The position numbers were made by a program, and so were the translations under genes. A DNA stretch of 64,000 nt. Source: an uncultured Actinomycetota bacterium. Its GTDB lineage: Bacteria > Actinomycetota > Actinomycetes > Mycobacteriales > Mycobacteriaceae. Of the stretch, positions 1 through 64,000 are shown in pieces. Location: contig CAVZZD010000011.1 in the NCBI GenBank assembly GCA_963779655.1, forward strand, positions 382 through 64,381. The letters run 5' to 3'. A model generated the notes under the pieces. That model saw only the letters and a program-made list of their open reading frames with translations, was not told the DNA's origin and did no database searches. Every line of letters starts with the position of its first letter. Position 1 is the first letter of the stretch.

Positions 1-452
1 GCGGAGTCGGTTACCGGGCAGTTGTTGAAGTCTGATCGCACCACTGAGTTTCGCCACTCGTCACGCGGGTGTAAGCGGCATATTCGTTTAGATGGTTTCG
101 CAGCCCGGCATGCGGTCGGCAATCCCCGGCAGCTAGGCGCCGTTCCGCCCGTGCGATACAACGTGTTTCGTGGCCGTCACTGCTGGCGTGCGGCGGCCAG
201 TCGGATGAAGTTGCGGAATTCGATCCTGTACTGCTCGGCGTCCTCTTCTGGGACTGCTGGACAAACGGACCCAGTAGCCGAAGCAACCCCGTACCCGAGA
301 ATCACACGATGTCGAATCCGCGGACCCCGGCGGATGCCCGAATACTGCGCGGTCTGAAACAGCGGTTCTTGGCCGGGCAGGATTGCCTACTTTCGAATGG
401 ACCTGACTCGTCGCGGGGCCTTGACCCCATGTAGTGGACACGGGATTCGTGG

Positions 453-1352
453 TTATGCGGCTTCGGGCAGCGTAGCGGGTGTCAGGGTCCTTTCGTAGGC
501 GGCGGGGCTGGAATGACGGCAGTGGGAGTGGCGCCGTTTGGTGTTGTAGCGGGCCAGCCATCGGAAGACCTCGCGGCGGCAGGTCGTCTCGTCGGCCCAG
601 CTGCTACGGTCCTGCAAAACTTCGCGTTTGAGTGCGGCGTTGAACGACTCGGCCAGCGCGTTATCGGCACTCGTTCCGACCGCTCCCATGGATTGGGCGA
701 CCTCCAGTTCTTTGCAGAGTTGCGCGAAATCCTTTGAGGTGTACTGACTTCCGTGATCTGCATGGAATATTGCACCGGCCAACCCGCCCCGCAGCGCGTC
801 GGCCGCCTTGAGAGCGTCAGCGACCAACTCGGTGCGCATATGCTCAGCGATCGCCCACCCGGTGACCCGTCGTGAGCAGCAGTCGATCACCGTCGCCAGA
901 TACAGATTCGAGCCGGTGGCCAGCGGCAGGTACGTGATATCCCCGACATAACGGGTGTTGACCTGCTCAGCGGTGAAATCCCGCTTGAGCAGATCAGGGA
1001 CCTTCTGATTGGCCGGATCAGGCACCGTGGTCTTGACCCGGCGCCGACGCCGGTAGCCGGCGATCCCGACCGCGCGCATCACCCGGGCCACCCGCTTGTG
1101 GTTGACCCGCTCGGCGTCGGGCACACCGTCGTTGAGCTCAGCGGTGATCCGCGGCGCACCGTAGGTGTTGTCCTCGGTGTGCACGACGCGGATCCGCCCT
1201 GCCAGCACCTCGTCAGCGGCAGCGCGGGCATCCCTGCCACCTGCAGCTGCCCACCAGGCGTAGAACGACGAACGCGCGATCTCCAGGACCGCACACAGCC
1301 ACTTCACCTCAAAGGTGTCTCGGTGGTCGGCAACGAACTGGAAGCGGCTCAC
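453..1352 (-). CDS. IS3 transposase OrfB (DDE integrase core)
   Basis: YGAPRI, GDITY, HADHGSQY, DNALAESFN motifs; GTG start overlaps the orfA stop (GTGA). Confidence 0.92.
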   Translation of the reverse strand: MSRFQFVADHRDTFEVKWLCAVLEIARSSFYAWWAAAGGRDARAAADEVLAGRIRVVHTEDNTYGAPRITAELNDGVPDAERVNHKRVARVMRAVGIAGYRRRRRVKTTVPDPANQKVPDLLKRDFTAEQVNTRYVGDITYLPLATGSNLYLATVIDCCSRRVTGWAIAEHMRTELVADALKAADALRGGLAGAIFHADHGSQYTSKDFAQLCKELEVAQSMGAVGTSADNALAESFNAALKREVLQDRSSWADETTCRREVFRWLARYNTKRRHSHCRHSSPAAYERTLTPATLPEAA

Positions 1353-1681
1353 CAGTTCGTCTCCCCGGCGAAATACTTGGCCGCCGAACGAAGAATGTCG
1401 CGCTCGGTGGCCAGCTTGGTCTTCTCGGCACGCAGCTCGCAGACCTCCGCCTGCAACCGGGTCAGCTTCTGCTCCACAGTCTCCGCACCGGGTGCTGAGA
1501 CAGGCCCGGATCCAGGCTTGCGGTGCCGGATCGCCACCCCGGCGGCCTTGCACCACGTCGACAACGTCGCCTCGCTGACACCGAGCTCAGCGGCGATCAC
1601 GGTGATCGTCGCGCCCTCGGTATCCCGATACAGCGCAACCGCGTCACGCTTGAACTCATCTGGATAATTTTTCCTTGCCAT
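1349..1681 (-). CDS. IS3 transposase OrfA (HTH)
   Basis: MARKNYPDEFKRDAVALY...IAAELGVS...ERDILRSAAKYF, typical OrfA. Confidence 0.92.
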   Translation of the reverse strand: MARKNYPDEFKRDAVALYRDTEGATITVIAAELGVSEATLSTWCKAAGVAIRHRKPGSGPVSAPGAETVEQKLTRLQAEVCELRAEKTKLATERDILRSAAKYFAGETNW

Positions 1682-1868
1682 CGGGTTGGATCATCTCGCT
1701 TCCCCCAGAGCATTCCTGGGATTGAGCGTGTCCAACACACGGGGGTAAGGCCCGGGTGGATTGCGTCGGCCGGTGATTCGACGGCGGATGGTACCGAGAT
1801 CGGGGCCTTCCGTGTAGAAGAGGACGTCATAGTTCATCAGGTCCGATCACCAAGTTGCGCCATGCGGT

Positions 1869-2156
1869 TCAGTTCTTGAGTTCGACCTCGACGAAAACGA
1901 TCCCGTCGGCGTCGGCAGTCACTGTATGGGCGAGGCCGGCTTGACCGGTGTAGGGCGAACCCGCGACCTGGGTGATCATGCGCGCGGAGCCGTCGGTTGT
2001 CGACACGGCCGTCAGCGTCCCCCCGGTGATCGGCACCAGCACATAGTCGTATTCGTGCACGTGCGCACCCGTGCTATCGCCTGCCTTCTCGAACGACCAG
2101 GTCGTGACGCGCACCCGCTCGTCGTCAATCGTTGTCTCGCTGCGCGCATCTGCCAT
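1869..2156 (-). CDS. small cupin-domain protein
   Basis: DDERVRVTTW...HVHEYDYV...AGLAHTV...FVEVELK cupin pattern. Confidence 0.8.
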   Translation of the reverse strand: MADARSETTIDDERVRVTTWSFEKAGDSTGAHVHEYDYVLVPITGGTLTAVSTTDGSARMITQVAGSPYTGQAGLAHTVTADADGIVFVEVELKN

Positions 2157-2320
2157 GGCGTTCTCATCTTCGTCGGGTGATGGTGAGTCAAGCTTGGCAC
2201 TCGTCCTCGGGGTCGGTGTCGACATTGCCCTCCATTGGCGGGCGCCGGACCGCCGCACGCCGCAAGCTCCTGCCCGCTCTTCACTTGAGCACCTCAGAAT
2301 CACGCCGTTCGGGTCAGCGG

Positions 2321-3004
2321 TTACCACCGCGCAGCTACGTTGGTAGCGATCTGTTCGGCAATCTTCAACGCCGAGTCGGCGGGGTTAGCGCTGCACGTGT
2401 TGATGTCGACAATCACATTGTTCGCGAGCGCCAGCGCGCGTCCACAGCCCCAGCCGGAGGCACCGGCATTCTGTTGAGTCACGGTGGTACTCAGTGTGCC
2501 GTTCGCGTTGGAGATCTGCCCGACGGACCACTGCGACTCGCTCTGCGTATGGGCGTACTGGCGGCAGGCCGGCCACTGCTGGGCGGAGGCATCGAAGAAG
2601 GCGCCAGCTTTTTCCGCGATAGGAAATAACACCACTGCCTGCTTGAGATAGTGCGTGAAGTTGTCGCCGTCGTTGAGGCTCTGATCGTGCTCGGCCCAAA
2701 AGCCACTGTTGGCATAGACCGGGGCCTCCGCCGCGCCGTCGATGGCGAGGCACTCCGGAGGCGTCATGGTGGCGCTGTTGTCAGACATCGAGGTCTGGGT
2801 ATTTGTGACCGCCATTCCGGTCGCGCCCATAGCTGCGTTCACCTGTTCGGGGCTGAGTAGCAACCCGGCCAGCTCACGCTCAACAAGAGGACGCGGAATC
2901 ATCGATCGGGTGGTCGTCGGCGACTCGGCGTTGCCTATTGTGCTGGCGCACCCGGCGATCAGAACGCAGGCTGCAACAGCAAGTGCGGCCGTTGGTTGGC
3001 GCAT
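2321..3004 (-). CDS. PknH-like sensor-domain lipoprotein (LppH family)
   Basis: Lipobox LIAGC; LLLSPEQVNAAMG, QAVVLF, CGRALALANNVIVDINTC. Confidence 0.85.
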   Translation of the reverse strand: MRQPTAALAVAACVLIAGCASTIGNAESPTTTRSMIPRPLVERELAGLLLSPEQVNAAMGATGMAVTNTQTSMSDNSATMTPPECLAIDGAAEAPVYANSGFWAEHDQSLNDGDNFTHYLKQAVVLFPIAEKAGAFFDASAQQWPACRQYAHTQSESQWSVGQISNANGTLSTTVTQQNAGASGWGCGRALALANNVIVDINTCSANPADSALKIAEQIATNVAARW

Positions 3005-3117
3005 GTGTTCCTTCCCATTCCAGCCGTGCCGAACCGATCAGCGTGGCGCGATGTTCCCCCACAACGCGGCACGTGAACACTTATGGTGCGGTAATGCCGC
3101 CGACGCCTACGTGCATT

Positions 3118-3163
3118 TGAACGGTGTTTCTTGGTAACGATGAACGGCGTTTCTTGATAACGA
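3118..3163. repeat. 23-bp tandem direct repeat (2 copies)
   Basis: TGAACGGTGTTTCTTGGTAACGA / TGAACGGCGTTTCTTGATAACGA, 2 mismatches. Confidence 0.85.
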
Positions 3164-3411
3164 TCGGTGGGTCGAGCACAGCTCTGAGCGGTTTACGCTC
3201 CATTTATCAGTCAGTCAACGGCCAGCGCAATTACCGCAATTATGAGGAAGAGCATGCGCAGGATGAACAACACGATGGCCCCCCGCCCACCGGAAGGCCG
3301 CCCCCGTCGTCCAACGTTTGCAGATCCTGGGATGCCGCGTCGATGGTGTTTCCGTGCGCCCGAAATGCCTCCATCACCTCAGTGAAAATCTGTCCGGGCA
3401 CTGTCGCGCTC

Positions 3412-3600
3412 GTCCATGCACTGCCGGAACGACTGCTGGTACGGCGAGTGTTCGTCGAGCGTGCGCTCGTCGCTGACCGAACGGATACGCGACCGCGGCG
3501 GTGAGCAGCGGCGCGAACGTGTCGAGCTCGTCGCCGGTCAGCAGGTCGTCGACCACGACGAAGCCGTTGGTGCGGAACGCTTCGATCTGTTCGCCGGCAC
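3412..3600 (-). pseudogene. phytanoyl-CoA dioxygenase (PhyH) family N-terminal fragment
   Basis: EQIEAFRTNGFVVVDDLL, then after a frameshift HSPYQQSFRQCM; truncated. Confidence 0.6.
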
Positions 3601-3608
3601 TACTTCGC

Positions 3609-4427
3609 TTATCGTCCCGTTTTCTCGATGAACGCGATCAATGCGTCGTTGTAGAGGTCGGGCCGCTCGAAGTACGTCGAGTGGCCCGCGCCGGCGATCT
3701 CGACGATAGACGCGTTGGCGAGGCGCTGCGCGCTGTCGATGACCAGGTGCGGCGGAAACAGGTCGTCGTCGGTGCTGGTGATCACGAGGACGGGAACGCC
3801 GGTGGCGTCGAGGTCTTGGTGCGCGACCACGTCGCCGGGCAGGGCGGCGCCGACCGCGGCCATCGGGGGCGTGTGGAAGGTGTTCAGCTGTTGGTAGAGG
3901 AAGGCGCGGGCGGGGTCGCGTTCCACGAAGGTGGGGGAGATGGCCGGGTGCGCGCCGATGCGCTGTGCGGCGCCGAAGTTCGCGGCCGCCTTGGTCGTCC
4001 ACTCGCGGAAGTACTCGAGGAGCGCAGTCGTCCAGAGCCCGCCGACAGTGTTCGACAGTGTGAGCGAGTGCGTGCGCGCCGGATGGGCGACCGTGAAGGC
4101 GGTCACCCACCAGCCGCCCATGGACTGGCCGACGAGGTGCGCGCCCGGTGTGCCCGTCGCATCGAGAACTGCGGCCATGTCGGCGACCGCCGCCGCGCTG
4201 CCGTGCACGCCGGAGGTGAACGTCGAGTTGCCGAAGCCGCGGCAGTCCCACGTGATCACCCGGAATCCGTTGGCTGCCAGCGTCGGCACCTGCTGGAACC
4301 ACGCAGCATGCGTGCCGCCGGCGCCGTGCGTGAGCATGATTGCGGGCAGATCGTCGTCGCCGCTGACTTCGTAATAGATCTCTTCGCCGCCGCACGCGAC
4401 GGTCCCGGTCTGCCAGCGCGCAGTCAT
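3609..4427 (-). CDS. alpha/beta fold hydrolase
   Basis: HGAGG oxyanion motif, GQSMGG nucleophile elbow, GAGHS catalytic His. Confidence 0.9.
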   Translation of the reverse strand: MTARWQTGTVACGGEEIYYEVSGDDDLPAIMLTHGAGGTHAAWFQQVPTLAANGFRVITWDCRGFGNSTFTSGVHGSAAAVADMAAVLDATGTPGAHLVGQSMGGWWVTAFTVAHPARTHSLTLSNTVGGLWTTALLEYFREWTTKAAANFGAAQRIGAHPAISPTFVERDPARAFLYQQLNTFHTPPMAAVGAALPGDVVAHQDLDATGVPVLVITSTDDDLFPPHLVIDSAQRLANASIVEIAGAGHSTYFERPDLYNDALIAFIEKTGR

Positions 4428-4609
4428 CGGGCTGCCATGACGGTGTTGGCGACCATCTCGTCTCCCCAGAGTGCGAGTGCGTTGTCGTGGGTGAAGGCCT
4501 CGACGTCGTCTGCCGTAACGTGCCCGCGCTCGACGAGCTCCCACCTCGGGGAGGACTGCGCACGCATCGGGCACGTCCCAGTGTCCCAGGTCCGACGCCA
4601 ACATGGCAC
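4424..4609 (-). pseudogene. amidohydrolase family C-terminal fragment
   Basis: ASDLGHWDVPD...WELVERGHVTADDVEAFTHDNALAL across a frameshift. Confidence 0.6.
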
Positions 4610-4774
4610 GGAGCCCCGTGCCGGCTTAGTCCGGCCATGCCGTCCGCTAGCGGATCGCCGAGCTGCGCCGCGCCAAGGTATTGAAGGCAGCGCGCGTTCT
4701 TCGCGACAATCCGTTAGCTGTCGGACGCAACCAGTCGGGGTCGCGGGCGCTTCGGCGTCATCTTGGTGTCTGCC

Positions 4775-5198
4775 CTAAGGTCGTCGATCAGCGCCTCGGC
4801 GTAGGCGACCAAACCAGCGGTGTCGATGGTGTAGGGCACCGGGTGCTCGTTGTGGGCAAGTTTTGCCGATGCGCGGCGAAGTAGCGTGAGCGCACCCTTG
4901 ACGTTGCCCCTCGCTGAACGTGGGTGATGCCGACAGCGAGCTGGGCCAGGCCTTGCCACAGCATCCGCTCATCGGCGGGGCCGTTTTTCCGTGCGGCCTC
5001 CAACACCCCGTGCGCGTTGAATGCCAGGGCCCCGGTCCAGCAAGTCCTGGGCATAGGCGAGGGTTTCGGCTGGGGGCAACTCGAGGTCATCCGGGATGCG
5101 TGCAACACCCACACTGCCCGGCGGAAGTGGCCGACCAAGGGCTCGCGCGGGCGGGCGCTTCGAGCCCGGCCGGATTCGTCGCGATCACGCTCAGCCAT
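4775..5198 (-). pseudogene. DUF309 family protein, frameshifted
   Basis: MAERDRDESGRARSARPR...AFNAHGVLE...LWQGLAQLAVGITHVQRG(N), split over frames. Confidence 0.7.
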
Positions 5199-5348
5199 AT
5201 GCCCATCATGGCCAGGTCACCCCGATCGCGCAGCTGCTATGTTTCCCGGCGTACCTATCAGTTTCACTCGCCGGACGGCCAGCACCGCGGGGGCGGTCGA
5301 GCCATCCGGGGCCGAGGCCGACGGTCGACTGGCACGCTGGATCGTGTG

Positions 5349-5510
5349 ATGCAGATCGGCGTCGTCTTCCCCCGGAACGAGTTCGGTGGCGATGTTGGAG
5401 CCGTGGGCGCCTACGCCCAGGGTGTTGTGCAGCTCGGCTACCCCCATCTGCTCGCCTTCGACCATTTGGTCGGTGCCGACCCCGCGGTCCACAAGGGTCG
5501 GGCCGGGCCA
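5349..5510 (+). pseudogene. LLM-class F420-dependent oxidoreductase N-terminal fragment
   Basis: MQIGVVFPRNEFGGD...LGYPHLLAFDHLVGAD, then similarity ends. Confidence 0.65.
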
Positions 5511-5749
5511 CGCTCCGCTGACTCTTCCCCGCTGATCACCGCCGAGGATTCCTCAAGCCGATCGAAACGTTCCTTCCGCGGCCTTGACCGCGGGTCGTGT
5601 CGAGATAGCCGCGCCAGCGGGCCGGCACGAACGGCGTCGCGACCGTCGTGGTGGCCTGCATCGGCACCGTTGTCCGTCCGGCGCTGTTCAGCTCGCGCAG
5701 CACCTGCACCGTCTCGGGGGAGTGGGCGGTTGTTCGACACGCTTAAGTT

Positions 5750-6772
5750 GTGGGCGTGACAGCTCGCGCCGTCCTGGTTACCCCAATGTCGGGGCCGCTG
5801 GCCAGATTCGGGAAAGCAGGGGCGAACGCCCTCGCTATCTGGGCCGAGCGTTCCGCGGTAACTCTGGAGGTCATCGACGCTTACCCCTCCGCGGCGTCCG
5901 CGATAGGGGCCGCAGAGGCTAGCCGGCCCGACGTGGTGTTCGGGCCCTACGGTTCGGGGCCGGCGCTGGCGGCCGCGGCCGCCAGCAAAGGGGTCATCTG
6001 GAACCAGGGTGGCGCCACCGCCCGGCTGGCGCGCCCGGCGTATCCGCGTGTCGTCAACGTGGAGTCTCCCGCGTACCGCTATCTGGCCGCGGTGCTCGAA
6101 ACCCTTGCCGCCGCCGGTCTTGGTGAGGGGTCGGAAGTGGTAATCATGCACGTCGACACGGGGTTCGGCCGCGAGGTGGCTGAAGGGGCGGCGGTGGCGG
6201 CCCGGCGACTCGGTCTCTTGCGGCGGTCGGTCACTTTTCGGCCGGGCCGGGCCAGAGACGTGCTGGCGCAAGTCCCAGCGGGCGATGTGCTGTTATCGGC
6301 CGGTTCCTTCGACGATGACGTCGCCATCGCGCAGTGGGTCAGCGAACGTCGTTGGCGCGCAGTTGGAATGGTCGCCGCCGGAGTCGATGAGCTCCGCAGC
6401 GCCATCGGTGATCGCGTTGAGGGGCTGTACGGACCGTGCCAGTGGTTCAACGACGGGACAGATGATCCCGCGGTCGGACCCAACAGCGAGTGGTTCACCC
6501 ACTGTTACCGGGACGCGAACGGTACGGAGCCGCCCTACCCGGCTGCTGCGGCCTTCGCCGCGGGTGTCGTTTGGCAGCGCTGCGTGAAGGAGGCCGGAAC
6601 TGTTGAATCCTTGCCCGTGCGGGCCGCGTCACAGCGACTCGACACCACCACCTTGTTCGGTCGGTTTCGTGTCGACCCAGTCACCGGTGTGCAAACCGGC
6701 CATCAGATGAGAGTCGTTCAGTGGCGAGACGGACAGCGGGTGCTGGTTGATCGGCCGCTTCATCGGACATGA
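5750..6772 (+). CDS. ABC-type (branched-chain/LivJ-like) substrate-binding protein
   Basis: PMSGPLARFG, VFGPYGSG, TTLFGRFRVDP..GVQ..VVQW. Confidence 0.8.
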   Translation: MGVTARAVLVTPMSGPLARFGKAGANALAIWAERSAVTLEVIDAYPSAASAIGAAEASRPDVVFGPYGSGPALAAAAASKGVIWNQGGATARLARPAYPRVVNVESPAYRYLAAVLETLAAAGLGEGSEVVIMHVDTGFGREVAEGAAVAARRLGLLRRSVTFRPGRARDVLAQVPAGDVLLSAGSFDDDVAIAQWVSERRWRAVGMVAAGVDELRSAIGDRVEGLYGPCQWFNDGTDDPAVGPNSEWFTHCYRDANGTEPPYPAAAAFAAGVVWQRCVKEAGTVESLPVRAASQRLDTTTLFGRFRVDPVTGVQTGHQMRVVQWRDGQRVLVDRPLHRT

Positions 6773-6935
6773 GTGTCGAAGTCACATCACCTCGTGCATG
6801 GGTCGGCGTGTCGGCGTACAGCACTGAGCTCTTGTGCCGCGTCGTAATCGGGGAACGAGTGTCATGCGGCGCTGGCCGGTTTGCTTCGGGCGTCGAGCAG
6901 TAGGTCGTCTAGGCGCAGCGCGGCCGCGGTGGTGC

Positions 6936-7270
6936 TCAGCCTGAGGGTAGGAGTGCTGCGTCGAAGAAAGCCAGCTCAAGGTGCATCGCCCGCCGGTAGG
7001 CCGCGCGCTCAGCGGGCCTGTCGTCTGCCTGTTCGTCGAGCAGTCGTTCCAGCCGGGTGGCCGATACCTCAAAATTCGGGTCAGCGTAGGTCTGCACCCA
7101 CTGCGCGTACGGTCCCGCCGCGCCCGCGTCGAGTGCCGCGCCAAGCCATGCGTAGAGCCGCATGCACGGAGCCAGGCCGCGAACACCGTGCCCAACCCGG
7201 CCGTAGCGGCGGTCGCAAGCAGGAACTCGGTGTAGGCCAGGGTCGCCGATGCAGGCTCGACGCCCGCCAT
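6936..7270 (-). pseudogene. TenA (thiaminase II) family C-terminal fragment
   Basis: ATLAYTEFLL..PCMRLYAWLG..PYAQWVQTY..AMHLELAFF; frameshifted, no N-terminus. Confidence 0.75.
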
Positions 7271-7339
7271 GTCGATCGGCTAACGAACAAAGGTCGGCGT
7301 CGGAGCAGGCAACGCCGAACCTCGGCCCCACCCGGCTGT

Positions 7340-7460
7340 GATCAGACGCGCTCCCCGATCCCGCGGCCGATCTCGGCGGCGGCCCGCTCGGCGTCCGAAT
7401 CGACGAGCAGGTTGAGGAACCCGTGCGGGAGGTTCGGGAACCGCTGCCGCGGACGGCCAG
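7340..7460 (-). pseudogene. HSL-type esterase/lipase C-terminal fragment
   Basis: RFPNLPHGFLNL...AERAAAEIG read by hand on the minus strand. Confidence 0.4.
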
Positions 7461-7719
7461 GGGAGGACCGCAACACGCCGTGTTGCGGTCGTCGTTTTAT
7501 TCACCGCCAATGACTGGGAATCGACCGGAATCGCTAGGTTCTCACTGGGGCTTGGAGACGGTCAATCGGTTGTCGCGCAGGCAAAAACGGGCACGAACCA
7601 GGGAGTCAGGACGCACGGTTTGGTAATCCGCTGTTCGGCGGGTCGGTTTGCATCAAGAACGTCGGGACGAAGATTGCCGTGACGATAGGGGCGAATGACG
7701 ACAACAGCAGCGGCTCAAC

Positions 7720-8235
7720 TCACGTTTGAAGGGCGTCATCGGGCTTATGGGTTGGGATCTCGGCGCGAACCCCCGCACCGTCGTGACGTAGCACGGCGCC
7801 ACAGCGGCGCAGCACCCCAAGTGCCGCGGTGTTGTGGTAGGTGGTCTTGGCCACGACGCGGCGGCTTCCAGCACGCGCCGCCTCGGCGAGCAGTAACCGC
7901 AGGGCGGCCACGCCGATCCCCTGACCTCGGGCTGACTGCCCGACCCACATCCCGGTCTCCATGGTGTCCGGCTCATCCCGGCGAGCCATCCTGATCATGC
8001 CGACGACGTCGCCGTCACAGATGATTGCGTACATCAGTGTGCGCGTCGGCCCGTCCAGCCCGCCGTAGCTGGACCGGTAAAACTCACGAAAGGCTTCCCG
8101 GCACACCTGCGACCAGCCCGCTGGCGCCTTGACCGGCGGCATCACCTCGTGCGGTTCGGTCTCGGCGATCGCCACAGACAACAGCGGCTCGAGGGTCTGC
8201 TCGTCAACCGGCGTCAGCCGCACATCGCCCGCCAC
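7720..8235 (-). CDS. GNAT family N-acetyltransferase
   Basis: ETGMWVGQSARGQGIG acetyl-CoA motif; NTAALGVLRRCG; start uncertain. Confidence 0.85.
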   Translation of the reverse strand: MAGDVRLTPVDEQTLEPLLSVAIAETEPHEVMPPVKAPAGWSQVCREAFREFYRSSYGGLDGPTRTLMYAIICDGDVVGMIRMARRDEPDTMETGMWVGQSARGQGIGVAALRLLLAEAARAGSRRVVAKTTYHNTAALGVLRRCGAVLRHDGAGVRAEIPTHKPDDALQT

Positions 8236-8303
8236 GAGGCGCAGTGTGCTCTGAATCCGCGACCGCGTCCAGCCGTATCGCCCGGGCGGTCGTCCCGGCA
8301 TTT

Positions 8304-8652
8304 TGTCAGCACGCGTCCTCTTGAACGATCACCGAAGCCGACATCGTCGGCACCTCCGACAGCTGGGTACGGATCGCATCCTCGAACCCATCCACCGCCG
8401 ACCCCGCAGGCTTGCGCTCATACTTCGGCGGCCCGTCAGAGGCCAACGCCGCCCGCACGGTGTTGCGGGCGATCCCCAACGTCCTGGCGATCAACTTGAT
8501 GGGTAATCCCTCCGCTCGATGCAGCCTGCGGATCTCAGCCCCCTCCGCTGACAACAACTCGCTTCTCCTCTCGGCTCGTAAGCCGAGACTCAGACGAAGG
8601 GGGTCAGAACCCACCGCGTCGACACGGGGTCAGTTTTCAGACGACGCCGACA
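8304..8652 (-). mobile_element. IS21-family remnant (left end + truncated istA)
   Basis: End TGTCGGCGTCGTCTGAAAACTGACCCC with internal TGACCC repeats; AEIRRLHRAEGLPIKLIARTLGIARNTVR HTH, truncated. Confidence 0.8.
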
Positions 8653-8758
8653 ATGCGCGCGCTTTGCGCGATTTCGCCGATGTTGTTGAGCGTTGCGCAC
8701 CTTTGCGCATATCGCCGCTCACCCATCAAATCTTGGCGCGATACAGAATGATCTAGCC

Positions 8759-9145
8759 ATGCCGAGCTTTACGGGAATGTCCGAGACGGAGGCGAAAGCG
8801 TTCGCCGATCGTTGGCTGCCCGCGTGGACCGGCAACGATCCCGAAGGCCTAGTCACCTTCTATTCCAACGACGCGGTCTACTCCGATCCGGCTGTCCCAA
8901 ATGGCGTGCGGGGCCACGACGAGATCCTTGGGTACTTTCACCGTCTGCTGGCCCGCTACCCGGACTGGGTGTGGACGAACACGCGGGTGCGACCACTTAG
9001 CGGAGGATTCCTGAACTACTGGCACGCCGTGATCCCCGACGGCGCGCGGGTCGTCGAGTGCGACGGCGTGTGCACGGTCACCGTCGAGGACGGCCTGATC
9101 ACTCGCAACGAGGTCTTCTTCGACCGGACACCACTGTTGCACTAG
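8759..9145 (+). CDS. NTF2/SnoaL-like protein
   Basis: AWTGNDPEGLVTFYSNDAVYSDP...GLITRNEVFFD. Confidence 0.85.
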   Translation: MPSFTGMSETEAKAFADRWLPAWTGNDPEGLVTFYSNDAVYSDPAVPNGVRGHDEILGYFHRLLARYPDWVWTNTRVRPLSGGFLNYWHAVIPDGARVVECDGVCTVTVEDGLITRNEVFFDRTPLLH

Positions 9146-9559
9146 CTGGTCGAACGGCCATTTTCTGCAGCTGCCAACGGTATCGGCGCGCATGTGATCG
9201 CAAGGATCAGCGATACGACCAGCAGGGCCATTCGTCTAACCATGTCTGCTAACCCTCTCGGGCCAGTCGCGGCGTGGGTCGAGGTGGCCTGAGTTTCATT
9301 CTTATCGGGCCGTGGACCGGCTTGGCGGGGGCGCGGCCAAAGCCGTCTGCGTCGCCGTACCCGCCCTTAATTCCTGATCCGGGGCCAGTCGATGAGTACG
9401 GGCGTGTCCACCTCGATGGCATGTTCGGGCCGGTCTGCAAAAACGCCGGGGTCGTCTGTCTCCCATAACTTAAGCGGGCCGACACCGACCCCCTGGCGCC
9501 CCATCTCGTCCTCAACGGCTCGGGGTGTTGTCGGTGGACGTCACACAGGTTCCGTCGCC

Positions 9560-10771
9560 TCAGGCGATCGTGTAAACGTGCTCGGGGGTGATGACCTTGG
9601 TAATCGCGGTCGCCAGTGCCGAGCTTGGCTCGCTGCCCTGGTAGTGGATGTCGGTGTTGAGGAGGATCACCAGCGTCATTTGCTTCTCGGGCAGGTACAC
9701 CGCGACCGCCTCATAGCCGGGCACGCTGCCGTTGTGACCGATCCATCCGCCGAGATTGAAGATCCCCAGCCCGTATCCCTGACCTGGCGGCTGGCCGGGA
9801 GTGCTCCGTGTCTGCAGCCGTTGCGCCTGCATCGCAGGGCTGAGCAACTTGCCGGTCGCCAGCGCGGGCGCCCAGATGTGCATATCATCCAACGTTGAGA
9901 TCATCGCGCCTGCCGCCCATCCCCACGACGGGTTCCAGTCCGTTGCTGTGGTCTCCGCGCCGTCGGCGGTCGTGTTGGCATAGCCCTGCGCGTGCGGCTC
10001 TGGGAAGGCGTTTGTGGTGGGAAAACTCGTGTGGTCTAGGCTCAGCGGGGTCAGGATATGGTCCTTGATGTAGTCCGGAAGTGATTGCTCGCTGACCTTT
10101 TCCACTACCAGCCCCAACAAAACGGTGTTGGTGTTGGAGTACTCGAAGGCTTCGCCAGGTGGAAACGGCATGGGCGCGGCGAACGCGTAATCCAGCAATT
10201 CCTGCGGCGTGAAGTTGCGGTACGGGTCGGCGACGAATGCCTGTTGGAATCCCGGCGTCTTGGCGTAGTTCTCCAGTCCGCTTCGCATGCATGCCAGCTG
10301 TCGCAGCGTGATCTTGTCGCCCTGAGGGACACCGTCGATGTACTTGCCGGTCGGATCGTCGAGGCCGAGTTTGCCCTGCTCGGCGAGCTGCAGTATCGCG
10401 GTAACGGTGAACGTCTTTGTCATGCTGCCGATCCGGCTATAAAAATCGGCCTTCATGGGCGCGCTTGTGGCCTTGTTTGCGACTCCGACTGTCCGGACGT
10501 AGCGACCCTCGGGACCCCACAAACCGATGATCGCGCCGGGGATCGAGGCCGCAGTCATCGCCTGGTCGATGGCGGCATCAAGCCTCTGGGCGACGCCGCC
10601 ATCTATGTCCTGGGCTGCTTCGGCGCTTGTTGTGCCCGGTGTCGCCAGGGCCGATGATTCCGATGACGTCGAACCGCTCCCGCACCCGGATGCCGAAATG
10701 AGCAGCGCCACAGCTGCGATCCCGTGAAGTCGGCGCCGCCACTGTCTAATCGTCACAATCCATCTAGTCAT
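9560..10771 (-). CDS. serine hydrolase, beta-lactamase/D-Ala-D-Ala carboxypeptidase family lipoprotein
   Basis: SMTK, YSN and HNG motifs; lipobox-like ASGC. Confidence 0.9.
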   Translation of the reverse strand: MTRWIVTIRQWRRRLHGIAAVALLISASGCGSGSTSSESSALATPGTTSAEAAQDIDGGVAQRLDAAIDQAMTAASIPGAIIGLWGPEGRYVRTVGVANKATSAPMKADFYSRIGSMTKTFTVTAILQLAEQGKLGLDDPTGKYIDGVPQGDKITLRQLACMRSGLENYAKTPGFQQAFVADPYRNFTPQELLDYAFAAPMPFPPGEAFEYSNTNTVLLGLVVEKVSEQSLPDYIKDHILTPLSLDHTSFPTTNAFPEPHAQGYANTTADGAETTATDWNPSWGWAAGAMISTLDDMHIWAPALATGKLLSPAMQAQRLQTRSTPGQPPGQGYGLGIFNLGGWIGHNGSVPGYEAVAVYLPEKQMTLVILLNTDIHYQGSEPSSALATAITKVITPEHVYTIA

Positions 10772-10991
10772 CAGGCAGTCCCATGGTCGAGATGTGTCCG
10801 CCCGAAGTAACGCTAATCGGCGCGACGTGCGTGCGATCGAAAATGACGCGTCGCGCGCCGACGCCGCCGGCCAGAAGACCGATCGCGACCCAGCAAAAGG
10901 TGGGCACATCTGACCGAGCGTGCGCGCCAGCGCGAGGTCGAGGCTGCTAGGAGAGTTCCGCGACGACGTCGTCCGTGCAACATAAGTTGCG

Positions 10992-12020
10992 CTACGGCCT
11001 TTTCCCCGGCGGTCCGACTTCTGTCGCAGTGCTGCCCGGGGTGTGGTCCACTAGGACTGCGCCGTCGCACTGATCGCCGAGTGTCTGAAGCGCGATATCG
11101 GCGCCGCCGCAGGTGAGGCGCACGATCTGCGCCAATTGATCGGGGGTGTCAGATTGCAGGTAGTGATCGGCGCTCGGGACGATCCAGTAACGGTTTGTGC
11201 CGGGTTTGTGCTTGAGAAAGGCCTGCCACACGTAGTTCGCGACGCGCACCGGCGAGATGTTGTCGTGCAGACCCCACACCAGCGTGGTGTTGATGTCGCT
11301 GGTCGAAAGTGCAGTGAGCCAACTAGTTTCATCGGCGGCGCGCTCGTGCAAGTATTGAATCGTATCGGGCAGCACGCGGACGCCGTCGTTGTAGGCAAAG
11401 CATTTCGCCAGGGCGGCGATCTCGGGGTCGGCCAGGGTGCGCCGCGGCATGAAGGTGCTCGCGCCCAGCCCTGCCGCCAACATCTCCGGCGTCGTCGCCG
11501 CCGCGGTGGCACGTCCGGTGGTGATATCGAGCAGCGCGGTTTGGAACGCGGTGAGATTGCCCAGTGGCAGGTAGATGTTGGCGTTGGTGATGATGACGTC
11601 CGTCGGTACCAACTGTGGATGTTCGGCTGCGAGTATGCCTAGGGCGATCATCCCGACACTGCTACCGCGGTCGTGGGTGATCATCGCGTAGTCGGTGAGA
11701 TTCCATACCTGGCTGATGGCGTGGACAAGTAGACGCGCGTCGTCATACAACGAATAGACATAGGGTGCTGGTGGCTTGTCCGAGCACCCGTAGCCGGGGA
11801 AGTCCAGCAGGAAGATGTCGAACTCGGCGCCGAGTTCACCTACGAGTGCGAAATAGTCGATGCTCGAGGTGGGGAAGCCGTGAACACACACCAGGGCAGG
11901 TGCGCCCGGCGTGCCAGCGCGCCGGGTGAACACGGTGACCTCCTGTCTTTCGTTGGCTGGGGTTGACGACTGCCAGCCAAATGTCGTTGCGCCGCTGGAC
12001 CATTGCGCGAAGATGTCCAT
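10992..12020 (-). CDS. alpha/beta fold hydrolase (epoxide hydrolase/MEST-like)
   Basis: HGFPTSS, DFPGYG, HDRG, ADHY. Confidence 0.85.
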   Translation of the reverse strand: MDIFAQWSSGATTFGWQSSTPANERQEVTVFTRRAGTPGAPALVCVHGFPTSSIDYFALVGELGAEFDIFLLDFPGYGCSDKPPAPYVYSLYDDARLLVHAISQVWNLTDYAMITHDRGSSVGMIALGILAAEHPQLVPTDVIITNANIYLPLGNLTAFQTALLDITTGRATAAATTPEMLAAGLGASTFMPRRTLADPEIAALAKCFAYNDGVRVLPDTIQYLHERAADETSWLTALSTSDINTTLVWGLHDNISPVRVANYVWQAFLKHKPGTNRYWIVPSADHYLQSDTPDQLAQIVRLTCGGADIALQTLGDQCDGAVLVDHTPGSTATEVGPPGKRP

Positions 12021-12081
12021 GAGTGTCCGCCCTTTCCGACCGCTTTCGGTCCTGACGATAGTTCGGAGGCCCACAACCCCA

Positions 12082-12154
12082 CTCGAGCCCGCATCAAATC
12101 CGCTCGGGCGGCTTCCCGGGTGCGGACCAGATCTCGGGCGGCCTCCTCGGCCGC
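12082..12154 (-). pseudogene. IS110-family transposase fragment
   Basis: EEAARDLVRTREAARADLMRAR, typical of the IS110 coiled-coil region. Confidence 0.55.
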
Positions 12155-12620
12155 AACAAAGGTGACTCCGTATCTCGCAGTCGTCAACGTTTCAGGCGGG
12201 ACATTTGAACCTCGAGCAAGTAAAAGCGATTGAGGCCACAGGAAAAGAGATCGAAAGATATGACCTCGCCGCCGGCGATATTGTTCTGACCGAAGGCGGC
12301 GACCCTGACAAACTCGGCCGCGGGACCGTGTGGCGGGATGAATTACCGCTCTGCCTTCAGCAAAATCACATCTTTCGAGTGCGGATGCGCGATGATCGGC
12401 TTACCTTTCGGCGTACCTGGCGAGCAGACCTGCCAAGGACTATTTCTTCCGGTATGCGAAGCAGACTACAGGTATCGCGTCGATCAATATGACCCAGCTG
12501 CGCATCACTCCGATCTATATTCGCCCCTATGAAAACAACAATGGTATTTGAGCCGCGTTCGCAAAATCAGTGAGCAGCAGCTGACGGCCAAAACGCAGGC
12601 AATCTCGCTCCCGCTGCCGT
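12155..12620 (+). pseudogene. type I restriction-modification specificity subunit (HsdS) fragment
   Basis: PYLAVVNV..GDIVLTEGGDPDKLGRG..QNHIFRVR..AKQTTGIASINMTQL across frameshifts. Confidence 0.8.
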
Positions 12621-13129
12621 CGGCGTCGCCCGCGGGGACTTTGGAGTGTGAGGGCACGCTGATGCTTTCGGGTTCCCGCGGATGCGTTCGGTGGTCGCCA
12701 GCTGCTGCCGGTTGAGCATGTCGGGTGGGTGTGCCATGACACCTTCAGCGCGGCACCTTTTTCAAGCTAACTGCGCAGCATGACGGTTAGCTGAGCTGGG
12801 CGCTTGGGTCAGCGTGTCGACATTTGGGACTTCACCTGATTTCTGCTGATCCAGTGGCCCGCGGGAATACATGGCAATGCGACGGCGCCGAGTTGATTTC
12901 GCGGCCCACCAATTAGAGCTTGACAAAACCTGATCAATTCCATCAAGAGAGCTGTACATAACCTGTACGAGTACCGCGGAATGGGTAGTCGAGTAGTCAG
13001 CTACCCTATGCAACCGCTGGATACCGCCCATAAAGTCCGACATGTTCTAGTCGAAATCTGGCATCGGACAGGATTTTGGGTCACACAGTCAAAATTCTGG
13101 GTCAGTTACAGTCATCTGGGGGGATTCAA

Positions 13130-13340
13130 ATGGGTCAACTAGCGTGGCGTTTTTGTAACCAGTATTTCTCGATGTTATTCGACGGTTCCCTCAACAAGAA
13201 GGCATGTCCGGCAGCCGGCGGGCGCACAGCGCAGGGATTCATGTTCGTGCTCCCGCACGATATCCCCACTGAACAAGACGTCATGACTTTTGGCTCGGGG
13301 CCTTTAACGTGCGGGCTACCACTGAGTGGATCAGCACACC
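13130..13340 (+). pseudogene. degenerate Cys-motif repeat domain fragment (WRFC...FDG...CPAGG-type)
   Basis: QLAWRFCNQYFSMLFDGSLNKKACPAAGGRTAQGFMFVLPHD resembles a repeat I recall from actinobacterial proteins; Cys/His partly lost. Confidence 0.35.
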
Positions 13341-13423
13341 CGGTGGTCAAATCCGTTGGTACGAAACGAAATTGCGCCAAGTCTTCTTCCCTCCATCCGA
13401 TCTAAGACCAAGGAGATCGATCC

Positions 13424-13894
13424 ATGTCTCGAAACGCTCGGTGGTTTGTCGGCTGCGCCGGCGCGGCGCTCATTGGCGTCGTCTCGCTGACATCGGTGAC
13501 ACTGCAGGCCCAAGCCACCCCCAACGTCGGTGTGACCGGCGAGCAGCTCAGCAAAGCGACAGTCGAACACGTCCGCATCGCTCCTGATGGCCCGGTCGAC
13601 ATCCAGTTCTCCGTCCTCACCGTCGAACCGGGCGGAAGCGTCGGCTGGCACACACATCCAGGTGACGTGCTCGTGAACGTCGCCGACGGAACCGCGACCC
13701 TATACGAGGCCGACGACACGCAATGCCAGCCGGCCACTTTCGGCGTCGGGCAAGGCTGGGTCGAGCACCCGAACCATGTGCACACCGTCCACAACCAGAC
13801 GGACAAGCCGCTGAAGCTCGACGTCGTTCTGATCACGCCGGCAGGCATGGATCCTGGCGTCAGCGCACCGAACCCGGGCAACTGCCCGTTCTGA
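13424..13894 (+). CDS. secreted cupin-domain protein
   Basis: RBS AAGGAG; signal peptide ending AQA; PGGSVGWHTHPG and EHPNHVH metal-binding motifs. Confidence 0.88.
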   Translation: MSRNARWFVGCAGAALIGVVSLTSVTLQAQATPNVGVTGEQLSKATVEHVRIAPDGPVDIQFSVLTVEPGGSVGWHTHPGDVLVNVADGTATLYEADDTQCQPATFGVGQGWVEHPNHVHTVHNQTDKPLKLDVVLITPAGMDPGVSAPNPGNCPF

Positions 13895-13929
13895 AACCCG
13901 TCCGCGCTCAACCGAAAGGAGGTGACCAA

Positions 13930-13968
13930 ATGATTGCTCCACCCGTTTTCCGTGGCCCGACCTGCTGA
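13930..13968 (+). CDS. 12-aa peptide MIAPPVFRGPTC, candidate RiPP precursor
   Basis: Near-perfect SD AAAGGAGGTGA 4 nt before the ATG; ends in Cys; followed by a hairpin and a LanD-like flavoprotein gene. Confidence 0.7.
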   Translation: MIAPPVFRGPTC

Positions 13969-13973
13969 GCCCC

Positions 13974-14011
13974 GAGGGGGGTCGCCCAGCCACCGCCGGG
14001 CGACCCCCCTC
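13974..14011 (+). terminator. 14-bp GC-rich stem-loop after the small ORF (partial terminator or mRNA stabiliser)
   Basis: GAGGGGGGTCGCCC-N10-GGGCGACCCCCCTC perfect inverted repeat, no U-tract. Confidence 0.7.
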
Positions 14012-14045
14012 CCGATCTGCCAAGCCCAACCCGAGGAGAAAAGTC

Positions 14046-14588
14046 ATGCAACAAGGTGCGCTCGTCGTGATCGCTGCAGGTGCCAGCGCATCCCTGGTTT
14101 TGCCGCTCTACCTGACAGAGCTTCGCGAAACCCAAGGTGAGATCGTTGTCCTGCTCACGCGGAGCGCGGAACGGTTCGTGCCGCGAGAAGTGGTCGGCTG
14201 GCTGGCTGACGAAGTCATCACCTCCGACAGCCCTACTCTCAATCCGATAAAACTCGCCCTGACCTCTAAGGGCATCGTGGTGCTCCCCGCGACAGCCCAC
14301 ATGCTGGCCGCCAGGGCGCTGGGACTCGCGTCGACTCCTGCTGCCACGACGCTGCTCGCGGCCCCCCGCCCATGCCTATGGTTTCCCCACATGAACAAGG
14401 TGATGTGGGACAAGCCCGTCATCCAACGGCACGTGGCGAGCCTGCGAGAGGACGGCGAGACTGTGGTGGAGCCGGAATCCCGTGTCGTGTACGAAATGTG
14501 GCGAGGCGCCCACGGCGACGGTGTCTCGATGGCCCCTCCGGACAAGGCCGCCGTCATTGTCAGCGAATGGCTCGATGAGCGCCCGTGA
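14046..14588 (+). CDS. HFCD flavoprotein, LanD/EpiD-like peptidyl-cysteine decarboxylase
   Basis: VLPATAHM (PASANT motif), FPHMNKVMW (PxMNxxMW motif); no ACG motif of PPC decarboxylases; RBS GAGGAG. Confidence 0.85.
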   Translation: MQQGALVVIAAGASASLVLPLYLTELRETQGEIVVLLTRSAERFVPREVVGWLADEVITSDSPTLNPIKLALTSKGIVVLPATAHMLAARALGLASTPAATTLLAAPRPCLWFPHMNKVMWDKPVIQRHVASLREDGETVVEPESRVVYEMWRGAHGDGVSMAPPDKAAVIVSEWLDERP

Positions 14589-15822
14589 GATATTGCGGCA
14601 GCGCGACTTTCGGCTGCTGTTCATCGGCCAGACCGCGTCTGGGGCCGGCGACGCCCCCGCCATGCTGGCGATCACCTTTTTCGTATTGGAGATCGGCGGA
14701 TCGGCTACTGCGCTCGGTTGCGTGCTCGCCGCGCGTTTCGTGCCGCTGACCGGACTTCTCCTGCTCGGTGGGGTACTCGCAGACCGATTTCCGCGCCGGG
14801 AGCTGATGATCGCGTCGGACCTCGCGCGGGCGGCCACGCAGGCAGTGCTGGCTGTCCTGCTCCTAATTGGCACAGCGCAACTGTGGCAGGTCATCGCACT
14901 GCAGGTGATCTGCGGAAGCGCGGAAGCGTTCTTTACACCGGCGCTCGGCGGGATCCTGCCGCAAATCGTGCCGTCATCGTCGTTGCGCGAGGCGAACGCG
15001 CTGGTATCGACGTCCACCAGCCTGCTCCGCGTCGCCGGCCCGGCGGTGGGCGCGGTGCTCATCGCGGCGGCGGGGCCGGGCGCGGCCGTGGCAATGGACG
15101 CCGCCAGCTTCCTGGTCAGCGCCGTTGCGCTGATGGGCGTACGCAGAATGTCCGCAACCGAGCGAACAACACGCGAACCCCTGTTGGTTGCGCTGCGTAC
15201 GGGCTGGAGCGAAGTGCGTTCCCGAACCTGGGTCTGGGCGTCGATCGCGAACTTCACCGTATTCAGCGCAGTGGCGTGGCCCGCTGTGCTGGTGCTGGGC
15301 CCGCTGGCCGCAAAGCGGGACTTCGGCGGCCCGGCCGGCTGGGCGGTGATCATGGCGACCTTCGCCGGCGGCGCGATGCTCGGCAGCGCGGTGGCGATGC
15401 GTGTACCCGCCCGCTCCCCGGCGACCGCCTGCGCGGTGCTGCTGGCTGTCGCAGCAGCGCGTCCGGCGATGCTGGTCAGCGGGTTCGGGCTGCCGACTAT
15501 CGGCGTGTACAGCGTGATGTCCGGGGCTGCGATGTCGATGGCGATCGTGTACTGGGAAACCCTGTTGCAGGAACGGATACCACTGACGGTTCTCTCCCGG
15601 GTCAGGTCGATCGACGAGTTCGGCTCGACGCTGCTCACGCCGGTCGCCTACGTTGCCATCGGTCCGCTGGCGGCCTACATCGGGCTGACCGGGGGAATGT
15701 TGCTGCTGGCTGCCGTTTCCGTCGCCGCCAGCGTCGTGACAGCCGCGGTTCCGGCAGTAAGACATCTGTCCGACGGGAAAGTCCCAGTTGCCTTAAGGCC
15801 CAAGGCGACGTCTCGTTTCTAG
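14575..15822 (+). CDS. MFS transporter (DHA3/macrolide-efflux-like)
   Basis: About 12 hydrophobic segments; GGVLADRFPRR motif A; overlaps the flavoprotein stop. Confidence 0.9.
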   Translation: MSAREILRQRDFRLLFIGQTASGAGDAPAMLAITFFVLEIGGSATALGCVLAARFVPLTGLLLLGGVLADRFPRRELMIASDLARAATQAVLAVLLLIGTAQLWQVIALQVICGSAEAFFTPALGGILPQIVPSSSLREANALVSTSTSLLRVAGPAVGAVLIAAAGPGAAVAMDAASFLVSAVALMGVRRMSATERTTREPLLVALRTGWSEVRSRTWVWASIANFTVFSAVAWPAVLVLGPLAAKRDFGGPAGWAVIMATFAGGAMLGSAVAMRVPARSPATACAVLLAVAAARPAMLVSGFGLPTIGVYSVMSGAAMSMAIVYWETLLQERIPLTVLSRVRSIDEFGSTLLTPVAYVAIGPLAAYIGLTGGMLLLAAVSVAASVVTAAVPAVRHLSDGKVPVALRPKATSRF

Positions 15823-16351
15823 GACGTTGCTCATTTAGTGGCGCGGTTTTCGGCGTGGCTGAGCGGTGTTGATGCGGATGGTCCGCGAAAATCGTTGTGT
15901 TCGCGCAGGAGCATGTCTGCCCCGCCGGCGCGGTCGCTGCGCGCGCCGATTGCGGCAGACACCCTGTATGTCAACGGGAGTGATCGAAGACTCCGTACTG
16001 ACCGCCGAGCCACCCCTGCTGTCGCGCATCGCATCCCAGGACGCGAAGTTCGCGCCGCGCAGCTCCGCCAGCCCCGGCTGAGCCAGCGGATACGCACTGG
16101 AACGCACAGCGGCATCGCCGCAGCACTCGCCGCCGAGGTGCGATCCCCGCAGCCGGCGGCTGACCATCGAGTCGCCGTCCCTGCGGCAGCAGTCGGCGGC
16201 AAGTGTCCTTATGCGCTGGGCCCGTCGCCATTGCGGTCAGCGGAATGGACTGAGCGGTCCCGACATGCCGTTGAGACACTGGAGACAAAGCGAGCGCCCT
16301 GAACTGCACCGAGGAGACGCATTCGTACACCATTCGATCCCTTGTGCATGC

Positions 16352-16394
16352 TTTACACACCAGCGGTCGGCGGTTCGATCCCGTCCACGCCCAC
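16352..16394 (+). mobile_element. 3' half of tRNA-Val(TAC), probable att site (attR-like)
   Basis: TTTACAC anticodon loop + ACCAG + variable loop + T-arm GGCGG-TTCGATC-CCGTC + CACGCCCAC; no D-arm or 5' acceptor strand upstream. Confidence 0.85.
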
Positions 16395-16581
16395 TCTGCT
16401 CATCTAGGAATCTCGTGCCTCCACGATCACCGATCGTGCCTCAAATCCAAACCGAGACTCGTACGCTCCTTTACTGGGGGTCTCCCACATCTGTGGCTCT
16501 ACCGGCCAGGACGCGCGTGCTGACGGCAGCCCCCACCGTCACATATCCGTCCGGAGCCAGTTGAGACCGAAGGAGTCAACG

Positions 16582-17988
16582 ATGATCAGAACGCACACGG
16601 TTGTCGCGGGGGAGACGCTGTCGGCATTGGCGTTGCGCTTCTATGGTGACGCGGAACTACATCGGCTGATCACCACGGCCAGCGGCATCGCCACCCCAGG
16701 CGACGCCACCCTGGCCAAGGGGGTCGCCGATACCGACCTCGTCGATGTGGGGGAACGGCTGGCCTTCCCCGACTTCACGCGATACGCCGTTGTCGCCGGG
16801 GACACGCTGTCGGCGTTGGCTGCGCGTTTCTACGGTGACGCCTCGCTCTATCCGCTGATCGCCACCGCCAGCGGGATCACCAATCCCGACGCGATCGATG
16901 TGGGGCAATCGCTGATCATCCCGGAAATCACGAGACACACGGTGGTCGCGGGGGACACGTTGTCGGCGTTGGCTGCCCGTTTCTATGGTGACGCGTCCCT
17001 TTACCCGCTGATCGCCGCCGTCAACGGCATCGCCGATCCCGACTCCATCGACGTCGGGCAGTCACTGGTCATATTCGCCGGAGTCAGCGACGGGTTCGGG
17101 CTGACGATCGTGGATCGCAACGAGAACGACCCTCGCTTGAAGTACTACCGGTTCCAGACCAGCGCGATCGGCTGGAATCCCGGCGTCAACGTCCTGCTTC
17201 CCGACGGCTACCAAACCAGCGGACGCACCTATCCCGTCCTTTACATGTTCCACGGCGGCGCCGACGACTTCCGCCAGTTCGACTTTCTGGGCATCCGCGA
17301 CCTGACCGCCGGAAAGCCGATCATCGTCGTGATGCCCGACGGCGGGCACGCGGGCTGGTACTCCAACCCGGTCACCTCGTTCGTCGGCCCGCGGAACTGG
17401 GAGACATTCCACATCGCCCAGCTGCTGCCCTGGATCGAGGCGAATTTCCGAACGTATGCCGAGTACAACGGCCGTGCGGTCGGCGGGTTTTCGATGGGTG
17501 GCTTCGGTGCGCTGAAGTACGCAGCCAAGTACTACGGCCACTTCGCCTCGGTGAGCGCCCACTCCGGCCCGGCGAGTCTGCGCCGCGACTTCGGCCTGGT
17601 CGTGCACTGGGCGAACATCACCTCGGCGGCCCTGGATCTGGCCGGCGGCACCGTCTACGGCGCGCCGTTCTGGAACCAGGCCAGGGTCAGCGCCGACAAT
17701 CCGATCGAGCGGATCGAGAGCTACCGGAACAAGCGGATCTTCCTGGTCGCCGGCACCAGCCCGGACCCGCTCAACTGGTTCGACAGCGTGAACGAGACCC
17801 AGGTCCTGGCCGGCCAGCGGGAGTTCCGCGGACTCCTCCGTAACGCCGGCATCCCGCACGAATGGCATGAGCAGCCCGGCGGCCACATCTTCCGGCCCGA
17901 CATGTTCGCCATCGACATCAACGGCATCATCGCCCGGCTGCGACCGGCGGCTGTCGTGCCAGCCTTTAGTCCGCCGCCGGAGCTGTAA
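16582..17988 (+). CDS. 3x LysM + putative esterase (antigen 85/S-formylglutathione hydrolase-like) fusion
   Basis: Three VVAG(E/D)TLSALAxRFYGD repeats; YPVLYMFHG, GFSMGG, GGH; RBS AAGGAG; no signal peptide. Confidence 0.9.
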   Translation: MIRTHTVVAGETLSALALRFYGDAELHRLITTASGIATPGDATLAKGVADTDLVDVGERLAFPDFTRYAVVAGDTLSALAARFYGDASLYPLIATASGITNPDAIDVGQSLIIPEITRHTVVAGDTLSALAARFYGDASLYPLIAAVNGIADPDSIDVGQSLVIFAGVSDGFGLTIVDRNENDPRLKYYRFQTSAIGWNPGVNVLLPDGYQTSGRTYPVLYMFHGGADDFRQFDFLGIRDLTAGKPIIVVMPDGGHAGWYSNPVTSFVGPRNWETFHIAQLLPWIEANFRTYAEYNGRAVGGFSMGGFGALKYAAKYYGHFASVSAHSGPASLRRDFGLVVHWANITSAALDLAGGTVYGAPFWNQARVSADNPIERIESYRNKRIFLVAGTSPDPLNWFDSVNETQVLAGQREFRGLLRNAGIPHEWHEQPGGHIFRPDMFAIDINGIIARLRPAAVVPAFSPPPEL

Positions 17989-18097
17989 CCGGACAGCGTC
18001 GACCGCGCAGTCGCTGCCGGCGTCGTTCGTCGGGAGAGTGGTTCGCAAACCACTACCTAGAAGGGGGAGATGACTACACGCTCGTGGAGTGGGCCTG

Positions 18098-19195
18098 ATG
18101 GCTAGATACTGGCCACTGGGCACCGGCTGGATCATCACCAGTCCTTTCGGTCCCCGTGCCGGTGGATTCCACGCGGGTACCGATTTCGGATTTCCCGGCG
18201 GGTCAGCCGGCAAGCCGGTTTACGCCTGTGCCAGCGGGACCGTCATCTACGCCGGTGCCGCACAGGGCTACGGCGGGCCGGATCCCGCCGGTTGGCTTGT
18301 CGTCGACCATCCCGCCGCGGTTGGAGGTGGTTGCACCGAATACGGCCACATCATCCGGGAGGTTGCCCGCGGCGACCGCGTGACGGCTGGACAACGTATT
18401 GCCCGCATCAACCCCGACTCGGCCACCAACGGCGGCGTCGCACCGCACGTGCACCTGTCGGTGATGCCGCGCGAGTACAACCCGAAAGCCAAGATCGATC
18501 CGATTCCATGGCTGGCCGGTGCGCTGGAACCACCGGCGGCCGCGACCATCTTCGGCCCGGACATCAGCAACAACAACGGTGTGGTGGACCTCGACCGGGT
18601 CAAGGCCGAGGGCTTCGAGTTCGTGTGGGCGAAAGTCAGTGAGGGTGCCATCTTCCGGGACACCTACTGGCCACGCACCCGCGACTGGGCGCGCAGAATC
18701 GGCCTGATCCTGGCCGGATACCACTACATCCGGACGAGCGATCCGAACCGGCAGGCTGACCTGTTCGTCGACCAGCTCGGCGACAGGTCTGTCCCGGCCA
18801 TGCTCGACTTCGAGGACGGTAGCGGCGGCATCGACAATTTCTGGGCGGTGCTGCAGGCCATCGAGGCCCGTGGCGTGCACGTGGCGCTGTCCTACATCCC
18901 ACGCTGGTACTGGGACCGCATCGGCAGGCCCGACCTGTCGCGGGTGCCCGGCTTGATCCAGTCGAGCTATGTGAGCGGCACCGGCTTCGCATCGGTGCTG
19001 TACCCGGGTGACGGCTCGATCAGGTGGGCAGCGTACGGCGGACGCCAGCCCGACATTCTCCAGTTCACCGATAGGGCGCTGATCGCTGGAAAGAAACTGG
19101 ATGCCAATGCGTTTCGGGGTTCACCTGACCAACTCCGGACGCTGCTCGGACTCCCACCCGAAGCAGACGCCGGAGAAATTGCCCGGAACCTGTGA
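18098..19195 (+). CDS. M23 peptidase + GH25 muramidase (endolysin/lysin A-like)
   Basis: HAGTD and PHVH (M23); DISNNNG, KVSEG, YHY, LDFE, QFT, DAN (GH25). Confidence 0.9.
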   Translation: MARYWPLGTGWIITSPFGPRAGGFHAGTDFGFPGGSAGKPVYACASGTVIYAGAAQGYGGPDPAGWLVVDHPAAVGGGCTEYGHIIREVARGDRVTAGQRIARINPDSATNGGVAPHVHLSVMPREYNPKAKIDPIPWLAGALEPPAAATIFGPDISNNNGVVDLDRVKAEGFEFVWAKVSEGAIFRDTYWPRTRDWARRIGLILAGYHYIRTSDPNRQADLFVDQLGDRSVPAMLDFEDGSGGIDNFWAVLQAIEARGVHVALSYIPRWYWDRIGRPDLSRVPGLIQSSYVSGTGFASVLYPGDGSIRWAAYGGRQPDILQFTDRALIAGKKLDANAFRGSPDQLRTLLGLPPEADAGEIARNL

Positions 19196-19728
19196 ACCCG
19201 ACGGTGGAACTACTGGAGAACATCGCGGGCATCTGACGCGAATCCACGAGTCCGCTGCGCCGTCGCGGTGAGGCGCGGTGCACACCTGTGCCGCGTTCGC
19301 CCGGACCGCGGACGGTTTGGCGCATCCCGAGTCCGTCACGTAGATGGGTGAAGCCGGCGTTGCTCCCGGTTGACTGATTCTTTGCCAGTTCTGCTTGTCG
19401 TTGGTGTGTTCTCTTCCATGTCGGAGGTGAACTCCCCACGGGCCCGGGGAAGCCGGGACGGGTATGCATGCCGTCGAATACTGGTGGCGGAGTCGTGGTG
19501 GGCGGGCAAATCTACTGGAGCAGATGCATTTCCACAAGATTTGGTCTCGATCTGGTTGGTAAAAACTGAGTTACCGAAATCGCTTGCCGGGCAGGATCGC
19601 GCACCACCAGCCCCAATTGGCCGAACAGCTGAATCTCGCCCGTATTTTTTGCCATATCCGCGCGGCAATGCGATTGTTATGCCAAACTGCGCGCGGGGTT
19701 TGGTGGGGGTCACCGGAAGGTTTACGGC

Positions 19729-22700
19729 ATGGGCTACGCCAAACATGTGGGTCGGGTCGGTGCGCTGGCAGTGGCGCTGGGAGTGGGTACGGCGGTCGCG
19801 ACCGGAATCCCGGGCGTGGCCTGGGCCGAGCCGACCGATGCCGGAGCCTCGTCCGCGGCCGACAATGATTCGGCCGGCACCCCGAAGACCGACCTGTCAC
19901 CGTCGCAGGTGCCCGCCGTCTCGCCATCGGCGGTAACCGGCTCGAACACATCGAAGACATCGACATCGGACTTGGACGCGGCGGACTCGTCCTCGGCGCC
20001 GGCCGGTGCGTCGTCGTCACCCTCGCATAGCAGCACCGAAGTAGCCCCGGGTGTGGTTCTGTCCAGTTCGGGCGGTGCGCACACCTCCACCGACACGACG
20101 AACCCGTCGGCGCCTGCGGACCCCGAACCCACCAAGCAGCCCGCTGCGGCGTCAACCACCGACACCGAGCCGGTCGTGGCCGAGTCGGCACCAGAGCCGA
20201 CCCACGCGGTCGAGCCGGCCCGCAAGAAATCCAAGCGCGCCGCCGCCACGCCGCCATCGGTATCGACGCCGTCCGTCGAGCGGGCCGCCGCTACCGCGCC
20301 AGCGGAGTCCACCGGTGCCGACACCCCGGACACCGCGCCGAAACCGGACCCCGTACCGGAGGTCCAAGCTGCGTCCCCGAAGTCGATTTCGCTCGAACCG
20401 GTCACCCCGGCAAGCGTCCCTGCGGCACCCGAACCTGACCCCGAACCGACCGGGATCGTGGAGACCGTGTTGGCGTCGGTGTTGGCGCCCCTGGTGGCGC
20501 CGGGCCCGGCCGCCCCGGTGGAGCCGCCGGCCATGTGGGCGCTGCTGGCCGCCGCGCGCCGCCAGTTCGGCCAACCCAAGGCAGCCAAGGAAGCCGCCGA
20601 ACCCGTAGCCGATCCGGTGCTGACCAGTGAAACGCTGTCCGATCTCCCGACTGTCATGTCGACGGTCGCGGTGCAGGCTGCGGTGGACCCGGCCGAACTG
20701 ATCAACACCGGGTCGGTGCCGGTGGGCAGCGCCCCCTCCGGGATAGCCGTCTCCGGCGGCAAGGCCTATGTGACCAACCGAGGCGCCAACACGGTGTCGG
20801 TGATCGACACCGCCACGAACACGGTCAGTGCGACCATCACCGTGGGCAGTTCGCCGTCGGCGGTGGCGGTATCTGCCGATGGTGCGCGGGCCTATGTCGC
20901 CAACCGTGGCGCGGGCACCGTGTCGGTGATCGACACCGCCACCAACACGGTGATCGCCACCGTGAAGGTCGGCACCAATCCGCAAGGCGTCGCGGTCAGC
21001 CCGGACGGCACCCGGGTGTGGGTGGCCAATGGCGGCTCCAACACGATCACCAAGATCAACACCGTCACCAACACCGTGACCACCACGATCAAGGTCGGCT
21101 CCGCCCCGTCGGGTGTCACTGTCAGCGGCGACGGCAAGTACGCCTACGTCACCAACAAGGGCGGTGATTCGGTATCGGTCATCACCGTGTCCTCCAATGC
21201 CGTGAAAACCATTACCGGCGTGGGTGATTCACCGACCAGCTTCACCCTGGGCACTAGCGGCAAGGCCTATGTGACCAATCTCGACGGCACCGTCGCGGTC
21301 ATCAACACCGCCACCAATACCGTCAGTGCGACGATCACCACCAGCGCCCCGGCCAACGCCGCCGCGCTGTCGGCCGACGGCACCATGCTCCTCGTCGCCC
21401 ACACCAACGACACCCTCACCGCCATCGACACCACCACCAACACCATCATCGACACCCTGCAGACCGACCCCACCCCAGACGCCGTCAGCGCCCCGGTGAT
21501 CGCCGTCAACGCCGCGGGAACCATCTACGTCACCGACAACACCGACAACACCGTGCGCATCGTCAAGTACGGCACCGCCACGTCGAATCGCCCGCCGGTG
21601 GCGGGTGCTCCGGTCGTGGGTGCGCCGAATGTGAATACCGGGGTGGTCACCGGGTTGTTGCCGGCGTCCGATCCGGACGGGGACGCGTTGTCCTACACCG
21701 TCACCGGTGCACCCAGCGGGGGCACGGTCAGCGTCGACTCGATCACCAAGACGTTCATCTACACCCCCGGGCAGGCTGCCCGGCTGGCGGCCGGGCAGAC
21801 GGCGGGCGCGGACACCGATTCCTTCATCGTCACGATATCCGACGGCCGGGACAGCGTCAGCGTCAGCGTCAATGTCACCGTCGCACCGACCCACCTGGCC
21901 ACCGGCGTGACCACCACCGTCGGTTCGACGCCGACCGCGGTGGCGGTGTCAGGTGGGCGCGCCTATGTCGTCAACAGTGCTGCGGGCACCGTGTCCGTCG
22001 TCGACACCGCGACCAAAGCGGTCAGTGCGACGATCACCGTGGGCAGTTCGCCGTCGGCGGTGGCGGTGTCTGCCGATGGGACGCGGGCCTATGTCGCCAA
22101 CCGTGGCGCCAATACGGTGTCGGTCATCGACACCGCCACCAACACGGTGATCGCCACCGTCAACGTCGGCACCAACCCCCAAGGTGTCGCGGTCAGCCCG
22201 GACGGCACCCGGGCGTGGGTCGCCAACGGGGGCTCCAACACGGTCACCAAGATCAACACCGTCACCAACACCGTGACCACCACGATCAAGGTCGGCACCA
22301 ACCCCTCGAGCATCACCGTCAGCGCCGACGGCAAGTACGCCTACGTCACCAACAAGGGCGGTGATTCGGTGTCGGTCATTACCGTGTCCTCCAATGCCGT
22401 GAAAACCATTACCGGCGTGGGTGATTCACCGACCAGCCTCACCCTGGGCACCGGCGGCAAGGCCTATGTGACCAATCTCGACGGCACCGTCGCGGTCGTC
22501 AACACCGCCACCAATACCGTCAGTGCGACGATCACCACCAGCGCCCCGGCCAACGCCGCCGCGCTGTCGGCCGACGGCACCATGCTCCTCGTCGCCCACA
22601 CCAACGACACCCTCACCGCCATCGACACCACCACCAACACCGTCATCGACACCCTGCAGACCGATACCACCCCCGAGCTCGGCGCCCCCGCACTGGCGGT

Positions 22701-23703
22701 GGTCGGAAACACCTTCTACCTGACCGACAGCACCGACAATCTGTTGCGCACCGTCACCGTGGCGAATGGAACCGCCACCAACCCCACGCCGGGTGTCACG
22801 GTCGTCGGCACCATCGCCGACTCCGCCCACCCGTGGGCGGTCGCACTCAGCGCGGACGGTTCGACCATCTACGTCAGCCACTTCCCGAATCTGGGCACCC
22901 AGCAGGGGTGGCCGGTGTCAGTCATCAACACCACCACCAAGACCAACACCACCATCTGGCTTCCGACGCTCGCTGCCACCATCGGCGGGATGACCGACAT
23001 CGCCGTCAGCCCCGACGGCACCCACTTCTATGTCGCCAACCCGATCGAGGGCAGGGTCACCGTCCACGACAGCACCACCAATACCAACCAAACCATCAAC
23101 ATCGCTGGGGCGTGGGCGGTCACGGTCAGCCCGGACGGCGCCCACGCCTACGTCACCGCCTCCGGCGCAGGCACGGTGTCGGTGATCGACACCGCCACCA
23201 ACACCGTCACCACCACCATCCCTGTCGGCACCAACCCCACCGCGGTGGCGGTCACCCCCAACAACACCAAGGCCTATGTTCTGAACACCGGCGCAGGCAC
23301 GGTGTCGGTGCTCGACACCGCCACGAACACCGTCGCCACCACCATCACCGTTGGCACCCAACCTTATTCGATCGCCCTCAGTGCAGACGGCACCCGCGCC
23401 TACGTCACCAACACCGGTTCGGGCACCGTCTCGGTGATCAACACCGCCACCAACATCGTCACCGACACCATCACCGTCGGCGGCCAGCCCTGGGCCATCG
23501 CCGTCAGTCCCGACGGCACCCGCGCCTACGTCACCGACACCAGTACCGGCACCATCACCGTCATCAACACGGCCACCAAGGCCTTCGCCGGCACCGTCAT
23601 CGGCGGCCAGCCCTGGGACATCACCATCAGTCCCGACGGTACCCACGCCTACGTGGCCTACTACAACGACAGCACCATCAAGGTCCTGGCACTGAACGGT
23701 TGA
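19729..23703 (+). CDS. large secreted YVTN/YncE beta-propeller repeat protein with Ig-like domain
   Basis: GRVGALAVALGVG signal, Ser/Pro/Thr linker, many AYVTN..GTVSVIDT repeats, ASDPDGDALSY domain. Confidence 0.9.
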   Translation: MGYAKHVGRVGALAVALGVGTAVATGIPGVAWAEPTDAGASSAADNDSAGTPKTDLSPSQVPAVSPSAVTGSNTSKTSTSDLDAADSSSAPAGASSSPSHSSTEVAPGVVLSSSGGAHTSTDTTNPSAPADPEPTKQPAAASTTDTEPVVAESAPEPTHAVEPARKKSKRAAATPPSVSTPSVERAAATAPAESTGADTPDTAPKPDPVPEVQAASPKSISLEPVTPASVPAAPEPDPEPTGIVETVLASVLAPLVAPGPAAPVEPPAMWALLAAARRQFGQPKAAKEAAEPVADPVLTSETLSDLPTVMSTVAVQAAVDPAELINTGSVPVGSAPSGIAVSGGKAYVTNRGANTVSVIDTATNTVSATITVGSSPSAVAVSADGARAYVANRGAGTVSVIDTATNTVIATVKVGTNPQGVAVSPDGTRVWVANGGSNTITKINTVTNTVTTTIKVGSAPSGVTVSGDGKYAYVTNKGGDSVSVITVSSNAVKTITGVGDSPTSFTLGTSGKAYVTNLDGTVAVINTATNTVSATITTSAPANAAALSADGTMLLVAHTNDTLTAIDTTTNTIIDTLQTDPTPDAVSAPVIAVNAAGTIYVTDNTDNTVRIVKYGTATSNRPPVAGAPVVGAPNVNTGVVTGLLPASDPDGDALSYTVTGAPSGGTVSVDSITKTFIYTPGQAARLAAGQTAGADTDSFIVTISDGRDSVSVSVNVTVAPTHLATGVTTTVGSTPTAVAVSGGRAYVVNSAAGTVSVVDTATKAVSATITVGSSPSAVAVSADGTRAYVANRGANTVSVIDTATNTVIATVNVGTNPQGVAVSPDGTRAWVANGGSNTVTKINTVTNTVTTTIKVGTNPSSITVSADGKYAYVTNKGGDSVSVITVSSNAVKTITGVGDSPTSLTLGTGGKAYVTNLDGTVAVVNTATNTVSATITTSAPANAAALSADGTMLLVAHTNDTLTAIDTTTNTVIDTLQTDTTPELGAPALAVVGNTFYLTDSTDNLLRTVTVANGTATNPTPGVTVVGTIADSAHPWAVALSADGSTIYVSHFPNLGTQQGWPVSVINTTTKTNTTIWLPTLAATIGGMTDIAVSPDGTHFYVANPIEGRVTVHDSTTNTNQTINIAGAWAVTVSPDGAHAYVTASGAGTVSVIDTATNTVTTTIPVGTNPTAVAVTPNNTKAYVLNTGAGTVSVLDTATNTVATTITVGTQPYSIALSADGTRAYVTNTGSGTVSVINTATNIVTDTITVGGQPWAIAVSPDGTRAYVTDTSTGTITVINTATKAFAGTVIGGQPWDITISPDGTHAYVAYYNDSTIKVLALNG
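20800..22667 (+). repeat. intragenic duplication of a propeller unit (~670 bp, offset 1197 bp)
   Basis: Near-identical DNA at ~20800-21470 and ~21997-22667. Confidence 0.85.
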
Positions 23704-23796
23704 TGCCGAGTGACGATATCGCTGACCCGGGCACACGGGCGACGACGCCGGCCCCGGGGGCCTTCGATATCGCACCAAAGATGACACCATCATGGC

Positions 23797-26700
23797 GTGA
23801 GTGACAGTGTGATCCGCCGCGCCAGTCCCGCCGCCGGGGCTTCGATCGACGAGTTGCTCGAAGGCGCCGTGGCGGCCATCAACCGTGGTGATCGCGCTGC
23901 CGCGACGGCGTTGGCCGGGCAGGTGCTGGCCGTCGACCGCGACAACGCCGATGCCGAGGACCTGCTTGCCACGCCGGATGACGCCGGCCAGATCCGACGA
24001 TTGACGATCCTGTTCGCGGATCTGGTGGATTCCACGGTGTTGTCCACCCGGGTGGAACCCGAGACGTACCGGTTGCTGGTCGGCCGTTACCGCGATCAGG
24101 TCGTGTCCATCGTGAATCGCTTCGAGGGCCATGTCGGCTCGACGAAGGGTGACGGACTGCTGGCGGGGTTCGGTCACCCCAGCGCTCATGAGGACGATGT
24201 GCGCCGGGCGGTTCTGGCCGGGTTGGAGATCACCCGCCAGGTGTCCCGGCTCAGCGAGCAGGCCAAGCGGCGCTTCGGAATTGAGCTCACTGTCCGAGTG
24301 GGGGTGCATCGCGGGCTGGTGTATCTGGACACCGCGCAAGACGACGTGTACGGATTGGCGGCCAATCTGGCGGCGCGGGTCTCGGGGCTTGCACCGCCGG
24401 GGACAGTCGTCGTCTCCGATGCGATCGAGCCGCTGCTGCGAGACGCTTTCGAGCTGCAGGCCCTGCCCGCTGCCACAGTCAAGGGGGTCGACGGGCTGAT
24501 CGCCCACCACCTCGTGGTGGGGGAGCGCTCCGAGCAGGCGACGATCACCCGTGGTCCGCTGGTGGGCCGCGACCGCGAACTGGAGTACCTCGAGAGCAGT
24601 TGGGCGCGCGCGCTGGCGGGCACGCTGCCCACGCCGGGGGTGGTGTTCCGGGGCGAGCCCGGCATTGGCAAGAGCCGCCTGGCGTCGGCGGCGGCGGACT
24701 TCGTCGCCGACTCCGGCGTCGTCCTGCCGGAACTGATCGGGTCGCCGTTCCATACCGACACGGGCCTGCATCCCGTGCGTGGTTTTATCGAAAAACGTTG
24801 TGGGATAGACCGTTTGAGCGACCAGCAGCATCGCCTGCGGCTGTTGAACGCCGAGGTCACGGCCGTCGGCCTGGATCCCGTCACCGTGGTGCCGTTGTTG
24901 GCGCCGGTGATGGGGATCGGCGCTGCGGCCGGCTATGAGCCGGTGCCCGCCGAGGGCCGCAAACTCTACGAGCTGATCGCGCAGGCGGTCCAGAGCTATC
25001 TGCTGGCTTGTGTCGGCGACAGTGCGGGCCTGGTGGTGGCTGAGGATGTGCACTTGTTCGATCCGACCACCCTCGAGGTCCTCGGCGCACTGCTCGACAA
25101 TGCGGCCCGGGCTCGGCTGCTGGTCGTGATCACGGGGCGCCCCGGTGACTGGCTGCCCGCCACGTGGCCGGTCGAGGTGTTCGACCTGACACCGTTGTCC
25201 GAGCAGCAGACCGACGCCCTGATCGCGACGCTGGGTCCGGCGCTTTCGACCGACAACCGCGCGGCGGTGGCCCGCCGCTGCGACGGGGTTCCGTTCTACA
25301 TTGAGCAAGTCGTGGCCGGCATCGCCGAAACCGGGGTTCCCGAGGCGCTGTACGAGCCGTTGTTCGCCCGCCTGGGCGCGAGCGCCAAATCGGTGCCGGT
25401 CGTGGAAGCGGCCGCCATCATCGGCCGCCACGTCGACCGAGATCTGTTGTGCTCTGTGGTCGACCTGAGCAACGAAGAGATCGACGACGTCATCGACGAA
25501 CTCGAGAATGCCCTGGTTCTGGAGCCGTGGCACAACGACGGCTGGCGGTTTCGCCACGAGCTGCTGCGCGAGGTCGCTGCGGAACTGGCGCCACCGAGCG
25601 TGGCCCGCGGGCTGCACGCCCGGGTGGCCGACGCCCTGGTCAACGGTGCGGAAGGCGAGCCGGACTGGCGGCTGATCGCCACCCACTACGAGCGGGCCGA
25701 GCGACTCGACGAGGCCGCCTCGGCCTACCGGCAGGCATCAACGGCTGCCCGCCTGCGCGGCGCAGGGGCCGAGGCCCGAACCTATCTGACTCTGGCCCTG
25801 TCAGGGCTCGAGCAAGCCACACCCGGCCGGGACCGCGACGGGCGCGAGATCGCCTTGCGACTGGAGCGAGGATTCCTCGCGGCCATCGTCGAAGGCGGCC
25901 AAAGCCCCGCCGCCGCAGCCGATTTCGAGCGGTGCCTGCAGCTGGCAGGTCCCGATCTGGATGAAGCCGACCTGGTGGCGACCCTGCTCGCCGTGACGGT
26001 GTACTACTTCATGCGCGCTGACTTGGGCCGGGCCACCCAGGTGCACGAGGCCCTGCGCACGAACCTCGGGGAGGAGGGCCGGCAGTGGTTCCGCCCGGTG
26101 CTGGAGACCGGGTCGGGGTTGGTGGCGTGTCTGCGCGGCGAATTCGGTGACGCGCGCATTCATCTCGAGGCCGCCACCGCCGGCCAGACCACAGCAGACC
26201 GTCGCGACGTCGACGCCGTGTGGTTGGTGCCCGGCGACCAGATCACCAACGCGTACATCCACCTGGGCATGATCGGCCTCGTCCGCGGCGATCTCACCGG
26301 CGCCCAGGCCGAGCTGGCGCGGGCGGCAGACTGGGCCGAACAACTCGGCTTCCCGCAGGGCCCGTTCTCCCTCGCCTATACCCGCTCATTCGAGATCCGG
26401 GTGTGTATCGAAGCCGGCCAACTCGATCGGGCCGCGATGCTGGCCGCGGACTTGACCAATCAGGCCGAACAGCATGGATTCGACCTCTGGCTCCTGTTCG
26501 GGGCCACCCTGCAGTCCAATGCCGACGGCATGGCGGCACTCGCCGCCGACGACCCCGACCCGACCACACTGCAGACCCACATCGCGACCATCACCGCGCT
26601 GCTCGAGACGTGGCAGGCCTTCGAGGTGAACATGTACCGCACATTCTTCGACGGCTATCTCGCCCGATTGCTCACCGCCACCGGGCAACTCGACGAAGCC

Positions 26701-27009
26701 CGCGGCCGCCTGGACACCGCACTGCAGCTGGCCGATGGGACCGGGATGCGTTTCTACGACGCGGAGCTGTTGCGGCTTCGTGCCCGCACCCACACCGATC
26801 CCGACGCTCGTCGAGCCGACCTCGCCGCGGCCCTCGACCTCGCGCGCCGCCAGGGGGCGACCCTGTTCGAACTGCGCGCGGCTCTCGATGACTTCGAGCT
26901 TCGGGGTCAGCCGGCGCGGGCCGCCCTCATCGATGCAGCCGGGCGGATACCAGCCGACAACGGGTGGCCGGAACTGGCGCGGGCCGAAGCGGGCCTTTCG
27001 GCGGTCTAG
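23797..27009 (+). CDS. class III adenylate/guanylate cyclase + AAA/STAND ATPase + TPR-like protein
   Basis: LFADLVDST, GDG, RVGVHRG, YGLAANLAAR; Walker A GEPGIGKS; FRHELLRE. Confidence 0.9.
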   Translation: MSDSVIRRASPAAGASIDELLEGAVAAINRGDRAAATALAGQVLAVDRDNADAEDLLATPDDAGQIRRLTILFADLVDSTVLSTRVEPETYRLLVGRYRDQVVSIVNRFEGHVGSTKGDGLLAGFGHPSAHEDDVRRAVLAGLEITRQVSRLSEQAKRRFGIELTVRVGVHRGLVYLDTAQDDVYGLAANLAARVSGLAPPGTVVVSDAIEPLLRDAFELQALPAATVKGVDGLIAHHLVVGERSEQATITRGPLVGRDRELEYLESSWARALAGTLPTPGVVFRGEPGIGKSRLASAAADFVADSGVVLPELIGSPFHTDTGLHPVRGFIEKRCGIDRLSDQQHRLRLLNAEVTAVGLDPVTVVPLLAPVMGIGAAAGYEPVPAEGRKLYELIAQAVQSYLLACVGDSAGLVVAEDVHLFDPTTLEVLGALLDNAARARLLVVITGRPGDWLPATWPVEVFDLTPLSEQQTDALIATLGPALSTDNRAAVARRCDGVPFYIEQVVAGIAETGVPEALYEPLFARLGASAKSVPVVEAAAIIGRHVDRDLLCSVVDLSNEEIDDVIDELENALVLEPWHNDGWRFRHELLREVAAELAPPSVARGLHARVADALVNGAEGEPDWRLIATHYERAERLDEAASAYRQASTAARLRGAGAEARTYLTLALSGLEQATPGRDRDGREIALRLERGFLAAIVEGGQSPAAAADFERCLQLAGPDLDEADLVATLLAVTVYYFMRADLGRATQVHEALRTNLGEEGRQWFRPVLETGSGLVACLRGEFGDARIHLEAATAGQTTADRRDVDAVWLVPGDQITNAYIHLGMIGLVRGDLTGAQAELARAADWAEQLGFPQGPFSLAYTRSFEIRVCIEAGQLDRAAMLAADLTNQAEQHGFDLWLLFGATLQSNADGMAALAADDPDPTTLQTHIATITALLETWQAFEVNMYRTFFDGYLARLLTATGQLDEARGRLDTALQLADGTGMRFYDAELLRLRARTHTDPDARRADLAAALDLARRQGATLFELRAALDDFELRGQPARAALIDAAGRIPADNGWPELARAEAGLSAV

Positions 27010-27052
27010 GCCATTTCGGTGATCTGCGCGAACCGGGTAGACCCGTCGCCGG

Positions 27053-27652
27053 TCAGGTGTGCAGGTGCACGCGCTCGCCGTGCACGCCGAAAATCGCGAT
27101 GGCTTCCACGGGGCCGTCGATGGCGCCGAACCAGTGCCGTGTCCGGGTGGAGAACTCCACGGCCTCGCCGGGCACGATGGTGAATTCCTCCTCGCCCAGC
27201 AGCAGGCGCAGCCGCCCGGACAACACGTACAGCCATTCCTGGCCCTCGTGCACCGGCAGCTCGTCGGGTGGGGTGCGCCGCCGGGCGCTTACCTTGATCT
27301 TGTAGGCATGCAGTCCGCCGGCCGGCCCCTGCCGCGTCAGCGGCCAGTACGTGACGCCATCGCGGGTGAAAGAGTTCGACTGCACCCGCGGGTCGGTTCG
27401 CTCGGGGGCGCGCATCAGATCGTCGGTGCTCACCGACAGCGCTTCGGCCAGCCGCGGCAGGTGGTCGAGCGCAAGCCTGCGTTTACCCGATTCCAGCCGG
27501 GACAGCGTCGAGACGTCGATCTGCGCGCGGGTCGCGACGTCCTCCAGCGTCAGCCCCCGTTCGGTGCGCAACTCCCGTAACCGCCGGCGAACGCGGGCGT
27601 CGACCGAATCCTCGTTTGCCTGCACGGCAAATAAGATTGGCATTTCTGCCAT
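27053..27652 (-). CDS. XRE-family HTH + cupin regulator
   Basis: LRELRTERGLTLEDVA..STLSRLESG; HEGQEWLYVLSG. Confidence 0.9.
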   Translation of the reverse strand: MAEMPILFAVQANEDSVDARVRRRLRELRTERGLTLEDVATRAQIDVSTLSRLESGKRRLALDHLPRLAEALSVSTDDLMRAPERTDPRVQSNSFTRDGVTYWPLTRQGPAGGLHAYKIKVSARRRTPPDELPVHEGQEWLYVLSGRLRLLLGEEEFTIVPGEAVEFSTRTRHWFGAIDGPVEAIAIFGVHGERVHLHT

Positions 27653-27672
27653 CCGAAGGCAAGCTCGACGTC

Positions 27673-27848
27673 ATGGACAAGGAATGGGATTGCGTCATCG
27701 TCGGCGGCGGCGCCGCCGGGTTGAGCGCCGCACTGGTGCTCGGCCGGCCGCGGTGATGCAGACCCTCTTGAACGGCGATGTCGGCCTGCCCGTCCCGCCC
27801 TGGCCAAACGTCAACAGCACCAAGGAGAACAACTATGCGCATGCCTGA
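27673..27848 (+). pseudogene. thioredoxin-reductase-like FAD oxidoreductase with large internal deletion
   Basis: MDKEWDCVIVGGGAAGLSAALVLGR joined directly to a C-terminal-like segment in another frame. Confidence 0.75.
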
Positions 27849-28470
27849 ACCCGGCCAGTCGGCCGCCGAATTCTGGGACGGCCTGTACGGGTCGAGTGAA
27901 CGGATCTGGAGCGGAGGGGTGAACGCAAGGCTCGCCGAGGTGGTCGCCGAACTACCGCCGGGCCGCGCCCTCGACCTCGGCTGCGGCGAAGGCGGCGACG
28001 CGATGTGGCTCGCCGAGCACGGCTGGCGTGTGGTTGCGACCGACGTGTCGCCGGTTGCCCTTGCGCGCGCCGAAGGGGACGCCGCCGTTCGCGGCGTCGC
28101 CAACCGGATCGAATTCCTGCACACCGATTTGTCCGAAGGCGTGCCGCCGGGCCCGTTCGACCTGGCCTCGGCGCACTTTCTGCACTCGCCGGAGGGCCTG
28201 GGCTTGGACCGAAACGCTCTGTTGCGGGCCGCGGCCGAAACGGTCGCGCCGGGCGGGCTGCTCCTGATCGTCGATCACGGTTCGGCGCCACCGTGGTCCG
28301 ACCATCACGATCACGCGTTCCCCGGCATCACCGAGGTCCTGGGAGCGCTGAAGCTCGATCCGGCCGTCTGGCAGCGCGTCCGCGCCTCGGCGGTCCACCG
28401 CGAGGTGACGGGACCGGACGGTCAGGTCGCGACCATCGCCGACAACGTGATGCTGCTCAGACGCTCCTAG
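27835..28470 (+). CDS. class I SAM-dependent methyltransferase
   Basis: ALDLGCGEGGDA motif I; APGGLLLIV. Confidence 0.9.
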   Translation: MRMPEPGQSAAEFWDGLYGSSERIWSGGVNARLAEVVAELPPGRALDLGCGEGGDAMWLAEHGWRVVATDVSPVALARAEGDAAVRGVANRIEFLHTDLSEGVPPGPFDLASAHFLHSPEGLGLDRNALLRAAAETVAPGGLLLIVDHGSAPPWSDHHDHAFPGITEVLGALKLDPAVWQRVRASAVHREVTGPDGQVATIADNVMLLRRS

Positions 28471-28476
28471 TCGTGC

Positions 28477-29100
28477 CTACTTCGTGACCGGCACGGCCAC
28501 TTCATTGCGTCGCCGGAACGGCACCGTCCACGGCGGGTCGTAGAACCACGCCACAGGTTCGCCGGACGGCTCCAGGTTGCTGTCCCGCAACGTCTTCAAC
28601 AGCTCATCGATGCGCTCGCTTACGGACTCGGGGTCGCGGTCGCCGGAGAACCTCAGCACGGCGACTGTCTCGGCGGGCACCTCGACCAGGCGTACGGCGT
28701 CGTCGTCGGGTTCCGGCAGCGTTTCCAGCGACCACTTCGACGGCATGAAGAACCGGATCACCGATCCGCCGTCGGGGCCGGTCGCCTGTGACACGGGCGC
28801 CGTCATGGCGATCTTGTCGCGGCCCTGCGCCACCGGGGCGGTCATGGCGATCTTCGTGTGGCGATGATTGCCGCCAAAGATGTAGCCGGCCAGTCGCCGG
28901 AAGCCGGTGCTGCGGGCCGCTTCTTCATCGGCGTAGACAGTTGTCTCCGCAGCGATCCGGGGCCCGTAGCGCCGGATTTCCACCCGATCGTTGAGTCGTT
29001 CGCCCACGTAGTGGGGTTCCTCGGTGCCGACACGGATACCGACGATGCCGCCGAGTCCATCGAGTACCTGACCTGATGCAGAGAGAACCTTCTTGATCAT
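28477..29100 (-). CDS. SOUL family heme-binding protein
   Basis: EIRRYGP, GFRRLAGYIFGGN, IAMTAPV, YDPPWTVPFRRRNEV. Confidence 0.9.
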   Translation of the reverse strand: MIKKVLSASGQVLDGLGGIVGIRVGTEEPHYVGERLNDRVEIRRYGPRIAAETTVYADEEAARSTGFRRLAGYIFGGNHRHTKIAMTAPVAQGRDKIAMTAPVSQATGPDGGSVIRFFMPSKWSLETLPEPDDDAVRLVEVPAETVAVLRFSGDRDPESVSERIDELLKTLRDSNLEPSGEPVAWFYDPPWTVPFRRRNEVAVPVTK

Positions 29101-29171
29101 GGGTGTGGGCATACCCATCCTGGGCTGAGCAACACCCCGTGGCCTGACGGTCGTCCAGATGCGGTCATTGT

Positions 29172-29570
29172 CTACGCGGGCGGCGCGAAGAACTCCAGGG
29201 CGATGCCGTCGGGGTCGCGGAAGCTCAACCCAGAGCCGTAGTGCGCGTCGACGATGCCACCGTGCGCCACGCCCAGTTCGTCGAGGCGCGTCGCCCACGA
29301 CTCGAGTTCGGCGCGCGACGCGCAGCCGAAGGCGACGTGGTCCAACCCGGCCCGGAACTCGCTGAACTTCTCGTCGGGTGCGGGCGTGGCGTGCTGGTGG
29401 ATACCGAACAGGGTGCCGCTGCCCAGCGCCCACACCGCATGGTGGAAGCCGGCGTCGGTGTCCTCGTCGAGCGCCGGGTCGCTGCCGAACAGTGCGCGGT
29501 ACCAGGGCGTGCTGATCGACAGGTCGCGCACGGTGACGGCGACGTGGGTCAGAGCGGGGAATTCGGGCAT
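29172..29570 (-). CDS. VOC/glyoxalase family protein
   Basis: HVAVTVRDL, GLDHVAF, FRDPDGIALE. Confidence 0.9.
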   Translation of the reverse strand: MPEFPALTHVAVTVRDLSISTPWYRALFGSDPALDEDTDAGFHHAVWALGSGTLFGIHQHATPAPDEKFSEFRAGLDHVAFGCASRAELESWATRLDELGVAHGGIVDAHYGSGLSFRDPDGIALEFFAPPA

Positions 29571-29631
29571 GACGGCTCCTGTCGCGGGTGGATCGCTTGA
29601 TTGTAGGTACGTGTGCGGGCGGCCCGATGGT

Positions 29632-30444
29632 TCACACGATCCGCCGGCCGAGGCTGGCGCGCATCCGCATGTCCCACAGGTACAGCTGATAGCCGGCCAG
29701 CCAGGTCCGCCGCGGGATGATCCGGTCGGCCAGTCGCAGCGCGGTGATCAGTAGCTCGAACCGGCGTTGCTGGCCCGCGCCCCACGGCAGCGCCATCATC
29801 GTGCGGAACTGTGCGGGCAGAAAGCCGGTGGTCGCGAACAGGCTGAAGGGCCCGGCGACCGCGCGCATCGGCCACGGCAGGAAGGCGAGCTCGGCCACCC
29901 CCTTGAGGTGCTCGCGCACGGGCGGGTCGACGCGCAAGTCGTCGAGTGAGCGCTCCCAGTAGTCGTCGAACGCGGCTCGGTCGACGGGCCACATGTCCTC
30001 GCGCACCTGCAGCGTGGTGCCCAGCCGCCGCGCGTCTTGATACACCGCGTCGGCGGCCTCGTCGTCGAGCGGGCCGTAGAGGAACTCGTGCGCGTCGACG
30101 TAGTACCGATACAGGCAGGCCGCCACCCACAGCTGAAGCTTCGGGTCGAACGCGTTGTAGGACAACGGGCTTGATGCGGTCGACCGCACTTGTTGGTGGG
30201 CGTGGTCGACCGCGCCGCGGATGAGTTCGCGGTCGGCGTCGGTGCCGAGGGTGGCCGCCGCCAGGTAGGTGCCGGTGGTGCGGGCGCGTTTGAACGGGTG
30301 CTTGTAGACGTTGCCGCTGTCGACCGGGCTCTCCAGCACGCCGTAGCCGACGCCGGGCGCCGACAACTGCATGATGACGTTGGCCGCAGGCAGCAGCATC
30401 GAGGCCGGGTTGATCAGGTCGGCGACCCGGGTGGGACGGCGCAT
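29632..30444 (-). CDS. MpaB-like oxygenase / DUF2236 (Rv2237 ortholog)
   Basis: [33 protein letters not shown]; synteny. Confidence 0.88.
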
Positions 30445-30481
30445 GGAAGCGAGTACACCACCTTGTGAGACGCTGCCGGGG

Positions 30482-31436
30482 ATGTTTCCCAGACGGCCGG
30501 TCGGCATTCTGCTCGGCTACCTCGCCGACGTGGCGTTGGGTGATCCGCGGCGCGGCCATCCGGTGGCCGGGTTCGGCGCCGTCGCCGGCCGGCTGGAACG
30601 CCTCACGTATCGCGACCGCCGGGCCGCCGGTGCGCTGCACACCGCACTGCTGCTGATCCCGTTGGGTGCCGGGGCGGCGCCTGGCGGGACGGTCGGCGGC
30701 GGCGGTCGCGGCGGCGACGTGGGTGAGCCTGGGCGGCACGTCGCTGGCGCGGACCGGCCTGAGCGATGGCCGATGCGCTCGACCGCGACGACATCGACGG
30801 AGGCGCGGGAGGTGCTGCCGTCGCTGTGCGGGCGCGACCCGGCGTTCCTCGACCGTGCCGGTCTGACCCGGGCCGCGCTGGAGTCCATCGCGGAGAACAC
30901 CTCCGACGCCCAGGTGGCGCCGCTGCTGTGGGCGGCGGGCGCGGGAGCGCCGGGGGTGCTGCTGTACCGGGCGGTCAACACGCTCGACGCGATGATCGGG
31001 CACCGCTCGCCGCGGTACGCGCGATTCGGTTGGGCGGCAGCGCGGTTGGACGACGTCGCCAACTACGCCGGGGCGCGGGTCGCCGGCGCGCTGGTGGTCG
31101 CCTGCGCGCCAGTGGTCGGCGGGTCGGCGTCGGGCGCGTGGCGCGCGTGGCGTCGTGACGCCGCGGCGCACCCGAGCCCCAATGCCGGCGTCGTCGAGGC
31201 GGCGTTCGCCGGGGCGCTCGGTGTGCGCCTGGGCGGCCCGACCCAGTACCGCCACGAACTGCAGATCCGGCCCACGCTCGGGGACGGTCGCCCGCCGGAG
31301 GTGGCCGATCTGCGCCGGGCTGTGCGGCTGTCACGGGTGGTGCAGGCGGCCGCGCGGGCTGGCGGTGGCTGGTAGCCGTGGCGCTGGTTCAGCGGCGCCG
31401 GCCGTAGCGGTCGGCCAGTTTCTGCCTCGACCGTGA
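30482..31436 (+). CDS. cobD: cobalamin biosynthesis protein CobD/CbiB (frameshifts, likely sequence error)
   Basis: [42 protein letters not shown]. Confidence 0.88.
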
Positions 31437-32222
31437 CCGGTGCTGTCCACGTCCCGGCCCGCTGCCGCCTGTTGCTCCTCACGCTCCCGGCGGCGCACCT
31501 TGAGTTCGGAGTAGACGAAGTACCCGAGACCGATCGGCGCGACGACGCCGAACACGATCCACTGGATGCCGTAGGACAGGAACGGACCGGCATCCAGGTG
31601 CGGCAGCGGGATCACGCCCAGGCCGCCGGGCTGGTTCTCGATCAGTTGAACGTACGACCCGGCCAGCGGCACGCCGGTCACGGCCGACACCTGGTGGGTG
31701 TCGATGGCGTACACCTGCCGGTAGCCCTGCTCGGTGAAGGGGTCCTTACCCGGCGGGACGGTCTCGGAGTCGCGCAGCCGGCCGGTGACGGTCACGGTGC
31801 CGGTCGGCAGCGTCGCGATACCGGGAACCCGTGACCCGCCCTCGGGGCGCACATAGCCGCGGTCGATGAGCACCGTCGGCCCGTCGTCCACCACGAACGG
31901 CACCAGCACCTCGAACGCGGGTTCGCCCTCCACCACCCGCAACCGGGCCAGCACCTGGGCGTCGGGCAGGTAGTGGCCGGTGGCGGTCACCGGGCGCCAC
32001 TGCGCGTCCGGCGCCGACGAATCCTGTTGCGGCAAAACGGAAGTCACCGGAATCGGCGCGGCGGTCAGCGACGAGCTGATCTGGTGGTTCTCCCGCGAGG
32101 TGGTGGTGTTCTTGCCGAGCTGCCACGGTGCCAGCACGGTGAAACACAGATAGGCGAACGCCACCACGACCAGGGCCAGGGCGATCCAGCCCGGCCGCAG
32201 CAGGAACGGTCAGCCGCTTCAT
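31389..32222 (-). CDS. SURF1 family membrane protein (Rv2235 ortholog; frameshifts)
   Basis: LAPWQLGK, LIDRGYV, FLSYGIQW; synteny. Confidence 0.85.
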
Positions 32223-32710
32223 GGACTTCTCCAGTTGCTCGTCGATCCAGGCGTGCAGACCGGGCAGCGCCGCGTCGATGACGGTGAAGACGTCCTCGAA
32301 ATCGTCGTGGGTGCCGTAGTAGGGGTCCTCGACGTCGGGGGTGTGCGCACCCGATCGCGGATCGAACGACCGCAGCATCCGGACCCGGTCGGCGTCGACG
32401 CCCAGATCCCGCAGTATCCGGAGGTGGTTGCGGCCCAGCGCGATCACCAGATCCGCCGCCAGATGATCGTCGTCGAGTTGGGCGGCCCGGTGATCGGCCG
32501 GATAGCCGTGCGAGGCGAGCACCTGCTTGGCCCGCCGGTCGGCGCCCTCGCCGGCATGCCAGCGACCCGGTGCCCGCACTGGTGACCCGGACCCGTCCGG
32601 CCAGCCCGCGCTCGCGGATCTGATGGGCGAACATCTTCTCGGCCATCGGGCGACCGGCAGATGTTGCCCGAGCAGACGAACGTCACATGCAGCGGCTCAG
32701 ATCTAGACAC
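32219..32710 (-). CDS. ptpA: low-molecular-weight protein tyrosine phosphatase (frameshifts)
   Basis: CSGNICRS P-loop; VEDPYYG. Confidence 0.9.
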
Positions 32711-33375
32711 CGAGCACCTCGCGCAGCGCGGCGAGGTCGCCGACGTGGGCGGCCGCGGGGGACGCCGTCGGTGAAGTCCTGGTGACCGTAGCCCCAGCCG
32801 ACGACGACGGTGTCGATACCGTGGGCCGCCGCGCCTTCCACGTCGTGGCTGCGGTCGCCGACCATCAGGACGCGCTGCGGCAGCGGCGCCAGTTGGTCCA
32901 GCGCATGCGCCACCACCTCGGCCTTGGACGAGCGGGCGCCGTCGACACTGGCTCCGGCGATGACCTCGAAGTGCCCGTCCAGGCCGAAGTGCGCCAGGAT
33001 GCGCCGGGCGGTGGGCTCGGCCTTCGAGGTGGCGACCGCCAGCCGCACACCCGCGGCCCGCAGGTCGGCCAGCAGCTCCGGGACGCCGTCGAACGGCCGG
33101 TTCATCGCCCAGCCGCGGCTGGTGTAGTCGGCCCGGTACGCGGCGACCGCGGCGTCGGCGCGGTCCCCGAGCCCCATCCCGCGCAGCGTCTGATGCATCG
33201 GCGGGCCCACGATCCGGGCGACCAGGTCGCCGTCGGGAACCGTTGCGCCGATCTCGCTGAGCGCGTGGCGGAAACTCGCGACGATGCCGGCCGCCGAGTC
33301 GGTCAGGGTGCCGTCGAGATCGAAGAGCACCAGTTGGGGTCCCCCGGCCGACAGCGTTTCAGTCACGCGTGCCAT
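32703..33375 (-). CDS. ptkA: HAD-family hydrolase / PtkA ortholog
   Basis: [23 protein letters not shown]; adjacent to ptpA. Confidence 0.8.
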
Positions 33376-33424
33376 TGTCCCCGATCTGCCGCCTCCGATG
33401 CCGGGCGCACTACTGTTCTTCACT

Positions 33425-34546
33425 GTGACGGTGCGGCTGGCGGACATCATCGAGGTGCTCGATGCCGCCTATCCGCCGGCGCTGGCGCAGTCGTGGGACT
33501 CCGTCGGCCTGGTGTGCGGGGACCCCGCCGAGGCCGTCGAGTCGGTGACCGTGGCCGTCGACGCCACCGCCGCCGTGGTCGACGACGTTCCCGACCGCGG
33601 TCTGCTGCTGGCCCACCATCCGCTGCTGCTGCGCGGCGTGGACAGCGTCGCCGCCAGCACCCCGAAGGGCGCGCTGGTGCACCGGCTGATCCGCACCGGC
33701 CGCGCGCTGTTCACCGCGCACACCAACGCCGACTCCGCCGCGCCGGGCGTCTCCGACGCCCTTGCCGACGCGCTGGGCCTGACGGTGGTCGACGTGCTGG
33801 ATCCGGTCGGCCGGTGCCGACCTGGACAAGTGGGTGATCTACGTGCCGCCCGAGAACGCCGAGGCGGTGCGGACCGCCGTCTTCGACGCGGGCGCCGGGC
33901 AGATCGGCGACTACTCCTGCTGCAGCTGGAGTGTTTCCGGCACCGGGCAGTTCCTCCCGCACGACGGCGCCACCCCGGCGATCGGCCGGGTCGGCACCGT
34001 GGAGCGGCTGGCCGAGGACCGGGTCGAGGTGATCGCGCCGGCGCGGCTGCGCGCTCCGGTGCTGGCGGCGATGCGGGGCGCCCACCCGTACGAGGAGCCG
34101 GCGTTCGATGTCATCGAGCTGGCTGCGCTGCCCGCCGGGGTCGGGCTGGGCCGGATCGCCGAACTTCCGCAACCGGAGCCGCTGCGCGATTTCGTCGCGC
34201 GGGCCGGTGCCCGGCTGCCCGCCACCTCGTGGGGTGTGCGCGCGGCGGGCGACCCGGATCTGCCGGTGTCGCGGGTCGCGGTGTGCGGCGGCGCGGGGGA
34301 TTCGCTGCTCGCCACGGCCGCACGCGCCGGTGTGCAGGCCTACCTGACCGCGGACCTACGCCACCATCCCGCCGACGAGCACCGCCGGGCCTCCGACGTC
34401 GCCCTGGTCGATGTCGCGCACTGGGCCAGCGAGTATCCCGTGGTGCGGCCAGGCCGCCGCGCTGCTGCGCGCGCACTTCGCCGACACCCTGCGGGTGCGC
34501 GTCTCGACGATCCGCACCGATCCCTGGAATATTGGAGCGCACGTAA
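33425..34546 (+). CDS. Nif3-like dinuclear metal centre protein (Rv2230c ortholog; frameshifts)
   Basis: WDSVGL, AHHPLL, HTNAD, HPYEEPA, AHWASE. Confidence 0.88.
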
Positions 34547-35265
34547 TGAAAGCCGATGTATGGCAACAACATTCACTGCTCGAGCTGGCCGAGCTCGATG
34601 CCGAGTTGAGCCGGATTGCACACCGCGCCGCCAACCTGAGCGAACAACAGCGCTGTGAGCAGCTGGAGGCCGACCACCGCGCCGCGGTCGACCGTGTCGC
34701 CGTGCTGGCGATCGCCATCGAGGACCTCGACGGGCAGGTGGGCCGGCTGGAGTCCGAGATCGACGGCGTCCGTCAGCGCGAGGACCGCGACCGCGCGCTG
34801 CTGGACTCACCGGCCACGAACTCCAAGCAGCTCACCGAACTGCAACACGAACTGGAAACGCTGCAGCGCCGGCAGGGGTCGCTGGAGGATTCGCTGCTCG
34901 AAGTCATGGAGCGCCGCGAACAGCTGCAGGGCGAGCAGTCCGCCGGGCAGTCCGCGGTCGACGGATTGGCCGAGGAGTTGACCGCCGCCCGCCAGGCGCG
35001 GGATGCGGCGCTTGCCGAGATCGAGCAGACCCGCGGTGACCGGGTGACCCGCCGTGCGCAGGTCAGCGAGACCGTTGCTCCCGAGCTGGCGTCCTTGTAC
35101 GAGCGCGTCGGGGCCGGCGCGCTGCAGGGGCGGCGCTGTGGGGCGTGCCGCATCGAGATCGACCGCGGCGAACTGTCGCGCATCGCCGCAGCCGCTGAAG
35201 ACGACGTGCTGCGTTGCCCGGAATGTGGCGCGATCCTGTTGCGGGTCACTGGAGTTGGCGCGTGA
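34546..35265 (+). CDS. coiled-coil zinc-ribbon protein (Rv2229c ortholog)
   Basis: Long coiled coil, CGAC...CPECG. Confidence 0.88.
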
Positions 35266-36360
35266 GGGTGGCGATGGAGGCCGACGGCGGTTCGCGCGGC
35301 AATCCGGGGCCGGCCGGGTACGGGGCGGTGGTGTTCTCAGCCGATCACGGCACGGTGCTCGCCGAGAGCAAGCAGGCCATCGGGCAGGCCACCAACAACG
35401 TCGCCGAATACCGCGGCCTCATCGCGGGTCTGGCGGAGGCGGCGCTGGTGGGCGCGACAGAGGTCGCGGTGTCGATGGACTCCAAGCTGGTCGTCGAGCA
35501 GATGTCCGGCCGCTGGAAGGTCAAGCACCCCGACCTCATCGACCTCAACCGTGAAGCGCGCGGGTTGGCGTCGCAGTTCGACCGCATCACCTTCACCTGG
35601 ATCCCCCGCGAGAAGAACAAGCACGCCGACCGGCTGGCCAACGAGGCGATGGACGCGGCCGCCGCAATCGCGGCCGACGCAGGTGACCAACAGCCGGCTC
35701 CGCCCGACAAGGTGGAGTCGTCGCCGCCGGGCTGGACGGGCGCCACCGGGTGCGCCGACCCGGCTGTTGTTGCTGCGGCACGGGCAGACCGAACTATCGG
35801 TGGAACGGCGGTATTCGGGCCGAGGCAATCCGCCGTTGACCGAACTCGGCCGGCGGCAGGCCGACGCCGCCGCGGCCTACCTGGGTGGCCGGGGCGGGAT
35901 CGCGGCGGTTGTCAGTTCGCCGCTGCAGCGTGCCTACGACACCGCACAGGCCGCCGGTAAGGCGCTGGGGCTCGACGTGGTGGTCGACGACGATTTGATC
36001 GAGACGGACTTCGGTGACTGGGAGGGGCTGACATTCACCGAGGCCGCGGACACCGATCCCGATCTGCACCGGCGCTGGCTGCGCGACACCACGGTCACCC
36101 CGCCCGGCGGGGAGAGTTTCGACGCGGTGCACAACCGGGTCCGGCGCGCGCGGGCGCGCATCATCACCGAGTACGGCGGCTCGACCGTGCTGGTGGTGTC
36201 GCACGTGACTCCGATCAAGACCCTGCTGCGGATGGCGCTCGACGCCGGACCGGGCATGCTCTACCGGCTGCACCTGGATCTGGCGTCGTTGTCGATTGCG
36301 GAGTTCTATCCCGACGGCGCGGCGTCGGTGCGGCTGGTGAACCAGACGGCGTACCTGTGA
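35262..36360 (+). CDS. bifunctional RNase HI / histidine phosphatase (Rv2228c ortholog; one frameshift)
   Basis: [27 protein letters not shown]; LRHG, SH. Confidence 0.9.
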
Positions 36361-37108
36361 GCGGTGCGCGGGACCACTGGGACCGGTGGTGCTGCGTCGC
36401 CATGGGCCGAGAAACACGGCCCTCACACCACTTCCCGCCCGCCGGGAGGTACTGCACGGCGCGCACCTGCCGGCGGCCGGGTGGATTCGCGGCCGGGTGG
36501 GACCGTCAGAGCGCTGGGCGATTGGACCCGACGGCACCGAAGCAACGCTGTTGGACAACCTAATCTTTCTGCGTCGGCACAACCGAGCCGACTGACGCAC
36601 GACGCGCGGTTCGGCAACGGTGGTAATCGCCCTTTCGATTGCCTTTGCGGCGGTCAGGGCCCATCGAAGCTCGTCAGCGCCCCGCGACCTCACTGGATGA
36701 AGTTTGCTGCCAAGTGGTGAAGTGAAATAACGTACTGATGACATTGCGGAACTGGCAGTCCCTGCACATTGTGTCTCTAACGTGACTGATCGCACGGCTA
36801 ATTAGTTTCCTGGAAGTCGTGATGGCCGCCCATGAATCGCATTCCAGCCGGTGCGATAGTGCCTCGTAGCATGGTGAAAAACATTGGTAGTCAAGATGTC
36901 CCGAGAATAATGCCAGTCACATTCACTTTATATATGACCGCAGAGTAATAAAATAATAGTTTGCCAAAATAGCGCTTTATCGCACAATAGAGCCGCGTTC
37001 TAACCTGAGATGGCGATAACAATTGTGTGACAAGACGGTCCGTATTGATTTCCGGCAAACTCCGCGTAATGGCGTTGCCTGAGTTAGCGTGCTGACATTC
37101 ATTCGGAC

Positions 37109-39005
37109 ATGGAGCGACTTATGCGGACTTCTCTGGATCGGTTTGCGAACCGACTCGTGCTGGCTGTCATCCCGATGCTCGTCGTCGCGCTGGTGTGTGC
37201 GGTGGCCCATTTGTACGTGCCGGCATCGGCAAAGATCAGGAACGTCTCACTCGACTTCATTCCAACCGCCGCGATCGACACATCGTCGACCGCCGTGGGG
37301 ATCGCCGACTCTGACCTGTACTTCATGTCGGCCGCCGATGTGGCCACGACACTGGACGTGATGCAGGCGATGGGCGTGAACCAGGTGCGCGTGTTCGTGC
37401 CGTGGGCGGCGGTCGAGGCGAAGGCGGACGTCTACGACTGGTCCAAGGTCGACATGGTGATCAACGCGGCGGCCCAGCGCGGTATGGCTGTGTTGGCCGC
37501 CGTCACCAGCACGCCGAAGTGGGCCGGCGGCACGACCTATGCGCCGAACACCGCCCCGAACTCCACTGCCGCCTACGCGCAATTCATGGGCGACCTCGCA
37601 ACGCGCTACGGTGCCGCAACCAACGGCGGCGAGGCCAAGATCTCCGCCTACGAGGTCTGGAACGAGCCCAATGGGTTCGCGGGCTGGTCTCCGTCGCCTA
37701 ATGCCAAGGCCTACACCGCACTGCTCAAGGCCGCATACACCGCAGATCAAGGCGGCCGATCCGACCACCACCGTGGTGGGCGGTGTTTTGGGTGCCGGTA
37801 TCAGTTTCGGCTCATTGACGGTGAACCCCGTTACCTTCCTGCAGCAGATGTACGCCAACGGAGCGGAAGGCTACTTCGACGCGCTGTCCTTCCACCCATA
37901 CCAGAACAAGACGAAATTCTCGGCGGGCTACAACGCCAACTACCCCCTCCAGCAGCTGCAGGCGATGAGGAACCTGATGAACGTGAACGGGGACGGCAGC
38001 AAGCTGATCTGGAACACCGAGTACGGACTGCCCACGTCGGTCGTCAGCGAGGCCACCCAGGCGGCATTCGTTCAGGACCTCCTCAACACCTGGTCGGGCC
38101 TCACCGGTGTCGGGCCGATGTTCTTCTACACCACCCGCGACCGTGAGGCGAACTCGTACGACAGCGAGGACAACTTCGGACTGTTCAACAACAACTGGAC
38201 TCCCAAGAAGGTTGTGCAGGTCATCGAGGAGTGGATCGAAGCGCACCCCGGAGCAGTGACTCCGACGATCCGACCGACCGATCCGACCGATCCGACCGAT
38301 CCGACGACACCCACGGATCCGCTGGCCGCGTTCGTCGCCCAGGTCGGGGATGCCCTCAACGCGTGGCTTCAAGCCCTGGCGGCCGCGCTGAACCCGAAGG
38401 CCGCCGCAGCCCAGACGGTGACGACGTCGTCGGTGGCGGCGCGCCTGGCACCGGTGGTCGCGGAGAGCGCAATCGCTGAGGCATCCGGGGCGGCGCCGGC
38501 AGTCGTTGCCGACCCTGCCGGCGCGGCGGTAGCCGACACGAAGACCGCGACGGTTGCCGCCGACGCGTCGCGCACCGTGACGGCCCAAGCGGGCAACGAC
38601 GGCAAGGCCGCCGAACCGGTGACGAAGGCCATCGAGGTCGCGTCCCCGGAGCCGGTGACCGAAACCGCACCGGTGGCCGAGACCGCACCGGTGGCCGAGA
38701 CCGCCACGACCGAAGCCTCAGCGCCAGTGGAGCCCAAGACCACTGAACCCGACGCCGCCACCGTGGCCAAGAGCGACGACGCCCCGGGAACGGCGGCCGA
38801 CTCCACGACGGCGACCAAAAAGGACGAAAGCTCGACACCGGCGTCCGCTCCCAAGCCGCGCAAGCCGTGGAAGAAGAGCACCGGGCCGGTCACCAAGTCG
38901 ACCGACAAGCCGGGTTCCCTGTCTAGCGACAAGCGCAAGAGCGTGACGGACAGCGCATCCGACGCGAAGGCATCCGAATCCTCGAAGGGTGAGTCGGAGG
39001 GGTAG
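37109..39005 (+). CDS. clan GH-A glycoside hydrolase (GH5/GH39-like) paralog 1; +1 frameshift near 37745
   Basis: N-terminal TM; YEVWNEPN, FHPY, IWNTEYG; PTD linker and low-complexity tail. Confidence 0.85.
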
Positions 39006-39043
39006 TCCGACGGCGGTGCGGACGCCTGAAAAATCGCGATCGT

Positions 39044-39072
39044 CGACGGCCCAGGGCTCCCTTGGGCCGTCG
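39044..39072 (+). terminator. hairpin downstream of GH paralog 1
   Basis: CGACGGCCCA-GGGCTCCCT-TGGGCCGTCG. Confidence 0.55.
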
Positions 39073-39482
39073 GCATCCGGTGCAGACATCACCTTGAATC
39101 GACGGCGATTCACAACTTTTTCGCCGATCTCGGCGATATGCCATGTCGACCCTTGTCACAGCAATGATTGCGGCGGACAGCTGTTTGCCACGGTCAATGA
39201 ATAGTGGCTCCTAAAACTTACCTGTAATTGCAGAAAATCAGCAAGTGTGTTCTGCACTGTGCCGCCAGCGTTGTTCGTATCGGATCGAAATATATTGTAA
39301 GACAGTATCTTCTGACTCAGAGCGCCGAGGTGGATCCGATATCCTGGTCGAATTCTATTGCGTCTTCGAAGTTTGCCAAACAACTTTCTGGTGCGAACGT
39401 ACCAAATCGAAGTATTTGAGGTTCGTACTGATATTTGCCCGCGCTCAATAGCGGTTCGCATTAGCTTCAACGACATCGCTGC

Positions 39483-41458
39483 GTGGCGATATCTACACCT
39501 TCGGTCACACAAAGGGGTGGGGCATTGAGGACTGGTTGGAAACGACTCGGCGGCTGGTTATCCGCGGCCGGGGTGCCGCTGCTGATCGTCGCGCTGGTGT
39601 GTTGGGTTGCGCACCTTTACGTATCGTCACCGCCGCGGGTGAAGCAGGTCTCCTATGCGTTTACCCCGACCGCCGCGATTGACACGTCGTCGACCGCCGT
39701 AGGGCTTGCGGACTCCGATCTGATCGGTATGTCAGAAGGCGACGTGGCCACCACGCTGGATGCACTGCAAGCCCTCGGGGTCAATCAGGTACGGATATTC
39801 GTTCCGTGGGCAGCCGTCGAGTTGTTCGAAGACCGCTACAACTGGGACGCCGTCGACAAGGTGGTCGATGCCGCGGCGGAACGTGGTATGGCTGTGCTGG
39901 CGGCGGTCACCAGTACACCGCGATGGGCCTCTGACCATCTGGGTACCAACTCCGCACCCCGATCGGAAGATGACTACGCGGAATTCGTCACCGAACTCGC
40001 CAAGCGCTACGGCGCCGAAAACAACGGCGGCACCGCCACGATCGCGGCTTACGAAATCTGGAACGAACCCAATGGCGCACCGGGCTGGTTCCCTTCGCCG
40101 GATCCCGAGGCCTATACGCGACTGCTCAAGGCGGCCTACACGGCGATCAAGAAGGTCGACAAGTCGACGCTGGTTGTCGCGGCCGGGCTCGGAGTGGGGT
40201 TCAGCTTTCTGGGACTGACCATCAACCCTGTCGATTTCATCGACCGAATGTACGACGCCGGCGCGCATGGTTACTTCGACGCCATTGCGGTGCACCCGTA
40301 CCAGTTCAAGATGACGTTGTCCGACGGTGACGATTACCCGGATCGCCCTATCGTCAGATCGCCCGGATCCGAAAACTCATGGACGACAACGGCGATGCCG
40401 ACACGCTGATCTGGACAACCGAATACGGGCTTCCCACGTCAGTGGTCAGCGAGGCTTATCAGGCGGCGTTCATTGCGAACTACCTCAGAACCTGGTCGGA
40501 CCTGCCGGGCGTCGGCCCGATGTTCTTCTACACGACCCGTGATCGGGAGACGGGCTCATCGGAATCCGAGGATACGTTCGGGATCGTCGAGACGGATTGG
40601 ACCCCGAAACTGTCGGCCGAGGTGATCGCGGCCTGGATTGCGGGCCAACCCCTCCCGGTTCCGGACATTCCCGACGAACCCGGGTTCAGCACCTGGCTGG
40701 CGGCCGCGTTCGCGGCGGTGGCGAACACCATCGGCGCCGTGGTGGACGCGGGTATCGCGGTGACGAAGTTTGTCGTGGATGCCGTGGTCGACGCTGTCCG
40801 ATGGGTGGTGTCGGCGGCCGTGAACACCGTAGCCTGGGTCGCCGGCGCAATCTTTGATGTCGTCACCGCGGTGGTGTCCGGGATCGCCGGGCTGTTCCAG
40901 CCGAATAGCGTTGCGGTGTCCGACTCGACGGCGGCCGCGTTCGACGGTGCCGCACCGGTTGCGGCGCTGGACAGTGACACCACAGCGGTCGCCAAGCCGG
41001 CGGCGCCTGCCCCCGATGGCGATACGGCGCGGGTGTCCGATCATGTTGCGGATGCAGACGCACCGGCCATCGAGCCCGCGCTGGCCGAATCCGCGGTGGA
41101 GAGTGCGGCCCAGGGTGCCGACGTCACCGAAGCCCAACTGTCTGCTGAGGCGACCGCGCCATCGACCGAGTCGCCGGACCCGGAGGAGCCGATCGCCGAG
41201 CCCGAGTCGGACGCCGCGAGCGTGGCCGACGACGGTGACACCGGATCGGCATCATCGTCTACGCATGACGCCGCGACGGCCAAAGACAAAGCAGGCACCG
41301 ACAAGACCGACAAGGACACGACGGACGAGACCGCTAAAGACACGGACAAGACGCCGAAAGACGCAACGGCCAAAGTCAAGACAGACACCGGGTCCGCGTC
41401 CGACGCGAAGGGATCCGAGTCGTCGAATTCGGGCGCGTCCGGCGGCGATTCGGAGTAG
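39483..41458 (+). CDS. clan GH-A glycoside hydrolase paralog 2; frameshift near 40350
   Basis: YEIWNEPN, VHPY, IWTTEYG; start uncertain. Confidence 0.85.
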
Positions 41459-41489
41459 CTCCGCTGCGCCGTCAGGATCGATGAACGGT

Positions 41490-41632
41490 TTGCCGGGCCG
41501 CCTCCAATTTGGTAACTCGGTGTGCGCCAACGAGTTGGCTGGGCGGTCGCGGAGACACGGGGCTTGTGCCGAAAGGCGCGACCGTGCAGGCGTTCAGGGC
41601 TGCTGGCCCGAGTTTGCGGGTGGGTCGCTTGC
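41490..41632 (+). pseudogene. internally deleted, degenerate copy of rnpB with its promoter region
   Basis: GGTGTGCGCCAACGAGTTGGCTGGGCGGTCGCGGAGA matches 44061-44097; GCCGAAAGGCGCGAC..GCAGGCGTTC.AGGGCTGCT.GCCCGAG..TGCGGGT.GG.CGCTTG matches ~44292-44356. Confidence 0.85.
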
Positions 41633-41801
41633 GCTCCCGCTTGTTTCGCTCAAGATAATGTGCTGGAGCACAACATGATTGGTGCTCCCGAGTCGAATTC
41701 GTTGATCGCAAAGCTAGCAATAAGCTGTGAAGCACGCTAGCGTCAACCGCCAGTGTCCGGGTACGTCGACTTCCATCCGATCCATGGGAGCAGGAATAGT
41801 T

Positions 41802-44021
41802 ATGTCTGCGCACAGGCAGCGACGATCAGGTTTTACGCATCGCCTGGCAGGGCGTTTCGTGTCCGCGGCGGTGGCGCTATCGACCATTGCGCTGGCGTGT
41901 GCGGTTTCCCATCTGATCGCATTACCGACGAGCAAGATCCGACAGGTTTCCTACGAATTCATCACTACGGCGGCGATCGACACGTCGTCCACTGCGGTTG
42001 GCGTCGCGGACTCCGACCTGTACGCGATGTCGCCTTCCGACGTGGCCGTCACGCTGGACACGTTGCAGGCGTTGGGGGTGAATCAGGTTCGGATTCTTGT
42101 GCCTTGGGCGCTTGTGGAGGCCTACGAGGGGGAATACAACTGGACCGAAGTCGACAAGGTTGTCGACGCGGCCGCCGACCGCGGGATGGCGGTTTTGGCG
42201 ACGGTCACCAGCACGCCGTACTGGGCCGGCGGCAGTCTGCTAGCCGCGAACCGTGCGCCCGATTCGGCGGTGAAGGATTACAGCGACTTCGTCGGCGATC
42301 TCGCGACGCGCTACGGCGCCGACACCAACGGTGGTGAGTCGAAGATCTCGGCCTATGAGGTATGGAACGAGCCCAACGGCGCGATCGGTTGGTTCCCGTC
42401 GCCCGACCCTCGTGGGTATACGAAGTTGCTCAAGGCCGCCTACACCGCGATCAAGGCGGCCGATCCGTCGGCCCTCGTCGTCGGCGGGGTGGTCGGAGCC
42501 GGCTTCAGTGCGGGCGACTTGACCATCAACCCCGTCGACTTCGTCGCGGACATGTACAAAACCGGCGCCGAGGGGTATTTCGACGCTCTGTCGTTCCACC
42601 CGTACCAGAACAAGATGGAGTTCTCCGACGGCGACGACTTCCCGCAGTCGCCATACCTGCAGGCATTGGCGCTCAGGCAGGTGATGGATCTCAACGGAGA
42701 CGCCGACAAGCTGATCTGGACCACCGAGTACGGGTTGCCGACCTCCGTCGTCAGTGAATCGAAGCAGGCGGACTTCATCCGGGACTTCCTCAACACCTGG
42801 TCGTCATTGACCGGTGTGGGGCCGATGTTCTTCTACACCACACGTGATCGTGACACCGGATCGTCGAATTCACAGGACACCTTCGGCCTCTTCGAGACCG
42901 ATTGGGGTCCGAAGAAAGCGGCCGCGGTCGTCAAGGCATGGATTGCAGCGCACCCCGGGACCGAGAATCCGACGGATCCGACCGATCCCACTGATCCGAC
43001 CGATCCGACCGATCCCACTGATCCGACTGTTCCCACCGATCCGACCGATCCCACGTGGCCCAGCTGGCCGACCACGCCCTCCTGGCCCGGTGCCGGGCTG
43101 TCGCCGGCAGCTGTGGCTTTCATGTTTCATGTCGCGTCGACCGTCGTTGCGGTGAACTTGTTCGTCGTGAACGCCGTTCATACGGTGCTCAAGTCGTTGG
43201 CGGCTGCGCTCGACGCGATGGATCCGAAGAGCACCGCCTCGGCAATGCCGTCGATTAAGGCGCTGGCGGCGGCGAGCGAGAGTGCGGAACGCACCTGGGG
43301 GGCGAAAGTCGCAGCGGCCGAAGGCGACATCGCATCCGCCGGTGACACCGATGCCGATGCCGTGGCGCCCCGCACCGGCAAGTCGGTGACTGGAGCCGGG
43401 GACCCGTCGGCCACGGCCAAACGTGGCAACAAGGACGAGGCGGCAGTCGACGAGGCGACCGAACCCGTGGCCGAGACCCCCGAAGCCAGTGAGGACCCAG
43501 CGGCCACCGAAACCGCCGAAGCCACCGAAACCGCGGAAGCCACCGGGACCACGGACGTTGCGGAAACACCTGACCGCACGGAGGTCGCGGCCACCCCGGA
43601 AGCCACGGACGCCCCGGAAGCCACGGAGACCACGAAGGCCACGGAGACCACGGAAACAACGAAGGCCACGGAAGCCCCAGCGATGAAAGCCCACGCGACC
43701 GAAGCGTCGAGCGACCCGGGCGCCGCGTCGGAAAGCGGCGCTAGCCAGTCCGCGACCACCGTGCCGAACGGTGAGGACGCCAAGGCCGTCAGGAGGCCCG
43801 TCAAGAAGGCGGAGGCGAAGAAGGACGACGACAGCATCGCAGCGGCCGGTCCGAATCCGGGGGAGAAGAGCACCAGGCCCGGCGCCAAGCCGGCCGACAA
43901 ACCGGACAACGCCAAACGTGGCAATGCCGTGCGCCGCGACGATTCCAAACGCAAGACCGATCCCGCGGCGGCTCCCAAATCGTCGGCGGTCGGCTCCTCT
44001 GCCGGCGGCGCGGCCACCTGA
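41802..44021 (+). CDS. clan GH-A glycoside hydrolase paralog 3 (intact)
   Basis: YEVWNEPN, FHPY, IWTTEYG; (PTD)n linker; Ala/Thr/Glu/Lys-rich tail. Confidence 0.88.
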   Translation: MSAHRQRRSGFTHRLAGRFVSAAVALSTIALACAVSHLIALPTSKIRQVSYEFITTAAIDTSSTAVGVADSDLYAMSPSDVAVTLDTLQALGVNQVRILVPWALVEAYEGEYNWTEVDKVVDAAADRGMAVLATVTSTPYWAGGSLLAANRAPDSAVKDYSDFVGDLATRYGADTNGGESKISAYEVWNEPNGAIGWFPSPDPRGYTKLLKAAYTAIKAADPSALVVGGVVGAGFSAGDLTINPVDFVADMYKTGAEGYFDALSFHPYQNKMEFSDGDDFPQSPYLQALALRQVMDLNGDADKLIWTTEYGLPTSVVSESKQADFIRDFLNTWSSLTGVGPMFFYTTRDRDTGSSNSQDTFGLFETDWGPKKAAAVVKAWIAAHPGTENPTDPTDPTDPTDPTDPTDPTVPTDPTDPTWPSWPTTPSWPGAGLSPAAVAFMFHVASTVVAVNLFVVNAVHTVLKSLAAALDAMDPKSTASAMPSIKALAAASESAERTWGAKVAAAEGDIASAGDTDADAVAPRTGKSVTGAGDPSATAKRGNKDEAAVDEATEPVAETPEASEDPAATETAEATETAEATGTTDVAETPDRTEVAATPEATDAPEATETTKATETTETTKATEAPAMKAHATEASSDPGAASESGASQSATTVPNGEDAKAVRRPVKKAEAKKDDDSIAAAGPNPGEKSTRPGAKPADKPDNAKRGNAVRRDDSKRKTDPAAAPKSSAVGSSAGGAAT
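42968..43055 (+). repeat. 9-bp tandem repeat encoding (PTD)n; shorter array at ~38275-38320
   Basis: CCGACCGAT/CCCACTGAT units. Confidence 0.85.
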
Positions 44022-44032
44022 GCCGCGGTGGT

Positions 44033-44060
44033 TTGCCACGCGACATCTGTCGGGTAGCTT
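44033..44060 (+). promoter_or_regulatory. SigA-type promoter of rnpB
   Basis: TTGCCA-N16-TAGCTT, 7 nt upstream of helix P1. Confidence 0.65.
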
Positions 44061-44067
44061 GGTGTGC

Positions 44068-44446
<379 letters not shown>

Positions 44447-44466
44447 CCCCGCCGATCCTGACGCCT

Positions 44467-44510
44467 TGCTTTCCCCGGGCGTCAACACCTGATGACGCCC
44501 GGGGAAAGCA
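44467..44510. terminator. 18-bp hairpin between convergent rnpB and VOC gene
   Basis: TGCTTTCCCCGGGCGTCA-N8-TGACGCCCGGGGAAAGCA. Confidence 0.75.
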
Positions 44511-44523
44511 TGCCGCCCCGGCC

Positions 44524-44952
44524 TCAGGTAACCGGCAACTCGGCCAGCTGGGTGAGCCGGATGGAGTTGCCGGACGGATCACGGAAGCCGGCGTCGATAC
44601 CGTAGGGGGCCTCAAACGGCGCCTCGGTGAATTCGACGCCGCGCCCGGTCATCTCCTCGTAGGAGGCCTGGCAGTCATCGGTGGTCAGGAACACGGTGCC
44701 CGCGAAGCCCTTTGCGACGACCTCGAGAACCTGACTTCGCGTGGCGTCGTCCATCACCGGTGCGCCGGGTACGGCCATCAGGACGATCGAGACGTCGTCC
44801 TGGCCGGGCGGGCCGACCGTCAGCCACCGGAACCCTTCCATCCCGGGAAACGAAACATCTTGGCGCACTTCCATTCCGACCTTCTCGGTCCAGAACGTGC
44901 AGGCGGCATCTTGGTCGTGGACCCACAACTGGGCACTGGCGATTTTCAACAT
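44524..44952 (-). CDS. VOC family protein
   Basis: QLWVHDQDAA, FRWLTV, YGIDAGFRDPSGN. Confidence 0.9.
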   Translation of the reverse strand: MLKIASAQLWVHDQDAACTFWTEKVGMEVRQDVSFPGMEGFRWLTVGPPGQDDVSIVLMAVPGAPVMDDATRSQVLEVVAKGFAGTVFLTTDDCQASYEEMTGRGVEFTEAPFEAPYGIDAGFRDPSGNSIRLTQLAELPVT

Positions 44953-44991
44953 GGACCGAACTTACGGCGCGGCACCGGCGCCCGTCTTCTC

Positions 44992-45387
44992 CTACTGTGC
45001 TGTCTTACGGGTGTGTAGGCGCACGATGCAGTTGGGTACCCGTGCATACGTCGCTGCGGGTGGCATCGCGGCCCGGTAGGCGGCCGGGGGCTTGCCGTAG
45101 ACGCGGGCGAATGTCGTGGTGAAGGAGCCGACGCTGCTGAACCCGACCATCGCGCAGACGTCGGCGACAGACCGGTCGGTGTAGCGCAGCAGGGCGGCGG
45201 CCCGTTCCAGTCGCCGGGTCTGCAGATACCCGCTGGGCGACTCACCGAAGGTGCGGGTGAACATCCGGCTGAAGTGGGCCCGGGACAGACCGGCGGCCGC
45301 GGCCAGATCGTCGACCGTGATCGGCTCGGCGTAGCGCGCGTCAGCGAAATCCTTGGCGCGCATGAGATAGCGCGCGGGCGGCAGCAT
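44992..45387 (-). CDS. AraC-family regulator (DNA-binding domain only)
   Basis: LAAAAGLSRAHFSR, VGFSSVGSF..F. Confidence 0.9.
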   Translation of the reverse strand: MLPPARYLMRAKDFADARYAEPITVDDLAAAAGLSRAHFSRMFTRTFGESPSGYLQTRRLERAAALLRYTDRSVADVCAMVGFSSVGSFTTTFARVYGKPPAAYRAAMPPAATYARVPNCIVRLHTRKTAQ

Positions 45388-45428
45388 GCCACCAGTATGG
45401 CTCGCGGAGCGGTCTGCGCGACACCTCA

Positions 45429-46919
45429 TCAGTGGGCCTTGTGCACCGCCTTGGCGAGATTCTTGAGCGCCGCGTCCAACTGCTCGCGCGATGAGTGCGC
45501 CAGGTCATCCTCCTGCTGATACAGCACGCCGTAGGTGAACGTGTCCTCGCCGGCAGCGTGTGCGGTCTCGGCCTGCTTGCCCAGGTGCGTGCGGCTGACG
45601 ACGCTGTCCTGATGGTCGCCCAGCAGCGACTGGATGGTCTTGGCGGCGTCGGACACCCCGCTCTCTCCGGTGGCAGCCGCGGTGTAGCGCAACCGCTTGG
45701 CGCCCTTGCGGATTCGGTGCAGCGCCTCGTCGCGGTCCTCGGCCCCCTCCTCGGCGGCCGACCTGGCCACCTTGGCCGCTTTGCGCACCCGCTTGTAGGC
45801 GGCGTCGATGGTGACCGGCGCGGGCTCTTCGCCCGGTGCGGCGGGCGCGGGCTCGGCGGTCACCAGGGCTTCGAGCTCGTCGAGCAGGCGGAAGTACCGG
45901 GTGGTGCGCATCGCGACCAGTGAGCGCCGCAACCCGGTGTCGTATCGGCGCCGGGCGCCGTCGACCAGGCGTTCGCGCACCGGGCCGCGCACCAGTTCGG
46001 CGGGGAGTTCGTCGAGCGCCTTCTCGTACTTTCCCGCGAGCACCTCGGCGTCGCGGGCCACCCCGAGAATCGCGGCGAGTTGCCGCAGCTCATCGAGCAC
46101 CCAGGCGTCGTCGGTGAGGGTGAAAGACTCCTCGGATTCTTTGAGCAGGCTGCGCAGCTTGCGGGTGGTGACCCGCATCTGGTGCACCGAGTCATAGCTG
46201 TCGGCGCGCACGGCGCGGTCCCAGCTGACCAGTTCGGCGACCTGCTCGGCCACGGCCCGGTGAATCGGATCGGCCGGGACGGCGGCGGGTGCGTCGTCGG
46301 CGGCCGGCCGCACGGCAGCCAGCACCCGCGCCAGTTTCGAGCCGTGGCCGGCGGGTGCGGCACCGGCGTCCAGCAGCCGATTGCCCAGCCTGGTCAGCAG
46401 GTCCACGTCGTCGCAGTTCTCGGCGAGTTCGAGTTCCCATTCCCGCCACTGCTGCTCGTCGTCGGGACCCGCCGAGGCGGTGACCTGGTCGTCGCAGAAC
46501 TCGGCCAGCGCCGTGCCGTCGGTGCCGAAGAGCATCTGGACGTTGCGGATGGTCGAGATGCGTGCCACCGGGACCAACGGCCGGTCGCGCACGATCGCCA
46601 GGACGACGTCGCGCAGTTCGTCGGGCACCGCATCGGAATCGGTGAGCGGGGTGCGGACCTCGGTGCGCGCGTCGGTGCCGGCGGGCAGTTTCAGGTGCCA
46701 GCCCTCGTCCGGCCCGCCGGTGCGCCGCCGCAAGGTGATCCGGTTGCGCGCGAGGTCGTGGCCAGGGCTGTCGAAGTACACGGCGTCGAGCGTCTGGGTG
46801 GGCAGGCGATCGACGCGCGCGACGGCGGACAGCCCGTCGAACGAGGGGGACACGGTTGCCTCAACGACGTCGAATTTGCGCTCGATCTCTTTGTGCCGAC
46901 TCGTTTTCGCAGACATCAT
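45429..46919 (-). CDS. CYTH + CHAD domain protein (Rv2226 ortholog)
   Basis: EIERKF, LRRRTGG..GWHLK, WREWELE, HQMRV..RKLRS, LHRIR..KRLRY. Confidence 0.9.
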   Translation of the reverse strand: MMSAKTSRHKEIERKFDVVEATVSPSFDGLSAVARVDRLPTQTLDAVYFDSPGHDLARNRITLRRRTGGPDEGWHLKLPAGTDARTEVRTPLTDSDAVPDELRDVVLAIVRDRPLVPVARISTIRNVQMLFGTDGTALAEFCDDQVTASAGPDDEQQWREWELELAENCDDVDLLTRLGNRLLDAGAAPAGHGSKLARVLAAVRPAADDAPAAVPADPIHRAVAEQVAELVSWDRAVRADSYDSVHQMRVTTRKLRSLLKESEESFTLTDDAWVLDELRQLAAILGVARDAEVLAGKYEKALDELPAELVRGPVRERLVDGARRRYDTGLRRSLVAMRTTRYFRLLDELEALVTAEPAPAAPGEEPAPVTIDAAYKRVRKAAKVARSAAEEGAEDRDEALHRIRKGAKRLRYTAAATGESGVSDAAKTIQSLLGDHQDSVVSRTHLGKQAETAHAAGEDTFTYGVLYQQEDDLAHSSREQLDAALKNLAKAVHKAH

Positions 46920-47001
46920 CGCCTTCGGTGTGAATTGGGTCCCGGTCCCAGTTGGTGAACAGGGTGCCATATCCAGGTGAACAGGCGGCTGTGCGCGTCG
47001 T

Positions 47002-49020
47002 TTAGCTCGCGATCTGTCCCGTGAACTCCCCGGCGCGGTCCCACGCTGCCCGTTCGGCCGCGAACGCAACGCCCTGCCGCTCCCGGAATGCCCCGATCGA
47101 CTCCGCGTGCTCGGCGAGGAAGCCCGAATACTCGCGCATCGAGAACTTGCCGTCGGTGATGTCGACCGCGCCCCGGCCCGCCCCCATGTCGGCGCGCAGC
47201 CCGGCCAGCTCCTCGGCGCTGACCGGGTAGAAGCTGATTCGGTCGAAGTAGCGCAGCAGCCACGGGGTGCCCGGCTCGAAGGACTGCGCGTCGTGCGGGT
47301 GGCAGTGGTTCCACACCTGCGTGGTCCGACCGACGAACTGGTATCCGCCGGGACCCTCCATGCCGTAGATGCACATGTACGCCCCGCCGATGCCGACGGC
47401 GTTCTCGGGTGTCCAGGTCCGGGCGGGGTTGTACTTCGTGGTCACCAACCGGTGTCGCGGATCCAGGGGAGTCGCCACCGGGGCGCCCAGGTAGACGTCC
47501 CCGAGCCCGAGCACCAGATACTGCGCGCCGAACACCGTGTCGTACACCTGCGACACGTCGTCCAGGCCGTTGATCCGCCGGATGAACTCGATGTTGTCCG
47601 GGCACCACGGCGCATCCGATCGCACACCGTGCATGTAGCGCTGGATGGCCTCGTGCGTGGACGGGTCGTCCCAGGACAGCGGCAGCCGCACCGAGCGGCT
47701 CGGCACCACCAGTTCGTCGGTGGCCGGCAGGTCGGCGTCGAGGCGACCGATCAGATCGGTCACCGCACGCATCGACAGCACACCCGGATCGAACTGCACC
47801 TGCAGCGACCGCACGCCGGGGGTCAGCTCGCCCAGGCCAGGCACCGCCATCCCGCGCAGCGTCTCGTCGAGCGCGTGTACGCGGGCCCGCATCGCGAGAT
47901 CCAGTGCCATTGGCCCGTATTCGACGAGGACACCGCCGTCGCCGCACCGCCGCAGCGTGACGTCGGTGCCGCCACCGGTGGTGAACCGGCTCAGCACACC
48001 GTCGTCGCCGTCACCGGCGCTCGACAGCACCAACGGGAACGACGCCCGGCGGTCGATATCGATGGTGCGCAGCGACGGCGCGCGGTCGGCGCGCACCGGG
48101 ACGAACCGTACGGTGTCCCCGGGCGCCATCTGGCCGAGCTTCCAGCGGTCGCCGCCCACCACCGTCACCGGACAGACAAACCCGCCCAGGCTGGGCCCGT
48201 CGGGGCCGAGCAGGATCGGAGTGTCACCCGTGAAGTCCAGTGCGCCAACGCAGTACGCGTTGTCATGGATGTTCGACGGATGCAGGCCGGCCTCGCCGCC
48301 GTCGGTGCGGGCCCACTGCGGCTTCGGCCCCTCGAGGCGCACCCCGGTGCGGTCGGAGTTGAAGTGCACCGTGTAGTCGGTGCCGACGATGGTGTCGAAG
48401 TCCGTGCGGGTGAAGAACTCGGGCGCCCCGTGCGGTCCCTCGGTCACCGCGACCTCCCAGCGATGCCCGATGCTGGGCTGCTCTTCGATCGCGGCCCGGG
48501 CGTCGCGGTCCGGGCGGGACTCGTGCGGTCCCGGGTCGACGCCGGCGGTCAGCGCGTCGCCGGCGCGAAGCGTCCGCCCGTCGTGGCCGCCGAACGCGGC
48601 CAGCGTGAAAGTGGCTGTGCTGCCGAGGTACTCGGGTTCACATAGCCCGCCGGCCACCAGCAGGTAGCAGCGCATCCCGGGCCCGGTCAGCGTCCCGACC
48701 TCGAGCACACCCCCGGCGGGGACGGTCACCGACTGCCACTGCGGAACGGGGGCGCCGTCGACGGTCACGCTCACCGGTGCGCCGGTGACGCACACCCGGC
48801 CGCCGACGGGGAAACGCAGCGCGGGCCCGCCGCGGGTGCACTCCAGTCCCGCCGCACCTTCGGGGTTTCCGAGTACCCGGTTGCCGATGCGGAACGACAG
48901 GTCGTCCATGGGGCCCGACGGCGGGACGCCGATGTGCCAGTAGCCGACGCGGCCGGGCCAGTCCTGAACCGTCGTCAGCATGCCCGGGGCGACGACCTCG
49001 ATGGAAGCGGGGGTGGTCAT
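47002..49020 (-). CDS. urea/guanidine carboxylase carboxyltransferase domains only (AHS2+AHS1)
   Basis: [59 protein letters not shown]; no biotin carboxylase or biotinyl domain. Confidence 0.88.
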
Positions 49021-49652
49021 GACTGCGAGATCACCATTCGGACGGCCGTTGGGTCGAACCCGTTGCAGGGGTTGTTGATCTGCGGGCAGTTGGACACCAG
49101 CACCAGCGTGTCGGTGTCGGCGCGCAGCGTCAGCGACTTGCCGGGCGCCGACAGGCCGTCGACGATCCCCAGCGTGCCGTCGGCTTCCACCGGCACGTTC
49201 ATGAAGAAGTTGACGTTGGAGACGATGTCGCGCTTGCCCATTCCCCACCGGGCGGCCTCGGCCAGGAAGTTCTCCGCACACGCGTGCTGGTGCACGGTGT
49301 GATGCCCGTAGCGCAGCGTGTTCGATTCTTTCGAGCATGCGCCGGCGATGGTGTCGTGGTTGCCGACCTCGTCGGCGACGATTGTCACCAACGGGGTGCC
49401 GTCGGCGGCGCGCAGCACCGATCCGGTGGTCAGGAAGATGTTGCCCTGTGCGGCGACGGTGGCCTGGGCGCTGTAGCGCAGTGCGGGATCGGGGGTCTGA
49501 CCACGGACGCCATAAAACAGAGTGTCGACGGCCTGGTTGCCGTGCAGGTCGATGATCTGCAACTGCTGGCCGGCCTGCAGGATGGCCGACCACGGTGCGC
49601 ACGCCGCGACGATCTCGTCGGCGACGATCTGGGTGTCGGTGGTGAGTGTCAT
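49017..49652 (-). CDS. urea-carboxylase-associated protein 2 (DUF1989, CgdB-like)
   Basis: [34 protein letters not shown]. Confidence 0.9.
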
Positions 49653-49660
49653 GTGTTGTC

Positions 49661-50437
49661 CTAGTTGTCTTGAAGGGCGACGTTGTTCTGAAAGGCGGCG
49701 TCGTTCTGACTTGCGGCCCAGGTGCTTTCGGTGTTGAACAGCGCCCGCAGGTACTCGGGCTCATCATTGATGGGCGTGGCCAGTTGCTCGTCGGCGCGCC
49801 ACGCGAGGACGTCGAGTGCGGTCAGCGTCGGTGCCGGATCCAGCGGGTGGGCGGTGTTGGTCAGCGCCACCACGACGGGCAGGTGGATCAGGATCTCCAC
49901 GGCCGCGCCCGGTCCGGCCGTCCCGGTGAACTCCAACGCACCCGTTTCGGCGACCCGCACACCCTTGAACAACGCCACCGACGGGGCGACGTCGCGCACG
50001 TCGAGGCCGTGCTTGAGTGCGCCCAGCAGCATCGCCTGCTGCCCGGCCGGCGTCATGCCGCACAGCGTGTCGTGCCGACCCGACGAGTCGACGACGATGG
50101 TCGCCAGCACCCGACCCTGATCCGAGATCAAGGGATGACCCGCGCCGAGGTAGGCCTGCCACGGCACCTTCATGGTGTCGGCGACGTTGAGGCGCTCCCA
50201 CGGGGCGTCGGCGCGGAACAGCAGGAGGTGGGCGCACGCGCCGCCGTCGGGGTCGGCCAGGCGCATCCGGGTGCCGCGCCCGAGCACGCGGGTGGTGTAC
50301 GAGCCGGCGGGGACCGACTCGGCCCAGACCAGGGCGCGAGGGTCGACGCCGGCCGGTGCGGCCGGGGTGCCCATGTCGGCGTCGGCGGCCTGGGCCCGGG
50401 CGTGTGCCCGGGAGCCGTCTGTCGAGGCGGTGCTCAT
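49661..50437 (-). CDS. urea-carboxylase-associated protein 1 (DUF1989, CgdA-like)
   Basis: [28 protein letters not shown]. Confidence 0.9.
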
Positions 50438-50480
50438 CTGTTCTCCCTTTAACTGTCGACTGAAAGTTTTCCCGACCCCG

Positions 50481-50518
50481 GTTCCGGCCGGGTATCCCGT
50501 CTGTTAAGTCCTCGTTTA
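50481..50518 (-). promoter_or_regulatory. GlnR-type box (four AC half-sites, 11-bp period)
   Basis: Minus strand TAAAC-N6-TTAAC-N6-GATAC-N6-GGAAC upstream of the DUF1989 operon. Confidence 0.65.
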
Positions 50519-50536
50519 GAAGCGTCCGTCAGTATT

Positions 50537-50552
50537 TCTATCAAACGATAGA
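50537..50552. promoter_or_regulatory. palindrome, candidate TetR operator
   Basis: TCTATC-AAAC-GATAGA in the divergent intergenic region. Confidence 0.55.
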
Positions 50553-50612
50553 TATTCGTGCGCGCCGAATGTGGTGACGTTCGCCACCAGGGGCGGGTGC
50601 GACAATGTCGCG

Positions 50613-51284
50613 ATGTCCAGTGAGAGCCGGGGACGCCCACGCCTCGAGCAATCGCGGCGGCCGGGCAAGACCGCCCGCGAGGAGATCCTCGATGCGGCGG
50701 CGGAGCTGTTCACCACGCTGGGCTACGCCAGTACGTCGACCCGGCGCATCGCCGACGCCGTCGGAATCCGGCAGGCGTCGCTGTATCACCACTTCGCCAC
50801 CAAGGACGACATCCTCGACGCCCTGCTGGCCGGGACGGTCGACGCGCCGCTGCGCGTGGCCGAGGAGTTGTTGACCGACAGCGGCCCGGCCGCCGCGCGC
50901 CTGCACCTGCTGGTGGCCACCGACGTCGACCAGTTGTGCGCCAGCCGCTGGAACCTCGGCGCGCTGTACCTGTTGCCGGAACTCCGCGTGCCGCGGTTCG
51001 AGAAGTTCCACCTGGTCCGCGCGGAGTTGCGCACGCACTACCGCACGCTGTCGCAGCAGGTCATCGCCGAATGCGACGGCCACGTCGATGCGGTTGATCT
51101 CCCGTTCCGCCTGGTCGAGTCCGTCATCAACCGACGCTCCGACGACGGCGCCTGCGGGCCGGATCAGCGATGGGTGATCGCCGACGGGGCATTGCGCACC
51201 CTCGGGTGGCGCGGCGACGTCGCCGATCTCCGGCGGGGGAGCGCTGACCGGCTCGACCAGCCACCGGTTAATGTCACCGCGTGA
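50613..51284 (+). CDS. TetR-family regulator
   Basis: ILDAAAELF..GY..TSTRRIADAVGIRQASLYHHF.TK. Confidence 0.92.
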   Translation: MSSESRGRPRLEQSRRPGKTAREEILDAAAELFTTLGYASTSTRRIADAVGIRQASLYHHFATKDDILDALLAGTVDAPLRVAEELLTDSGPAAARLHLLVATDVDQLCASRWNLGALYLLPELRVPRFEKFHLVRAELRTHYRTLSQQVIAECDGHVDAVDLPFRLVESVINRRSDDGACGPDQRWVIADGALRTLGWRGDVADLRRGSADRLDQPPVNVTA

Positions 51285-52072
51285 CCTATGAGACCCTGCT
51301 GTTCGAGCAGTCCGGACCCATCACCCGTATCACCCTGAACCGGCCCGACGCCGCCAACGGGATGAACGAAGCGATGACGGCCGAACTCGCCGACGCGGCC
51401 GCCCGCTGCGACGTCAGGCCCCGGCCCCAAAAGTCGTGGTGATCACCGGCGCCGGCCGGTTCTTCTGTGCGGGTGGCGATCTCAAGGCGATGGCGAATTC
51501 ACCGCTGGGGCCGGGGCCGTTCGTCAAGGGCATCGCCGACGACCTGCACCGGGCCATCTCGACATTCGCGCGGATGGACGCCGTGCTGATCACCGCGGTC
51601 AACGGAGTGGCGGCCGGGGCGGGCTTCTCGCTGGCGGTCAGCGGTGACCTGGTGCTCGCCGCGTCGTCGGCGTCGTTCACGATGGCCTACACCCGCGCCG
51701 GACTGAGCCCCGACGGCAGCGCGTCCTACTACCTGCCGCGACTGGTCGGTGTGCGTCGCGACCAATGATCTGATGCTGACCAACCGCAAGCTGTCAGCGC
51801 GGCCGAGGCGCCGAGCAGTGGGGGCTGGTGAACTACGTCGTCGACGACGCCGAGCTGGGCGCCGCGGGGACGCGCTGGCCGGCGAGATCGCTTCGCGGCG
51901 CAGGCGGATCCAACGCCGCGGTGAAGAAGCTGCTGCTGGCGACGTTCGACAACGGCCATCGAGGCGCAGATGGACCTCGAGGGCCGGTTGATCGCCGCAG
52001 AACGCCGACTGCGCCGACGGCCGCGAGGGCATCGACGCGTTCCTGGACAAACGGGCGCCCAACTTCGCTTAG
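51281..52072 (+). CDS. enoyl-CoA hydratase/isomerase (frameshifts)
   Basis: [29 protein letters not shown]. Confidence 0.85.
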
Positions 52073-52928
52073 AAGGAGTGCTCCTCGGCGGGGAACGCGC
52101 CGGTAGCCACCTCGCTGGCGTATTGCGCTGCGGCGCGGCCCAATTCGCCGCCCACATCGCCGAACCGCTTGACGAACTTGGCGGTCTTGCCCGATGGTCA
52201 TACCGGCCATGTCCTGCCAGACCAGCACCTGGGCATCGCAGTTGGGTCCCGGCGCCGATACCGACGGTGGGGATGGTCAGCTTGCCGGTGATCTGGGTGG
52301 CCAGCTCGGCGGGCACCATCTCCATCACCACGGCCACCGCGCCGGCTTCGGCGACGGCGATCGCGTCGTGGACGGTCTGCTCGGCGGCGTCACCGCGGCC
52401 CTGCACCCGGAAACCGCCGAGGCCGTTGACGCTCTGCGGGGTGAAGCCGATGTGGGCCATCACCGGAATGCCGGCCTGCGTCAGCACGGCGATCTGCTCG
52501 GCGACCCGTTCGCCGCCCTCCAGCTTCACCGCGTGCGCGCCGGCCTCCTTCATGAACCGAGTGGCCGTGGCGAGGGCCTGCGTGCGGGCCGGCCTCGTAG
52601 CTGCCGAACGGCAGGTCGGCCACCACCAGCGCGTGCGGCGCACCGCGCACCACGCCGCGCACCAGCGGGATCAGCTCGTCGATCGAGACCGGCACGGTGG
52701 TGTCGTAGCCGTACACCACGTTGGCGGCGGAGTCGCCGACCAGCAGTACCGGGATCCCGGCGTCGTCGAACACCCGCGCGGTGGAGTAGTCGTAGGCGGT
52801 GAGCATGGACCACTTGTGGCCCTCGGCTCTTCCACTGCTGCAGGTGGTGGGTGCGCACCTTGGTGCGCGGTTTGGCCGAATCGGTGGCAGCGCCGTAGAC
52901 ATGAGCTCAGCTTCGCTGAAGACATCAT
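52069..52928 (-). CDS. panB: 3-methyl-2-oxobutanoate hydroxymethyltransferase (frameshifts)
   Basis: MLTAYD, LVGDS, ADLPF, VKLEGG, HIGFTPQ, GIGAG. Confidence 0.92.
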
Positions 52929-53083
52929 TGTCCCTTCATTGGTCGGGTCGATCCTCGAGGCCCTGATCGGGTCCCCGGGTTCGTCTGACCTCTCCAGTCT
53001 GCCATCCCGACGCGGTAAGGTGAACACGCGATTGAGTGGACTTCCTCACACCCGCGCGATGCCGCGACATACCATCGGCGGTC

Positions 53084-54490
53084 ATGCAACGGCTCAGCGG
53101 CCTCGACGCCAGCTTCCTCTACCTCGAGACCGCCGCCCAACCGCTTGCACGTGTGCTCGATCCTGGAACTGGACACCTCGACGATCCCGGGCGGCTACAG
53201 CTTCGACCGGCTGCGCGACGAACTTGGCGGTGCGCATCAAGGCGATGCCGGAGTTCCGCGAGAAGCTGGCCGACAGCCCGTTCAACCTCGACCATCCAGT
53301 GTGGGTGGAGGACAACGACTTCGACGTCGACCGGCATCTGCACCGGATCGGCCTGCCCGCACCGGGTGGCCGGACCGAACTCGTCCGAGATCTGCGGGCA
53401 CATCGCGTCGCTGCCGCTGGACCGCAGCCGGCCGCTGTGGGAGATGTGGGTGATCGAGGGCGTCGCGGCACCGATGCCCATGCCGGTGGCCGGCATGGCG
53501 GTGATGACCAAGGTGCACCACGCCGCGGTCGACGGCGTGACCGGCGCCAACCTGATGTCGCAGCTGTGCAGCACCGAAGCCCGACCCGCCGCCGCCGGAC
53601 GCCGGTCGAAGGGCTCCGGCGGCGCCAGCCAACTGGAGATCGCGGTCCGCGGGCTGGTCCGGTTCGCCACCCGGCCGGTGCATCTGGCCACCAAGGTGCT
53701 GCCCGGCGACCGTGACCACCGTCGTCGACACCGTGCGCGCGCGCCGTGGCCGGTGACGGCGATGGCGCAGCCCGTTCACCGCGCCGCAGACCGCGTTCAA
53801 CGCCAGCATCACCGGCCATCGCAACGTCGCCTTCGCCCAGCTGGACCTCGAGGACGTCAAGACGGTCAAGAACCACTTCGGCGTCAAGGTCAACGACGTG
53901 GTGATGGCGCTGGTGTCCGGCGTGCTGCGCCAGTTCCTGCTCGACCGCGGCGAACTGCCGGACATCTCGCTGGTCGCGATGGTGCCGGTGTCGGTGCACG
54001 GCAGGTCGGATCGGCCGGGGCGCAACAAGGTGTCCGGCATGTTCTCCAGCCTGCATACCGAGATCGACGACCCGGCGGAGCGGCTCGAAGGCCATCGCCG
54101 AGGCGCAGTTCGGTTGCCAAGGAACACAGTTCGGCGATCGCGGCGTCGCTGCTGCAGGACTGGTCGCAGTTCGCCGCGCCCGCCGTGTTCGGCGTCGCGA
54201 TGCGGGTCTACGCCAGCACCCGGCTGACCGAGGCGCGGCCGGTGCACAACCTGGTGGTGTCCAATGTGCCGGGCCCGCAGCGGCCGCTGTACTTCCTGGG
54301 CGCCGAGGTCAAGGCGATGTACCCGCTCGGGCCGATCTTCCACGGCTCGGGGCTGAACATCACCGTGATGTCGCTGAACGGCAAGCTCGACGTCGGCCTG
54401 ATCTCGCGCCCGGAACTGCTGCCGGATCTCTGGGATCTGGCCGACGATTTCGCGGCGGGCATGGAGGAATTGCTCGCGGCGGCACACTGA
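53084..54490 (+). CDS. wax ester/triacylglycerol synthase (WS/DGAT; frameshifts)
   Basis: MQRLSGLDASFLYLE, RPLWE, HHAAVDG, SNVPGP. Confidence 0.9.
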   Translation: MQRLSGLDASFLYLETAAQPLARVLDPGTGHLDDPGRLQLRPAARRTWRCASRRCRSSARSWPTARSTSTIQCGWRTTTSTSTGICTGSACPHRVAGPNSSEICGHIASLPLDRSRPLWEMWVIEGVAAPMPMPVAGMAVMTKVHHAAVDGVTGANLMSQLCSTEARPAAAGRRSKGSGGASQLEIAVRGLVRFATRPVHLATKVLPGDRDHRRRHRARAPWPVTAMAQPVHRAADRVQRQHHRPSQRRLRPAGPRGRQDGQEPLRRQGQRRGDGAGVRRAAPVPARPRRTAGHLAGRDGAGVGARQVGSAGAQQGVRHVLQPAYRDRRPGGAARRPSPRRSSVAKEHSSAIAASLLQDWSQFAAPAVFGVAMRVYASTRLTEARPVHNLVVSNVPGPQRPLYFLGAEVKAMYPLGPIFHGSGLNITVMSLNGKLDVGLISRPELLPDLWDLADDFAAGMEELLAAAH

Positions 54491-54553
54491 CGCGCTCAGG
54501 GCGCGGACCGGCGGTTCCGGGCGGCCGCGCCGCTCATGGCAGCATGTGTTGCC

Positions 54554-56103
54554 ATGAGCCTGCTTCGCCGCCGCCGGATCCTGCGCACGACTGTGATCGT
54601 GGCCTCCGTGGCGGCGCTGGTGGCCGGTTCGGCCGGCTGCGCGCGGGTGGTCGACGGTCGTGCGGTGCTGGGCGGGCCGCGCGTCGGCGAACCGGTGCAG
54701 TGGCAGCAAGTGCCGGCTCACCGGCGGCGTCGAGACCGCAACTGCCGCGGGATACCGAATGCGGCCGGATCGCGGTGCCGGTCGACTACGCCAAGCCCGA
54801 CCGGTGATGTGGCCAACCTGGCGATGATCCGCTTTCCCGGCCACCGGCGAGAAGATCGGCTCACTGGTCATCAACCCGGGCGGCCCGGGCGAGTCGGGCA
54901 TCGAAGCGGCGATCAGCATGGTCGAGTCGTTGCCGACGGAGGTCCGCGAGCGGTTCGACTTCGTCGGGTTCGATCCGCGCGGGGTGGGCTCGTCGACCCC
55001 GGCACTGTGGTGCAACTCCGACGCCGACAACGACCGGCTGCGCGCCGACCCCGAGGTGGACTACACCCCCGAGGGTGTCGCGCACATCGAGAACGAGACC
55101 AAGGAGTTCATCCAGCGCTGCGTCGACAAGATGGGCACCGACTTCCTGGCCAACATCGGCACCGCGAACGTCGCCAAGGATCTCGACGCGATCCGGGCCG
55201 CCATCGGCGACGACAAGCTGACCTACCTCGGCTACTCCTACGGCACCCGGATCGGCGCGGCCTACGCCGAGGAGTTCCCGCAGAACGTGCGCGCGATGAT
55301 TCTCGACGGCGCGGTCGACCCCAACGCCGACCCGATCGAGGCCGACCTCGACCAGGCGGCGGCGTTCCAGAAGGCGTTCAACGACTTCGCCGCCGACTGC
55401 GCCAAATCCTCGACTGCCCGCTGGGCACCGATCCGTCGAAATCCGTTGACGGTGTACCGCAGCATGGTCGATCCGCTGGTGGACAAGCCGGCCAAGACCA
55501 AGGATCCGCGCGGGCTGTCCTACAGCGACGCCATCGTCGGCACCATCATGGCGCTGTACTCGCCGAGCCTGTGGCGGCATCTGACCGACGGGCTGGTGGA
55601 GCTGCGGGACGGCCACGGGCGACACCATGCTGGCGCTGGCCGACATGTACATGCGGCGCGACCAACAGGGCCACTACACCAACGCCACCGACGCCCGGGT
55701 CGCGGTCAACTGCGTGGACCAGCCGCCGATCACCGACCGCGCCAAGGTCGATCGAGGAGGATCGCCAGATGCGCGAGGTGGCGCCGTTCATGAGCTACGG
55801 CGAGTTCACCGGCCACGCGCCGATGCCGACCTGCGCGTTCTGGCCGGTGCCGCCGACCAGCGAGCCGCACCAGGTGTCGGCGCCGGGACTGCCGCCGCCG
55901 CTGGTGGTGTCCACCACGCACGACCCGGCCACGCCGTATCCAGGCCGGCGTCGACCTGGCCAAGCAACTCGGCGGTGCACTGCTGACGTTCGAGGGCACC
56001 CAGCACACCGTGGTGTTCCAGGGCAACAACTGCGTGGACGACTACGCGGCCGGCTACCTGCTCGACGGCACCCTGCCGCCGGCGGGCGCGAGTCTGCCGC
56101 TGA
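54554..56103 (+). CDS. caeA: alpha/beta hydrolase lipoprotein CaeA/Hip1 (Rv2224c ortholog; frameshifts)
   Basis: NPGGPG, FDPRGVG, GYSYG, DPATP, QH; lipobox SAGC; synteny. Confidence 0.8.
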
Positions 56104-56172
56104 CGCGTCCGGACGGTTTGATATCCCAGCGTGACCTTCCCGGGACATCGCCGCGTGGTCGGGCGTGCGACC

Positions 56173-57687
56173 ATGTGCGCCATGCAGCGCACGAGACTCT
56201 GGGGCTCTGCGCTGCTCACAGTCGCTGCTGACGTCGGTGCGGCCGCGCCGAGCGCCTCGGCGACTGACGCCTGATCCAGTCTGTGCCGCAACAGAATTGG
56301 GGAAGCTGCGCGGCGTTCTTCGGCGACACCAGCGACATCCCGACCGCGCGCTGCGCACGATGATCCCGGTCGACTGGCGAGTCCGGCAGGGCCAGGCGAA
56401 CCTCGCGGTCATCCGCATTCCGGCGGAACGGCACCCGGATCGGATCGCTGTTCGTCAATCCGGGCGGGCCGGGCGCCTCGGCGGTGGACGCCGTCGCCGG
56501 GATGGGCGCCGCACTGACCGGCAGCCCCATCAACGAGCATTTCGACCTGGTCGGCTTCGACCCGCGCGGCGTCGGCCACTCCACGCCGGAGTTGCGGTGC
56601 CGCACCGACGCCGAGTTCGACGCCTGGCGGCGCGAGCCGATGGTCGACTACAGCCCGGCCGGCGTCGCGCACATCGAGGCGCTGTACCAGCAGTTCGTCG
56701 ACCGCTGCGCGCAGCGCATGGGCACGGACTTCCTGGCCACCGTCGGAACCGCGTCGGTCGCCCGCGACATGGACGCCGTGCGGCAGCGCGCTCGGCGACG
56801 ACCAGATCAACTATCTGGGCTTCTCCTACGGCACCGAGATCGGCACCGCCTACGTCGAGCAGTTCGGCGACCACGTGCGCGCGATGGTGCTCGACGGCGC
56901 GATCGACCCCAGCGTCGGACCCCGTCGAGAAGAACGTCCGCCAGATGGCCGGGTTCCAGACGGCCTTCAACGACTACGCCGCCGACTGCGCGCAGTTCGC
57001 CGACTGCCCGCTGGGCCAGGATCCCGGCGCAGTGGGTCGACCGCTACCACCAGCTGGTCGACCCGCTGGTGACCAAGCCCGGCCACACCTCCGATCCGCG
57101 CGGCCTGAGCTACGCCGACGCGATCACCGGCACCGTCAACGCGCTGTACACCCCGACGTTCTGGAAGTACCTGACCAGCGGCCTGCTCGGGTTGCAGCGC
57201 GGCGGCGACGCCGGCGACCTGCTGGCGCTGGCCGACGAATACCAGGGCCGCGCCGCCGACGGGCACTACCGCAATCTGCAGGATGCGTTCAACGCGGTGC
57301 GCTGCGTCGACGCCCCGGCACCGACCGACCCGGCGGCGTGGGTCGACGCCGACCGGCGCATCCGGCAGGTCGCGCCGTTCCTGTCCTACGGCGAGTTCAC
57401 CGGGTACGCGCCGCGGGACATCTGCGCGTTCTGGCCGGTGCCCGCCACGTCGTCCCGGCACGCGGCGACGCCGGCGGCGCCCGGCCAGGTCGTCGTCGTC
57501 TCGACCACCCACGACCCGGCCACGCCGTATCAGGCGGGCGTGGATCTGGCCCGCCAGCTCGGCGCGTCGCTGATCACGTTCGAGGGCACCCAGCACACCG
57601 CGGTGTTCAACGGCCATCGAGTGCGTCGACACGGCGGTGGTGAACTACTTCGTCGACGGCGTCCTGCCGGGCGATCTGCGCTGCTGA
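56173..57687 (+). CDS. caeB: alpha/beta hydrolase CaeB (Rv2223c ortholog; frameshifts)
   Basis: NPGGPG, FDPRGVG, GFSYG, DPATPY; synteny. Confidence 0.78.
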
Positions 57688-57717
57688 CGCCAGTCGAAAT
57701 CGGTCAGCGACGCTGTT

Positions 57718-57749
57718 GTAACACGGATTTAACAGCCGGTGCCTACGCT
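57718..57749 (+). promoter_or_regulatory. GlnR box and -10 of a probably leaderless glnA2 promoter
   Basis: GTAAC-N6-TTAAC, then TACGCT 7 nt before the ATG. Confidence 0.7.
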
Positions 57750-57756
57750 CGCGGTC

Positions 57757-59098
57757 ATGGATCGCCAGAAGGAATTCGTGCTGCGCACGCTGGAGGAACG
57801 GGACATCCGCTTCGTCCGGCTCTGGTTCACCGATGTGCTCGGATTCCTCAAGTCGGTGGCGATCGCGCCCGCCGAACTCGAAGGCGCCTTCGAGGAGGGC
57901 ATCGGCTTCGACGGCTCGTCGATCGAGGGCTTCGCCCGGGTCTCCGAATCCGACACCGTGGCGCGGCCGGACCCGTCGACCTTCCAGGTCCTGCCGTGGA
58001 CCACCAGCAAGGGCGACCATCACTCGGCCCGGATGTTCTGCGACATCACCATGCCCGACGGCTCGCCGTCGTGGGCCGACTCCCGGCACGTGCTGCGGCG
58101 CCAGCTCGCCAAGGCCAGCGACCTCGGCTTCTCCTGCTACGTGCATCCCGAGATCGAGTTCTTCCTGCTGCGAGCCGGGCCCGTACGACGGCTCGCTGCC
58201 GGTGCCCGCGGACAACGGCGGCTACTTCGACCAGGCCGTGCACGACTCGGCGCCCAACTTCCGCCGCCACGCCATCGACGCGCTGGAATCGATGGGCATC
58301 TCGGTGGAGTTCAGCCACCACGAGGGCGCGCCCGGCCAGCAGGAGATCGACCTGCGCTACGCCGACGCGCTGTCGATGGCCGACAACGTGATGACGTTCC
58401 GCTACGTGGTCAAGGAGGTCGCGCTCGACGAGGGCGTGCGGGCGTCGTTCATGCCCAAGCCGTTCAGCGAATACCCGGGCTCGGCCATGCACACCCACAT
58501 GAGCCTGTTCGAGGGCGAGACCAACGCGTTCCACAGCGCCGACGACCCGCTGCAGCTCTCCGACATCGGCAAGTCGTTCATCGCCGGCATCCTCGAGCAC
58601 GCCAGCGAGATCAGCGCCGTCACCAACCAGTGGGTGAACTCCTACAAGCGGCTGGTGCACGGCGGCGAGGCGCCGACGGCAGCCTCGTGGGGTGCGGCCA
58701 ACCGTTCGGCGTTGGTGCGCGTGCCGATGTACACGCCCAGCAAGGCGTCGTCGCGGCGCATCGAGGTGCGCAGCCCCGACTCGGCGTGCAACCCGTACCT
58801 GACGTTCGCGGTGCTGCTGGCCGCCGGTCTGCGCGGCGTCGAGAAGGGCTACGTGCTGGGCCCGCAGGCCGAGGACGACGTGTGGAGCCTGACGACCGAG
58901 GAGCGCCGGGCGATGGGCTACCGCGAGCTGCCCGGCAGCCTGGGCAACGCGCTGGAGGCCATGCAGAACTCCGAGTTGGTCGCGGAAGCGTTGGGGGAGC
59001 ACGTGTTCGACTTCTTCCTGCGCAACAAGCGCACCGAGTGGGAGAACTACCGCAGCCACGTCACGCCGTTCGAACTCAAGACTTATCTGTCGCTGTAA
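57757..59098 (+). CDS. glnA2: type I glutamine synthetase-like GlnA2 (one frameshift near 58172)
   Basis: MDRQKEFVLR, FDGSSI, HPEIEF, HHEGAPGQQEID, FMPKP, GSAMHTH; synteny with glnE. Confidence 0.93.
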
Positions 59099-59174
59099 CC
59101 GCTCTCTGTAGGTGCCGCGGTAGCTGCCCGGCGGCGATTCTCGGCGCGTCGCCCAGGTGCGTTACCGTCATGTC

Positions 59175-62155
59175 GTGACCAAACCCGCGACGCAGCGGCC
59201 CAAGCTGCCCGGCGTCGGTCGGCTCGGACTGGTCGAGCCGACCGCCTCCGCCGACCTGTCGCAGCTCGGCTGGAACACCGAGGCGCACGTCGAATTGCTG
59301 TGGTCGCTGTCGCGGGCGCCCGACGCCGACGCCGCCTTGCGCACCATGGTCCGGTTGTCCGAAGCGCTCGGCCCGGACTGGCCCGAACTGAACGCGGTGC
59401 TGCTGACCGCCAAGTCGCCTGCGCGGGCGGCTGTTCGGTGTGCTCGGTTCGTCGCTGGCGCTCGGTGACCACCTCGTCGCCCACCCGCAGTCCTGGCACC
59501 TGCTGCACGACGCGCCCGGAAAGAAGGTGGCACTGCCGTCGGCGGCCGAGCTCAGGCGCGCGTTCACCGACTGTGTCGCGCAGACGCCGCTGCCCGACGT
59601 GCAGACCGCGCTGCGCGCGGCTCTACCGGGATCGGCTGCTGGTGCTGGCCGCGCTCGACGTGGCTCCCACGGTCGAGAACGAGCCCGTGCTGCCGTTCGC
59701 GACCGTCGGCGTCCACCTGTCCGATATGGCCGACGCGGCTCTGGCCGCGGCGCTCGACGTGGCGGTGGCCACCGTGTGCAAGGACGACACCCTGCCACCG
59801 CGGCTGGCCGTCATCGCGATGGGCAAATGCGGTGCGCGGGAACTGAACTACGTCAGCGACGTGGACGTCATCTTCGTGGGTGAAGAGGCCGATGCCGTCG
59901 CGACCCGGGTGGCCGGCGAGATGATGCGGTTCGCCTCGGACACGTTCTTCGAGGTCGACGCGGCGCTGCGACCCGAAGGCAAACACGGCCAGCTGGTGCG
60001 CACCCTGGACTCGCACATCGCCTACTACCAGCGCTGGGCCAAGACGTGGGAGTTCCAGGCCCTGCTGAAGGCCAGGCCCGCCGCCGGCGACGTCCAGCTC
60101 GGCGAGAAGTACATGGACGCGCTGATGCCGATGGTGTGGACGGCATGCGAGCGGGAGGACTTCGTCCCCGACGTGCAGGCGATGCGCCGGCGGGTGATCG
60201 AGAACTGGTGCCCGCCGACGTGCGCGACCGCGAACTCAAGCTCGGGCACCGGCGGGCTGCGCGACGTCGAATTCGCCGTTCAGCTGCTGCAACTCGTGCA
60301 CGGCCGCAACGACCCGTCGTTGCACGTGACCTCCACGGTGGACGCGCTGGCCGCACTTTCTGCGGGCGGCTACATCGGCCGCGACGACGCCGCCAACATG
60401 ACGGCGTCCTACGAATTCCTGCGGCTGCTCGAGCACCGCCTGCAACTGCAGCGGCTCAAACGGACCCACATGCTGCCCGCCCCCGACGACGACGAGGCGC
60501 TGCGCTGGCTCGCGCGCGCCGCGCATGTCCGGCCCGACGGTCAGCACGACGCGCTCGGGGTGCTGCGCGAGGAACTCAAACGCCAGAGCGTGCGGGTGTC
60601 GCGGCTGCACGCGAAGCTCTTCTATCAGCCGCTGCTGGAATCGGTGGGCGGGTCGCTGGAACTGGCGCCGGGCATGTCGGCCGAGGCCGCCGAACGCCAG
60701 CTCGCGGCGCTCGGCTACCAGTCCCCGCGCAGCGCACTGACTCACCTTGCGGCCCTGACCAATCAGAGCGGGCGCCGCGGTCGCGTGCAGGCGGTGCTGC
60801 TGCCCACGCTGCTGGACTGGCTGTCGGACACCCCCGATCCCGACGGTGGGCTGCTGGCGTACCGCAAGCTGTCCGAGGCGATGGCCGAGCAGCGCTGGTT
60901 CCTCGCGACGCTGCGCGACGAGAGCGCGGTGGCCAAGCGGCTGATGCACGTCCTGGGCACCTCGGCGTACGTTCCGGATCTGTTGCTGCGGGCACCCGAG
61001 GTCATCCAGTCCTACGCCGACGGACCCACCGGCCCCAAGCTGCTCGACACCGACCCCGAGAGCGTGGCCAAGGCCCTGGTGGCCGCGGCCGGTCGGCAGT
61101 CCGACCCGGTGAAGGCGATCGCGTCGGCGCGCACGTTGCGCCGCCGGGAACTGGCCCGGATCGCGTCGGCCGATCTGCTCGGCATGCTCGAGGTCCGCGA
61201 CGTGTGCAAGGCGCTGACCTCGATCTGGGTCGCCGTGCTGCAGGCCGCGCTGGACGCGGTGATCCGCGAGAACATGCCTTCGGACGGCAGGGCGCCGGCG
61301 TCGATCGCGGTGATCGGCATGGGCCGGCTCGGCGGCGGCGAGTTGGGCTACGGCTCGGACGCCGACGTCATGTTCGTGTGCGAACCGGCCTCCGGGGTGG
61401 ACGAGGCCGTCGCGGTGAAGTGGTCGGTGTCGGTGGCCGAGCAGGTGCGCGCGCTGCTGGGCACACCGAGCGCCGACCCGCCGCTGGAGGTGGACGCCAA
61501 CCTGCGGCCCGAGGGCCGCAACGGGCCACTGGTCCGGACGTTGGCGTCCTATGAGGCGTACTACAAACAGTGGGCACAGGCGTGGGAGGTGCAGGCGCTG
61601 CTGCGGGCCCACCGGGTGGCCGGTGATCAGGAACTGGGCTATGACTTCCTGCTGATGATCGATGCGATCCGCTACCCGCCGGGCGGGATATCGGCCGAGA
61701 CGGTTCAGGAGATCCGTCGCATCAAGGCCCGCGTCGACGCGGAGCGGCTGCCCCGCGGGGCGGACCCCAACACCCACACCAAGCTGGGCCGCGGCGGACT
61801 GGCCGACATCGAGTGGACGGTGCAACTGCTGCAGTTGCGGTTCGCCGACAAGATCCCGGCGCTGCACAACACGTCGACGCTGGAGTCGCTGGACGCCATC
61901 GGCGCCGCCGAGTTGATCGCCGAAGGCGACATCGATCTGCTGCGCAAGGCCTGGCTGACGGCCACCAGCGCCCGCAACGCCCTGGTGCTGGTGAAGGGCA
62001 AGCCGACCGACCAGCTGCCCGGACCCGGACGGCTGCTGAACGCGGTGGCCGTGGCGGCGGGCTGGCACGACGACGACGGCGGCGAGTTCCTGGACAATTA
62101 CCTGCGGGTGACCCGCCGCGCCAAGCAGGTCGTGCGCAAGGTGTTCGGCGGCTAA
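59175..62155 (+). CDS. glnE: GS adenylyltransferase / adenylyl-removing enzyme (frameshifts)
   Basis: [17 protein letters not shown] and [17 protein letters not shown]; two LRPEG motifs. Confidence 0.95.
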
Positions 62156-62271
62156 TACCCCGTTGCCGTGTGATGCGGGGTCCCGATTGCGGGGCGCGCA
62201 GTGCGGCGCTCGCGCGGGGAAAGGACAACCCCGGCCGGGTTTCGTAGAACCCTCGATGCTATGAAGGCCGG

Positions 62272-62898
62272 GTGGAGTTCTCCAAAGAGGCCATGGACGT
62301 CGACGAGTTCGACCGCCAGCTGGCGCTGTACGAACCATTGGCGTGTTCTATTCGCGAACTGCTGGACGCCACCATCCGCACCCGCGCCGACGAGGAGACC
62401 GTCGCGGAGGCACGCCGGGCGATCGACGCTGCCACCGCCAAGCTGCGCGCCACGCAGACCGACGGGCCGCGCGGTGTGCGGTTCACCGCAGACGGGCGCA
62501 GCATGACGTGGAGCAATCCGGTTATCGGCGTACACAACGCGATAGCACCGCCGTTGGAGATCCACCGTGACGCCGATCTGCGGTGCTGGGCCGAGTTCGA
62601 GCTCGGTGCGGCCTACGAGGGTCCGCCCCGTCACGTCCACGGCGGAATCAGCGCGTTGATCCTCGACCACATCCTCGGTGAAGTGGCCAGCGGGGGGCTC
62701 ACCAAGCCGTTGTTCACCGGGACGATCTCGTGCCGGTACCTGCGCGGCACACCGTTGGGATCGCTACGAGCTGAGGCCTGGATCGACCGTATCGACGGAA
62801 TCAAAACGTACGCAACGGGATTCATTGCCGACGCCGGCGGTCCCACCGTGGAGGCCGAAGGTGTGTTCATTCAGCCGGCGTGGGCGCGTGAGCAGTGA
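62272..62898 (+). CDS. PaaI-family thioesterase
   Basis: YEGPPRHVHGG..LILDH hotdog motif. Confidence 0.88.
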   Translation: MEFSKEAMDVDEFDRQLALYEPLACSIRELLDATIRTRADEETVAEARRAIDAATAKLRATQTDGPRGVRFTADGRSMTWSNPVIGVHNAIAPPLEIHRDADLRCWAEFELGAAYEGPPRHVHGGISALILDHILGEVASGGLTKPLFTGTISCRYLRGTPLGSLRAEAWIDRIDGIKTYATGFIADAGGPTVEAEGVFIQPAWAREQ

Positions 62899-63755
62899 AG
62901 TTCTACATCAGCACCGCGTTCCTGGACACCCGCGAGGTCGTCGAAGTGGCCAGGGCCGCAGACGATCTCGGCTATGACGGGATGGGGATTCCCGATCACG
63001 TCATCAACCTGGAGACGCTGCAGACGCCCTATCCCTACACCAAAGACGGCAGCCGCCGGTGGGAGGCGTTCACCGACTGGCCCGACCCGTGGGTGATGAT
63101 CGGCGCCATCGCCCTGGTGACCTCGCGGCTGAAGTTCGTGACGACGGTCTACCTGCCCGCGATGCGGGACCCGTACTCGGCGGCCAAAGCCATTGGCACC
63201 GCGGCCTGTCTGGCCGACGGGCGACTGGAACTCGGCATCGGGGTGGGCTGGTGCCGCGAGGAGTTCGAACTGCTGGGCCAGCGGTTCGACCGTCGCGGCA
63301 AGCGCACCGACGAGATGCTGGAACTGATGAAGGCCCTCTGGCAGCCCGGCTGGACGGAGTTCGACGGCGAGTTCTACCCCACGCCGCGTCTCGAGATGGA
63401 GCCGACGCCGCCGCACATCCCCATCTACGTCGGCGGATTGTCCGACATCGCGTTGCGCCGCGCGGCGCGCCACGACGGTTGGATCGGCGACCTGATCACC
63501 ACCGAGCGCGCACTCGAGCGGATCGACACGCTACGTGAACTGCGGGCCGAAAAAGGCTTGACGATGGATGATTTCGCCGTCATCACGCCCCTGACCGACG
63601 CGTTCACCCCCGACCACTACGAGCGGGCGCAGGCCGGCGGCATCACCGGGATTGTCACCATGCCGTGGATGTTCTACACCGGGCCGCAGTCGACGCTCGC
63701 CGAGAAGATCGACGCGATGCGCCGGTTCCGGAAGGACATGCGGCTCGACGGCTGA
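62895..63755 (+). CDS. LLM-class F420-dependent oxidoreductase
   Basis: GIPDHV, PDPWV, GRLELGIGVGW, IYVGG. Confidence 0.9.
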   Translation: MKFYISTAFLDTREVVEVARAADDLGYDGMGIPDHVINLETLQTPYPYTKDGSRRWEAFTDWPDPWVMIGAIALVTSRLKFVTTVYLPAMRDPYSAAKAIGTAACLADGRLELGIGVGWCREEFELLGQRFDRRGKRTDEMLELMKALWQPGWTEFDGEFYPTPRLEMEPTPPHIPIYVGGLSDIALRRAARHDGWIGDLITTERALERIDTLRELRAEKGLTMDDFAVITPLTDAFTPDHYERAQAGGITGIVTMPWMFYTGPQSTLAEKIDAMRRFRKDMRLDG

Positions 63756-63778
63756 CCTCCGGCGGCTTGTCGGTCGGA

Positions 63779-64000
63779 CTACAGGCGGTCAGCCCGTTCG
63801 ACGGTGTCCGGCGCTCCGCGACGGATGAAATGATCAACCGCGAGCCAGCCCGGACCCGCGAAAGCCAGCAACAGGAACGCGAAGCAGTACAGCACGGCGA
63901 GTTCGCCGCCGTTGACCAGGGGCCAGAAATCCTTCGGGAAGTGCTGTGTGAAGAAGGCGAACGCCATCTCACCGCAGACGATGAAAGCGGCCGGGCGAGT
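63779..64000 (-). CDS. DoxX family protein (partial, runs off window)
   Basis: GEMAFAFF..H, PLVNGGELAVLYC..GPG. Confidence 0.85.
   Translation of the reverse strand, partial: TRPAAFIVCGEMAFAFFTQHFPKDFWPLVNGGELAVLYCFAFLLLAFAGPGWLAVDHFIRRGAPDTVERADRL

Follow-up and report, generated by a model that had tools for sequence, protein, structure and literature searches.

A conserved actinobacterial cassette, apparently undescribed, of a LanD-type flavoprotein with an invariant His-to-Pro substitution and a candidate leaderless Cys-terminated peptide of 7-12 residues

Biarylitides are made from a five-residue precursor and one P450. LanD enzymes (MrsD, 1P3Y; EpiD, 1G63/1G5Q; MicD of the lipolanthines) act on a Cys-ended partner peptide, and according to the accessible part of PMC6190514 a leader is unnecessary for this, the last four residues being needed by EpiD and three by CypD, and MrsD being strict. 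In the described systems, as far as their sources were accessible, the LanD enethiol is an intermediate toward a ring; free enethiols are reactive and are thought to be suppressed by cells (PMC7540663, accessible in part), and uncyclised enethiols hydrolyse to aldehydes (PMC10989515 and 10.1101/2020.02.13.947028, both accessible in part). The catalytic His is essential in EpiD (His67; PMC8549060, accessible in part), and the accessible part of 10.1101/2020.02.13.947028 reports the same for the equivalent His of TvaF, whereas CypD of the linaridin cypemycin is active with Asn in place of His as the putative base. The syc cluster for AviCamCys in Streptomyces ureilyticus YC419 consists of SycA (22 aa), SycB (MFS), SycC (radical SAM) and SycD (LanD-like) (PMC10989515, accessible in part).

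The window, that is, the whole stretch of 64,000 nucleotides analysed here, contains the following features, all of which lie where the initial annotation had placed a Shine-Dalgarno (SD) sequence, a short Cys-ended ORF, a hairpin, an HFCD flavoprotein, an MFS transporter and, 35 nt upstream on the same strand, a cupin.

13424-13894, + strand: cupin gene, 156 aa (PF07883, E 4.8e-10; predicted-structure pLDDT 93.8; family alignment)
13915-13925, + strand: SD of the peptide ORF, AAAGGAGGTGA, within the 35-nt gap 3' of the cupin gene
13930-13968, + strand: 12-codon ORF MIAPPVFRGPTC, a candidate leaderless precursor peptide (SD, conservation, chance estimate)
13974-14011, + strand: GC-rich hairpin with a perfect 14-bp stem and without U-tract (folding; strong stem at the same place in relatives)
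14046-14588, + strand: LanD-type HFCD flavoprotein, 180 aa (PF02441; sequence and predicted-structure comparison)
14575-15822, + strand: MFS transporter of the MFS_3 / H+ antiporter type, 415 aa (PF05977/PF07690; start at ATG 14575)

The start of the MFS gene overlaps the flavoprotein stop by 14 nt. No sigma-70-type promoter was found in the promoter/terminator scan of the window, no upstream regulatory motif was shared by 9 aligned loci, and no Rfam family was matched (best E 0.061, 23.8 bits vs 75). Short pieces over the cupin, peptide, flavoprotein and MFS genes were present in four soil metatranscriptome assemblies, but were discounted, as they extend past the cassette and may derive from DNA carry-over.

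The cassette resembles the syc cluster in having four genes, a short Cys-ended precursor, a LanD-like enzyme, an MFS transporter, one metalloprotein and no dehydratase (PMC10989515, accessible in part). Unlike in syc, the fourth gene encodes a likely secreted cupin and not a cytoplasmic radical SAM protein, the precursor is half as long and has no conserved ring partner residue, and SycD is likened to the flavoprotein by description, not by sequence. The LanD enzymes share with the flavoprotein the HFCD fold, the flavin-binding and PxMNxxMW motifs, Asn117 and the substrate clamp, and their systems likewise combine a Cys-ended partner peptide with leader-independent recognition; unlike in AviCys lanthipeptides, Pro replaces the catalytic His, the precursor is leaderless with 7-12 aa, dehydratase and cyclase are missing, and a ring is impossible in several members. 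The likeness to CypD lies in the missing His (Asn80) and in the sufficiency of three C-terminal residues (PMC6190514 and 10.1101/2020.02.13.947028, accessible in part), but the match to NF033753 (CypD type) is weak (22.8 bits vs a cut-off of 215), and linaridins have long precursors and dehydration enzymes. The tiny precursor beside a single enzyme recalls the biarylitides, to which enzyme and chemistry are unrelated.

The flavoprotein family was delimited by a score gap, above which 92 matches at 46-98% identity were obtained, and 82 of these were aligned. Two collection scans gave 151 loci, from which remote HFCDs were set aside, as were three matches that had hardly any DNA upstream, and the 105 loci with a family member were examined; these are not independent, since five Nocardia loci and three metagenome contigs form near-identical sets. 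Three architectures accommodated 99 of the 105 loci (24 short-peptide, 58 group B and 17 LanKC), and 6 fitted none.

MrsD and EpiD were the best matches of the flavoprotein by both sequence and fold (E 6e-24; TM 0.88 for MrsD and 0.86 for EpiD; pLDDT of the predicted structure, 94), ahead of CoaBC and HAL3, which upholds its original description as a LanD-like enzyme and speaks against a CoaC-like one. The retained motifs comprise PATAH at 81-85 (P81-A82-T83-A84-H85; position 85 is N in 58 and H in 22 of the 82 aligned members) and PHMNKVMW at 114-121 (P114, N117, M120 and W121 kept in 78-81 of 82). The position of the EpiD/MrsD catalytic His is occupied by Pro67, which is Pro in 82/82 family members, and Asn-Pro is thus invariant where LanD has Asn-His; His is kept at this position in 137 of 166 wider relatives. 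This substitution had been overlooked in the first reading of the sequence. To our knowledge, no Pro-type enzyme has been assayed so far. Because the flavoprotein is under purifying selection (dN/dS 0.07-0.20, 10 pairs), CypD provides a precedent with Asn, and the Pro-type clade stands beside Cys-ended precursors in two other settings, it is argued that activity toward a terminal Cys has been retained.

An SD-led, Cys-terminated ORF of 7-12 codons was present 60-140 nt 5' of the flavoprotein gene in all 23 cupin-bearing loci (window included), and two loci with the peptide but no cupin (L012 and L037) brought the number of short-peptide loci to 25; one more complete cassette was found on a Rhodococcus plasmid. 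The 16 distinct peptides (for example MIETGVDDGPTC, MVETAVGGQTC, MITVIDPGNTC, MRRPVQPQC, MFAIKPPPVC, MKDFAIVC and MIAPPRC), of 7-12 aa and without leader, have only Met and the terminal Cys as invariant positions, and the GGAGG core of the SD is invariant in 8 aligned loci. In the 11.5 million strand-bases of the genome, just 6 ORFs start with ATG, encode 6-14 aa ending in Cys and are preceded by an SD that matches at 6 or more positions, which puts the chance of such an ORF at about 1e-4 per 200-nt interval; only 2 short ORFs in the genome have a 10/10 SD match. In RefSeq the short peptides are unannotated. Tandem peptide copies, each with its own SD, occur in L006 (2), L007 (3) and L185 (2), and in L007 and L185 the copies differ purely by synonymous changes (2 and 1, respectively). 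The flavoproteins of the window and L081 are 96% identical and their peptides differ, so that the middle of the peptide appears nearly unconstrained; such change between loci with near-identical enzymes fits a carrier role or strain-specific signals alike. The peptide follows the flavoprotein rather than the cupin, for an HFCD or a Cys-ended short ORF was found within about 1.5 kb in 0 of 29 unrelated cupin loci (0 of 27 without the unpublished genomes G569 and G448).

The stem that begins 5 nt past the peptide stop is unusually stable (z = -3.84; 0 of 200 shuffles as stable), and is passed over by the terminator scan because it has no U-tract. A strong stem 3' of the peptide was present in 25/25 loci, with unrelated sequences in distant loci; it leaves the flavoprotein SD outside, and tandem copies have a single hairpin 3' of the last copy. 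It is likely an mRNA stabiliser or a partial terminator that raises the peptide-to-enzyme ratio. The expectation that homologous loci would keep the Cys-ended short ORF, hairpin, cupin and MFS was borne out by this comparison, for the MFS in most cases: the transporter gene lies directly 3' in 20 of 25 short-peptide loci, is missing in 4 (L012 and the near-identical L084-L086) and was untestable in 1, and the cupin is missing from 2 of 25.

In the other 81 family loci no cupin was found. The N-terminus of the cupin combines two Arg residues with a run of hydrophobic ones (maximum 15-residue hydropathy, 1.9) and AQA at 29-31, and the protein is likely secreted, residues 1-31 being signal-like when read by eye, as in all full-length family members seen. 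His76 and His78 are invariant and His120 is kept in at least 90% of 27 aligned cupins, and these three are the predicted metal ligands; the fourth ligand of TM1459 aligns to Val82, and motif 1 offers no fourth ligand. Thiol dioxygenases of the CDO family have a comparable three-His site (three His ligands according to the accessible part of the literature) without a fourth Glu/His, but the cupin differs from CDO in its likely secretion and in a likely disulfide predicted between the invariant Cys101 and Cys154. CDO was among the fold matches (Z 10.2, rmsd 2.9, 101 aligned), tied with auxin-binding protein, hydroxynitrile lyase and uncharacterised cupins, and no specific cupin function was singled out by the fold searches and ESM Atlas. 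Cupin and flavoprotein co-diverge (Spearman 0.78 over 19 loci, kin not independent). The cupin is thus a recruited partner, usual but dispensable, that would meet the product only after export. The cupin family is not specific to the short-peptide cassette: it was found in 40 of 401 genomes of the phylum (a count that includes the unpublished G569 and G448), with no cassette in the loci checked.

In group B (58 loci) a Cys-ended precursor of 24-29 aa, of the type MKKITVRKTGSIKLT-core-C, is encoded in a separate, nearly always divergent operon, and a flavin reductase is present in 35 of the 58 loci. The LanKC group is identified by a class III synthetase (NF038151, E 6e-197, one locus scanned), and 12 of 12 loci with enough upstream DNA (of 17) encode a precursor ending in SxxSxxC, the avionin motif, which requires an enethiol (PMC7540663, accessible in part). 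The Pro-type enzyme is thus tied to a terminal Cys in three settings that are unrelated to each other. The order of MFS and flavoprotein genes is common to the short-peptide cassette and the LanKC clusters. Short-peptide enzymes fall outside the clade of LanKC and group B in two quick trees of uncertain root (SH-aLRT 89 in the first and 99 in the second, the latter with 58 of 97 rows, group B thinned and distant outgroups dropped), and these enzymes are therefore not what is left of a LanKC cluster that decayed recently.

The carriers are soil actinobacteria; named hosts belong to Actinomycetes, Acidimicrobiia and Solirubrobacteraceae, the short-peptide enzymes span three classes of actinobacteria, and the flanking genes vary from genus to genus. 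The enzyme gene was found in 0 of 399 genomes of the same genus (one more was not scorable) and in 2 of 400 genomes of the same family. The differing flanks, the rarity of the gene among relatives and the copy on a plasmid mark the cassette as accessory and as likely mobile.

Ring formation was judged unlikely from the outset, and the comparison agrees. Dehydratase, cyclase, radical SAM and YcaO families were absent from 90 flank proteins of 17 loci (about a quarter without Pfam match), no dehydratase was found in the window flanks scanned, and neither a peptidase nor a flavin reductase is a conserved neighbour in the short-peptide loci. Four of the 16 peptides contain no Ser/Thr; in MIAPPVFRGPTC the sole Thr adjoins the Cys; and T/S-x(2-6)-C fits 7 peptides, 9 of the 16, the window's included, being without the motif. 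Judged by these sequences, AviCys is excluded as a general product, because no dehydratase lies near the cassette and Ser/Thr-free peptides exist. LanB and LanC genes are present on another contig of the same genome, but they cannot account for the peptides that contain no Ser/Thr.

It is considered probable that the leaderless peptide is translated in excess over the enzyme, that its terminal Cys is oxidatively decarboxylated, and that a linear enethiol or aldehyde is exported by the MFS transporter. The hairpin, and in three loci the tandem copies, would let peptide mRNA exceed enzyme mRNA. By analogy with LanD chemistry, the clamp would bind the last 3-4 residues, a leader being unneeded, and the flavin would oxidise the thiol, CO2 being lost to give a C-terminal aminoenethiol (-46 Da). 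As there is no dehydro residue for the enethiol to attack, the product would stay linear, either as the enethiol itself or as the peptide aldehyde that is left when H2S is lost (-62 Da); given the hydrolysis of uncyclised enethiols, the end product may be the aldehyde and not a thiol. The MFS transporter would then export the linear product, and the cupin would bind or oxidise it outside the cell. The least certain steps are that the modified C-terminus would be the working end, as a soft-metal ligand or as a signal handled by the cupin, and that the variable N-terminal part would be a carrier or specificity tag; a biological role as metal ligand or signal is accordingly proposed with low confidence.

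Other explanations were weighed against this oxidative route. If the flavoprotein were the PPC decarboxylase of the CoA pathway, or a non-catalytic flavin- or peptide-binding protein, the peptide would not be modified at all; coaBC is indeed its best NCBIfam match, databases label its relatives CoaBC, and without the His the protein could have lost its catalytic function. That match (63.5 bits) is, however, far below the cut-off of 219.7, another CoaC/CoaBC-type score is 42.9 vs 261.4, and the protein stands alone at 180 aa without a CoaB fusion. A separate, stronger PF02441 match in the genome, a 474-aa frame, is likely its CoaBC, and absence from the same-genus genomes is unlike a core pathway; with MrsD and EpiD first by fold and sequence, this explanation is distinctly improbable. 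C175, which we take to be the proton-donor Cys of PPC decarboxylase, has no counterpart in the flavoprotein, whose sole Cys is at position 110, none being in the clamp region. The same lack counts against altered chemistry of the His-to-Pro enzyme on a genuine peptide substrate. In this case the Cys would be decarboxylated without net oxidation, leaving a cysteamine end (-44 Da), or sulfide or a small thiol would be set free once host peptidases had trimmed the carrier, the peptide being a scaffold for a small molecule. The invariant Asn-Pro, the loosely constrained peptide middle (window vs L081) and the flavin reductase of group B speak for such chemistry, but the short-peptide loci have no conserved peptidase or flavin reductase, and the LanKC clusters in which the Pro-type enzyme also occurs have SxxSxxC precursors, for which an enethiol is needed (PMC7540663, accessible in part). 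Altered chemistry is therefore held to be rather unlikely.

Cyclisation to AviCys by a dehydratase encoded elsewhere, or decay of a lanthipeptide cluster, would be compatible with the LanB and LanC genes on another contig, the LanKC-like order of MFS and flavoprotein genes and the 7 peptides that fit T/S-x(2-6)-C; it is highly improbable nonetheless, as the peptide offers no leader to LanB, 4 of 16 peptides are without Ser/Thr, the window's Thr is next to the Cys, and the enzymes, outside the LanKC and group B clade, are spread over three classes under purifying selection. The short ORF and hairpin might also form a cysteine-sensing attenuator for the flavoprotein and MFS genes, the peptide being no substrate. 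Poly-Cys short ORFs reportedly act as attenuators in mycobacteria (10.1101/834739), and the stem lies only 5 nt past the peptide stop; those attenuators, however, are leaderless first ORFs with consecutive Cys codons, whereas a single Cys codon in last position is found here, in an ORF that is the second gene of an operon and has a strong SD. Moreover, the stem leaves the flavoprotein SD uncovered, the one hairpin shared by tandem copies fits dosage, and the Cys-ended peptides of the sister clade are encoded on the other strand or roughly 3 kb off, where attenuation cannot work. A Cys-less copy of ORF and hairpin was not found in 30 loci taken from the 66 matches listed, which came from 60 of 351 genomes, the pattern search being loose and its matches ordinary gene starts. 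Attenuation is accordingly given little credence.

Returning to the oxidative route, the selection on enzyme and terminal Cys without a ring partner implies a use for the linear product, which is likely a ring-free modified peptide not yet described. The cassette is real and conserved, and apparently undescribed: no description of it was found in a literature search that was thin on subscription journals and hence weak evidence of absence. Neither 12 supplementary files of PMC7794033 nor 4 of PMC11162475 contained the peptide motifs, the precursor table of the latter lying possibly outside these, and no matching terms occurred in the accessible part of PMC7470986. According to the accessible part of PMC11162475, its large LanD-centred survey required precursors of 20-100 aa with T/S-Xn-C, so that the short peptides escape it by falling below the 20 aa floor; standard genome mining would miss them. 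The cassette also supplies a natural His-free LanD clade, on which the accepted mechanism can be examined, and what would be an enzyme for leader-free C-terminal modification with apparently wide tolerance. More tentatively, and with the balance against it, the cassette may represent a new RiPP class, the smallest dependent on LanD: a flavoenzyme whose active site has been rebuilt (His to Pro) would act on a leaderless 7-12-mer, and the peptide with its free enethiol or aldehyde end would be exported as the final product, for a secreted three-His cupin to read or oxidise. If so, the N-terminal residues, which change fast, would provide signals specific to each strain, and a second system without dehydratase, group B, which resembles a peptide-signalling module, would make use of this enzyme clade too.

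ECF sigma or LuxR-type regulators were observed beside L010, L029, L083 and L084, and none beside the cassette of the window. Cultured carriers are Nocardia vinacea, Kibdelosporangium banguiense and Rhodococcus sp. ZPP.

The flavoprotein in which Pro replaces the catalytic His was common to a second, dehydratase-poor system, represented by 58 loci (group B) within the homologous loci L013-L114, and one such locus is given as an example.

L017:1587-5820, minus strand, group B example locus

Group B is organized as a divergent operon with a precursor of 24-29 aa of the MKKITIRKTGSIKLTTSAPLYCTDCC type, accompanied by a TPR protein of 710 aa (48/58 loci), a large LuxR-type regulator (47/58), an HExxH-containing membrane protein of 400 aa (39/58), for which no match was obtained in Pfam or NCBIfam, and a flavin reductase (35/58). 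LanM was located close to only 8 of the 58 loci. Group B looks like a peptide-signalling module or a new RiPP module.

The gene set LanKC-flavoprotein-MFS was identified at 12 loci (L019, L035, L041, L043, L049, L051, L053, L054, L058, L060, L063 and L109), with precursors of 38-46 aa carrying a C-terminal SxxSxxC (the avionin motif) and one additional internal Cys. The products are likely avionin-type class III lanthipeptides made with the Pro-type enzyme. Loci L046, L068, L069 and L116, and the set L074-L077, comprise family flavoproteins with a context outside the short-peptide, group B and LanKC architectures, together with a neighbouring clade in which KPS/RPS replaces the His motif.

Class I lanthipeptide genes were detected elsewhere in the window's own genome (G000), and a quick scan for their precursor yielded no convincing candidate.

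G000:C7:201303-204503, minus strand, LanB (matched as two pieces) and LanC

Around the cassette, the following features were recorded.

Window 8306-8614 and 11840-12492, short ORFs resembling, by eye, transposase and restriction specificity-subunit fragments
Window 16561-19195, LysM-esterase fusion, then a lysin-like gene with peptidase M23 and GH25

A Pfam search of the ORF at 12205-12492 gave no match. The ORF fragments and a drop in G+C to 53-58% over 12000-13500 suggest that the region adjoining the cassette is insertion-prone.

Cupins of the three-His type in which two Cys are conserved (the family of window 13424-13894; L156-L184 outside the cassette) were widespread, occurring in 40/401 genomes of the phylum, and are likely secreted. 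The window's genome carries a second copy.

G000:C1:413439-413867, second cupin-family copy
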